Of a DNA stretch of 64,000 nt, positions 1 through 64,000 are shown one piece after another. A model generated the notes under the pieces. That model searched no databases and was not told where the DNA came from. It saw only the letters and a list, made by a program, of their open reading frames with translations. The translations under genes and the position numbers were made by a program. Source of the stretch: Macrostomum lignano (taxonomy: Eukaryota); the NCBI GenBank assembly GCA_002269645.1, contig NIVC01000137.1, forward strand, positions 248,001 to 312,000. Reading direction: 5' to 3'. The stretch's first letter is position 1; the number at the start of each line of letters is the position of its first letter.

Positions 1-1083
1 TACTAGGAAGCAGGGTTTGGCAAAAAACAATGAAAATTGAACTTAAAATAGGGGAGAACAAGCAAGAGGAATAGAGAATAGCTTAAATAATATATCATTT
101 TGCAGTCAAGAGTCTTTTCTACATGTGTGGTTGATAATAGACTTTTAGTTTGATAGAAGACTTGACTTGATATAGACTTGATATAGTTTTTACCATTGTG
201 GAGGCTATTAAAAACATAGTATTTTTATAGTCTATCAATTGCCAGGAGCAATTCAATTATTCTTGTCAGCAAGACTCAGTCTACACAACAAAGTTTGCAA
301 TTAATTGCTTATATAGAATTGGATTTGGCAAGATTTGAATCAAGCACCTAGTTGTTCACCTTTAACACTGGTATGAATATCCTTATAATTGTCATAGCAG
401 ATACTGACAACTAACTTATTATCAATCATCAAGTGGATGTTCTCAGACAAGAGTTTATACTACAGAAAAGGATCATATACACAAGTCAAGACACTAGACA
501 CTTGATATCACCTAAAAAAACAGCTTTTTACTCAAAAAACAAATGCCTAATAAATATATTTTAAACATATAGAAATTAAAGCTGTTGATGTCAAGCAGCT
601 AAAAAATACACAAATTTTCCCTTTTAAAATCAAATCTAAATGAAGCCTCTATGATACATAGCATTGAGGTTTGATTTGCTATTTCAGCACTAGAGGTTAT
701 TGTCACATTAAATCTCTTTGGTCTTAGAAGGCAGAAAGCAATTTTTGGACAATTTAGGCTACATATAAAATTAAAGGATGCTTTTGTAAATTTACTTTTA
801 TTATGAAATGTAAAAGGCTCCCCTATCTCTAGTTTTACCATAATAATAAACAATCCATTTTAAATGTGTGCCAAATTAGAAAAACATTTCGTTACATTGT
901 AAATATATATTTCATAATATTTTTGTGAATTAAATAAAACTATAAAAATATAGTTTATATATAATATAAAAATATATATTTATATAAAAATATATAAAAT
1001 ATAAACTAGCGAGTTTCAGGAGGAAGACCAACTCACCTCTAGCAGTTCAAGCAATTATAGGAAGGTTAAAGCAGTGTTCCAAG

Positions 1084-1355
1084 CATACATGCGCAACCCC
1101 CCTGATTTACACTGGCCATGCGACTTACTTTTTGACCAAAAATGCGACTTACCTGTGAAAAAACCCTAAACCAAAAGTAACGCAGTTTTGGGTAAACGGC
1201 AGGAGTAACTATGACTGTCTTATCAGCCATAAATGCCTCGGCATCTAATTAGTACTACGTCCGTATTCTTTGGGGTGGCATTTTTGCGACTTACCCCTGG
1301 TCCACAATTTACGGTGGCCAGATCGGCCAGGTCGGCCAGCAGTTGCGCATGTATG
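1084..1355 (+). mobile_element. Non-autonomous DNA transposon (MITE family A, copy 1), hAT/P-type
   Basis: Perfect 14-bp TIR CATACATGCGCAAC (1084-1097) / GTTGCGCATGTATG (1342-1355); 8-bp TSD GTTCCAAG at 1076-1083 and 1356-1363; subterminal TGCGACTTA motifs near both ends. Confidence 0.92.
1190..1253 (+). other. 28S rRNA-like fragment (R2/I-PpoI target region) inside MITE A copy 1
   Basis: GGGTAAACGGCAGGAGTAACTATGACTGTCTTATCAGCCATAAATGCCTCGGCATCTAATTAGT versus conserved eukaryotic 28S GGGTAAACGGCGGGAGTAACTATGACTCTCTTAAGGTAGCCAAATGCCTCGTCATCTAATTAGT (recalled); about 53/64 identical ungapped. Confidence 0.85.
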
Positions 1356-3414
1356 GTTCCAAGCAAAAAAGTGAGAAGTGTTTTCTGAGTTAATTCATTT
1401 TCTAGCAAAGTGAAGTAGAATGGTACACCATATATACTACTGAAAGTAGAGAACCAAGAAGAAAGAATACAAAGTAGACCTTAATAATGCATATAGAATA
1501 CCAGAGGCCATGGCCCTCCACTGATCCCAGAAATGCTCAGGACTAGGAAGGGAATACATACAATACAATGTATATACTAGTGGGAGCAATAGTAAAAATG
1601 CTACAAGTACAAAGTAGGAATGCTACTGATATAAAGGTTAACTAATACTGATAGTAATACTTGGACTTATACTAAGAATAGTTCTTAGAGTAATACTTAT
1701 ACATATATTTAGATCCAGTTATTCAGACTAATACTCAGATTAATTCTAAGAAAATAGAGGTTTAGCCCTAGGACAACTTTGGTAGCAGTATCTAGGATAG
1801 TTAGAGAGAGGAAACAAAGAGCACTAATTATAGCTATAGGTGACAGCAGTGTGAGGAATCATTAAAGACAAAAGTTTACCCTTAGTATAGAAACAACAAC
1901 TTACTTTTTACATAGATAGGATTAGAAAGTTTACGCAAAGGGTATAATCACAAAGATGCTAAATTGCCAACATTTAAGAAAACAGTTCCATCAGAAAAAT
2001 TGTTTAAAAGGAAAATTGACTGCATGCTAAATAGACAACCTTGCTTTTCTAAAAAATGATGACTTATGGGTATGGGTATTCTGGGTAATCATGTTATAGT
2101 CCTTTTTGCATATGAATCAATTCTATAAAAACAACTTTGTGCAGTTTCTCCTTTAAGAGCTTTTTAATGCCCTTTATAGTACACTTTTTTGAAATATAAG
2201 AGTCAAAATTCATAGCAAAAACATTCATTGTATGTTTTTTTAGGTTTTAGTTTCCAAAATCTCTTTTTCAGGATCAAAAAGAACTTGAAAGGAAAGTGAT
2301 TTGGCTGCCATCAAGAGCTGGAAAATGCATTGAGAACTGAGCTGCCAGAGAGTCTCACAGTTGGAATTGAGACATTGTTTTGAAGCTTGGTTTCATTGCA
2401 TGAAAAATTGCATGAAATTGTCTGGAAATTGAGAATGTCATTAGGTTAATGCTTATGTAGGTATAATTTTGGGCAAATTGGATGAGCAGAAATGGGATTT
2501 TCTGCCAACTTATTATTATTAAACAGTCCTTATATTGTAAATAAAATATTCATTGCTAAAATAAAATATTTTACTAGGATGAGCCAAAAGTTTATACAAT
2601 TTGATTTTTAACTTTTTAAATTAATTTTCGTCTATAGAAAAGCTTAAAAGCAGCAACTACCTACTGTATTATTGACTAGCCTATAATAATCACTTTTTAG
2701 CTTCAGCATAGCTCAGTTTCCTAAACTTTGCCTAATTAAGCCAACAAATGCATTCAATGAAATTTTCAAGAACTGAATAATAAATAATTTTGCCTTAAGC
2801 TACTTTTTGCAAGACACAAAGCAACTAAGGCACACTCAAAATTATTGCAGCTAATAGGCCCTTATATACCCTCTAAGTCATCAATACATATAATACATAG
2901 GGCCTAAGTGGTTCTCACTTTGCTAAGGATAAATAAGCCAAGGTCAGGTCAATCCCTGCTACTAATGGTGATGCCATTCTTTAAGCCCCTGATTTTTGAA
3001 GATAAACTAGACTATAGCATGCGCAAACTACTACTTATCATGCTTGGGTGCAACTTAGGGATTCACCCAGCCATTTCTATTGGCAACAAACACATATAAG
3101 TTGCTATTGGACAGAATAGTAGTCAGGTGATTGCTCTCAGCCAATAGCGACTTACATGTGTGTGTTGCCAATAGAAATGGCTGGGTGAATCTCTAAGTTG
3201 CGCACATACATGCGCAACTGCTGGCCGACCTGGCCGATCCGGCCACCGTAAATTGTGGCTGACCAGGGGTAAGTCGCAAAATTGAGTCAACCAAAAACAG
3301 AAAAACACAAGAACCAAGAAAGGCAAGAGGAAAGCGAAATAAAGAGCAGTTCAGGGAAAATCGTGAAGCAAAAGAAAAACTATTCGCAAAAGAAGCAAAC
3401 TAAGTTGTAAAAAT

Positions 3415-4470
3415 AATCAGGTAAGTCGCAAAAAGGATCAGGTAAGTCGCAACAGGAATCAGGTAAGTCGCAAAAGGGTTAGGTAAGTCGCAAAAAGGAT
3501 TAGGTAAGTCCCAAAAAGGATTAGGTAAGTCGCAAAAAGGATTAGGTAAGTCGCAAAAGGGTTAGGTAAGTCGCAAAAAGGATTAGGTAAGTCGCAAAAA
3601 GGATTAGGTAAGTCACAAAGGGTTAGGTAAGTCGCAAAAGGATTAAGTAAGTCGCAAAAAGGATTAGGTAAGTCGCAAAAAGGATTAGGTAAGTCGCAAA
3701 AAGGATTAGGTAAGTCGCAAAAAGGATTAGGTAAGTCACAAAGGGTTAGGTAAGTCGCAAAAGGATTAAGTAAGTCGCAAAAAGGATTAGGTAAGTCACA
3801 AAGGGTTAGGTAAGTCGCAAAAAGGATTAGCTAAGTCACAAAGGGTTAGGTAAGTCGCAAAAAGGATTAGGTAAGTCGCAAAAAGGATTAGGTAAGTCGC
3901 AAAAAGGATTAGCTAAGTCACAAAGGGTTAGGTAAGTCGCAAAAAGGATTAGGTAAGTCGCAAAAAGGATTAGGTAAGTCGCAAAAAGGATTAAGTAAGT
4001 CGCAAAAAGGATTAGGTAAGTCGCAAAAGGGTTAGGTAAGTCGCAAAAGGATTAGGTAAGTCGCAAAAAGGATTAAGTAAGTCGCAAAAAGGATTAGGTA
4101 AGTCGCAAAAAGGATTAGGTAAGTCACAAAGGGTTAGGTAAGTCGCAAAGGGTTAGGTAAGTCGCAAAAGGGTTAGGTAAGTCGCAAAAGGATTAGGTAA
4201 GTCGCAAAAAGGATTAAGTAAGTCGCAAAAAGGATTAGGTAAGTCGCAAAAAGGATTAGGTAAGTCACAAAGGGTTAGGTAAGTCGCAAAGGGTTAGGTA
4301 AGTCGCAAAAGGATTAAGTAAGTCGCAAAAAGTATTAAGTAAGTCGCAAAAAGGATTAGGTAAGTCGCAAAAGGGTTAGGTAAGTCGCAAAAGGATTAGG
4401 TAAGTCGCAAAAAGGATTAAGTAAGTCGCAAAAAGGATTAGGTAAGTCGCAAAAAGAAGCAACTAAGTCG
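3415..4470. repeat. Minisatellite, 19-21 bp unit GGTAAGTCGCAAAAAGGATTA, about 50 copies
   Basis: Direct tandem array; the unit contains GTAAGTCGCA, the reverse complement of the family A subterminal motif. Confidence 0.95.
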
Positions 4471-4614
4471 CAATAAGAGGGAAGTAAGTCACAATCAGAG
4501 GCAATCAGGGGGTAGTAGGTGCAAGTGTGGCAGGAGAGCAAACAGAATAGAAGCCTTCAACCACAGACAAGATCTTTGAAATCAGAAGCCCGCGTCATTT
4601 CTTAAACTCTGGAG

Positions 4615-4660
4615 CAGGGGTTGGCAAACTCCGGCTCGCGAAGCCCCTCTATCTGGCCCT
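4615..4660 (+). mobile_element. Isolated hAT (Charlie-like) terminus
   Basis: CAGGGGTTGGCAAACTCCGGC resembles typical hAT-Charlie ends; no partner TIR found; a similar end CAGGGTTTGGCAAA at position 11. Confidence 0.4.
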
Positions 4661-4709
4661 CGCCCCTCGGGTTCTTTGAAACTTCCTAACTACGAGTAGC
4701 AAGGTTGGT

Positions 4710-5395
4710 GTCTCTTCAACTCTCATCTCTCTCTTCTTCTCTACCTTGCCTCCCCTCTTCTCTCTCTCCCCCCTTTTCCCTCTTCTGTCTCCTCTCATTT
4801 TTACTCTCCTCTCTTCTCCCCTTTCTCTCTACCCTTTCTCCTCAATGCCCTCTTCTCTCCTCTTATCTTCAGCAAAAATATGTGCATATTTTCTTACTTC
4901 AAAGTAGAGGGAATAGAAGATTAGAGATAAGCAAACAGAGGAGAGGCGAGCGATGCGATGGGAGAAAAGATAGAAGAGGAGAGAAAAGCTGAGGGAGGAA
5001 AAAGAGATGAGAGAGAAGAGGAGATGAGAGAAAAGAGGAAAGAAAAGATGATGGATGAGATCAGAAGAGAGGAAAGAGGAAAGAGGAGAGAGTAGATGAG
5101 AGAAGAGAGGATAAAGAGGAGATGAGAGGAGAGTGAAGAGAGGAGAGATGAGAGAGTAGAAAAGAGAGGAGAGATAAGATGAGAGAGTAGAGTGGAGAGA
5201 GACGAGAGGGAAGATAAGATGAGAGAGTAGAGTGGAATGGAGAGAGACAAGAGGAGAGATAAGAATGTAGAGAGGAGACAGAAGAGATAGGAGAGGAGAG
5301 GAAAGAGAGGAGAGAGGAGAGGAAAGAGAGAAGGGATAAGGGATGAGAGAGAAAAGAAAAAGAGGATGAGAAGATTGAGGAATGGAGAGAATTTG
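4710..5395. repeat. CT-rich then AG-rich low-complexity tract
   Basis: Polypyrimidine 4710-4860 followed by polypurine 4920-5395; source of the Leu/Ser-rich spurious ORFs. Confidence 0.9.
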
Positions 5396-5817
5396 CAAAG
5401 GCCTCAAATCTTAGTTTAACATGCATTACTCCCATCTTTGCCTTTTTCCTAACTGTTAACAAGTTTTTGTTTGAGCATGACTTCAAATTTAGAATCTATG
5501 CAAAAATAGTTCCGGGAATTAGAATTCAGTGGTTTAAAAATCTGTGGGTTTTCACAGCTTGTATCTCTACTGGATTCGTATTCTGCATCTGATGAGCCAT
5601 CTGAATCAGGGCTCTCATCTTCCATGCCAAATCGTCTAGCAAATCGTTCTTGAGCTATAGGTCACACTGTATTCACTTCACTTACTTCTGGACATTCATG
5701 AATCATGACTTTTGTAGTATGCTCACTACACTGTACTGACAATTTACTAATTGCTTCATGCCGCCACTAGATGACATACTGATTAGCTGTTATAAAAACG
5801 CGGAATCTGCACGCAGC

Positions 5818-5881
5818 ACTAATTAGCTGGCGAGGCATTTAGCTTTAAAAATATGGTCATAGTTACTCCTGCCGTTTACCT
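5818..5881 (-). other. 28S rRNA-like fragment inside family A copy 2
   Basis: Reverse complement AGGTAAACGGCAGGAGTAACTATGACCATATTTTTAAAGCTAAATGCCTCGCCAGCTAATTAGT; same length and spacing as the 28S segment. Confidence 0.8.
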
Positions 5882-7340
5882 AAAGTTTTTGCTTGGCTCT
5901 TTCATAGGTAAGTCGCATTTTTTATCGAAAACTAAGTCGCACGGCCAGCGTAATTTCAGAAGTTGCGCATGTATGGTTGCGCATGTATGCTACTTATTAT
6001 TGCGGTATCCTATTGCACAGTCTAATGAAGCTTGCATGCTACAGAGAAGGTTGCAAAGAAACTAATTCTAGTATCCCATGAGTTAACACCTTAGCAGCTA
6101 AGAGCTAAGATAAATGTGGCAACTTTGAATCTTTGCCAGACCAGTTGGCTAATTTTCTTAAGTCAATAATCACTCAAGATAAGAAATGGGGCTACTATAA
6201 AAACCCAAGCACATCTAGGTTGATGCTTCTAGACTAAAGAAACATCTAGCTGCCTAATGTAGAACCTCCACTGTGGCCCATATGCCACTAACTAACTAAC
6301 TAACTAACTAAATAAGTAATCCAGTGCCTCACCCTTGAGCAGGCTCTTAGGCCACTAATGAAAAAAGATTCCAGATTAGGAGTGTACTCAGGTACACAAG
6401 GTTTTTAAGCTAGAGTGAGAGTGACTATGGCCAACAAGCCGAGTAGTCAACACTAGTTGTACAAAGGGCTAGCTCTACGCCCTGCCTTCGGGGCATTAAG
6501 CCTACTCTAAACTCAAATCAAAACCTCTCCAGGGCCAGAGGGGGTTGAGTGAACCAATCAGGGAAGCCCATGCCTTCTCTAGGTTAGGAAGTCCCAAATA
6601 CTGGTCATTTGACTGCCCCCACAGCCGTGGCAACCCAAAGGAGCCTTCCCCCTCCAACTAAACCCTAGGTACTCTTGCCAGACAGTCTCTTATCTTTGAA
6701 GTGGCAGGAGGGCTAATTGCTAGGACTATTTCACCCTTTGCTTCGCCAACCTACCATTTCTATTAGGCCATGCCAACAGCCCCATCCTGGTCAGACTCAG
6801 TCATGGTTCTAGCACACTAGCTTTAATAGAGTTGCTAGCTATTTGCTCAGAGGACATTCCAAGTGAGACCGTCAGAGTATTAACTGGAACAGGTATAGGC
6901 CTACCTTCCTTCTTCCTATACAACTACCTACAGCCCTTCCTGATTGACTATTATCTTCCAACCCAGCCTACTAACTCATTAAAAGCTTTCAACCAGGCAG
7001 AGACAAATGTTACAGGGCTATTGTGGTTAGGCGTCTTTATGCAAGATATACCATACTCTAAATCATATATATATAGGCCTAGGTATAGGCCTATTATATG
7101 CCTAAAAATTTGGGCATGCATTAGCCTTGTATACCTAAATTTAGGTGTGCATAGTTGGCATGCATGACTCTTAAGAAAATAGATATACCTATACCTAATA
7201 GGTATACCTACCTATAGATATAAGTAGACAAAAGGCATCTGACTGTCTATCATGATTTAAGAATTTTTTTGGTGGCATGTTCATGTTGCTAGTAGAATCA
7301 AAGCATATGCCCTATGGTGTCTTGGCACAATGCAGTTTTT

Positions 7341-7722
7341 AGGTAAATGGCAAGAATAACTTGACTGTCTTATTAAGCCCTATTGCAGCCAATGGCCATT
7401 TTCGTGGACGGCGTCCGGCGCAGATTGGCCTGGTGGCAGCGCGGCGCGCGGTAGCGGTGCGGCGCAGCGTGTGGCAGTGGCGCGCGGCGGCGTGGTGTGG
7501 GGGCATGGGCAACTGGCGGCAACTAAGGGCCGGGTCAATGTCGATTGATGCGGGCCATTGACTGACTAATTGAACCAAATCACTGATCCTGGGGACTGGC
7601 CGTCTGGCCCTGGTGCGGTACGGGTAGATGTCTGGCGCGGGAAAGGGGGGCGCGTCCAGTGTGGTTCAGACCTTGGCTGCAATAGGGTTATTTAAGGCTA
7701 AATGCCTTATCATCTAATTAGT
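7341..7722 (+). other. Degenerate 28S-like core split by a MITE
   Basis: AGGTAAATGGCAAGAATAACTTGACTGTCTTATTAAG [insert] TTATTTAAGGCTAAATGCCTTATCATCTAATTAGT; preceded by AATGCAGTTTTT as in copy 1 (AACGCAGTTTT); no family A TIRs found. Confidence 0.65.
7378..7687. mobile_element. GC-rich MITE (310 bp) with CCC/GGG termini, piggyBac-like ends
   Basis: 15-bp perfect TIR CCCTATTGCAGCCAA / TTGGCTGCAATAGGG; flanks TTATTAAG and TTATTTAAG form an imperfect duplication containing TTAA. Confidence 0.75.
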
Positions 7723-8124
7723 ATTAGTACACTAGGCCTATGCTTGTATTTGGTATAAAGTCAACATGTTCTAATGTCACGTTGCATTTTTGAGCTAAAA
7801 TTTTAAGCCCCACATTGCATGTCTACAGGTTTTACTACACTTATTCCAATAGGGATAAGTGTGCATGTGATGTGTGCATGCACGTGATGCACATCTAGTA
7901 TGCACTTCATAGAATCACATGAAAGAGTTAATGTTATTGTTAGGCCCCTAAGTGGAAAAAAGATTAAAAAAGGGAGTGACCATGAATCTATGATCACAGT
8001 CGCAATCACAAAAACTGTGATCACAAGGAAAAAATCATACACTAGGCCTAGTCTTTTGCCAATCATGATTTGTGAATTTCACCATGCTTTTTTTCAAGTC
8101 ATAGGCCTAGGCTAGCACAACCAA

Positions 8125-8477
8125 TAGGCTTTTCATATTACCGATTCCAGAACCAGAATCGGTTCAAAGCTTTCATATTGTCTGTTCTGTTTTCAGAATC
8201 GCTTCCAGAACAGTGTTCTTGTTCTGGAATTTGGATCAAAAATTTTTGTTGATCCGTTGTCATATTTACACTTTAACAGTAAAATATATTTGAAATCGTC
8301 ATTTTTTTATTAATGGTATAGGCCCTATAATTATTTCGTTTTTTGTCACATCCAAGAGGAAACAAAGTCAAGGAAGTACAAAATTAAACTGTAAAGACTG
8401 ACAAACATAAAATGGTTTCTAAGCTTTTCATTTTCCTACCGATTTTGGTTCTAGAACTGATCTTCGTGAAAAGCCTA
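8125..8477. mobile_element. Possible Academ-like MITE
   Basis: 11-bp TIR TAGGCTTTTCA / TGAAAAGCCTA, 3-bp TSD CAA on both sides; TAG termini with 3-bp TSD match Academ as recalled. Confidence 0.5.
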
Positions 8478-11304
8478 CAAAGCAAACAAAAATTGCAACA
8501 AATCAACGCAGATGTAACAAAGCCAGCCCAGAATAGGGTCTTGAGGTGGGGGCGGAGAATGAAAACTGTATATTGGCGGTAAATATGGCATGGGTTTGCT
8601 GACACCAGGGTCGTTCTTAAAGTTTAGTCGTAAGCAGTGAAACAAATATTTTTGAAAATCAGCCTGAAATATTAAATCTTTTCTTATTGTAGCTCTAAAA
8701 GGACTTAAAATATAAATGCCTCTCATGGGTCTTAATCTTTTTTAACATTGAACTTTTGATGTTAATCTCAACAGAGTGCGCTATTTCATTTTTCGATATA
8801 TATTTTTATTATCGCACGAGCTATAATACCCACTTTAGAGAAGCTACATTCTGTTCACGTGGTCTTATTAAAGAAGAAAATTGATAAATGTTATTTATAT
8901 CTTTGGTTAGCACAACCTAGAACCCATTTAACTCTTTCGATTGCAAAGCAGATGTTGTTATTTCGATTTTCGCTAGAAACGTAACATTATTAATGATTAA
9001 AAAATCCACTTTTAATTAATTTGTTCTGTTGATGGAATCAGCTAATAGCTGCGTTTTCTGATGTTTTTTTAAGAAAGATAGTCATATCTAACACTAAAGT
9101 ATCAATTAAGGCAGTTTCATTCAATATTAAAAAAGAAAAGTTAATTAAATTCAATTTTAAGTTTTTTTCAATAGCACAAAATTAACCTAACAAAGAGAGA
9201 TTTAGCTGACTACAACAAAGCAAGTAGCACCAAAGTTATTTTAATTCAAAGTCCTCATCTGTGGGATGAGAAAAAGTACCACTTTTTTGTCTCTAGTTAT
9301 GAAAAAAAATTTTCTCAGCACATTGTTAGGTTTTTTGGATGTTTTTTTATGTATTTAGATGAATTTTTGCTATTGATCACCCAATACGAGCGTATGTTAG
9401 TCAGAACAAACAGAATTTGATTTATGTAGATAAAATCGACTATTTTTCTCTTAAAAACAGTCGTTTTTTGTTGTTTTCACTCAAAAATTTTTTTAACTGA
9501 TTTAAAATTTGTATTGTAAGTTACAAGTAAACATAATGAGTCAAAACAAGAGGTAGTAGAAACTGAAAAGAAAATAAGAGTAACGAATAATAAAAAAGTT
9601 GCATGATTTGATTAGTCAAGAAATAGTATTAAAACAATTTTGCATCTGATTTATTATCAGTGAAATTATCTGTCTGAAGCACAAAAAATTAATTTCTTTG
9701 AAACATTAAATTCATTCTCATATGTGTTGCACTTCATTAAAGATATACATGTAGCAACTTAAACATTCAGTTGATTGATACTTTCCACCTTTGGATGCAT
9801 ATAGCTACTAACAAAAAAAAAGATAAAAGAAAAAACTTAATTGCCATTGATGCTGGCAATGTAATATTAAATATGGTACAGAAAGATGGAATCTCTACAG
9901 AGTGCTGCCACACGAATTTGTGAAGTGTTTAACAGATTAGTCATGGCAGTCCCATAACAGACATACTATATTTTATATTTACTCTTCGATTGACAATTAC
10001 GCTTTAGATATGTTTTAGATGATGATTTTCCATTGGGACTGACTCTATATATACCGAGGCCGGACACAGTTAAGTGCGGCTGACAGCACTGAAGCGGCGA
10101 TAAACAGAGAATGCGATGAGCTGTGGCCTGTGGAGACAGCCATCTGATGTACGAGCATCAGTAGAAGGGAAAGAAATCCAATAGTGTCTTGCTATTGGTT
10201 TGTTACATGTACAGCGAACATCTACTTTTATTCTAATGTGATCGATTTAATTCTACTGACCCAATTGGCTAAAGCACTGTAAACTGCACACATCTCGGAC
10301 GGATATGTAATGCCATTTGCTGCACTTTTACCTGTTTCTCTGCCAGAACACCAGCATCATTGTATGTGCCACAATGCTAAGATGTGCAGCGGTCCTTTGG
10401 ATGTGGTTAGTTCTGCAGGCATCGACGTAATTTATCAAATGAGACGAATTGTATACCGAGCATGACAGCTAGTGCAGGGCCAGAATTGATTACAGAGGTT
10501 CGCCAGAGCAATTGCAGTGATCCATGTGGCTGCCAAGTCAGACGTCTGTAATAGGCCAACTTACCAAGACCAAAGTATTTAATTTAAATTTATGGCTCTG
10601 TTCTTTTAGTAGTTATGCAGCCTAATTACATAAGAAAATAGTATTGTAAAATAGTAAAATAGTATTAAAGCTATGTTGCAGAATATAAATGCTTGCTGAA
10701 TTCTTTTTCAAAAAAACGCAAGTCTGTTCGAAAAAAAGATACATGTATTTTAGGTTTTAAAAGAAATGGCTTCCTAGCTCATTTACTATATATTTCTAAT
10801 TCAAAGAACTTTTAATGCTTTAAAAGACATATTTTGCAAGCCTAATTTTTAGCTAAACCAGTTTTGTAGATTTTAAGCTTCATATTTCAGTGTTAAGTAC
10901 AATAATTAAGTTCTTGAGTGGTACTACAATATCAATTATTTCGGGTGTTTCTTGTTACGCGATAATTTTAAATACAAGCAATTTAGACGAAAAAAACAAA
11001 ATGCTGATTTAAAAATAATATTTTCTATTGAAATAATACTTATTAAATAGTAAACATAAAATAAAAATGTTTCTTATTTATAAAAAATAAAAGAAAACTT
11101 GCATTATTTCACAATTTTTGGTCGTTTTATTTTCCGTTGCGAAAAATAACAAATTGCTAGATTTCGTCTTAAATATTTGGTTTCTTGTGGTTTTAACGGC
11201 AGTTTCTTAATTAAATTGACGAAAGAATCGTTTTTGCAAAATAATTACTTTATTCAAAAACTTTTTTTTCTGTACCAAAACATCATGACCTTAATTTGAG
11301 AACT

Positions 11305-11890
11305 ACCCACCAATGAGGTGGGCGGTTTTTATTTTGAATTGCCGCTGACGTTGAATTCGCACGAATTAAATCCGGAAATATCGCGCAGACGAATCTCAAC
11401 GAAATTTCTCCTGTTACTCCGGCTGCCGGGGTCCTCAATTCCGGGGGGGGATAGTTTGGTCGTAGACGAGCGGTCTTTGTTAGGCGCGAGCGTTCAGATA
11501 GGGTCCTCAGACACCGAATTGATGTACCTCGAATGCTTGACTGAATACTTTCTTACTTGGAAAGTATTCAGTAAGAATTAATTACGGAATTCTTTCTCCT
11601 GTTTTACTCCGACAGCCGGGGTCCTCAATTTCCGGGGGGAGGGTAATCGTAATCGTAGCTGAGCGGTCGTGTAGCGGCGCGGTCGTTCAAATGATAAAAC
11701 ACCGGAGATTTTAACACCGTAAATTGATGTGTCAAATTGCTGAACTTGTTACTTTCAGTAGGGTAGAGCTGCCACCACCGTAATTTACGTATTACAGAAC
11801 GTTGAAGTCTCAGAGCTTTCTTTGAGTTGAGAACTTGGTTATTTTACGCCCCACGGGCAATGACTTAAGATAGGCTACGGCTTTTAATTA
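11305..11890 (-). repeat. Unclassified interspersed repeat family X, copy 1 (with internal ~190-bp duplication)
   Basis: Reverse-complement match to 13727-14122 and 60195-60592, e.g. AGTAGGGTAGAGCTGCCACCACCGTAATTT and TACGCCCCACGGGCAA; blocks 11405-11590 and 11595-11760 are duplicated. Confidence 0.8.
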
Positions 11891-12921
11891 AGTATTAAAC
11901 AAGAACAAATTGACGTTAGTTTATTCAATCAGCAGCTGGATATTATAAATATACTGGAGTCGAACCGACGACAGAAATGGTTCCGGGGGAGCCGCGGTGC
12001 GGGGCCCTAAACTAACTAAACTCGAGTCACTAGTCTTTAGTAATAGGGTTTACTTAGCTGAGAACGAATAGCAAGTATTAAAATTAAGTATTATTAAATT
12101 AATTCGAGTAAGCGATAGAGGGACCAGAAAACCAAAAAACCAAAAAAGGGAGTCGGGGCCTTTGGAGACGGGCGAAAAGAGGCCTAGTTAAATAACAAAA
12201 GAGGAGCAGAAGGTGGGCAAAGTGGTCCAGAGAATGGGGACAGGGCGTGGACATCAAGGCCCAGAACTTGGCGAGCAAAAAGTTCCGCAGAGATGCACAA
12301 AGAAAAACAAACAAAACAGAAAAAGGGCATGAAAAACCGAAAAAGTGCACTTATGCCAGAAAGAGGGACAAAAACACGTCATAGATTTCGCCAGGGGGTG
12401 GACAGATAGGGCCAGAAACGGGGCGGCGGCAGATGGGAGAGTCCGTAAAATGTTATTATGAAATTAAAAAAAATTCGTTAGTGGGAGTCCGCAACTACCA
12501 CAGTCTCCTATGTGGTAGTTCGTCTACCACTTGGTTTTGTAGCGCAGAGAAACTTTCAGTTTGCCTATCTTAAATTGTGTGTCCTCGCTGATCTCCATTA
12601 GTTAATTATTTCTGCATACCTTTGCGTACTTTAGTAATCATGCTATAATTTGCTTTACTGAAATCTACGTATACATGCCACCGGAAGGACCTGACGTCAC
12701 ACCCCCGGTTGGCCATATTCTGCCCCAACCGATGTTCTTCCTCCCCCATTGCAGGTTTCAGTGAATGTCCCAGATGTTACTTCTCCTTTTTTTATTTTGA
12801 ATGCTTTCGCATTATAACCAACTCGGGATTCACGGAGTGGTTTGCTCCCTCCGCCCACCGGTTCCTCGAGTGCCCCGTCCGCTGGCAATAATAGTTTTCC
12901 CCTTTTTTATGCTGCGTCTTT

Positions 12922-13087
12922 GGGAGCACGAGATTCTCCCGCAGCGAGTTTTTACCGCAGCGAGAGTTTCCCACAGGAAATTTCCCCGTCGAGATTTTCC
13001 CGCACGAATTTTCCCCGCACAGACTTTTTCCAGAAGAAAGATTTTCCCGCAAGAAATTTCTCGTGATTGCCTGATTACCCTCCTACC

Positions 13088-13162
<75 letters not shown>

Positions 13163-13444
13163 GCCTGCCTGGCTGGCTGCCTGTGTCGAATTTATCAAAA
13201 GAAAATCGCGTCTCTGCTAATAGCTTTCCTTTTTATAATTTCTTTCTTAAGGTAACAGGCAATCACGAGAAATTTCTTGCGGGAAAATCTCGGCGGTAAG
13301 CTCGGCGGGAAAATCTCGACGGGGAAATTTCCTGTGGGAAACCCTCGCTGCGGTAAAAACTCGCTGCGGGAGAATCTCGTGCGGGGAAAACTCGTGCGGG
13401 GAAAGCTCGGCGGGGAAAGCTCGGCGGGAAATTCTCGTAGACCC
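12922..13444. mobile_element. Merlin-like foldback MITE
   Basis: GGG...CCC termini (GGGAGCACGAGATTCTCCC vs reverse complement of right end GGGTCTACGAGAATTTCCC), ~150-bp inverted arms, 8-bp TSD GCGTCTTT/GCGTCATT with one mismatch. Confidence 0.7.
13088..13175. repeat. (TCTG)n microsatellite
   Basis: Pure tetranucleotide run in the centre of the foldback MITE. Confidence 0.97.
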
Positions 13445-13726
13445 GCGTCATTTTCTTCACTTGTGTTATGCTCTGCTCTCGTACGCGCTCTCTTCTGTTT
13501 TAATCTTCGTGTATTCTAAGTTAGCAGCCTCAGTTTAAAGTACTTAGTTTTTATTTATTCCGCACCCGGCACGCCGGACATCCTCAGTCAACAGGTCGCT
13601 TAAATTTTATTTCAATAATCCTAGTTAACTTTCTTGTATTGATCTTTATCAATTGACCGCGATAATAATAATCGACAAACCCACATTTATTCGTTCGTTC
13701 ATTAAGTCCATAGCTTTATCTTGACT

Positions 13727-14122
13727 TATTTGCCCACGGGGCGTAAAACAAACAACGGTTAGTCTCATCTCAAAGAAAGCTCTGAGACCATCAACGTTCC
13801 GTAATACGAAATTACGGTGGTGGCAGCTCTACCCTACTAATAGTAATCAGCCCAGCAAATTGACACATTAATTTACGGTATCAGAATCTCGATCCGGTGT
13901 CACCATTGAACGACCGTGCCGCTCAAACGACCGCTCAGTTACGATTACAGCTACCCTCCCCCCGGAATTTGAGGACCCCGCGGCAGTCAGAGTAAAACAG
14001 GAGAAAGAATTTCGTTGTGATTCGTCTGTGCGACTTTCCGGCGGATTCAATCGTACGAACGCAACGCCGGCGGAAATTCAAAAGTTAAACCGCCCCACCT
14101 TTTGGTGTCAGCTAACGTCAAA
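13727..14122 (+). repeat. Unclassified interspersed repeat family X, copy 2
   Basis: Shares conserved blocks with 60195-60592: GCCC(A/G)(C/T)GGGGCGT, GTCTCA..AAAGAAAGCT..GAGAC, CCGTAAT..ATTACGGTGGTGGCAGC, CAACGCCGGCGGAAATTCAAA, CCACCT..TGGTGTCAG. Confidence 0.8.
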
Positions 14123-14167
14123 CCAACATAAAGTTTATTTTCTTTCTCCACCCACCTCACCTAAAAA

Positions 14168-14513
14168 CATGTACCGCCCCGCCCGCACCGCTACACATTA
14201 TAACATTTTTGTCAATCCAGTGTTTGATTGCAGAGAAAACTATTTGTTGTAAGAGTAACGGAGTATAAATACCTTAAATTATTATATTAATTATTATAAC
14301 TATTTTTCTTGTTCTCATTCTCATTATTAAATTATTAATAAATTATTAAAATTTTTAATATCAGTTATTATTCACTGAATTTTATATTTCAAAGCAATAA
14401 CGAATTATAAATTTAATAAACACTTAAGGCCTAACATTAAACGCATTTTGAAATGTCTTAGTTATAGTCTAATTTATTTTAATGAGTAGCGCTGCAGGGC
14501 GGTGCGGTACGTG
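14168..14513. mobile_element. Possible MITE
   Basis: Imperfect ~27-bp inverted ends CATGTACCGCCCCGCCCGCACCGCTAC / GTAGCGCTGCAGGGCGGTGCGGTACGTG around an AT-rich core; TTAA on right flank only. Confidence 0.45.
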
Positions 14514-14829
14514 TTAAATTAGGGAGACCCCCAAGAATAAAATATGTTCAAACAATAAAAGTGATAAGCAAGTTGCCTATTTGTTAAAATCTATATGTCT
14601 GGGGAAAAGCAATGTAACAATTGGTGCTCTTCAACAATTGCACAACCTTTAATTTTAAAGTAAGAGTCACCTAGGCAAAGCAGGCAAGCTTGGGCTTCAG
14701 TGTTTTGCCCTTATACCTAATGTCACGTATAGGGTAAGATGTTAAACCTCTTGCCATGCAACTACCATATGTTCAGGTTTGTCTAGAGCTTTTGTAATGG
14801 ATAGCAGTTTGCCAATTGGCACGAGGAGA

Positions 14830-16500
14830 CTGGTGCAACTCGATCATGCGCTGGCTTCCACTCGGGAGCGTCGCCGCGTCACCAACTGCGACACCATGGC
14901 CCCGCTGGGTCTCCGGTCAGACCATCGACTTCTGCTCTGCGACTTGCGGTTCCGCACGACCAGCTCTACCGACCGCCAAAGCAGCGGTCACGGCGCTACT
15001 ATCGCGCACTGTTGGACACCGCGTGAAGCGTCAATTCGCGGGTGCTTTCGTCGGCGCGCTTGGAGACCAGCGCGAGGCGGAGTATTCCGACATCAGCACC
15101 GCCGTTAGAGCCGCTGCGGAGCAGACGGTCCCGCTGATGCGGCCGGCGCAGAAATCGCTGCCCGTCTGGCAGAGCGACCCGACCATATCAGGCAGGCACG
15201 GCTCAACATCGAGCGACTCCGCAGAAACCGCGGCGGCCCACGGACAACGCTTAAGACGCGTTTAGAGCGCCTTCTAGCTAGATGAGCGGCAGAAGGCAGC
15301 TGTCGACGACGCCGTCAGGTCCATCACTGCAGCCGGCCCCGACGTGAAGAGCCGCGCAGTGTGGACGGCCGTCCGGACCCTGACGAGACGCAAAAAGCGC
15401 GTGGCGCTGAACCTGGCCGGTAACACCCTGGAGGAGCGCAGGAACGAATAGCGCGACTTCTTCGCCGGAACGCGCCCGCGTCGCCGCTGCCTGCCAGTTT
15501 TGCGCAACTCTGAACACGCCGCTTCCAGCTAAGGAGGACTTTTGCACCAGCCCAGTCACCACGGAAGACGTTTTGCTGTTCGTTAGGAAAACATCAGGTG
15601 GCAAGGCGCTCGATGAAGTTCCGGTCGTCTACGTCTACGTCGCATCCGCCAGTCTACGCTGATCATTGTCTTCGTTGACTTTCGAAAGGCGTTTGACTCG
15701 GTGTTGAGAGCAGCGCTTTCCTTTGTCCTTCGAGCCTACCAGGTACCCCAGCAGCTAATCGACGCTGTCATGGCGCTAAATTGCGACACTCGAGCTGCTG
15801 TGGTGACGGCGAACGGCCTGTCTGATCTGTTCGACACTTCATCAGGAGTTCTGCAGGGCGACACGCTGGCGCCGTTCCTCTTCGTGCTGCTGCTGGACTG
15901 GGTGCTTCGGACCGCATTCCCCTCGGCTGACGACGGCTTCCTGCTGCGCAAACGTATCGGTCACCGTCACGGCGAAAAGCGCCTGAGTGCTTGGCTACGC
16001 CGACGACCTCAGCCTTCTGTCCTCGTCCGTTGAAGGCGCCCAGCGCCAGATCAACAGGCTGGTCGAGGTGGCATCGAGAGTCGGTCTGGTTGTCAACACG
16101 CTGAAGACCGAGGTGCTGACTGTGCCGTCCGACATCACAGCGGACCTGACGTGCCGTGGCGCAGACGGACAGACGACCAGGCTCGCACGCTGCCAGCGGT
16201 TCACCTACCTCGTCGGTCTGGTACCTCACGTGGAGGAAGACCTCTGGCGGCGCAGAGCTAGGACTTGCCTGGGTGGCCTTCCGTTCGATCCGGACCGTCG
16301 TCCAGTCCGAAGCGCTGCCCGATCGCCAGAGGGCTTGGCTGTGGCAGGCGGTTGTCGAAACCGTCCTGCTCTACAACGCCGAGACGTGGACACTGACGGC
16401 TACGCTAGAGCGGCAGCTGGACTCGGCGCACTCAGGGCTGCCTGCTCTGTGCGGCCTTTCAAGCTGACGAGAGCGTCGGGACCGAGGCCCTGTACGATCC
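14830..16500 (+). pseudogene. RTE-clade non-LTR retrotransposon relic (APE end plus RT), frameshifted and internally deleted
   Basis: Fragments in several frames: LDHAL...GLRSDHRLL (APE C-terminus), GVLQGDTLAPFLF, LGYADDLSLL, GLVVNTLKTEV, VLLYNAETWTLT; in-frame stops. Confidence 0.88.
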
Positions 16501-16759
16501 TGAGCCACAGCATTTCAGCAATTTCCACCATGAGCCTTGATATACTAACCAATTTTCCACGAATAGTTTATGGTTGACATGACGCTTCTTTTATGTCTGA
16601 CATGACGACGCTTCTTTTATGTCTGACACGACTCTCCTTTTATGTCCGACATGTATCCCCAAGAAAGCATGCATGGTGCGATTCTTAATTATTTCCTTTT
16701 GTTAAGTCTGCTTCAGTTCGCACATCAAGTCGGATCGAGTAAAGGTCACAGCTAGGAGA

Positions 16760-17902
16760 CAGGTTTTCTAGAAGAAGGCGAAACTACGACGGCGGCTACG
16801 AAAAACTACGCTCGTACTATGACTACGAAACTAGGCGGCACTATCGCAAGCACGGGTTCATGCTCACTGCAAGGCGTTCCGCGAGGTCGCAACAGGTTGT
16901 GGTGACGCGCCGAGGTCGGGTCGCCCCTGAACGTCAACGGACGATAACAGCAAGGAAATTGTCCGTGACTATCTCTGCGCCAATCCATTCGCCGCAGTGC
17001 GTGAAGTTGAGGAGGTTTGTGGCATCTCCATCGCTTCTGTGAGCCGCATCCTCAAGGTGATCAACTGGTCAAGAGTCTGTGCTAAGTGGGTGCCGCGTGA
17101 GCTGACCCTGGAGCACAAAAGGCAGCGAGTTCAGTGTGCGACGGAAAACTTGCAGGTGTGGCGACAAGTTGGTGATGAGGAGTTTAAACGACTTCTTATC
17201 ACCATGGATGAGACACAGCTGCCGATGTTCAACCCACTCACTAAGCAGCAGTCGATGCAGTGGGGGCCCGGGGGCGTCAGCCACAGACGAAGCCAATGAA
17301 GTCGGCTTGGACGCGCAACATCATGTGCACCGTGTGGTTGACGCCTGTGGTGTTCTGGTGGTTGACTACCTGCCAGAAAAAGCCACCATCAATTCCGCGC
17401 CTACGGACAAGATCAGCTTGCTCGTCTGCGCGAGGTCCCCTCAGGAAGCGCCACATTATGCGCGCCAGGCCCTTCATCCTGTAGGACAAAGCTCGCCCTC
17501 ACGTTGCCGCAGCCACCACAAGGAAAGTGGAAGAGCTCGGCTTTCGGCTACTCAATCATCCACCTTATTCACCGGACCTCGCCATTGCTGACTTTCACTT
17601 GTTTGGAGCGATGAAGAAGCCCATGCGGGGTCGCGTCTTCACCAGTCGTGAGGAATTCGTAGCGGTGGCCAAAGAAACAGATGAAGGCGCTGGTTTATGA
17701 CACAGTAAACAGGTTTAACCTGTTCACTTTTCCATAGACAAAAATCGTAATTTTTTATCTCGAGGTTCAGACTTTCTTGCACGATGCGAAGTTGTGCGTT
17801 GCATGAATATTCAAAATTTGTTTTGTGAAAATTTCAAGTTGATACGTTCATCCGTTCAAAAGTTATGACAAAATTCTCGTTACTTTTGAAACACCCCTCG
17901 TG
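16760..17902 (+). pseudogene. Mariner transposase relic, 5'-truncated
   Basis: DAPRSGRP, WVPRELT, ITMDET, HPPYSPDLA motifs spread over shifted frames; right TIR CTCGTTACTTTTGAAACACCCCTCGTG followed by TA; left TIR not found. Confidence 0.88.
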
Positions 17903-18062
17903 TACATTGTCGGCAGGTGAGTCCAGCAGTGCCCCCCTTCTAGCTGGAAATCCGATTTAGAAAAAGCATCTGGTTTACTTACTTACTACTGACGGGGGGC
18001 GCAGGCGCCGCGAATAGGCCGCGAGGCCCCTATCGCAACCCCAAGGTAAAAGAGCACAAGGA

Positions 18063-22892
<4,830 letters not shown>

Positions 22893-23691
22893 CTACCCTC
22901 TGCCACGGTAAACAGCAGAGAAGCTTTGGGTTGCCGTCTTATCCCAGGATTGCTCCCAGGCGAGGCTCCGGCAGGCCCCCGGTCCACACTCTGCAAGATC
23001 AGGGGGCGGGAGGCCGGCTGCGGGCTTGGGACACAGGCGCCAGGTCGAGTTGACAGCCGACGCCCGAGCCCTCCCCCACAAGAGCGGCCCTCGAGAACCC
23101 GTGTGGTACCAGTTGCAACTAAGGGCTGCCGATGGGTAGTTGGCGCTTAGCCAGCAGCCAACTACTTAGCAGCCACCTGCCCCGCAAAAAAGCAGCAGGG
23201 GGGATCCGTCCCCCACCAGCAGACCAAGACGAGGAAGCTAGCCGCTTCCACGCCAGGCCAGAACGAAAAGGAGGGGGAAGAGCCTCCTCGAAAAACGAAA
23301 AGCTGGCATCTGGTTTGGTAAGCCCAGTAATTAGCACGCGTTGATGGGGGCGGCTAATTCTATAATTTCCTGGTTGGCTAATCTCTATAAGCTATCAGTT
23401 TCTTCATGCATGCTAGCTTGTCTCTCTCGCTGTCTTCTTTATAGCCTCAGGACCTGGCTGATTTTCACATCTTCGCTAATTATCTGAGGCCCGATATGAG
23501 CTCTCGGACAGCTTCTTCAAAATTTGTCCAATATATCGTTGCGCACTGCAGCGCTGACACCTGAGCACATACTCGTACAAGCGCGTCAATGCATGCAGTA
23601 CTCTCTGCATACACAAGCTCACATAGTGCACACAGCGGCCGTGCCTTATAAGGGGTTGGCCATCAGGGGTGCGAATCGCACAACTCCTGGA

Positions 23692-24520
23692 TAGGGGCAT
23701 TGCCATGAATTTTATGGTGGGGGGTGGACAAAGCCAAGAATTCAACATGTACATGACTAACTTTTGACACTCATTTTGGCGCCGCAGGCATTCATTTTAG
23801 CGCCGCAGGCACTCATTTTAGCGCCGCAGGCAATCATTTTAGCGCCACAGGCACTCATTTTAGCGCCGCAGACACTCATTTTAGCGCCACAGGCACTCAT
23901 TTTAGCGCCACAGGCACTCATTTTAGCGCCGCAGACACTCATTTTAGCGCCGCAGACACTCATTTTAGCGCCGCAGGCACTCATTTTAGCGCCGCAGGCA
24001 CTCATTTTAGCGCCGCAGGCACTCATTTTAGCGCCATAAGCACTCATTTTAGCGCCTCAGGCATTCTTTTTAGCGCCGCAGGCACTCATTTTAGCGCCGC
24101 AAGCACTCATTTTAGCGCCTCAGGCACTCATTTTGGCGCCGCAGGCACTCATTTTAGCGCCACAGGCACTCATTTTAGCGCCGCAGGCACTCATTTTAGC
24201 GCCATAAGCACTCATTTTAGCGCCTCAGGCATTCTTTTTAGCGCCGCAGGCACTCATTTTAGCGCCGCAAGCACTCATTTTAGCGCCTCAGGCACTCATT
24301 TTGGCGCCGCAGGCACTCATTTTAGCGCCACAGGCACTCATTTTAGCGCCGCAAGTACTCATTTTAGCGCCTCAGGCACTCATTTTGGCGCCGAAGGCGC
24401 TATACTTTTTTGGCGCCCTGAAGAAATACTATTGATTACCGCAACGACTCACAACGTGGGGTGGGGGGGGGGACAAAGCATTGGCATGTCCCCGCTGTCC
24501 CCCCGGTGGCGACGCGTCTG
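23692..24520. mobile_element. hAT-type MITE family C with expanded internal minisatellite
   Basis: 8-bp TSD CTCCTGGA at 23684-23691 and 24521-24528; imperfect TIR TAGGGGCATTGCCA / TGGCGACGCGTCTG (consensus CAGGGGCGTCGCCA). Confidence 0.82.
23765..24415. repeat. 21-bp minisatellite CACTCATTTTAGCGCCGCAGG, about 30 copies
   Basis: Direct tandem array inside MITE C. Confidence 0.96.
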
Positions 24521-25164
24521 CTCCTGGACCACGTTTTCGAGCACAAAAGCCCCGAATGAATGTGTGGCAACCAAACCAGGGATCCTGACTCAAGCAGTGC
24601 TGCCTGTTTTTAGGGCAGAAAAACCGAGAATAACAGAGAAGTAAAGACATGCTATATAAGAGAGAAATGCAGGGAAGGAAATGAGAGACAGGAGAGAGGA
24701 GCTGACGGAAAACAAAATTTGCTTTCGCCCCATTGTAGTTTTTAGTAGGCGACAATGCAACACAGCGCGGTAACTGCATTTAATGGTGGATTAAGAATAC
24801 TTATTGAACGAGTAAATTATTAAGCCTCTGATACTTCTTTTATACAAGCAGTACACAAAATCGGGTTGTACAGGTAAATTCGCAGCATAAGTTTTGAAGT
24901 CCTCCTGCTGCTGCTTGCTAAAACTGCTTTGGTTTGCACGGCTTTGGTTTGCGCCTGTGTAAACCGGCTTTAGTGATCAGACAACCTTTGTCGCCTCTCT
25001 GTGCATCTTGAGCCGTGTCGCTGTGCACCTGGCTGAATTTGTGCGCAGCCCGTCTGCAAGCCTGTGTTGCATGCCTTTGCGTGTTGTTCCGGCCGCTGAC
25101 TAAATGCACACTTCCAGACAGTGCATCATGTCTTTCAACTTTTCCTCCCAATGATTTGTTTTTT

Positions 25165-26273
25165 CGGGGGAGTTTCACAAACTCGAAAACTCAAATAGCA
25201 GCCACTTTCACAAGGTCGAAATTTCACAACATCGAAAACTCTGGTAAGAGACTTCACAAGGTCGAAATTTCACAACGTAGAAAACTACTGTATAGTTCTT
25301 GTTATATTAAGTTTTCGACGTTGTGCAATTTCGACCTTATGAAGTCTCTTACCAGAGTTTTCGATGATGTGCAATTTCGACCTTATGAAGTCTCTTACCA
25401 GAGTTTTCGATGTTGTGAAATTTCGACCTTATGAAGTCTCTTACCAGAGTTTTCGATGTTGTGCAATTTCGACCTTATGAAGTCTCTTACCAGAGTTTTC
25501 GATGTTGTGAAATTTCGACCTTGTGAAGTCTCTTACCAGAGTTTTCGATGTTGTGCAATTTCGACCTTATGAAGTCTCTTACCAGAGTTTTCGATGTTGT
25601 GAAATTTCGACCTTGTGAAGTCTCTTACCAGAGTTTTCGATGTTGTGAAATTTCGACCTTGTGAAGTCTCTTACTAGAGTTTTCGATTTTGTTAAATTTC
25701 GACCTTGTGAAGTCTCTTACCAGAGTTTTCGATGTTGTGAAATTTCGACCTTGTGAAGTCTCTTACTAGAGTTTTCGATTTTGTTAAATTTCGACCTTGT
25801 GAAGTCTCTTACCAGAGTTTTCGATGTTGTGAAATTTCGACCTTGTGAAGTCTCTTACCAGAGTTTTCGATGTTGTGAAATTTCGACCTTGTGAAGTCTC
25901 TTACCAGAGTTTTCGATGTTGTGAAATTTCGACCTTGTGAAGTCTCTTACCAGAGTTTTCGATGTTGTGAAATTTTGACCTTGTGAAGTCTCTTACCACA
26001 GTTTTCGATGTTGTTAAATTTCGAACCTTGTGAAGTCTCTTACCAGAGTTTTCGATGTTGTGAAATTTCGACCTTGTGAAGTCTCTTACCAGAGTTTTCG
26101 ATGTTGTGAAATTTCGACCTTGTGAAGTCTCTTACCAGAGTTTTCGATGTTGTTAAATTTCGACCTTGTGAAGTCTCTTACCAGAGTTTTCGATGTTGTG
26201 AAATTTCGACCTTGTGAAGTCTCTTACTAGAGTTTTCGATGTTGTGAAATTTCAACCTCGTGAAAGCACCCCG
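25165..26273. mobile_element. Foldback-type element containing a 46-bp satellite (about 21 copies)
   Basis: Ends CGGGGGAGTTTCAC / GTGAAAGCACCCCG in T-tracts; 1.5 inverted units at 25210-25280 face the direct array TTGTGAAGTCTCTTACCAGAGTTTTCGATGTTGTGAAATTTCGACC (25290-26260). Confidence 0.75.
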
Positions 26274-26993
26274 TTTTTTTCAGCCTTTTTCTGGCGTTTT
26301 CTCATCGAAGAGCTTCCATGAGCTTCTCACTGTGATCAAGCCTGTCTTTTGTTCTACGATCTCTAGATGTTCTTTCTGGATTAACGTCTTGTACGTGGTG
26401 CTTTGCTATGCCAGCTCAAGCTGGATTTTATCTACGAGTAGGCAGGCTTACGAGTGGCCTCTGTCTCTGCAAGGCCTTGTTGAATCTTCTGCTACTTCAG
26501 TCGCTTCATTTCCGCTGCACCTGCATTTTAGGCAGAATGAACAATTGTGCATCAGAGATCTCGAAGTCCACACGCATGTCAGCAGCAGCTAATCTCAATG
26601 TCTGAGACTGGCTACATCAGAGCCTTTGCAACTCCAAGCGGGTAAGATTCATATATACGTAGTACTTTGCAGATTGCTTGCAAGACAATCTAAAAATGCT
26701 ATTGCAGTCTGATTAGAATTCGTGCTTCACTTTCTGTGTTACAGCTTGCAGAACAAGCATGAATAAAAACATTGGAAGAGAGCTACGCCAAAAGTTCATG
26801 GGCTTAGCAGCCTCAGCAGCCTGACAGTTCTCCCAGCCAATAGGATTCCATCAGGTCAGATATTCCTACACTCCCCTACAATACAATCGAACCAGATTTA
26901 AGGTTCGGCAAAAACCCGAGTACATGTAAGACCTCTCCATCCAACAGAACAGTATAATTAAACCTATTAGATATCGTTTCAGATTAGCCAAGC

Positions 26994-27641
26994 ATGACCA
27001 CCTGGCACTGGGCAATGCTGGTAGGCAATTCCACCACGACAATTTGTCGATTAGACCAAGGCGATTCAAATTCAAGCCGATTAACGAACGAGACAACTCC
27101 AACAGGGAACTCGGCGATGTTCACCCCGCTCATGTACAGCGGGTTCATGACCGGCCTAGCCAGCATCAACCTGATGGTGAACAGCTGCGGCCTGTACCTC
27201 TGCCAGCGTCGGTTGAGCCGCGATTCGGCGATGTGGCGCCGCCAGCCGGGACTTCGGGCGACACTGCGCCTGCTGGTCCGGCTGGCGGCCTGCGAGATCG
27301 GCTTCAACGCGGCGCTGCTCAGCCATTTCTTACTCAGCGCGCTACTGATGGCGCCAGCCAGGGCGCCGAGGGTGTCAGTGACTGCGGCCGGCCTGGCCAC
27401 CGGCCTGATGGCTGCCAGCGTGCCGGCCCTGGTCGGCTGCCAGTGCCTGCGCAACTGGACGGTGGTGTTCATCGCCGGCCTGCGTCTGGCCGCCGTGGCC
27501 TCGCCGCACACGCAGTTCCCAGCCTGGAGGCGACGGCTGACCTGGCCGGTGTTCCCGGCTGCCGCCTGCCTGGCATTCTGCCTGGCTTTGCCGCGAGCAT
27601 TCGAGCATCTGTACGTGTACTGCCCGGATAGCCAGCAGCTG
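26994..27641 (+). CDS. Rhodopsin-class 7TM GPCR, exon 1 (TM1-TM4)
   Basis: ATG at 26994, N-glycosylation sequons in N-terminus, four hydrophobic helices (LAACE in TM2; RNWTVVFIAGLRLAAVASP at TM3 end); 648 nt ending at donor CTG|GTGAGA, phase 0. Confidence 0.85.
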
Positions 27642-28153
27642 GTGAGAGTCAGCCAGTCAGCCAGCCAGTCAGTCAGCCAGCCAGTCAGTCAGCCAGCCAG
27701 TCAGTCAGTCAGTCAGTCAGTCAGTCAGTCAGTCAGCCAGTCAGCCAGCCAGCCAGTCAGTCAGTCAGTCAGTCAGTCAGTCAGTCAGTCAGCCAGTCAG
27801 TCAGCCAGCCAGTCAGTCAGTCAGTCAGCCAGTCAGCCAGCCAGCCAGTCAGTCAGTCAGCCAGTCAGTCAGTCAGTCAGTCAGTCAGCCAGTCAGTCAG
27901 TCAGTCAGTCAGTCAGTCAGTCAGCCAGTCAGTCAGTCAGTCAGTCAGTCAGCCAGTCAGTCAGTCAGTCAGTCAGTCAGTCAGCCAGCCAGCCAGTCAG
28001 TCAGTCAGCCAGCCAGTCAGTCAGTCAGTCAGTCAGCCAGTCAGTCAGTCAGCCAGTCAGTCAGTCAGTCAGCCAGTCAGTCAGTCAGTCAGTCAGTCAG
28101 TCAGTGAGTCAGTCAGTCAGTCAGTCAGTGAGTCAGTCTCCCTCCCTCCCCAG
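27642..28153. repeat. GPCR intron made almost entirely of (CAGT/CAGC)n
   Basis: GT donor 27642, ~490 nt tetranucleotide repeat, pyrimidine tract CTCCCTCCCTCCCCAG acceptor ending 28153. Confidence 0.9.
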
Positions 28154-28573
28154 TCATCGGCAGGCGCCATCACTGATCAGCTGGCGTCGCCCCTGCTGGC
28201 CAGCCCAGCCTACAGAGCTGCTTACCTGGCGGCCGCAATGTTCCTGGCCCAGTCTGGCGGTCCGGTAGCCCTGGTGCTGCTGTTCTCAGCCGCCAGCTGC
28301 CTCGCCCTGCTCAGGCGCAGACCAACCGCTACAGCTTTCAGGTCGAGAGTGAACCGGACCGTAGCGGCCCTGTCCGCAGTGTTCTGCCTGCTGGAGCTGC
28401 CCACCTTCCTGTCCAAGTTGGACGCGGCTCTGGGCGTCCTGCCAGCCGGTCCGAGCGACTGCCTGATGGTGGCGGCCAACGTGATGACCGGCCTGGACTC
28501 GGCGGCGAACTGCTTCATCTACATCCTGGCCAATCCCAGCCTCCGAGTGAGGCAGCACCAGCACCAGCGGTAG
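28154..28573 (+). CDS. Rhodopsin-class 7TM GPCR, exon 2 (TM5-TM7)
   Basis: Phase-0 continuation SSAGAITDQ...; TM5 FLAQSGGPVALVLLF, TM6 LSAVFCLLELPTF, TM7 LDSAANCFIYILAN; spliced product about 355 aa. Confidence 0.85.
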   Translation, partial: SSAGAITDQLASPLLASPAYRAAYLAAAMFLAQSGGPVALVLLFSAASCLALLRRRPTATAFRSRVNRTVAALSAVFCLLELPTFLSKLDAALGVLPAGPSDCLMVAANVMTGLDSAANCFIYILANPSLRVRQHQHQR

Positions 28574-28847
28574 CAGCTCCAGCTTGTGCAGCTGACGAGA
28601 GTGCGCCGTCAATCGAATTTGATCGGTCCATAAAATCCCGTTAGCAGATTGGAACTTATTTAGATTAATAAGTTCTAAAGAGTATTAAAGTACTAAACTG
28701 GCCTCGATTCGATTCCGTGCGCGGCCACTTTAATTAATTTATGGGTTTTGTGTTAGGAAAACTAGCTGTACACCCTGTGTGAGCAATTGTGTACGGGTGC
28801 TGTTGCACACCAAAGTCAGCGGACTGCCTTCCTTTTGTCGTCATTGT

Positions 28848-29265
28848 TAGGGGCGTCACCAACCGGGGGGGGGGGGGCAGGGGGGACATGCCCCCCCAGT
28901 AAAAGCTATATGGGGGACATGTCATGATGTCCATGCTTTTTCACCCAACCAACCCTGTGACCCGTTATGGAAATCAATAATTTTGCTTTAGGGCGACAAA
29001 ATATAGCGCCTGCGGCACTAAGATGAGTGCCTATGGCGCCAAAATGAGTGCTTTCGGCGCCAAAGAGTGCCTGTGGCGCCAAAGAAATGAGTGTCTGCAG
29101 CGCAAAAAAGGTGCCTGTGGCGCCAAAGAAATGTGTGGCTGCGGCGCCAAAATAAGTGCCTGGGAGGCACCAAATGAGGGCTGGCAACACCGATTCTGAA
29201 AATAATGTACATTTACATATAGAATTCTTAGCTTTGTCCCCCCCCCCGCCCCACCATAAAATTGC
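28848..29265 (-). mobile_element. Partial MITE family C copy
   Basis: One end TAGGGGCGTCACCA at 28848, short GGCGCCAAAATGAGTG repeats and CCCCACCATAAAATT match 23692-24520 in reverse; other TIR missing. Confidence 0.65.
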
Positions 29266-30224
29266 ATCTATTTTTCTTATTAAAAAACTTCGCTGCCTAA
29301 AGTTTTATTTTTTGACGAGTCAATATGAATTATCCCTTATTTTATCCTATTATAATCGTCGAAAGCCCCTAAATTGCCGCTGTACTGGAACATATCATGT
29401 ACTTGCCGGCCTCTGAATATCTCAGAGTTTCAGTTTTTATCGCACATAGTAACTAAGAAAGGAAAATATTTTCTTCAACTTCTGTTGCAGCAAGGAAATT
29501 CCAACTTGCTGACTCTGGTTGAGCAGGAAATGTAAATTCAGTTTAAATCTATCTACATAATTAGTTGCCAACCGCAAACTAAATGAGATAAGCCAAGAGC
29601 CAGTATTAAAGTAAATTACTCGTATTTTCCAATACTTATTAATTTATTGATCTTGGCAAATAAAAAGCACACGAGCTCGCAATAAGTAATGACGAGCCCA
29701 CACAGAATTAATAAGATAATGAGAGAAATTATGCATGACAATTAAACCTTTTCGCGACAATTGTTTAATAAATAAGAAAATAAAAGAAACAAAAATAGAT
29801 GAAATCTAGAATAAACTCTGAAAATAAAAAGCTTGTAAAACTAGTTAGTTATACAATAGCGAGATAAGCAAGTATCTAATGTACTTTACTTACAAAACTT
29901 AATTGTAAACCATTACGATATAAGATTGGTTTCTAACATAAATCAAATACAGTAATAATTATAAATAATTATAATTAGTTGACAAGCTAACTGTTTGCAT
30001 GCAAAAATGAATATAAAGAAATCAGTAGACACAAGAAAATTACATCAATTCTGACAGTAATTACATAGCATAACCATTTTGAGCCAAAAAGTTATACGGG
30101 ACCAATTCATGCAATGAAAATTATCACACTATATATGGTTTACTAAAACAATATTTTATACAACTTTAACGATACAGTGGCTTTAGTTAATAAAAGGTGC
30201 CAACCTTCAGAGCATTTTGAGTGC

Positions 30225-30736
30225 CGCAATCGCCCCTTTAAAATTCCGCAAACCCCCCTTGAAGCGGCGCAATTCCCCCTTTTGAAATGCTGCAATCCCC
30301 GATGAAGTGCCGCAATCCCCCTTTGAAGTGCCGCAAATCCCTCCTACGAATTGCCGGCAATCCCTCCCACTTGAAGTGCTGAAATCCCCCTTTGAAGTGC
30401 CGCCATCCCCCCTTTAAAGTGCCGCAATCCCCTCTTTGAAGTGCCGCAATCTCCTCTTTGAAGTGCCGCAATCTCCTCTTTGAAGTGCCGCAATCTCCTC
30501 TTTGAAGTGCCGCAATCCCCCCTTTGAAGTGCCGCAATCCCCCCTTTGAAGTGCCGCAATCTCCTCTTTGAAGTGCCGCAATCTCCTCTTTGAAGTGCCG
30601 CAATCCCCCCTTTGAAGTGCCGCAATCCCCCCTTTGAAGTGCCGCAATCTCCTCTTTGAAGTGCCGCAATCCCCCCTTTGAAGTGCCGCAATCCCCCCTT
30701 TGAAGTGCCGCAATCTCCTCTTTGAAGTGCCGCAAT
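30225..30736. repeat. 21-22 bp minisatellite TTTGAAGTGCCGCAATC(T/C)CC(T/C)C
   Basis: Direct tandem array just beyond the myotubularin stop codon. Confidence 0.95.
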
Positions 30737-30838
30737 CCTACCAATGAGCCTGTATAAATATAAACAAGCAGTCACAGTCAAATAACAGCATAAAAAAGCA
30801 AGCAACTCACAGCAAGCAGGCAAATCAATCGGTGTTAG

Positions 30839-31382
30839 TCAGGCGTCAGCGCCATTGCTAAGCCTGGCAAAGCATGCCTGGCACACTCTGCATTTGTCGC
30901 GCAGAAACTGCTGAGGCAGCGACATGTACTGATCGCAGCACCTGTAGCAGAACACGTCGCCACAGGCTCGGCAGTGATGCCGACGCAACAATTGATTAAA
31001 GCTGGCGTGACAGTTGGCGCACGTGTGACGCAGATGGTCCGGCACCCAGCGGACAATGCCGCCTTCGTCGCAATTGTCAACAAACTCGGCGCTCTCCATG
31101 CTGGGCTCCGACAGGGAACTGCTGGCGCTGCTTCGGCACCGGCTGCTGGCGTTCCCTGGACCGCCTGACTGTCGCTGCTGCTGTTGCTCACCCTCAGCAG
31201 CAGCTGCGGCCGCTTGAGCATCAAGGCGCTCCTGAAGATACCGTCTGGTTCGTTCGGCCTGGCTCAGCTCCCGTCTGAGCTGTCGCAACTGGTCCTGCAT
31301 ATTGAGCGCATAAAGCATATTGGCTTTGTTCGGCCTGTCTGAGCTGACCGAGCTTCCGTTTTCTATGCGAATTCCAACTAAC
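30839..31382 (-). CDS. MTMR3/4: Myotubularin-related phosphatase, last exon (coiled coil plus FYVE); 5' boundary approximate
   Basis: QDQLRQLRRELSQAER coiled coil; WVPDH..CANC..RRHHCRACGDVFC..CC..RVCQAC FYVE signature; stop at 30839; candidate acceptor TATAG| at 31383. Confidence 0.88.
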
Positions 31383-31399
31383 CTATATATGTTGGATAA

Positions 31400-32560
31400 T
31401 CCCACCCTTATCGAGTGACAGACAGGATAATATCACCCCAATGTGTGACAGTCTGGATAATCTCACCCTTATTGAGTGACAGACAGGATAATCTCACCCC
31501 TATTGAGTGACGGGCTGGATAATCTCACCCTTATTGAGTGACAGTCTGGATAATCCCACCCTTATCGAGTGACAGACAGGATAATATCACCCCATTAAGT
31601 GACAGTCTGGATAATCTCTCCCCTATTGAGTGACAGTCTGGATAATCTCACCTATATTGAGTGACAGTCTGGATAATCTCACCCCATTGAGTGACAGAGT
31701 GGATAATCTCACCCCTATTGAGTGACAGTCTGGATAATCTCACCCTTATTGAGTGACAGTCTGGATAATATCACCCCATTCAGTGACAGAGTGGATAATC
31801 TCACCACATTGAGTGACAGTCTGGATAATCTCACCCTTATTGAGTGACAGACAGGATAATCTCACCCCTATTGAGTGACGGGCTGGATAATCTCACCACA
31901 TTGAGTGACAGAGTGGATAATCTCACCACATTAAATGACAGAGTGGATAATCTCACCACATTGAGTGACAGAGTGGATAATCTCACCACATTGAGTGACA
32001 GTCTGGATAATATCACCCCATTCAGTGACAGAGTGGATAATCTCACCACATTGAGTGACAGTCTGGATAATCTCACCCTTATTGAGTGACAGACAGGATA
32101 ATCTCACCCCTATTGAGTGACGGGCTGGATAATCTCACCACATTGAGTGACAGAGTGGATAATCTCACCACATTAAGTGACAGAGTGGATAATCTCACCA
32201 CATTGAGTGACAGAGTGGATTAATCTCACCACATTGAGTGACAGAGTGGATAATCTCACCACATTGAGTGACAGAGTGGATAATCTCACCACATTGAGTG
32301 ACAGAGTGGATAATCTCACCACATTGAGTGACAGAGTGTATATTCTCACCCCATTGAGGGACGGGCTGGATAATCTCACCACATTGAGTGACAAAGTGGA
32401 TATTCTCACCCCATTGAGGGACGGGCTGGATAATCTCACCCCATTGAGGGACGGACTAGATATTCTCACCCCTTTGAGTGATTGCTGGATAATCTCACCC
32501 TTATTAAGTGACAGACTGGATATTCTCACCCCACTGAGTGACGGACCGGATAATCTCACC
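31400..32560. repeat. 30-bp intronic minisatellite GAGTGACAGAGTGGATAATCTCACCACATT
   Basis: About 38 diverged tandem copies. Confidence 0.95.
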
Positions 32561-33094
32561 CCTTTAGGGCACGCACTAAATAAAATATAAAAAGCATGCT
32601 GAATGCTACAAGCAAAGACAACAGGTTATCCGAAATTAATGACGTCAATTTCCCAATGACGCACTCCATTCCTCGTTAGCCTAACGGGAAATGTCAATTT
32701 TTTATGCTTTTCATCAAACTATTGACTTTATGGTAATAAAAAACCATCGTTCTAATCCTATTTTTTCGCTCTCAAATAGCCGTCGCTGTTAAAGGAGCCG
32801 CTAATCCAAATCCTTCGGCATTCAGTTTAAGCTGGAGACTCAAAAAGTGTGAATTTTTCACCTTTGGCAAATCCGTTTCTCTTTATCTCCAGCTTTGTCT
32901 TGCCTTGCTCAGCTATTAAAAAGAGTGGCTCAAGCGCACAGAAGATAGAAGCAGTCGAAATCCCTAGAGAAATGACGGACGAGGACGAAACACCTGAGAA
33001 GTAAAGCTGCAGCTTTGGCAACCAAATATAGAGGCTTAGGTAGGTAGATAAGGGTTGTGGATCTAAAATGGCTGATTGCTAGTATGGGGGGGTA

Positions 33095-33627
33095 GAGGGC
33101 GGATTATTAAACTGGGGGTAGGGGTAGAGAGCGGATTGTTAAACTGGGGGTAGGGGTAGAGAGCGGATTTTTAAACTGGGGGTAGGGGTAGAGAGCGGAT
33201 TGTTAAACTGGGGGTAGGGGTAGAGAGCGGATTGTTAAACTGGGGGTAGGGGTAGAGAGCGGATTGTTAAACTGGGGGTAGGGGTAGAGAGCGGATTGTT
33301 AAACTGGGGTAGGGGTAGAGAGCGGATTGTTAAACTGGGGTAGGGGTAGAGAGCGGATTGTTAAACTGGGGTAGGGGTAGAGAGCGGACTGTTAAACTGG
33401 GGGTAGGGGTAGAGAGCGGATTGTTAAACTGGGGTAGGGGTAGAGAGCGGATTGTTAAACTGGGGGTAGGGGTAGAGAGCGGATTGTTAAACTGGGGTAG
33501 GGGTAGAGAGCGGATTGTTAAAATGGGGTAGGGGTAGAGAGCGGATTGTTAAACTGGGGTAGGGGTAGAGAGCGGATTGTTAAACTGGGGGTAGGGGTAG
33601 AGGGTGGATTGTTAAACTGGGGTAGGG
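33095..33627. repeat. 31-32 bp G-rich intronic minisatellite GGGGGTAGGGGTAGAGAGCGGATTGTTAAACT
   Basis: About 17 copies, two G-tracts per unit. Confidence 0.95.
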
Positions 33628-34019
33628 TGCAAGTAGTGGATCGCTAGAGCACACTGGGAGGATGCTGAGTGGCTTTGTATAATTATCGAGGCATTATCGT
33701 GTTGCTGTATTAATTAGTAAGAGGTTATATCCTCTTCACTCGGCCGACTAGCTGAAATTAAGCAACATAATTGTAACTGTAGCTAATATAGCAGGTAATA
33801 CCTTCTAAAGCCACGGCGTAATTAGCTTTACTCTGTCAAGCGTATGTTCGGAATACCGCAGCCTCTAATCATGTCAGGGTTTGTGCATATTCACTACTAC
33901 CTAATGGAGTAACCAATACTCAACCGAGTTCCACAATTCAAGTAGGACTAAAATGGAGAAAGAAATCACAATGAAATATACTATTTCCTTAAAGGTCAAT
34001 CTTAAAAGTGATCACTTAA

Positions 34020-35765
34020 TAGACCAGCCCTATTAGAGATCATAAACCAGCCCTATTAGAGATCATAAACCAGCCCTATTAGAGATCATAAACCAGCCCT
34101 ATTAGAGATCATAAACCTGCCCTATTAGAGATCATAAATCAGTCTTATTAGAGATTATAAAGCAGCCCTATTAGAAATCGTAAACCTGCCCTATTATAAA
34201 TCATAAACCAGCCCTATTAGAGATTATAAAGCAGCCCTATTAAAAATCGTAAACCTGCCCTATTAGAGATCATAAACCAGCTATATTAGAGATCATAAAC
34301 CTGCCCTATTAGAGATCATAAACCTGCCCTATTAGAGGTCATAAACCTGCCCTATTAGAGATCATAAACCTGCCCTATTAGAGCTCATAAACCTGCCCTA
34401 TTAGAGATCATAAACCTGCCCTATTAGAGGTCATAAACCAGCACTATTAGAAATCACTAACCAGCCCTATTAGAAATCTTAAACCAGCCCTATTAGAGAT
34501 CATAAACCAGCCCTATTAGAGATCACAAACAAGCCCTGTTAGAAATCATAAACCAGACCTATTAGAGATCATAAACCAGCTCTATCAGAGGTCATAAACC
34601 AGCCCTATTAGAGATCACAAACAAGCCCTGTTAGCAATCATAAACTAGCTCTATTAGAGAGCATAAACCAACCTTAAACTAGCCCTATTAGAGGTCATAA
34701 ACCAGCACTATTAGAGATCACAAAGCAGCCATATTAGAGGTCATAAACCAGCCCTATTAGAGGTCATAAACCAGCCCAATTAGAGATCATAAACCTGCCC
34801 TATTAGAGATCATAAACCAGCTCTATCAGAGGTCATAAACCAGCCCTATTAGAGATCACAAACAAGCCCTGTTAGCAATCATAAACTAGTCCTATTAGAG
34901 AGCATAAACCAACCTTAAACTAGCCCTATTAGAGGTCATAAACCAGCCCTATTAGAGACCACAAAGCAGCCATATTAGAGCTCATAAACCTGCCCTATTA
35001 GAGATCATAAACCTGCCCTATTAGAGGTCATAAACCAGCACTATTAGAAATCACTAACCAGCCCTATTAGAAATCTTAAACCAGCCCTATTAGAGATCAT
35101 AAACCAGCCCTATTAGAGATCACAAACAAGCCCTGTTAGAAATCATAAACCAGACCTATTAGAGATCATAAACCAGCTCTATCAGAGGTCATAAACCAGC
35201 CCTATTAGAGATCACAAACAAGCCCTGTTAGCAATCATAAACTAGCTCTATTAGAGAGCATAAACCAACCTTAAACTAGCCCTATTAGAGGTCATAAACC
35301 AGCACTATTAGAGATCACAAAGCAGCCATATTAGAGGTCATAAACCAGCCCTATTAGAGGTCATAAACCAGCCCAATTAGAGATCATAAACCTGCCCTAT
35401 TAGAGATCATAAACCAGCTCTATCAGAGGTCATAAACCAGCCCTATTAGAGATCACAAACAAGCCCTGTTAGCAATCATAAACTAGTCCTATTAGAGAGC
35501 ATAAACCAACCTTAAACTAGCCCTATTAGAGGTCATAAACCAGCCCTATTAGAGACCACAAAGCAGCCATATTAGAGGTCATAAACCAGCCCTATTAGAG
35601 GTCATAAACAAGCCCTATTAGAGATAATAAACCTGCCCTATTAGAGATCATAAACCAGCCCTATTAGAGATCATAAACCAGCCCTATTAGAGATCATAAA
35701 CCAGCCCTATTAGAGATCATAAACCAGTCCTATTAGAGATCATAAACCAGCCCTATTAGACACTA
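34020..35765. repeat. 23-bp intronic minisatellite AAACCAGCCCTATTAGAGATCAT with ~600-bp higher-order duplication
   Basis: About 75 copies; the same series of variant units recurs near 34370 and 34975. Confidence 0.95.
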
Positions 35766-35867
35766 TAAACCGAACTCCTCAAAGTCTAAACCATATCTAT
35801 CAGAGACTAGGTCCAGTACAGCAACAAGCCCAGCAATCACTAACAGAGCCCCAGCATGCGCACTCAC

Positions 35868-36449
35868 CTGAAAGGGATCGCAAGCGAGCGGTAGACCATC
35901 CCAATCAAGCCGATCAAAGCTACCAGGCTGACCAGGCGGGGCGTACAGTGCTCTCCAGAGTTGCAAACTGTGAATAGCGGCTGACGGGGTGAGGACTCGA
36001 TGACTGGGCTGGTAAAGCTCATTCTTTATACCGGCCAGTTTTAATATATTCCAAACGCACAGGCCGCGACTTTTTAAATCTGCAGCGTCTCGTTCGGCCG
36101 GTCCGTTGCTAAGGAAGCTAATAAACAAGCCGGAGTAACAGTGCACCGCTAATCGCCTTAGCAACGCGTCCGTGAACTCAAACTGAGTAGGATATTGTAA
36201 TAATAATTGATGCACGCAATCTAGAAATTGCAGAAATATTGGAGACCGCTCGTTCGCGTCCCGACCGGAGCAACGGTCGGCGAATTTGTGCCCGAATTCG
36301 AACCATTCCCGATTGATCAGCAGGCGGAAACCGGCGATGCTGCGGTAGTAGGGATCGGCTATGAGCTGGCACAGGCTGGTGAGCTGCGGGGTCCGATCCC
36401 AACCGTCTGAGCAGTGCACCAGCACCGAGCGGCCCTCGGACACCAGCAC
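35868..36449 (-). CDS. MTMR3/4: Myotubularin-related phosphatase, catalytic exon
   Basis: VLVHCSDGWDRTPQ (CX5R), DPYYRSIAGF..LINREWFEFGHKFADR, SPIFLQFLDCVHQL..QYPTQFEF; acceptor CCTCAG|36449, donor CAG|GTGAGT at 35868; 582 nt, phase 0/0. Confidence 0.95.
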
Positions 36450-36594
36450 CTGAGGATTTGAGCCGGTGAATCAAGGCTACAATGCAAGCGCAGCGAGCGA
36501 AGAAGCCAGCACGCACTAGCTCACACGGGGTGTACAGCAACCTTGAGTATCTTAATTACGACCCATATGCACGTAGTGTGCAACTCATACAGCA

Positions 36595-36965
36595 GGCAAC
36601 ATTTTGGGCCACAGCAGGCAACATTTTGGCGCCACAGACAGGCACTCATTTTGGCGCCACAGACAGGCACTCATTTTGGGCCACAGACAGGCACTCATTT
36701 TGGCGCCACAGACAGGCACTCATTTTGGGCCACAGACAGGCACTCATTTTGGGCCACAGACAGGCACTCATTTTGGCGCCACAGACAGGCACTCATTTTG
36801 GGCCACAGACAGGCACTCATTTTGGCGCCACAGGCAGGTACTCATTTTGGCGCCACAGACAGGCAATCATTTTGGGCCACAGACAGGCACTCATTTTGGC
36901 GCCACAGACAGACACTCATTTTGGGCCACAGACAGGCACTTATTTTGGCGCCACAGGCAGGCACT
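36595..36965. repeat. 24-25 bp intronic minisatellite GCCACAGACAGGCACTCATTTTGG(C)
   Basis: Tandem array sharing the CACTCATTTTGGCGCC core with the MITE C minisatellite. Confidence 0.93.
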
Positions 36966-37079
36966 AAAATGGGACATTTCAACAGTTACCATATTAAATC
37001 AGAGCAGCACAGCTGTGCTATGAAAGTTAAGCAAAGATGCCTGTGGTTAGTTAAGACAAGTTTAAAACATTTTCATTAC

Positions 37080-37649
37080 CTGAGCTATTCTACTAGAATG
37101 CCTAATCAACGAGCTCAGCAATGTCAGCCAGCCGGCCCGTTCGATGTCGCTTAAGAAGCTCGCATTCTGAGCGGCTGCGGCGGCCGCGGCGGCGGCAGCA
37201 GTGGCGGAGCTGACACCAGACGAAGTAGTTGACGTTGGCGGCGCCGTACAAACTGGAGCGGCAGGCGCAGGCGCCAGAGATACAGTAGAATAATTACCCA
37301 CAGATGTTGCGGATGAGGCTTGCAACGCTTCTGTTGTCGCGGTCGCCACAGTTGACGCAGATCCATTATTACCGCTAGCATAACTACTATAAGTAACAGT
37401 AGTAGCACTAGCAGAGCTATTAGAAGAAAACGAATTCGAGGCGACAGAGGCTAAGGAGCCATCGCGACCGCAACAGGCAGCACCTAAAGCGGCTCGCAGG
37501 GCGGCAAAACTATTCCTAATAGCGTGGATATTTGGCAGGCCCAGGTATTCGATCTCCGTGCCCGTATAATATTCGGGCCGTTCGTAGCCGCCGCCTCGGG
37601 TGCCATTGCCAAGCGCGGCAGTGTAATGCCTGGCGTCCACTATTAGCAC
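37080..37649 (-). CDS. MTMR3/4: Myotubularin-related phosphatase, exon 3
   Basis: IVDARHYTAALGN..RGGGYE..EYY....EYLGLPNIHAIRNSF and FLSDIERAGWL; AATCCAG|37649 acceptor, CAG|GTAATG donor at 37080; 570 nt. Confidence 0.93.
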
Positions 37650-37734
37650 CTGGATTAGGTAATTCGGGTCAGTGTATGTTTTATTGCTTATTCAACTCAG
37701 ACTGTATTTAACCACCATTTATAAATTTCGCAAC

Positions 37735-38015
37735 GTAGCTAATAGAAAATGGCAACTCAGCTAATAGAAAATGGCAACTCAGCTAATAGAAAATGGCAAC
37801 TCAGCTAATAGAAAATGGCAACTCAGCTAATAGAAAATGGCAACTCAGCTAATAGAAAATGGCAACTCAGCTAATAGAAAATGGCAACTCAGCTAATAGA
37901 AAATGGCAACTCAGCTAATAGAAAATGGCAACTCAGCTAATAGAAAATGGCAACTCAGCTAATAGAAAATGGCAACTCAGCTAATACAAAATAGCAACTC
38001 AGCTAATAGAAAATA
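37735..38015. repeat. 22-bp intronic minisatellite AATAGAAAATGGCAACTCAGCT
   Basis: About 13 near-perfect copies filling most of the 37650-38033 intron. Confidence 0.96.
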
Positions 38016-38033
38016 GCAATCGCTGGCACAAAC

Positions 38034-38579
38034 CTTTTTAGCAGCATCGGAAGTCAGCATTCGCACCAATTTCTCGTCGGGTTCGCAACGCCAGCCGAGA
38101 AATCCAGCCAACCCAACTAGCGGTTGGGCCGAGCGCGCCAAAACGGCGCCATTAGCCCGGCAGCGCCAAACTGGCGCCGGAAATCTACCCAGAGCTCGGT
38201 AGCCGCTAGACTGGCGCAATTCGTCTTCCGTAACGGAGGCCGGAAGCAGATGCAGCCTAGGATAGGACTGGCACAAAGACCTGTCGGAGTTGAGTTTAGT
38301 AACGCACCAGCCGCTATTATCGCCCAGGAAGCCGAGTCGTTTAGCTTCCTCTATAAAAGATTTCTCAGTGTAGTGCGCCGAGTAGCCCATGTCAACAGGC
38401 TCAGCATCGGCCTGCTGCTGCTGCCGCCTTCGGATCGTCTTTTTGAATAGGTAGGGAAAATAGGTGGCGCCCTGGCAGTCCAAAAGAGGACTTAATCGGG
38501 TCGGATCGAGTCGTTCGGCCCACTGGTTGAGCTCGGGTAGGGAGTCGAAGTACAGTCGGGGCAGGTTGCAGCGCCCGTC
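38034..38579 (-). CDS. MTMR3/4: Myotubularin-related phosphatase, exon 2
   Basis: DGRCNLPRLYFDSLPELNQWAERL (end of PH-GRAM), then WCVTKLNSDRSLCQSYP..LLP, YRALGRFPAPVWR, LARSAQPLVG..GWRCEPDEKL; CCTTAG|38579 acceptor, AAG|GTTTGT donor at 38034; 546 nt. Confidence 0.9.
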
Positions 38580-38789
38580 CTAAGGAGTTTAATAGAGCGT
38601 TGAGGTTTCCCGTACTGAATAGATTTAAAATGGACATATAAGAAGGCTGTGTAGCATTATGGGGTCGAGAGAGGAACAGAGGTCCGAGTTAGGGATAGAC
38701 ATGAGAGTGAGTGAGTGGGTGAGTATTAAGGGCTGAGTAAGGGCAGAAGCAGAGGGTAGTAGACATAGGCAGAGGGGGTAGTGACATTG

Positions 38790-39540
38790 GTAGAGGGGTA
38801 GAGACAAGGGCAGAGGGTGTAGAGACATGGGCAGAGGGTGTAGAGACATGGGCAGAGGGGTGTAGACATGGGCAGAGGGTGTAGAGACATGGGCAGAGGG
38901 TGTAGAGACATGGGCAAAGGGGTGTAGACATGGGCAGAGGGGTGTAGACATGGGTAGAGAAGGTAGAAATTGGTAGAGGGGGTAGAGACATGGGCAGAGG
39001 GGGTAGAGACATGGGCAGAGGGGGTAGAGTCATGGGCAGAGGGGGTAGAGACATGGGCAGAGGGGGTAGAGACATGGGCAGAGGGGGTAGAGACATGGGC
39101 AGAGGGGGTAGAGTCATTGGCAGAGGGGGTAGAGACATGGGCAGAGGGGGTAGAGTCATGGGCAGAGGGGGTAGAGACATGGGCAGAGGGGGTAAAGTCA
39201 TGGGCAGAGGGGTTAGAGACATGGGCAGAGGGGTGTAGAGTCATGGGCAGAGGGGGTAGAGACATGGGCAGAGGGGGTAGAGTCATGGGCAGAGGGGGTA
39301 GAGTCATGGGCAGAGGGGGTAGAGACATGGGCAGAGGGGGTAGAGTCATGGGCAGAGGGGGTAGAGTCATGGGCAGAGGGGGTAGAGACATGGGCAGAGG
39401 GGTGTAGACATGGGTAGAGAAGGTAGAAATTGGTAGAGGGGGTAGAGACATGGGCAGAGGGGGTAGAGACATGGGCAGAGGGGGTAGAGTCATGGGCAAA
39501 GGGGGTAGAGACATAGTTAAAAGGGGTAGAGACATGGGTA
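38790..39540. repeat. 21-bp G-rich intronic minisatellite GGGCAGAGGGGGTAGAGACAT
   Basis: About 35 copies. Confidence 0.95.
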
Positions 39541-39645
39541 CATAAATAGACTAAATAGAAATATGGATAACCAATGGAAAATACTTGTAAATTAGTCAGT
39601 TGTAAATACCTACAAATAAATAAATCATAGATATTGAGTCACTAC

Positions 39646-40272
39646 CTTACAATGCAGTTGCAACTGCAATCCATCCAAAGCCTGCAGCCGTTCAATTAAA
39701 AACACTGGCAAAGATTCAATTAGACGCAATTCAGCCGGCTCCATCTGTCCTGATGTCGATGCAGCAGATTCAACATCAGCAGGCGGTTGGCGTAGCAACA
39801 ACAATCGATAATTAGTGAGCACAATCAACAGGCCAGTTGAGTCCAAGCCAGAGCAGCAGTACCGCTCTCCCGGTAGCAGAGAATCAGCAGGCAACAGTTT
39901 GGCCCCAGTTTCATCACGCGCGCCATCATCTGCATCATCAACATCATCGGCTCTGTCAACGTCTTGCTCCTCGTCTGGCTGTGGCATTATTGACAAGATC
40001 TCCTCAGGAGCTGTGCCGCACGAACTGACGCTAGGACAGCTGGATAGAGTTCGAACCCGATTTAAAGCGTCCTGCAGTTCATGCGCCGATAATTGCTGAT
40101 GCTGGTCGATTATTATTGAACCGTTCCTAGCCCGTATTGAGTTGTCTGGCTCCTCTTGCTCATGAATTGAGCCATTTAGCGTAGTGACGGATGAAGTCAT
40201 TGTTGGCGATGGTGGCATCTCTGTCAGCTCTTTGTCTTCATGGCCCTGACCAACTGGGTCTTCATTAGACAT
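39646..40272 (-). CDS. MTMR3/4: Myotubularin-related phosphatase, first coding exon (N-terminus plus PH-GRAM)
   Basis: ATG 40272 (MSNEDP); LLPGE......GLLIVLTNYRL...LPVFLIERLQ....LQLHCK; donor AAG|GTAGTG at 39646; 627 nt, phase 0. Confidence 0.88.
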
Positions 40273-40720
40273 TTTGGACTTCTGGCCCTTTTGAATCAAT
40301 TCAAATTTTGTTTTTTTTTAAATAGAAACTGGACTTGTGTCAGGTTTATATACTGGGCATGAATGCCATGCAAAAAAACATAATTATATTGTTGGAAAAT
40401 TTTAGTGTTTTAGTTTTAATTTTGATGGATTGGTATATTTATACACTTAAAATGTTGTAACAAATATTTTGAATCACAATCTGCCTTTAATGGTACATAA
40501 ACATATTTAACCTGTGCAGAACCTCTAAAGTCTTAGAATATATTTTTCCTCAACTTAAAACTATTGAGAAACATTATTAATATAAATACATATAATATAG
40601 ATTCATATACTATAACAAAAAAGTACCATTTAGCCTTGAAATATTAGCAATACCCCTTGTAAGCCTTGAAATCTTAGTGATTCCACTAGTAAGCCTGAAT
40701 ATTTCAATGATTCCTTAGTA

Positions 40721-42024
40721 CGAGGGGCACTAGATAAGTTTTTAGCTGCAGTCAAACTGTTTATTCAAATTAGGCCATATTTTCTGAGCATATTGAATAA
40801 GAAGTTTTATCATGATCCCCAAAGTTTCATGCACCTAATTGTCACCATTCTCTCACTGTTGCATTTTATCTCAACAAGGTCTATGAATCTTTCAGCACTG
40901 TAATGGAGCTCAATTGTGAACACTTTTGTGCCATGATTTTCTATGATTTTAAGAGCAGCTTGACATTTCACCAGTGCCACAAGCGGCTGTCTGCTGCCTT
41001 TCCTAACCTTGCGCCATCCATCGCCACCGTCACCGCCTGGTTCTGGGAGTTCAAGTGTGGCCAAGACAGTTTGGAAGATGAAGGTCGAACCAGCCAACCT
41101 GTTTCAGTGACGACACCTGAAACTATCGACCGCATGCGTTGCATGATTGAGGCTGATTGGCAAGTGACGTATCAAACGATTGAGGCATGTCTTGGTATCT
41201 CATTGCTGACAGTTGCTTCTATCCTTTGTGATCACCTTGCTGTCTGCAAGCTGATCAGTCGCTGGGTGCCACATTTGCTCACCACTGAGCAGAAGCAGGC
41301 CCGCATGAGCTGGTGCCAGGAAATGCTGGACAGGTTTGGTGGAGGGACGTCGAAGTCTGTCACAGACATTGTCACATGTGACAAAATGTGGGTGTATTGC
41401 TATGAACCCAAGTGGAAATGCCAGTCGCGTGTGTGGGCTTTTGAAGATGAAGCCCTGCCAACCAAGGTTGTCAGGGGTTGGAGCACTGGCAAGCAAATGG
41501 TGGCAACTTTCTTCCAAAAGACTGGCCATATTGCGACTGTAGCACTCAAGAGCCAGCACACAGTGACTGCAGATTGGTACTGCACCATCTGCCTACCGTG
41601 TGTCATCAGCAGCCTTAAAGAGGCGTGGCCAAAGTGCGGCGTTTGAGGTCTCTGGCTGCACCAGGACAATGCCAATGCGCACATTGCGAATCGAACTCAA
41701 GAGTTTCTACAGACGGTGGGCTTCCAACAGCTTAGTCATCCACCATATTCACCTGACCTGGCACCATGTGACTTTTTTTGTTTCCATTCATCAAGAATTC
41801 CATGCGAGGGTGCCAATTTTCCTCCGCCAAAGAGGCTGTTGATGCCTATAGATTGGCCGTTGAGGGGTATCCCACTCAGAGTGGCGCCACTGCTTTGAAA
41901 CTTGGTTTGAGCAGATAAGGGGATGCATCCAAGCTGATGGAGAGTACTTCGAAAAGCTCTGAAAGTTTCATCTTTATAATTGTTACATATTGACTGCAGC
42001 TATAAACTTATCTAGTGCCCCTCA
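40721..42024 (+). mobile_element. Full-length mariner element (1304 bp) with inactivated transposase
   Basis: TA|CGAGGGGCACTAGATAAGTTTTTAGCTGCAGTCAA left TIR and matching right TIR ending 42024; ORF from 40903 with WVPHLLT, LHQDNA, HPPYSPDLAPCDF; premature TGA at 41644-41646 and a later frameshift. Confidence 0.93.
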
Positions 42025-42344
42025 AAAGTCTTAATATATATCTCAGCAACTATTCTAATAATGGTGGAAAGAAAAAAGGGGAAGCCTTACTGAGCCTTGT
42101 AGTCAACTGTATATTAGACTCATTTAGATTAGAATGAGAACAATAATCACACCATTTTTTACTTGAAGCTGGCATTTACTTTTCAAGACTCATTGAGTTG
42201 CTTTTGCTTTGCAACTAGAATTTTATTTTGGAATTGTCACTTTCCATTTTTACAAAATTACAAAATTAAACTTTATGTCTTAGTGATTTCTAGCATGAGC
42301 CTTAATATATTAACAATTCTCCTATGAGCCAAAGAATGCTAACT

Positions 42345-42485
42345 AGCTATTTCTATTGGCAACACACACATATAAGTCACTATTTGATAGAATAGTAGAC
42401 ACATGACTAATCTCAGCCAATAGCAACTTACATGTGTTGCCAATAGAAATAGATAGATGATTCAATCCTAAGGTTATGCATATCT
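42345..42485. mobile_element. Degenerate MITE family B copy
   Basis: ATTTCTATTGGCAACACACACATATAAGT...CTCAGCCAATAGCAACTTACATGTGTTGCCAATAGAAAT aligns with 3075-3180. Confidence 0.75.
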
Positions 42486-42699
42486 GCTGCAATTATTTCA
42501 ACCCCATTTATATGTTATATAAATACTGGATAGATTTTCCATTTGCAACTCAGTATAATAGAAAGTTTTTAGGCATAAACATTATTGAAATGTTATAATA
42601 AATCAAGTTATAATAAAAATGGAGAAAATTAGTTTTTAAAGAGATTTGAATCTTCTATACAAAGTCAAAAAGTCAGTTTTAATATATAAAATTGTCAAG

Positions 42700-43170
42700 A
42701 TTGAGACTTTATTATGTCTCATCTTTCTTCTCTGCTTTCTCATCTTTCCTCTACTTTTTTATTTCTTCTCTGCTCTTTACTCTCATTTTATCTCTATGCT
42801 TTTCTTTCTTCTCACTATACTGTCTCTTTACTTTTATCTCTCCCTTCTAATCTTTACCCCTCTTTTTCTCTTCCTTCTAACGCTTTTCTATCTCTCCTAT
42901 TTCTACCTTTATTTCTATTCTCTTGTCTCTTCTCTATCATATTTTATCTCTATTCTTTTGTCTCTTCTCTTATATATCTCTTGTTTTTTTCTCTTTGCTT
43001 TTTTCTCCTGTTTTATCTTTCATCTCTACTCTCTTATCTATTGTCCTTCCACTATCCTCTCCTTTATTTCCTTTCTTTTCTCCTCTCTACTAACTTTCAT
43101 CTTTTTTCTACTTTCTTCCTTTCATTTTCTTTTATGTTCTTTCATTTAATTTTTCATCCTTTCACTTATA
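42700..43170. repeat. CT-rich low-complexity tract
   Basis: Polypyrimidine; source of the Phe/Leu/Ser-rich spurious ORFs. Confidence 0.9.
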
Positions 43171-44162
43171 TTGCATACTATATTTCTTGGAAAACCATTT
43201 TTTCAAATCCATACTAAAAAATGTTGTGATTTACAAAAAAATTCTTGCAAACTAGAATTTGTTTTAAACTGTAAGAAATCTTGGTATAAATAGAAGCCTC
43301 GGGCAGGCCAAGAGAAGCAACTTGCTGCAAGCATCCAATTGGTAGAAAAGTTTAATAAGTCCTTACTAAATCTTTAAATAGCAGTTGTTCAAATTGACTT
43401 ATTCATTTTCTAGAGTATTAAGCCCCTTATTGGGAGAATTAAAGAACTGCTAAGGAGTGAGAATCGCCTCAGGGCAATAACCCTATAGAGTGTATAACTG
43501 CATCAGGGCAGAGAAAACTGCATAAGGCTGTGACCCTCTGATCCTGGGAACACCCAGGACTGAGAGATAGTAGAAATAGACAGTGCCATTAGACACTCAG
43601 GCTAAAGAGTATAGTGAAGGTACAACTGCTACCAATAGATAAATAGATGCTACCAAGATAAGAATAGGAATAGTCATAGTCATGCTACCCATAACTAAAG
43701 TACATGCAAGAATACATTAACTAAGAATATAGAAATTTGACAGCTTTTAGTAGCAGCTTTAGGAAACCAGAAAATAGGAGTTAGAATAGCCCAACAACTG
43801 CTGGTGATAGTAGTGGGGATATTATTATTAAAGAAAGTACCCTACAACAGCTGGTGGCAGTGGTGGGATATTTGTAAAGACAAGAGAAAGAGCCCTGTCA
43901 CACTTCTTTATAATGGCCTGCATTTTCTATCAGCTAGATTTTCTATCAAGGCTTTAAGGTAAAAAAATGTCTTAAGTCTATACATAATAATAGTAACAAG
44001 GGTTAAAAGTTAAAACCTAGTAAGCTGATTGTTTTGGCTTAGATCCTTTAGCAATGTTTAGTAAGCCCTATTGCCTGAGCCTTGGTCTAGGAGAGAAGGA
44101 GAAAGTGGCCTAAAACCTGAAAAAGCAGATTAACTTTATATGCGTATAGCTTCTACTATAAT

Positions 44163-47100
44163 CCTGTCAAACTTTTCACCCGGAATTTTTTTTGGAATTT
44201 TGTGATCCAGGCCCGATTTTTAATTCATTTCCGAGTGAACGCCCGGATCAGCTTTTTGGGCTCGGAACAGCCCCTTTTTCCAGAAAAAGATCCAGAAATA
44301 TGATCTGGTAAAATTTCAGAAAAAGGAAAGCTGTTCCGGTTGGATTTTCTAGAATTTTTCACCCGGAACACTATGGAATTCTGGGTGTACACCCGAATTT
44401 TAGTAGTGTTCTGGGTGAAAATGTTCCCGGTGAGATTTCAGGACTTTAGTCGGAATTCCCCAGTGATCTGGACCAAATGATCAATTCACCCAGATCAGCT
44501 CCCTTGACCTGAATTTCAGCCAAATTCTGGGCGAAGCTGATCTGGGAACATTTCGGAACTTGAGTCAGAATTCCCCAGTGATCTGGACCAAATTATCCAG
44601 AAAATTTGCCCAGAACAGCTACCTTGACCTGAATTTCATCCAAATTCTGGGCGAAGCTGATCTGGGAACATTTCGGAACTTGAGTCAGAATTCCCCAGTG
44701 ATCTGGACCAAATTATCCAGAAAATTTGCCCAGAACAGCTACCTTGACCTGAATTTCATCCAAATTCTGGGCGAAGCTGATCTGGGAACATTTCGGAACT
44801 TGAGTTGGAATTCCCTAGTGATCCGGAAAATTTGCCCAGATTAGCTCCCTTGACCCAAATTTCAGCCAAATTCCGGGCGAAGCTGATCCGGGAAAATTTT
44901 GGGACTTGAGTTGGAATCAATCCAGTATCCATTATACAAGTACCATGGGGATTTTAATAGGAAGCCTCCAATGGAAAACTGCTGAATACAGACCCCAGCA
45001 AATGGCTATCCCATCAGGCAATCCCTGGCATCCATTTGGTCAACGGCGCTAATTCTTCTTGGAAAGCGAGGGGTAATAAAGCTTTGAAATTGCAATGTGA
45101 ATTGATCTGCTTTTTGGTGGCTTTGTAGCGTCCGTAATGTGCGGCTGTGCCCATCCTCTATACAGGTGACAATTGAAAAATTGTTGCGCCCTGTTTGTGT
45201 GCGAGAGGTTTGACTTCCACTGGCATGTAGTCTATCACAGCTGCTTAGTGTGTCAATGGTCTGAATGATTCTATCATCATATTTGACGCTGAGAAGCATA
45301 AAATCAGCCAACCATATTGCTTGGCACAGCTGGGTGTCTAGACGGAGACTATGGCATGGTTCCAAATAGCTCTAACTGGCCCAGTATGCAAAGCAGCTTT
45401 CCTATTAAGATAGACACTAATCCGATTCTTGTCGGTACATGCTTCCAGTAGTTTGTCTAAGGCATTTGCAGTTGTACCAGCCGTGAGCAGATCATGTCTA
45501 GAGTAGTCTATATAGACTACTATGGTCAGTAACCATATTGTGTGGCTCAAGGCAGCTGATAAGCTGACCTGCGATGGATAATCAATCCTCGCTTCTGTTG
45601 TGGCTCAAGGCAGCTGCTAAGCTGACCTGCGAGGGGTAATAAAGCCTTGATTTGATGAGACAACTTATCTGCTTTATGGTGGCACTGTAGCATCCATAAT
45701 GTGAAGCTGAGCCCATCCTCCGTACAGGTGACAATTGAAAAATTGTTGCGCCCTGTTTGTGTGCGAGAGGTTTGACTTCCACTGGCATGTAGTCTATCAT
45801 AGCTACTTAGTATGTCAATAGGCTGCATGATTCTATTGTCATATTTGATGCTTAGAAGCATAAAATCAGCCAACCATATTGTTTGGCACAGCTGGGTGTC
45901 TAGACGGAGACTGTGGCATAGTTCCAAATAGCTCTAACTGGCCCAGTATGCAAAGCAGCTTTCCTATTAAGATAGACGCTAATCCGATTTTTGTCGGTGC
46001 ATGCTCTATTGGTTTGTCTAAGGCATTTGCAGTTGCACCAGCCGTGAGTAGATCACATTGTCACGGCTGCTAACAAGAGTACCGGATCCCTGTATTCCGC
46101 CACTCTCTAGAAGGGGCCTTTGGATAGAAAGGCCCAAGCGATTGAAGCAACTGCTTTGGCGCGTGTGCCGTCGCAGCAACCGCAGCCGTTATGATGCCCA
46201 TCATGCACTACAATGATAGATCAGATTTGGGCCCAAGGCAAAGCCGAGGACGAACTGTGTAAGTTTTTTATGCATATACTAGATGTTAGCAGCCTTGAAT
46301 ATATATAAGTGTTGTTGATTCTTAAGTTTGAATCTGCTTTGCCATTCTCCTCATTTTTATGTACTTAATAGGCCATCAATTGAGCGGAGTTCGTGAAAAG
46401 CTGTTGGAGGCTCAAGCCAAAAATCGTCAGCTGAAAGCTGAAGTTCTTCAATTGGAAGCTATCTCCACTATGAGCTCGTCAGAATCCGACACGACTGTGG
46501 CAAGAAGCCAGGCAGTGCTCTTTCAATCTCGGCCAGCCGCAGAGCGGCAAAAGAAGGCAGACCAGGTGAAGGCGTAATGAATCACCAGTGCTGCCGAAAA
46601 TGAGGGGCTGACTTCTGAAAACATATATTTCCAGATGGCGAGCTACTCGAGGAGTGAAATGCGGGTGATGTCCAAGATCGAGTGCATAACACCACCATCA
46701 CATTTATTTGCAATTAATTTCTAGCTTTTTGTTAAGGCCAAATTTGCTAGATTTGATTTCATTAGAAATGCTCTTCGAGACATTGGCTGTCTACATTTAT
46801 GAGCCCTGATAAGTCCTGGAAAATGAGACAAAAGTCGTTCCTTAATTTTTGCGGAGATCTTTACAATTCTTAAGCAAGTGAATAGACAAGTCAGCTGACT
46901 TGAGTTAACTAGCTAATTAGCTATATAGCGAGTGACCCATTTGACAGATGCAATCAGAGGTAGGCAATGGGGATCCCTGAAGAGTAGCTAATGTTGCAAT
47001 AAGGTACATAAAACTGTATATGGCTTCAAAAAAAGTTAATGGTAGCATCAAAGTCCAGCTGCCCATCCGAGTGACATTCAAAAGGTCAGCATTTTTGTTT

Positions 47101-47830
47101 CTAAAAGTACGTAGAAGTGCATAGAAATATACGATTTACAGTTGTGCACAACTAAATTCAGTATTTCTATTCGTGGACGGCTAAATCAAATTTGATTCAA
47201 TCCGTAGTCGTGGAAAATGTATGGAACAATGACCCGTTCTTTATTTAATTTTCTGCTACTGTGATAAACCCAAGATTTGGCTGCAAATCTGGTTCAATCA
47301 TCCAGAATTCACCTGGATTCATGTACTAATTCAGTTCACTTTCCCGGAATTTGCCCAGATTTGTGTGCTGATCCAGTTCACTTGCCCAAAATTAGCCCGG
47401 ATTTGTGTGCTGATCCAGTTCACTCGCCCAAAATTAGCCCGGATTTGTGCTGATCCAGTTCACTTGCCCAAAATTAGCCCAGATTTGTGTGCTGATCCAG
47501 TTCACTTGCCTGGAATTGTGTGCTGATCTAGTTCACTCGCCTGGAATTGTCTGCTGATCCAGTTTACTTGCCTGGAATTGTGTGCTAATCCAGTTCACTT
47601 GCCCAGAATTAGCCTAGATTCGGCTGCAGATCTGGTTCACTCGCCCGGAATTCACCTGGAACTGTCACTGGAATTTTTCTTTTTGATCCGGAAAATTTGC
47701 CTGGATTCTGTAAACTTTGGTTACAGATCCAAAATTTTCACCCAGATCAGATTGCATTACTGGAATATGAAAAAATTCCGGGTGAATGCAAAAAATTCCA
47801 GGCGAAATTCTGCGTGAAAAGTTCAACGGG
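44163..47830. mobile_element. CACTA/EnSpm-like non-autonomous element (3668 bp)
   Basis: TIR CCTGTCAAACTTTTCAC vs reverse complement of right end CCCGTTGAACTTTTCAC; 2-bp TSD AT; subterminal repeat arrays at both ends (exact 120-bp period at 44521/44641/44761; 47270-47760); internal ~560-bp duplication 45030-46060. CCC termini with 2-bp TSD fit animal EnSpm as recalled. Confidence 0.7.
46213..46577 (+). pseudogene. Spliced coiled-coil ORF remnant inside the CACTA-like element
   Basis: GT-AG intron 46259-46371 (GTAAGT donor, TTAATAG acceptor) joins in frame: MIDQIWAQGKAEDELC|HQLSGVREKLLEAQAKNRQLKAEVLQLE; upstream frame open to 46111 except one TGA at 46192. Confidence 0.5.
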
Positions 47831-49577
47831 ATGAAACTAGGCCCTATAGAGTTGAGACTTTATATTTAGACAGAGAAAAGTCAATTAAGAATTATTATGC
47901 CACAAATCTAGTTGCCAATGGCTTTTTTGGGTAGCCGGTGGCTACCATATGGCCTAAAAAAACCCAGTAACCAAAGTTAAATTAAATTAAATTAGGCCTA
48001 ACTTAAATTAAAAACTTTTAACTTAAGTTTTTTAATACCTAGGCCTATTTTTAAACAATACTAATACTAATAGATGAAACCATTATCATTTGATTTATCA
48101 TTATATATTAAAATGTATAAAAGGAAATGAATTAGCTATGGTCCTATGGATAAAAATAGGCTATATATGAGTATATGACCTAGGGTAAATTATAATACTA
48201 TAATAGTTTTAGTCTTTTAGACATAAATCTGAAACAATTTTAGTTCATAATAGAACTAAGTCTAATATATAATATAAGCTGGAATGATTTTATAGCAAAA
48301 AACTAAATTAAAATTTATAAAGGCAACTTTTAGCTAACCTAGCACATCTAGACCTAGCTAGCTGCAATCCATAGTCGGGAAGGTGGCACAGTGTGCGCCG
48401 GAACTATTTTGATGGCTTTTGAGCACTGTGCGCCGTGCGCCATGAAGAAAAGATTTTGTGCGCCGCAGCGCGCCATGATAAGGTAAGTCTAAGGTAAGGT
48501 AAGGTAAGGTAAGGTAAGGTATTTATTCTACCGTAAGGAATTTACGGTATGACCGGTTTTTCAGTTCCAGTTCCCAAATCGTACTTTAAAATCCCGCCGT
48601 AACGGAATATGTTACAACGCATATTAAAACAAATGTTTACTGCTTTAAGAATGAAGTTGACATTAATGTTTTAAAAAATAAATAAAATACAATATTATTC
48701 AAACGTTTTCTTATTTTATTTATATTTTTTGGTAGAAACAAGTACTATTATAGAGGCGAATATTCAAAAAACCACGGTTCGATCTCGGAGTCAACTCAAT
48801 CTATCATTATCGTTGTATGTGATAATGTGACGATAACAATATGAAGTAAGAACTCTTCTAAATATGATAAAAATAAAAAAATTAATGTGTAGAATGAATA
48901 AAAAAAGAAACTAGTAGACAATTATAAAAAATGTTTCGTTCTTTTTACACTTGATGAAGACAGTAGTTAACTACAATTACTTTGAACTCAAAAATATTGT
49001 GGTAAATTAATAAATTAACTAAGAGCAATTCAAATAATGGTTTCAATTGACGCTAAAAAATTGTAAAAGTTAAAGGTCCTTATAAAACATGGGTTTTGAA
49101 TATTACATGTGAAATAAAAATATTGAGATAAAAATATAAGATAGGATACATGTAATTTATAAGATTATGATGTTACTTCTCCAGAAGAATGCATGTAATT
49201 GTCGTAAAAATTCTATCAATAACTTAATACAGACAATACGTAATTTAATCCAATAGTGCACCTTGAATTGATTAATTGTAATTTCTCTACAGACCTTACA
49301 AATCTAATTGATCAAATATTAAACATGTAAATATTTTGCACAATTAGATGTAATTCTTAACTTGCATGTGATCAGGGGCGTGAGCGCGTCGCTATGGATT
49401 TTATGGTGGGGGACAAAGTCAAGAATTCTAAGTGACGAAATTCCTACATTATTTTTTATATCGGTGTTTCTAACACTCAATTTTATTGCCAAACAGACAC
49501 TGATTTTGTTCGCTTTTTCATAGCTTTCACTCAGACCAGGGGGGCATGCACAGTTGTCCCGATGTCAGCCCCTGTCC

Positions 49578-50820
49578 CGCGCTGTGCGCCATCAACAGTT
49601 GAGGACAGGAGTGTGAGGTCGTCGGCGTAGCCTAGAACCGCTCAGGCGCTTCTCGTTGTGGCGGCGACCGATGTGTCTGCGCAGCAGGAAGCCGTCGCCT
49701 GCTGAAGGGGGTCCGTTCCGAAGCTGCACAATCCATGCCAGGAGCAGCACGAAGAGGAACGGTGCTAGAATGTGTCGCTCTGTGTAGCACTCCTAAACGA
49801 AGTTTCAGACAGGTCAGACAAGCCGTCTGCCATCACCACAGCGTAATGCCGCGGCGCAGACGGGCAGACGACCAACCTCGTGCGCTGTCAGCGGTTCACC
49901 TCGACGGTCTGATGCCCAACGTTGAGGACGAAATTCGGCGACGCAGATCTAGATCGAGAAGACTTGCCTGGACGGCCTACCGGTCGATTCGCGCCAACCT
50001 TCAGTCCAAAGCGCTGCCCGATCGTCAGAGGGCTCGGCTGTTGAGACCGTGTTGCTCGACAACGCTGCAGAGACGTGGATGTTCAAGGGACGCTAGAATT
50101 CGCGCTACTGGATTTTGCGCTAATTGTCTTCTGCGCACCAGGATTTTGCACGAATCGGATGATTTTAGGCGACTTGAAATTGAATTCGACTGCATCATTT
50201 CTCGCGACTTACTTCAAGCGACTAGATTTCGCGCGACGTAGAATTTCGTGCGACTGGATTTCGCGCGACTGAATTTCGCGCAACCGGATTTCGATCGACT
50301 GGATTTAAATCCAGTCGTGTGAAATCCAGTCGCTAGAAAGAAGTCGCGCGCTTCAATTCCAGGTCGTGCGATTTCCAGTCGCGCAAATGCAGTCGCTCGA
50401 ATGCCAGATCGCGCGAAATCCAGTCGCGCGAATTCTAGCGTCCCGATGTTAACGGTCACGCTGGAGCAACAGCTAAACAATTTGATCACTCGGCCCGCGG
50501 GGCTGCTCCATGCGTTCAGGCTGACAAAAGCGTCCTGTTCAAGGATGTACCATCCTGCAGCGAGACGGCGACTCCAACTGACAGGCGCTACGTGATCCGG
50601 GCTATTGCCCTAGCCTGTCCAGGACATCATGCCGCTCACTTTGCTAGAACAGTTCAGGCGGGCTCAAGCGACCGAGGACACAGAGATACGTGGACTGCAT
50701 CCTGAGCAACGTTGGGGCGCCCGACACTGTCGATCAATGGGCCGGACAATTGATTATTCGCCTGCTGGCGCTTCGACATGTCATCTGACGCTCCCTCCAC
50801 TGACTACTGGGGCGACTGCG
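49578..50820 (+). pseudogene. RTE-clade relic with inverted 5' segment
   Basis: 49578-49842 matches 15790-16050 on the minus strand (YADD region); from 49847 it matches 16150 onward on the plus strand (CRGADGQTT, QSKALPDRQRARL). Confidence 0.8.
50087..50444. mobile_element. Merlin-like MITE inserted in the RTE relic
   Basis: 19-bp TIR GGGACGCTAGAATTCGCGC / GCGCGAATTCTAGCGTCCC; flanks GATGTTCAA and GATGTTAA; RTE sequence is continuous when removed. Confidence 0.8.
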
Positions 50821-50914
50821 TATTTTTTGTTGCTGTTGTTCTATAATTACCTACGAGTATAAGCTGGTAATTTTACAAATTCAAAGTTACAAATCCTTAG
50901 TTACGAAATCGTAC

Positions 50915-51425
50915 AGTTTCTGACGTTTCAACATCACGCTATGCAAGATTGGAGACCTGCACTGAAGCAACAGTAAGGTCTGTGAAGCTGATTTTTTACA
51001 TAAACACAGATTTCAGATGGTAAATTGCAAAAATAAAATTGGTTATCAGTTGTTGTTGGGTATTTCGTAGTTCTAGGGGTAGAATGATTTAGCCTGTATG
51101 CGAAATCCTGCATGCAGTTACTGACGTTTCAACATCACGCTATGCAAGATTGGAGACCTGCACTGAAGCAACAGTAAGGTCTGTGAAGCAGATTTTTTAC
51201 ATATACACAGATTTCAGATGGTAAATTGCAAAAATAAAATTGGTTATCAGTTGTTGTTGGGTATTTCGTAGTTCTAGGGGTAGAATGATTTAGCCTGTAT
51301 GCGAAATCCTGCAGTTACTGACGTTTCAACATCACGCTATGCAAGATTGAAGACCTGCACTGAAGCAACAGTAAGGTCTGTGAAGCTGATTTTTTATATA
51401 AACACAGATTTCAGATGGTAAATTT
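50915..51425. repeat. ~200-bp tandem repeat, about 2.5 copies
   Basis: TGACGTTTCAACATCACGCTATGCAAGATT recurs at about 50921, 51122 and 51318. Confidence 0.92.
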
Positions 51426-51956
51426 GAGTTTCGACTAAAAAATCGTTTTACATTCAAGTGTTTTCTGCTAAATCGATCTTTTTGTTATTTTTATCTTATC
51501 GGGAACTGGAACTGAAAAACCGGTCATATTTACGGTAGACAAATTTGAATTTCATTTACGTATTTTATAACGTGATTTACGTAATTTACGTAATTTACGT
51601 AATTTTATTTTATGAATTATGGAATTAGGCCTGACACTATATATTTTGCAAAGTATAACGAAGTGTAACTATATATTTTTTCAGCGCCATGCGCCATGTG
51701 CACCGCCAGAGCATTTCCAATTTTTCCTTGTACGCCGTGTGCGCCGTGTGTGCCAAAAAAAGGGCCAATTTGCGCCGGAAAATTCACCAAAAACTGCCAC
51801 CTTCCCAGCTATGGGCTGCAATAGGCATAATCATACTGCGCAACCTCCAAAATTTGGTCGGCCGTGCGACTTAGTTTTAACAAAAATGCGACATAGTTTT
51901 TGGCCAAAAATGCGACTTGCATGTAAAAAAACTGTAAAGCAAGATAACGCAGCATA

Positions 51957-52020
51957 GGGTAAACGGAAGGAGTAACTATGACTCTCTTATTAAACCTAAA
52001 TGCCTCATCAGCTACTTAGT
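51957..52020 (+). other. 28S rRNA-like fragment inside MITE A copy 3
   Basis: GGGTAAACGGAAGGAGTAACTATGACTCTCTTATTAAACCTAAATGCCTCATCAGCTACTTAGT; includes exact GGAGTAACTATGACTCTCTTA. Confidence 0.85.
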
Positions 52021-53495
52021 ACTACTACTTGGGTGTTTTTTAGGTGGGCATTTTTGCGACTTCCTTGGTTGGTCGCCAAATCGGTCGGCCAGATCGGCCG
52101 ACTGTTGCGCATGTGGGTCGTTCTCAAAATCAGGAATTACGCGATAAAACAAGAAAAAAAATTTTCGACCCTGAACCAGCCTTTCATGCAAAACAAGCAA
52201 CAGGGTAAACGTAGCTGTTGAAAGAAAAGTACTTTATTTATCATTCGAAACAGTGAAATTGGTACGGTTGTCAAAGCAACTGACTACTGAGTCATTTTAT
52301 CAATTTAATATTTCCATTTCTTCGATGTAACGCTAAGACGGTGTCATGTTTTGTGAAAAAATTCAATGGGAAAGAAACATCAGAAATAAACTATTTTGCA
52401 CAGGAAGGAAGAAAGAACATTAGAATTTGCTTCTTATTAAAGAATGACTGCTTAGTGATTTGTTCCTTGACTTAAACACAATCTTTCATCACTTAAACGC
52501 ATCACTGTTCTAGTTACTAGCAGTTGAATTGTACAAATATATTGCTAGTTTTTTAGGTGAAAGCAATGCATATGGCGTCTTTTGGCGTTTTTTTGTGCCT
52601 TATAATGTGATCTTTGTATTTTTGATGTTTTTATATGGATTAGTGCACCACAGTTGTTGCAATATTTTTTTATACAATTAATTGCTACTAAGACAGGCAC
52701 AAGCCAATAAACGTTGGGACCACAGTTTTGCAACACTGGAATAAGATAATGACCAAAAAAAGGAGTAAAGTGGAGAACTGGGTGTCTTACAGGAGCATTT
52801 TTTGCATTTTTAAATACATTGCCTCTGAGCCCCACAATTAAGTAAAACATCTGAAAAAACATGCACTTTTGCATATGTCAAACCATTGGGACTGCCATCA
52901 TGGGTCACTGAAAGAACTGATTGGGCTGAATTTTTTGGAGAATGTTTTACTAGGTGTTGTGTAGGAGCATTAATTTTTTAAAAGAAAATATTGCATATAA
53001 GCCACACAAAATATGTTAACAATTTAGAAACCAGGCAATACATAAAAACTGTAATTTATGAGTAAGGGATTCAGTAGCATTTTAAACTTGAAATTAAAAT
53101 TGATGTTTTAAATTAGATATTAGATCTCAATGACTGAAAGAATATGAATCAAGTGGCTTTATTTGTAGAAATTGGTCCATCAAAAAAAGTTTTGGCCATT
53201 TGGAAAATTTTACTTTGAAATGTACAGTTTCTTGCAAAAAATCCTGAATTTTGTGTCCCAATAAGCAAGTAGCTATTGGCATTATTTAAATGAAAGATAC
53301 AGTTTAGACTCTATGCAGATTTAGCACAAAATAGACTGCAAAATTTGGATATCATTTTTGAAGCTTTTCCACTAGGTCCTACTGGCAGTTGAGGCATCTA
53401 ATAGTGACATTGCTGGGTTTGTTGCCCCTAGTAACATCTAAGTGATTCCCAATCACATGATTGTCCAAATTAGACTGCAGCTGTAATTGCTTGAA

Positions 53496-56400
53496 ATGAC
53501 TGCAAAACACAAAAAATCCCACCATCTGTTTCAAGCAATGCCGTTCAAGCCGACTGAACGACAAAAGCGGCGTGAAAAGAGGAAAAAATATATTAAAAAA
53601 AATTTTGGCTCCCACAGTAGCTACCTAGAGCACATGCGGCGGCAACAGCAGAAGTATAGGGACAAAGGCAATCGCAAGGACAAGGCAGGGTCCAGCACTT
53701 CGGCAGAGATCCCCCAGCGATCCTTGGCAAGATCGGCAGCGGCGTTCAAGCGGGAGAATGCCAAGCTAAAGGCCAGGGTGCACCTGCTTGAGACTGCTGC
53801 CAAGCAGCGCAAGACAAGCAAAACCTGCCTGCGAGTGAAACTTCACCGCGCGAATAAGGAATTGGCGGCAAAAAGTTGCCGGCTTCAGACTTTCACCAAC
53901 ATAGCTAGCCATGTGAAGAGAGCGCTGCAGTCAGTCAGACGGTTCAATAACACCCGGCGAGTAATCAAGGCTGCCTGTCTAAACGCCCACGAGGCAGGAC
54001 GGAAGGCCGTCATGGCCTTCTTTGGCGCCTCCGCGAAGATCTTGAAGCAGCCGAGAGCGCCGAAGATAAATCTGCTTGTGAGCGTCGTCCAGGAGTACTT
54101 TTGCCAGGACGAAAACTCGCGGGCCACCTCCTCCCGGAAGGATTGCATCTCCAAGAGATTTGGCGAGGAGAAGGAGACAAAGCAGAAGCGTTATCTCCTG
54201 AGCTCAGTCTCCCTGCTCCATGCAAAGTTCCTTTGGGAGTATCCTGGTGTGAAGATCAGCCGGGCAACATTTAACCGCTGGAAGCCATGGTATGTCAAGA
54301 GGGCTCGTCTGTGTGACCGAGACATGTGTATGTGCATAAAGTGCACTAACACGGAGTCCTTAATCAAAGGCATGCACATTGCTGGACTTCTTCACAGCCA
54401 CCACATTACTAAAGTGTTGAATGAAATGGTCTGCGACATGGAATACGCTGACTGCCTGCTGCGCAAATGCGACGAGTGCCGTCGCAAGTCATTTGTAGTC
54501 ACGGAGACAGCTGAGGCTGAGCCACAGGTTGTGTACCGCGTTTGGAAGCCTCGGACAGATGGACGCAGCGGCTTGGATGTGGTCAAAGAGACGGCATCAT
54601 GCAAGACGGCTATCAGCATGCTGATGGTGCAACTAGTCGACTTTGCGGGCCACTTTATGCGGATGCGGAACCAGTATCGTGCAATCCGCCAGGTTAAGGA
54701 TACTCTGCAGCCGGGACAGCTCCTGTTGCACATAGACTTCTCCGAAAACTATACGGCGAAGTACCACAAAGAGGTACAGGCGGCGCACTTTGGCGACAAG
54801 GATCAGGTGGTGCTTCATCAAGGCGTGGCCTACATGGCTGGACATCAACCTTGCTCATTCGCAACGGTATCAGGAGAGAGGAGTAAGACGGCGGAGGCCA
54901 TCGCCGCTCATCTACAACCAGTCCTTCGCCACTTTAAGGAGAAGCACGATGTCGATAAGGACGCCTTTAGCCAACTGGACCAGATCGTCATCGTCTCTGA
55001 TTCGCCATCCAGCCAGTATAGAAATCGCAAGATGGTTTTCTTATTCGACCGCCTGATGAAGATCATGAGGGTGTCAAGCTGGCGTTGGATCTACACAGAG
55101 GCCGGACACGGCAAGGGTGCTGCGGATGGAGTTGGAGCGGCTATCAAACGCCGCTGCGATGAAGTCGTGGCTAGCCGGCAGGACGTTGTAACACCTCAGG
55201 ATGTTATGGAAGCCGTCAGATCGGGTAGCCCTCTGCACATACTCACATGGTTGGTTCAGCCAGAGGACATGAACTATTTCACAAGCATCATCACCTTCGT
55301 AGGTGAGGACCTCTGCGGCATGCCAGGCTCGAAGTCGATGCACGACGTCTCAAGGACTGATGGTGGGCCGATCACTTACCGTCAGCTGTCCTGCATGTGC
55401 CCTGGTACAGCAGTAGCCTGCCCATGCCACGAGATGAAAGTGTGGGCGCCGCTGATGCTGCCGGAGGCGCCAGCTCCTGATCTCCTGAGCTCAGTCTCCC
55501 TGCTCCATGCAAAGTTCCTTTGGGAGTATCCTGGTGTGAAGATCAGCCGGGCAACATTTAACCGCTGGAAGCCATGGTATGTCAAGAGGGCTCGTCTGTG
55601 TGACCGAGACATGTGTATGTGCATAAAGTGCACTAACACGGAGTCCTTAATCAAAGGCATGCACATTGCTGGACTTCTTCACAGCCACCACATTACTAAA
55701 GTGTTGAATGAAATGGTCTGCGACATGGAATACGCTGACTGCCTGCTGCGCAAATGCGACGAGTGCCGTCGCAAGTCATTTGTAGTCACGGAGACAGCTG
55801 AGGCTGAGCCACAGGTTGTGTACCGCGTTTGGAAGCCTCGGACAGATGGACGCAGCGGCTTGGATGTGGTCAAAGAGACGGCATCATGCAAGACGGCTAT
55901 CAGCATGCTGATGGTGCAACTAGTCGACTTTGCGGGCCACTTTATGCGGATGCGGAACCAGTATCGTGCAATCCGCCAGGTTAAGGATACTCTGCAGCCG
56001 GGACAGCTCCTGTTGCACATAGACTTCTCCGAAAACTATACGGCGAAGTACCACAAAGAGGTACAGGCGGCGCACTTTGGCGACAAGGATCAGGTGGTGC
56101 TTCATCAAGGCGTGGCCTACATGGCTGGACATCAACCTTGCTCATTCGCAACGGTATCAGGAGAGAGGAGTAAGACGGCGGAGGCCATCGCCGCTCATCT
56201 ACAACCAGTCCTTCGCCACTTTAAGGAGAAGCACGATGTCGATAAGGACGCCTTTAGCCAACTGGACCAGATCGTCATCGTCTCTGATTCGCCATCCAGC
56301 CAGTATAGAAATCGCAAGATGGTTTTCTTATTCGACCGCCTGATGAAGATCATGAGGGTGTCAAGCTGGCGTTGGATCTACACAGAGGCCGGACACGGCA

Positions 56401-56936
56401 AGGGTGCTGCGGATGGAGTTGGAGCGGCTATCAAACGCCGCTGCGATGAAGTCGTGGCTAGCCGGCAGGACGTTGTAACACCTCAGGATGTTATGGAAGC
56501 CGTCAGATCGGGTAGCCCTCTGCACATACTCACATGGTTGGTTCAGCCAGAGGACATGAACTATTTCACAAGCATCATCACCTTCGTAGGTGAGGACCTC
56601 TGCGGCATGCCAGGCTCGAAGTCGATGCACGACGTCTCAAGGACTGATGGTGGGCCGATCACTTACCGTCAGCTGTCCTGCATGTGCCCTGGTACAGCAG
56701 TAGCCTGCCCATGCCACGAGATGAAAGTGTGGGCGCCGCTGATGCTGCCGGAGGCGCCAGCTCCTGATACTGCAACGAGTGGACTCGGATGTGGGCGTGG
56801 AGGTGGACGTGGACGCCGAGGTGGACGAGGACGCGGAGGTGGACGCCGAGGTGGACGAGGACGCGGAGGTGGACGTGGACGTGCAAGTGGTGATGAAAAG
56901 GCGCTGCTCCCTTATGACTTTTGCAACGAACCTTAG
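53496..56936 (+). CDS. Sola2-like DDD transposase with tandemly duplicated catalytic region and C-terminal RGG tract
   Basis: Uninterrupted ORF; CMCIKC zinc motif, HIDFSENY (D1), VSDSPSSQYRN (D2), GHGKGAADGVG (D3), each present twice; ends in GRGGGRGRRGG repeats. Confidence 0.85.
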   Translation: MTAKHKKSHHLFQAMPFKPTERQKRREKRKKYIKKNFGSHSSYLEHMRRQQQKYRDKGNRKDKAGSSTSAEIPQRSLARSAAAFKRENAKLKARVHLLETAAKQRKTSKTCLRVKLHRANKELAAKSCRLQTFTNIASHVKRALQSVRRFNNTRRVIKAACLNAHEAGRKAVMAFFGASAKILKQPRAPKINLLVSVVQEYFCQDENSRATSSRKDCISKRFGEEKETKQKRYLLSSVSLLHAKFLWEYPGVKISRATFNRWKPWYVKRARLCDRDMCMCIKCTNTESLIKGMHIAGLLHSHHITKVLNEMVCDMEYADCLLRKCDECRRKSFVVTETAEAEPQVVYRVWKPRTDGRSGLDVVKETASCKTAISMLMVQLVDFAGHFMRMRNQYRAIRQVKDTLQPGQLLLHIDFSENYTAKYHKEVQAAHFGDKDQVVLHQGVAYMAGHQPCSFATVSGERSKTAEAIAAHLQPVLRHFKEKHDVDKDAFSQLDQIVIVSDSPSSQYRNRKMVFLFDRLMKIMRVSSWRWIYTEAGHGKGAADGVGAAIKRRCDEVVASRQDVVTPQDVMEAVRSGSPLHILTWLVQPEDMNYFTSIITFVGEDLCGMPGSKSMHDVSRTDGGPITYRQLSCMCPGTAVACPCHEMKVWAPLMLPEAPAPDLLSSVSLLHAKFLWEYPGVKISRATFNRWKPWYVKRARLCDRDMCMCIKCTNTESLIKGMHIAGLLHSHHITKVLNEMVCDMEYADCLLRKCDECRRKSFVVTETAEAEPQVVYRVWKPRTDGRSGLDVVKETASCKTAISMLMVQLVDFAGHFMRMRNQYRAIRQVKDTLQPGQLLLHIDFSENYTAKYHKEVQAAHFGDKDQVVLHQGVAYMAGHQPCSFATVSGERSKTAEAIAAHLQPVLRHFKEKHDVDKDAFSQLDQIVIVSDSPSSQYRNRKMVFLFDRLMKIMRVSSWRWIYTEAGHGKGAADGVGAAIKRRCDEVVASRQDVVTPQDVMEAVRSGSPLHILTWLVQPEDMNYFTSIITFVGEDLCGMPGSKSMHDVSRTDGGPITYRQLSCMCPGTAVACPCHEMKVWAPLMLPEAPAPDTATSGLGCGRGGGRGRRGGRGRGGGRRGGRGRGGGRGRASGDEKALLPYDFCNEP
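54193..56768 (+). repeat. Apparently identical 1287-bp in-frame tandem duplication
   Basis: 54193-55479 repeats at 55480-56768; ORF-track offsets are exactly 1287 (e.g. 54392 vs 55679); 429 codons. Confidence 0.95.
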
Positions 56937-57048
56937 GTAGCTCATCTCAGCTCTCTAACTATCCTATATATCCTATATACTAAAAATGAAATCCTATCCT
57001 AATTGTACGTGCTATATACCATTAAAGTAGGGGTTGATTTGCTCACAT

Positions 57049-57579
57049 TTATATATTAAATAAAGTTAGGCGCAAGTAGTACAAGTAAGGTGAACCATTC
57101 GTATTTAAATCCGAATGCGGAACGAGGCCTCCATCGGCTGCGGCAGAGACAAGGGAGTATGGCCTCCTTGGAGTCGGCATCTCCAGCGGCGTTGAGGTGG
57201 GCGGTGCAGCAGGCTCCGCTGTTGCAGCAGGATGGACTGCGGCAGCGAGCTGTTGTATTAGCTGTTGGTTCTGCTGCATCTTCGCGGTCATCAATGCGTT
57301 GACATCGATGCCAGGAGTTGTCGGGGTGAGGGTGGCAGCAGTGACCGGCGCAGTAGGAGTAGCAGCCAGTTGTTGTGGGCCCCGGTCGGTCCCGGCGAGG
57401 TCGTAGCGGTCGTTAAAGTTGGGTGTCAAAGAGGCATCAGGACCAGTGGGGGCTCCAGAACTAGTGCCAGCGGTGGCAGCAACAGCGGTCGGAGTGGGCG
57501 GCATGGTATGCGCCAGAGCAGTAGTGGTTGCAGAAGTGGAGGTGGTGTCGCCGGCATCCATCGAACGCATAATAACCAT
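57049..57579 (-). CDS. Ala/Thr/Pro-rich ORF of unknown function inside the Sola2-like element
   Basis: 176-aa ORF in a GC-rich island; IDVNALMTAKMQQNQQLIQQL is loosely like the N-terminus of retroelement Gag proteins; no diagnostic domain. Confidence 0.35.
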   Translation of the reverse strand: MVIMRSMDAGDTTSTSATTTALAHTMPPTPTAVAATAGTSSGAPTGPDASLTPNFNDRYDLAGTDRGPQQLAATPTAPVTAATLTPTTPGIDVNALMTAKMQQNQQLIQQLAAAVHPAATAEPAAPPTSTPLEMPTPRRPYSLVSAAADGGLVPHSDLNTNGSPYLYYLRLTLFNI

Positions 57580-60194
57580 GAATTATTTGAAGAGTTGTGA
57601 ACGCTCTGCTACCAAATTTGTCGCTTGGACAACAAACTAATGAGCAGTTAGTAGATGGAGTGTATTTCGTGGCAGTGGAAGCAAAAGGTAAAGCAGAAAG
57701 AAAGGAACATGGACGCGCCTGAGGGGAGCAAAGCTAAGAGAAACCTATAACGGAGAGGAGGTCTTGTACATAGATATAAAAGTGGTAAACGCAAAGGATG
57801 AGCTAGGTCACTATTGCTGGAATTGCTTGGCTAAACGGTAGGGATGAGGTCATAGACAATAAATAAGGTTAGCTGCAACTAATTAATATGTTAAAGGGAC
57901 TAAAAGTACATGAAAACGTAAGTCGAAGGTGAAGGCCCAAAAGAGGCGAAGTATTGGAGGAATATAATCCGACACCCATGATGTCAAAACTCGGTCCATC
58001 ACATCCTGTTACATTTCTTTAAACTAGTGTTAAATGCACACTATGTTTAAAATACTATCATTCTTCATGCACTATTTTTATTGATTCAGGGGCAGTCAAG
58101 TCCAAGCATGACTGTTTCGATAGCTTCATTATATAGTTCCTTCATGCCTACATATACAGATAAATGTTTTTTAATCTACCCATTTCATCAAATTGTTTTC
58201 AGTTGTTTTTGTCCTGCAGTAACGTTTGTAAATCCTTTTGGATTGTAATACTTTAGCATAAACCAGTCAGTATACATGTACTTTTTAAATTTCTTCTTGT
58301 TTAATAATATTGTATCCATTCATAGCAGACTAGAGTATATAGCTGTTTGCAAGACTACATTTCTTGCAAGAATAAAAAATATAAGACAAGAAAATGTCAT
58401 ATTTATAATAAATAATTACATTTAGAGTCAAACATAGATAATTCTACAGAATATCAGGCTGCATTCATATGTACCATATATTAAGATGTCCAAACTCCAA
58501 TATTCCATGCATATTTACAATGCAACAAAGCTTTTTGCAATCATATTTCATTTCTGTGCTTGATTTGTTTTGTCTCTTCTTTCCAGTTTTTGCATCTTCT
58601 TGAACTTTTTGAGACTATACACAATGCACACGAATTTTCTCAGCTCTTTATATGCCATGTGTGCTATATTTAAACTGCCTTTGTAATTTCATACTTACTA
58701 TAAAGCTTCTCTATTATGCACTCATGCTTTAATTTTTGCTGTAGATGTATAAATATATTCTTTTTCCGTCTGAAGCAGACTTCTGAGTTAAAATATGAGT
58801 ACATATAGATCTTCCTATAGATGTTTGAATCATCCAAAAGGATTATGTGATACATAAACTTTGCAATCATTCTTGTAACCACAGATATGAATTAGCGCCT
58901 AGCGGGATACTAAATTTCGCGCATAAATGCACATATCAGTCGTTCACGCTAAGAAATGTAGCTAACAATTTTCAGATAATGTTTTGAATTACTATATTTG
59001 CGTTATCCAACGCAATGCGCATTGTAATTAATTTGTAAATAGCTAGAAAATGTCACGAACAAAGCAATGTAATACTTGAGATAGTACCCTCAGGTTGCGC
59101 GACGCACAAATTGTTCAAAGTTAAACGAATGCGTATCATAGGTATACAGTCATATTATAACAAAATATGTTTATTTAAGGGTTCGGCGCTCCGTAAACAG
59201 AAAACTAATTAAATGAAATTATTATCTATTTTAAAAGAATAAATTACTCTATAGAATTTGACGATGATATGCTGGTGTATTTCTAGTTTTCGTGCAATAA
59301 AATAATTCCGATAATAATATTTAAACAAAGCGGCATTCCATGCTGTCCTGACATTTTGTTGTGGTTTACGACACAAAATACGTTTGTTGCATCTATAATT
59401 CGTTCTTAGGTAAAGATTGAGTCACGAATTTTTAAAGAAAAAAAAACGGAAGCATAAGCAGTGCCTGATTTTGAGAACGACCCATGTATGGGCATAATTG
59501 CAAACTTTTCAATTGCAAAGAATAATTTTTAGGCAGTTGTTATTTGTCTGGTGACCAGACGAATGGCCTTTTTGCTATTTGTCCGGGTAAATTGCTAACA
59601 CAAGTATCTATTTGTTTCGTGATGAATATTGTGGCAGGCGGGTTGCCACTAAAATTTTAATACGTCTAATAATAATAATAATAATAATATTTAATTTGAC
59701 TCCCAATTCCCGGAAATTTTTCCTTGTTACTTTTCCAACGGTTGTGTCTCCTTTTTCCCGGTGTTGTTTTGTGTTCTCCTATTGTTGTCCCTCCGGTTTG
59801 CCCCGCCGTTGGAATGTTTTTGTCTTTTGTTGATATTTCCCAATTTTGCTACCTTATGCGTTGTGATTTTTTGTCCATCAGGTTGCCCACGGGCTCGCCC
59901 ACCCTGTTGTCCAGTCATCCGTCCCAACTCCCGCCCTGGGATTGAATTTAATATCTTTTCTTATTTAAGTTTCGGTTTCTGCCGCGATGTTTTTATCCTT
60001 CCTTCGCTCTCGCTCCTTGTTTAGTTGTAGTTAATTTTATTCATTGCGCAGTGTCGGCATCCGTCGTCGCCGGCCCCCTTTTCTCGTTCGCAACAAAATA
60101 AATTTCCAACGCCTGCTAACAAAACGTTTTAATGAATTATAATTAATAAACAAATAACGCCGACGAATTAAATATTAACTACTCTTTATCCGTT

Positions 60195-60592
60195 GATTTA
60201 AGCCATAGCCTATCTTGAATCCTTTGCCCGTGGGGCGTTAAATAACCGAAGTCTCATCCCAAAGAAAGCTTGGAGACCATTAGACGTTCCGTAATACGTA
60301 AATTACGGTGGTGGCAGCAACTACCCTACTAAAAGTAACAAGTTCAACTCATCGACGCATTAATTTACGGAGTCAGAATCTCCTGTGTTTCTACAACTGA
60401 ACGACCGTGCCGCTCTACGACCGCTCCGCTACGATTACAACTACCCTCCCCCCGGACTTGAGAACCCGGCTGTTGGAGTAAAAGGAGAAGAATTTCATTG
60501 AGGTTTGTCTGCGCGAGTTCTCCGGCTTTCTTCGTGTTTCAACAACGCCGGCGGAAATTCAAACGAGGAATCCGCCCACCTCATTGGTGTCA
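60195..60592 (+). repeat. Unclassified interspersed repeat family X, copy 3
   Basis: Block-wise match to 13727-14122 and, in reverse, to 11305-11890. Confidence 0.8.
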
Positions 60593-61508
60593 GTAAATTT
60601 TTCAAAACCCAACAGTCCAAGAAAAAAAATTCTTCTCCACCCCACCTCAATATTCTAGATTTTTTAGACCTTTTCTCGTATACTGATACTGTGGTAGGCC
60701 TAGGCCGGTCTACCACTGGGGTGAGCGACGGCAGACCTCCCTCGCGGACGACGGCAGGCTGCGACCGGGCTCAATCCCAACGGGTGATGGAGTTGACGTC
60801 ATTTTTCTTAATGTATGCTCCCCTGTTTGTTCCCCAGGTTGTCCCCGCCTTTGTTCCCTCGTCTGTTCCCTTTTGTTGTTCCCCCTTTGGCCACTGTTGT
60901 TTTAGTGACTCCAGTGGCCGGGTTTTTCTCTTTTCCCCTCGTTGCCCCTCGTTGTTTTCCTGTTTTTTATTATCTTCAATGCTAGGATTCACTTAACCAA
61001 GTCCAGTATTTGCTTAGTAGAGTTTTTTTAAGTAAGAAAAATATTCCTGCTTTAAAGCATTGAAATTAAATAGGTGTACATCCAGCGCCAGCTACAGTGA
61101 GAGGCCTGCAAGTTGATGCATTGAAATGAACAACCAAGCAATGCCTGGACAAATTGAATAGCGACACCCTCCCCCAAATTTCAATAACTTAAAGGTGTTG
61201 CGCAACCTTTCAACGCTTGTAGCTTTCCATGCGAGTTTAGAGAACCAATGCTATAGTTGGCACTGAGTTATGATGCAATACAATTCCATTGGCAGTCAGA
61301 ACGCTTCTCAATCGGAAAGAACTGTTTGAACTTAAAAAAACGGGCAAAAAATTGTGTTTTTCGAATACTTAATCCCGAAAAAATGAAGCAATTTCTTAGC
61401 AAAATGTTGTGTACCAGCGCACCATCAATACGCATCGAATGCAGAAAACCCCACGAAATTCGGACCACGCAAAGTCTAGTTAAACGAAGGTTCCTATAGA
61501 TATATAGA

Positions 61509-61875
61509 TTTTTTTTATTAGAGGCAGGGGGGTTGTGTGCACCCTGGCGCAATTTAAGCGTCATTGGCACACAACCGGCGAGAGGCATTACTGCCTATTC
61601 CGCCGACTCCCCTGAGCAGGCATACAAGCGCGCGGATACGTTACGCAGGCACACACTCACACAGGAGTGTACAGCGGCCCTAACTTGATTTATTGTTAGG
61701 CATGTACACTTCACTGCGCCTTGGGGGGGGGGGGTTGGCTCTCGAGGCCGTTAATTGCACAAGCGAGCCAAGCCAAGATTCCAATCCAGCCCCAAATTAA
61801 TGTGGCTGCACTTGGAATCGAGCCTGGGTCGCGGCACACCAGAGCAGCTGCGCTACCGCTGGGCTACGGCCCCCC
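61509..61875 (-). mobile_element. tRNA-derived SINE (367 bp)
   Basis: Head GGGGGGCCGTAGCCCAGCGGTAGC (A box) and GGCTCGATTCC (B box); 3' hairpin GGTTGTGTGC...GCACACAACC, AATAAAAAAAA tail; 12-bp TSD TAGATATATAGA at 61497-61508 and 61876-61887. Confidence 0.88.
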
Positions 61876-62094
61876 TAGATATATAGATAGGTAGGTAGGT
61901 AGGTAGGTAGGTACATAGTTTTGATTTTTAGTATATTGGATGATTGATGAATTGAATGATGATTTAGTATATTTAGAAGTAGAAGAGATTCTTAGAATGC
62001 AAAAGTAGAAGAGATTCTTAGAATAGATTTATATAATTCAACACTCACAACCAAGTCAATTGAGTTAAAGTCACACGAAGCTGTCATGACATAA

Positions 62095-62433
62095 TTAATT
62101 TCTTAGGCTTGTCTCTATTAAAGTTAGCAAATCGAAATGAGTATCGAAGTTCATCTTCGGCTGATAAGCTATTGGAGGGCGAAGGCGTATGTCTGGCTTC
62201 GCAGGCGGCGAGGAATCTGGCGCTGACGGAGAGGAAACGGTGAGACGCTCTTCGAGCATCCGGTGAAGAGAAGCCAAGGTTTGAGTTAGCAAGAGCTGCT
62301 CACTAGGAGCTGGCGCAGCGGCAGCAGCTGCTCCTGCGAGCTGTTCGCCGGCATCGACTGCGTCCTGGCCTGGCCCGACGGCATCTCCGTCAGCCAATGA
62401 CACTGCGGCGTGGTTTTCCCCGTTGTCGGACAT
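62095..62433 (-). pseudogene. Truncated Gag-like ORF of an LTR retrotransposon
   Basis: First ATG ORF downstream of LTR, PBS and leader; KPDIRLRPPIAYQPKMNFDTHFD then runs into AT-rich unrelated DNA. Confidence 0.55.
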
Positions 62434-63048
62434 TGTGCAAGATTGAGTGAGACGAATGAAACAAGCGTGAACGAAAATAAGGTTCCAGAGAAAACGAATT
62501 GAGGTTGATGACGCGAGAGAGACGAGAGAGATTGCGTCCTACTAATAAAAATACGTGCCTGACAGGGGCAAACCACAAAAAGCCTAGAATAGGGGAGAGT
62601 CCTATCACGCAAACCACCCAGACTAACTGTCAGGCAATAGTCCCTACAAACAATTAGCGCACGGCGTAACCTGGCGTGGCTTGGCACACGCAGCGGAGCT
62701 ATTTTGGCAGAGCGTAAGCTCGAGCTCAACGCAGTTGGCAGCTTGCGTTGCTCAGGGCGACGACCAGCGCTGACTAGCGACGACAGCCCCTGACGTGGCA
62801 CAGGCTCTCGCAGCCTTGCGGACCGACCCTCAGGCGTGGCACAGGCTCTCGCAGCCTTGCGGACCGACCCTCAGACGTGGCAGACCGGCACTCAGTCACA
62901 AGCCGGCAGAGCTGGGCAGGAGTCTCGCTGGCGCTTGGTTGCGAGTTGGCAGGGCTGAGCAGAAGTCTTGATGGCGCTTGACGGCGAACTGGCAGTGCTG
63001 AGCATAAGTCTTGGTGGCGCTTAGTTGCAAGCCGGCAGTGCTGAGCAG

Positions 63049-63068
63049 GAGTCTCGGTGGGACCTCCA
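63049..63068 (-). promoter_or_regulatory. Primer binding site complementary to tRNA-Gln 3' end
   Basis: Plus strand GAGTCTCGGTGGGACCTCCA equals the tRNA-Gln 3' end including CCA (recalled); lies 6 nt inside the LTR end. Confidence 0.85.
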
Positions 63069-63074
63069 AAAATT

Positions 63075-63783
63075 ATGTCACGAGTTTTGTCGTGGTGAAG
63101 AAATACTAGTTAAGACAACACGGCGGTTTGTAGCGGTAGCACTGGCAATATCGCGGCAACAAGTTGACCGTAGGCTTGTTTATTTGAGTAGTAGTCGGAT
63201 TGCCACGAAGGTTAACAGTTCAATATAGTGGACTACTGTACTGGGCACTGGCGGCAGCGCAACAATAAGTTGAGTTAAGTTGAAGGCGGTTGAGCACGAT
63301 GAAGGTGATCCCAAGTGGCGAATGATGGCAGTGAGCAAACAGTGCGGTGGCACTAGAATAGACAGGCAGTGGAAAGGCGTAAACAGGTCTGGCTGGCGAG
63401 ACGGGCCCAGACAGGGTGGGACGTGGCGAGAGATAAGGAGAGAGAAGGAAAACGAAAGGCCACAAGGGGTGAGGAGGCCCCCAGCCCGCCGCCAGGCGGA
63501 GGTTAATAAAGAGCGCAGAAGGGTTGGCATAATACACGCGGAGAGTTTTCATTGGCTGGCGGGGAAAAAAAACAAAAACTTGAAATTATCGATCGTGCTA
63601 GATTTTACAGACGAACGCAAGGTTTACCAAATACACAGTGAATTAGCGATTGATACAGATTCGTTGGGCGCTACTACAAGTAAGCGTGAGAATAAACTAT
63701 TGGAGAATTTTAACCGAGAAATTGTAGTGAAATTGCAGTCCAACGGCCCTTTTACGGGACCCCCTTATGCTAGCAACGTCACA
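63075..63783 (-). mobile_element. 5' LTR (709 bp) of a truncated Gypsy-like retrotransposon
   Basis: Minus strand TGTGACG...CGTGACA termini, AATAAA near 63180, adjacent PBS; the outer boundary is inferred from the terminal motif only. Confidence 0.7.
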
Positions 63784-64000
63784 GGGTTACGCAATATAAA
63801 TCAAGTGTTGTGCTATGCTTCCACACTGCGTTTTCAATACTGTGACGCAATTCAATTCAGTGTCAAAATTAAGCCAGTACACAGACGATAAATAAAAAGT
63901 CTATTGTGATGATGCAATCTATTTCAGAATCAGAATTCAACTAGTCAGTTTTTTCTCTAGCATTCTTACAATGCATTTCAAGTCGAAAAGTTAGCTTGAA

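Follow-up and report, generated by a model that had tools for sequence, protein, structure and literature searches.

A hAT-like non-autonomous transposon family of Macrostomum lignano carrying a captured 28S rDNA fragment over the R2, Pokey, and I-PpoI target region

Why should a cut-and-paste transposon that lies outside the ribosomal genes carry a piece of 28S rDNA in its middle, and is that piece a mere passenger? The question is raised by a 64-kb window of Macrostomum lignano DNA (the whole stretch analyzed, 64,000 nucleotides), in which three diverged copies (E1, E2, and E3) of one transposon family, here called family A, have a 28S-derived core. To our knowledge, the 28S stretch in question is the most heavily parasitized site in eukaryotic rDNA, being used by R2, Pokey, and I-PpoI-type introns. 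A first-pass annotation of the window had proposed that a cut-and-paste element captured the rDNA segment over this site and keeps it under constraint. The capture was borne out, with TIRs, 8-bp TSDs, and a single acquisition. The proposed constraint was borne out in part: the 5′ 25 nt of the segment are conserved beyond background, but its center and right flank are at background.

Family A is bounded by a 14-bp TIR, CATACATGCGCAAC, which is exact in E1 and E2. A scan of the window located exact CATACATGCGCAAC at 1084(+), 1342(-), 3205(+), 5962(-), and 5976(-), together with a copy carrying two mismatches at 52104(-), and the 9-mer core of the TIR occurs six times, against 0.42 expected. Perfect 8-bp TSDs surround four elements (E1, E2, E3, and a relative, E0, that has no core), with 32 of 32 TSD positions identical. 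The subterminal motif TGCGACTTA is found 51 times in the window (0.45 expected); each element has two to three copies, all in one orientation within the element, two near the 5′ end and one near the 3′ end, which is the layout expected of putative transposase-binding subterminal repeats. The generic target preference of hAT elements is nTnnnnAn, and the TSDs of family A and E0 (CTACTTAT, GTTCCAAG, GTTGCGCA, and GGCATAAT) fit it at 6 of 8 diagnostic positions, a count that covers only four TSDs. Because of the four perfect 8-bp TSDs, the short TIRs, the subterminal repeats, and these 6/8 target-site fits, the sequence features point to a hAT-like non-autonomous cut-and-paste family, the superfamily being putative. 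No hAT transposase was found by Pfam in the 19 open frames scanned out of the window's 80 of at least 110 amino acids. The family is small and non-coding (272 bp in E1 and 286 bp in E3), with three to four copies in 64 kb. Profile and single-sequence nhmmer searches found no copies in the window beyond E1 to E3 and an orphan core, and the core and TIR patterns had 0 matches in metagenome, viral, and prokaryote-genome collections, which hold no M. lignano genome.

Table 1. Family A elements, their 28S-derived modules, and associated insertions in the 64-kb window
Feature	Position	Strand	Description
E1	1084..1355	+	272-bp family A MITE, perfect 14-bp TIRs 1084-1097 and 1342-1355
E1 TSD	1076-1083 and 1356-1363		GTTCCAAG
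E1 subterminal motifs	1119, 1143, 1285		TGCGACTTA
E1 28S module	1191..1258	+	left flank 1191-1215, 15-nt center 1216-1230, right flank 1231-1258
E0	3039..5989	-	foldback relative without a core; 172 bp with E2 subtracted, which lies within its TIR
E0 ends	5976-5989 (right TIR)		right TIR same as family A; left TIR decayed; GTAAGTCGC motif
E0 TSD	3031-3038 and 5990-5997		CTACTTAT
E2	3205..5975	-	2.77-kb non-autonomous family A element, perfect TIRs
E2 TSD	3197-3204 and 5976-5983		GTTGCGCA
E2 tandem array	3401..4477	-	52.7 copies of a 21-bp unit with the subterminal motif (GGTAAGTCGCA on the + strand), next to the E2 3′ end
E2 28S module	5813..5880	-	
Orphan core, left half	7342..7377	+	decayed left flank and start of center
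Element B	7378..7687	.	310-bp GC-rich TIR element, TIR CCCTATTGCAGCC (CCCTATTGCAGCCAA), TSD TTATTAAG/TTATTTAAG (8/9 bp)
Orphan core, right half	7697..7727	+	
E3	51832..59490	+	286-bp family A MITE, 51832-52114 plus 59488-59490
E3 TSD	51824-51831 and 59491-59498		GGCATAAT
E3 28S module	51958..52025	+	
Nested element in E3	52115..59483	+	7,369 bp, not family A, 20-bp TIR GGGTCGTTCTCAAAATCAGG, 4-bp TSD ATGT

The coordinates first given for the three elements, each with its own 8-bp TSD, hold (Table 1), and two of them could be refined. The ends and TSD of E2 stand, but the element sits inside E0: its TSD GTTGCGCA forms the first bases of the right family A TIR of that relative. The core of E2 belongs to its family A 5′ end, the 3′ end resembles that of E1, and the interval between the two ends is occupied by a tandem array and GA-rich low-complexity sequence. 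The 3′ 80 nt of E2 are 94% identical to E1 and the 5′ 186 nt are 76% identical, a mosaic showing that subfamilies recombine. The 21-bp unit of the array contains TAAGTCGCAAAAAGGATTAGG and resembles a satellite-like expansion of the putative transposase-binding site. No transposase remnants were recognizable by eye among the nine E2 ORFs of at least 40 amino acids, and the 192-amino-acid ORF, the sole E2 ORF scanned, had no Pfam match. E0 itself (3039-3204 plus 5984-5989) folds into a near-perfect hairpin (MFE, -114 kcal/mol) and has no 28S module. Since this relative, with the same TIR and transposase-binding-type motif, transposed without a core, the core is not required for mobility. Sub-threshold Rfam matches of E0 to miRNA precursors (MIR399, MIR7502, and mir-3149) were also recorded.

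For E3, the outer ends and TSD likewise stand, but the true element measures 286 bp and is split by a nested element of 7,369 bp. A 1-nt deletion affects the left TIR of E3, and the right TIR breaks off after GTTGCGCATGT, where the nested element begins. The latter encodes a 1149-amino-acid ORF (53487-56936) with DDE-like motifs (HIDFSENY, SDSPSSQYRN, and GHGKGAADGVG) and an RGG-rich tail, for which no Pfam, NCBIfam, or PDB sequence match was found. This ORF was lengthened by a direct duplication of 1,287 bp start to start, in which 54193-54492 and 55480-55779 are 100% identical over 300 nt. The 4-bp TSD of the nested element would presumably fit a Sola-like superfamily. Two of the eight family A TIRs in the window are insertion sites themselves (5976-5989, E2 in E0; 52104-52114, the 7.4-kb element in E3). 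Both insertions lie in GTTGCGCATGTATG, roughly 10 times the expectation for 112 bp of target, and may reflect a hot spot or local hopping. Just upstream of E3, about three tandem copies of an approximately 200-bp unit (…TTACTGACGTTTCAACATCACGCTATGCAAGATTGGAGACCTGCACTGAAGC…) occupy 50900-51420.

The surrounding window is eukaryotic and transposon-rich. A near-intact LINE at 18131-22802 (-) has APE, RT, and a separate RNase H ORF, with ORF2 (APE and RT) at 19261-21879(-). This ORF2 is 99% identical to many M. lignano UniRef proteins with unrelated names; many of the annotated host "genes" are chimeras with the LINE, as this identity to variously named gene models shows. The intervals 35766-38579 (-) and 40903-41646 (+) contain exons of a gene for a myotubularin-related phosphatase (Pfam Myotub-related, E as low as 5e-52) together with an HTH_48 ORF of mariner type.

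The cores had been described as matching 28S helices 69 to 71, and a search of the whole 64-kb window with the Rfam eukaryotic LSU consensus fragment confirmed this for the three elements (nhmmer E=5.2e-10, 1.3e-9, and 5.2e-9). Besides these cores, nothing in the window fell below E=0.4; the next matches were the two halves of the orphan core, and the remainder of the window gave nothing below E=3.8. A 121-nt slice of E1 aligned with positions 2225-2313 of the LSU_rRNA_eukarya model (cmscan, 30.3 bits, E=4e-6), and E1 and E3 searched as whole elements aligned with positions 2255-2310. An upstream 28S extension to model position 2225 was dropped because the slice alignment was not reproduced with the whole element. 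The homologous part is estimated from these alignments at about 68 nt (65 to 70 nt), from the end of H68 through H71. In E1 to E3 it follows the pattern GGTAAACGG[C/A]AGGAGTAACTATGAC, 15 nt, then AAATGCCTC..CA.CTA.TTAGT, the right-flank pattern occurring four times in the window against 0.02 expected. The 15-nt spacer length first noticed in the three intact cores also holds in the orphan and in 28S. The flanks are identical to the 28S consensus at 23 to 25 of 25 positions (left) and 21 to 24 of 28 (right). In 28S, this stretch includes the I-PpoI site, the 28S sequence at R2 5′ junctions, and Pokey's single 28S site; R2 junctions and the I-PpoI site contain GGGAGTAACTATGACTCTCTTAAGGTAGCC, and the canonical 28S center is CTCTTAAGGTAGCC.

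No Rfam family reached its gathering score in the window, so that functional rDNA is absent from it. The LSU match (16 to 30 bits against a cutoff of 50) is confined to approximately 56 to 90 model positions, and this sub-threshold score and short homology rule out a functional rRNA or rDNA unit or an rDNA orphon. A likeness of the left-flank sequence GGTAAACGGCA to the reverse-complemented subterminal motif GGTAAGTCGCA (8/11) was also considered and dropped, as the best motif-to-28S matches are at chance level.

The history of the capture was read from a gap-free alignment of 68 columns between the four copies (E1 to E3 and the orphan) and the 28S consensus. All four copies differ from the consensus at the same eight positions (11, 33-36, 40, 65, and 66), and five of these eight, including a G>A in the middle of the left flank, carry the same derived base in every copy, derived states being judged against the Rfam 28S consensus. 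The boundaries of the module and its orientation relative to the asymmetric element ends are identical in all copies. Because eight positions differ from 28S in all four, the aligned sequences show that the fragment was captured once and was then inherited and mobile with the element, with no later conversion from rDNA. The alteration of the center is mostly ancestral as well (roughly TCTCTTATTAAGGCT against TCTCTTAAGGTAGCC in 28S). The earlier description of a center altered differently in each copy holds for the lineage-specific changes on top of this ancestral state, but most of the alteration is common to all copies.

The fourth copy, the orphan core, has no family A ends around it and is split by element B, whose insertion point corresponds exactly to the R2/Pokey/I-PpoI site of 28S. 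The chance of one insertion within 60 bp of the core centers is approximately 0.09, assuming about 100 transposon insertions in the window, a rough guess rather than a count, and the element B insertion is compatible with chance. The target of element B, TTATTAAG, moreover agrees with nTnnnnAn, the general hAT preference. The idea that element B is specific to cores was dropped, there being only one clear copy. A second B-like terminus at 51814-51826 abuts E3; the match covers 12 nt with no internal similarity and may be due to chance. Insertions of R2-type or other LINEs were found in none of the four cores, and the only inserted core is the one with the 310-bp TIR element B.

The conservation of this singly acquired fragment can be compared with that of the rest of the element. 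E1, E2, and E3 differ pairwise by about 24 to 27% where alignable, and the 32 of 32 identical TSD positions bound post-insertion decay below approximately 9%. Most of the divergence thus arose before insertion, in replicating lineages, in which selection acts on cis requirements. In the three-way comparison, columns are invariant at 12 of 12 positions in the TIR, 51 of 82 ungapped positions in the 5′ subterminal region (which has a further 33 gapped columns), 24 of 25 in the left 28S flank, 6 of 15 in the center, and 22 of 28 in the right flank. Taking three mobile sequences and assuming independent columns, the left flank exceeds the 62% subterminal background (Fisher p=9e-4), with a hypergeometric P=1e-4 for the 25 nt as a predefined block and, by shuffling, P=0.005 for any 25-column window reaching 24. 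It is the best 25-column window of the alignment; the best subterminal window reaches 20 of 25. The center and the right flank show no significant difference from the background. Exceptional conservation is confined to the left 25 nt (GGTAAACGGCAGGAGTAACTATGAC), which changed no more than the TIRs and the transposase-binding-type motif did while the lineages diverged by about 25%. The view that both flanks outlast the surrounding element is accordingly upheld for the left one (24/25) but not for the right (22/28, not significant), and a specially variable center is not supported (6/15 against 62%, not significant). The left block is not mutationally cold, since the immobile orphan copy has four to five changes in the same 25 nt. 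The rRNA helices H69 and H71 have not been kept: their pairs are formed at 63.5% (61% in shuffled sequences), and covariation is not in excess. What any constraint would act on is therefore the primary sequence, the simplest case being a DNA-binding site. From three copies, any role of the conserved part of the 28S fragment is putative.

The explanation we lean towards, with somewhat better than even confidence, is that a hAT-like non-autonomous family transduplicated the 28S fragment once, that its 5′ 25 nt are kept as a putative cis element, and that the cut site drifts. Under this model, a transposase supplied in trans would recognize the 14-bp TIR and the repeated TGCGACTTA motif, and the approximately 68 nt of 28S rDNA were built into the middle of the element in the ancestor of all copies. 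The capture probably took place through filler DNA copied during gap repair; alternatively, a copy resident in rDNA may have mobilized flanking 28S through a TIR-like sequence directly 3′ of the captured piece. The center, with the R2, I-PpoI, and Pokey cut site, was already altered in the ancestor and now drifts at the background rate, and the left 25 nt would be under purifying selection in the mobile lineages as a putative protein-binding site at the level of DNA and not of RNA structure. Against this model stand the small set of three mobile copies and one relic, the often patchy divergence of MITEs together with the E1/E2 mosaic (94% against 76%), the right flank that is not significantly conserved, and the dispensability of the core for transposition in E0.

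The same observations give some weight to a less probable but still substantial alternative, in which the fragment is a neutral passenger, captured filler without a role, and the conserved 25 nt are a sampling accident or a product of subfamily recombination. Gene-fragment capture by DNA transposons is common (PMC10946416), E0 transposed without a core, the right flank and center behave like background, and the comparison rests on three sequences of which two form a mosaic. What argues against a passenger is the invariance at 24 of 25 positions, improbable for the predefined block and for any window alike; the adjacent center, which differs at 9 of 15 columns, so that simple tract homogenization does not explain the pattern; and the decay of the same block in the immobile orphan.

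A bolder reading, which we hold as tentative and rather improbable, makes the 28S block a selected cis module of a family tied to the rDNA hot spot, in either of two versions that share this one assessment. In the first, the block would recruit the transposase or an rDNA-binding protein, such as an R2-type ZnF/Myb protein or a nucleolar factor. In the second, it would be left over from an ancestor resident in rDNA, with a TIR that mimics the 28S next to the captured piece. The right TIR on the + strand of the element, GTTGCGCATGTATG, matches 28S GACGCGCATGAATG at 11 of 14 positions in the right-end orientation (1342-1355), and GACGCGCATGAATG lies directly 3′ of the captured piece in 28S (Rfam consensus plus a published 28S primer). 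When both strands of 99 nt of 28S are searched, a match as good as 11/14 is reached by 0.4% of shuffled TIRs and 0.9% of random 14-mers from the window. This likeness is compatible with, though no proof of, an rDNA-resident element having been mobilized along with flanking 28S via a cryptic end, and would suit an affinity of the transposase for this 28S neighborhood equally well.

It is distinctly unlikely that the cores serve as decoys or landing pads, with flanks that bind R2 or another 28S-specific nuclease or transposase and a mutated center that blocks cleavage, or with the cores as insertion sites outside rDNA. In favor of this reading, the ZnF/Myb domains of R2 proteins contact an extended region upstream of the nick (bioRxiv 10.1101/2024.11.11.623112), the side on which the conserved block lies; the central site serves I-PpoI and Pokey; and element B interrupts one core exactly at the homologous position. 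Against it, all four cores are free of R2 and other LINEs, the element B hit is compatible with chance and its target fits the generic hAT preference, the benefit to a MITE is not evident, and R2 would have to be presumed in M. lignano. Docking and camouflage had been offered at first as roles of the segment, and nothing in the window speaks for either specifically.

The flanks could also be kept 28S-like by continuing gene conversion, with the several hundred rDNA copies as donors, or by repair templated on rRNA, and their closeness to the consensus and the abundance of the donor would suit this; the chance that it operates here is slight, as all four copies, the relic included, share the left-flank G>A and further derived bases at the edges of the flanks, and conversion tracts would have erased those bases and restored the center. 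The common G>A argues in particular against repeated conversion. Least probable of all is a function at the RNA level, in which module transcripts would mimic rRNA (an H69-H71 fold, snoRNA pairing, or escape from small-RNA silencing): blocks of 25 nt and of 9 to 14 nt identical to 28S could pair with the same guides, and small RNAs from this 28S region are reportedly abundant in other species, but the rRNA helices are not maintained and do not covary, Rfam scores are far below the gathering threshold, and an element of 272 bp would gain no protection from 25 camouflaged nt.

Parts of this picture are familiar from known systems. Family A resembles transduplicating DNA transposons (Pack-MULEs, gene-fragment capture by hAT, CACTA, and Helitron elements, and filler DNA in Ac/Ds-type gap repair) in the host fragment enclosed by intact TIRs, in its mobilization in trans, and in the spread of one acquisition through the family. 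It differs from them in that the captured piece is non-coding rDNA of approximately 68 nt within a 272-bp MITE and is in part conserved like a cis element. In Xenopus, the DNA transposon of the Tx1D/Tx1L pair contains the very sequence that a site-specific LINE targets. Family A likewise is a DNA transposon that disperses the target of a site-specific element, but no LINE is present in any of its four cores and the cut site is mutated. With R2 and I-PpoI, the module shares the same 28S stretch; unlike them, family A lies outside 28S, shows neither RT nor endonuclease nor intron features, and does not contain the intact cut site. An R2 or other R-element LINE or SIDE is ruled out by the TIRs and 8-bp TSDs, the lack of an ORF, and the location outside 28S.

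Pokey and mPok (piggyBac, Daphnia) are also a DNA transposon with MITE derivatives linked to the same 28S site. Pokey inserts into 28S at a TTAA site, its single 28S site (PMC3849761), and carries rDNA-derived IGS/ITS2 repeats in its non-coding region (PMC3849761; PMC10946416). In contrast to the TTAA TSDs that Pokey makes in 28S, those of family A are 8 bp long and lie at unrelated sites, and the 28S region is internal to the element; the rDNA-derived part of family A is 28S and that of Pokey is spacer. A Pokey or piggyBac element is ruled out, as the TSDs are 8 bp and none is TTAA. SINE28 and the 5S-rRNA-derived SINEs are mobile and contain rRNA-derived sequence, as family A does (PMC10946416), but they are retroposons without TIRs that have rRNA-derived heads or promoters, whereas family A is a cut-and-paste element with TIRs and TSDs. 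The presence of TIRs and the lack of a tail rule out an rRNA-derived SINE. A review table of rDNA-derived sequences in transposable elements contains only the Pokey IGS repeats, the 5S SINEs, and SINE28 (PMC10946416). The first-pass annotation was not aware of a description of such a family, in agreement with our literature search, which found no description of a TIR element or DNA transposon carrying this 28S region. The capture of host fragments by DNA transposons is already known; a TIR element with the R2/Pokey/I-PpoI region is apparently undescribed, as no description was found.

If the conservation turns out to be an effect of the small sample, family A would simply add to the captured host fragments of a flatworm genome rich in repeats. 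If the family is tied to the rDNA hot spot, it would be the first known case of a cut-and-paste family that both carries the R2/Pokey/I-PpoI target region and conserves it. Should the protein-binding side of the target be what is kept, the dispersed copies would create many pseudo-targets, which could titrate or misdirect rDNA-specific elements; such a family could also reveal a transposase that recognizes rDNA, and it would bear on the off-target risk and the specificity of R2-based gene-insertion tools.
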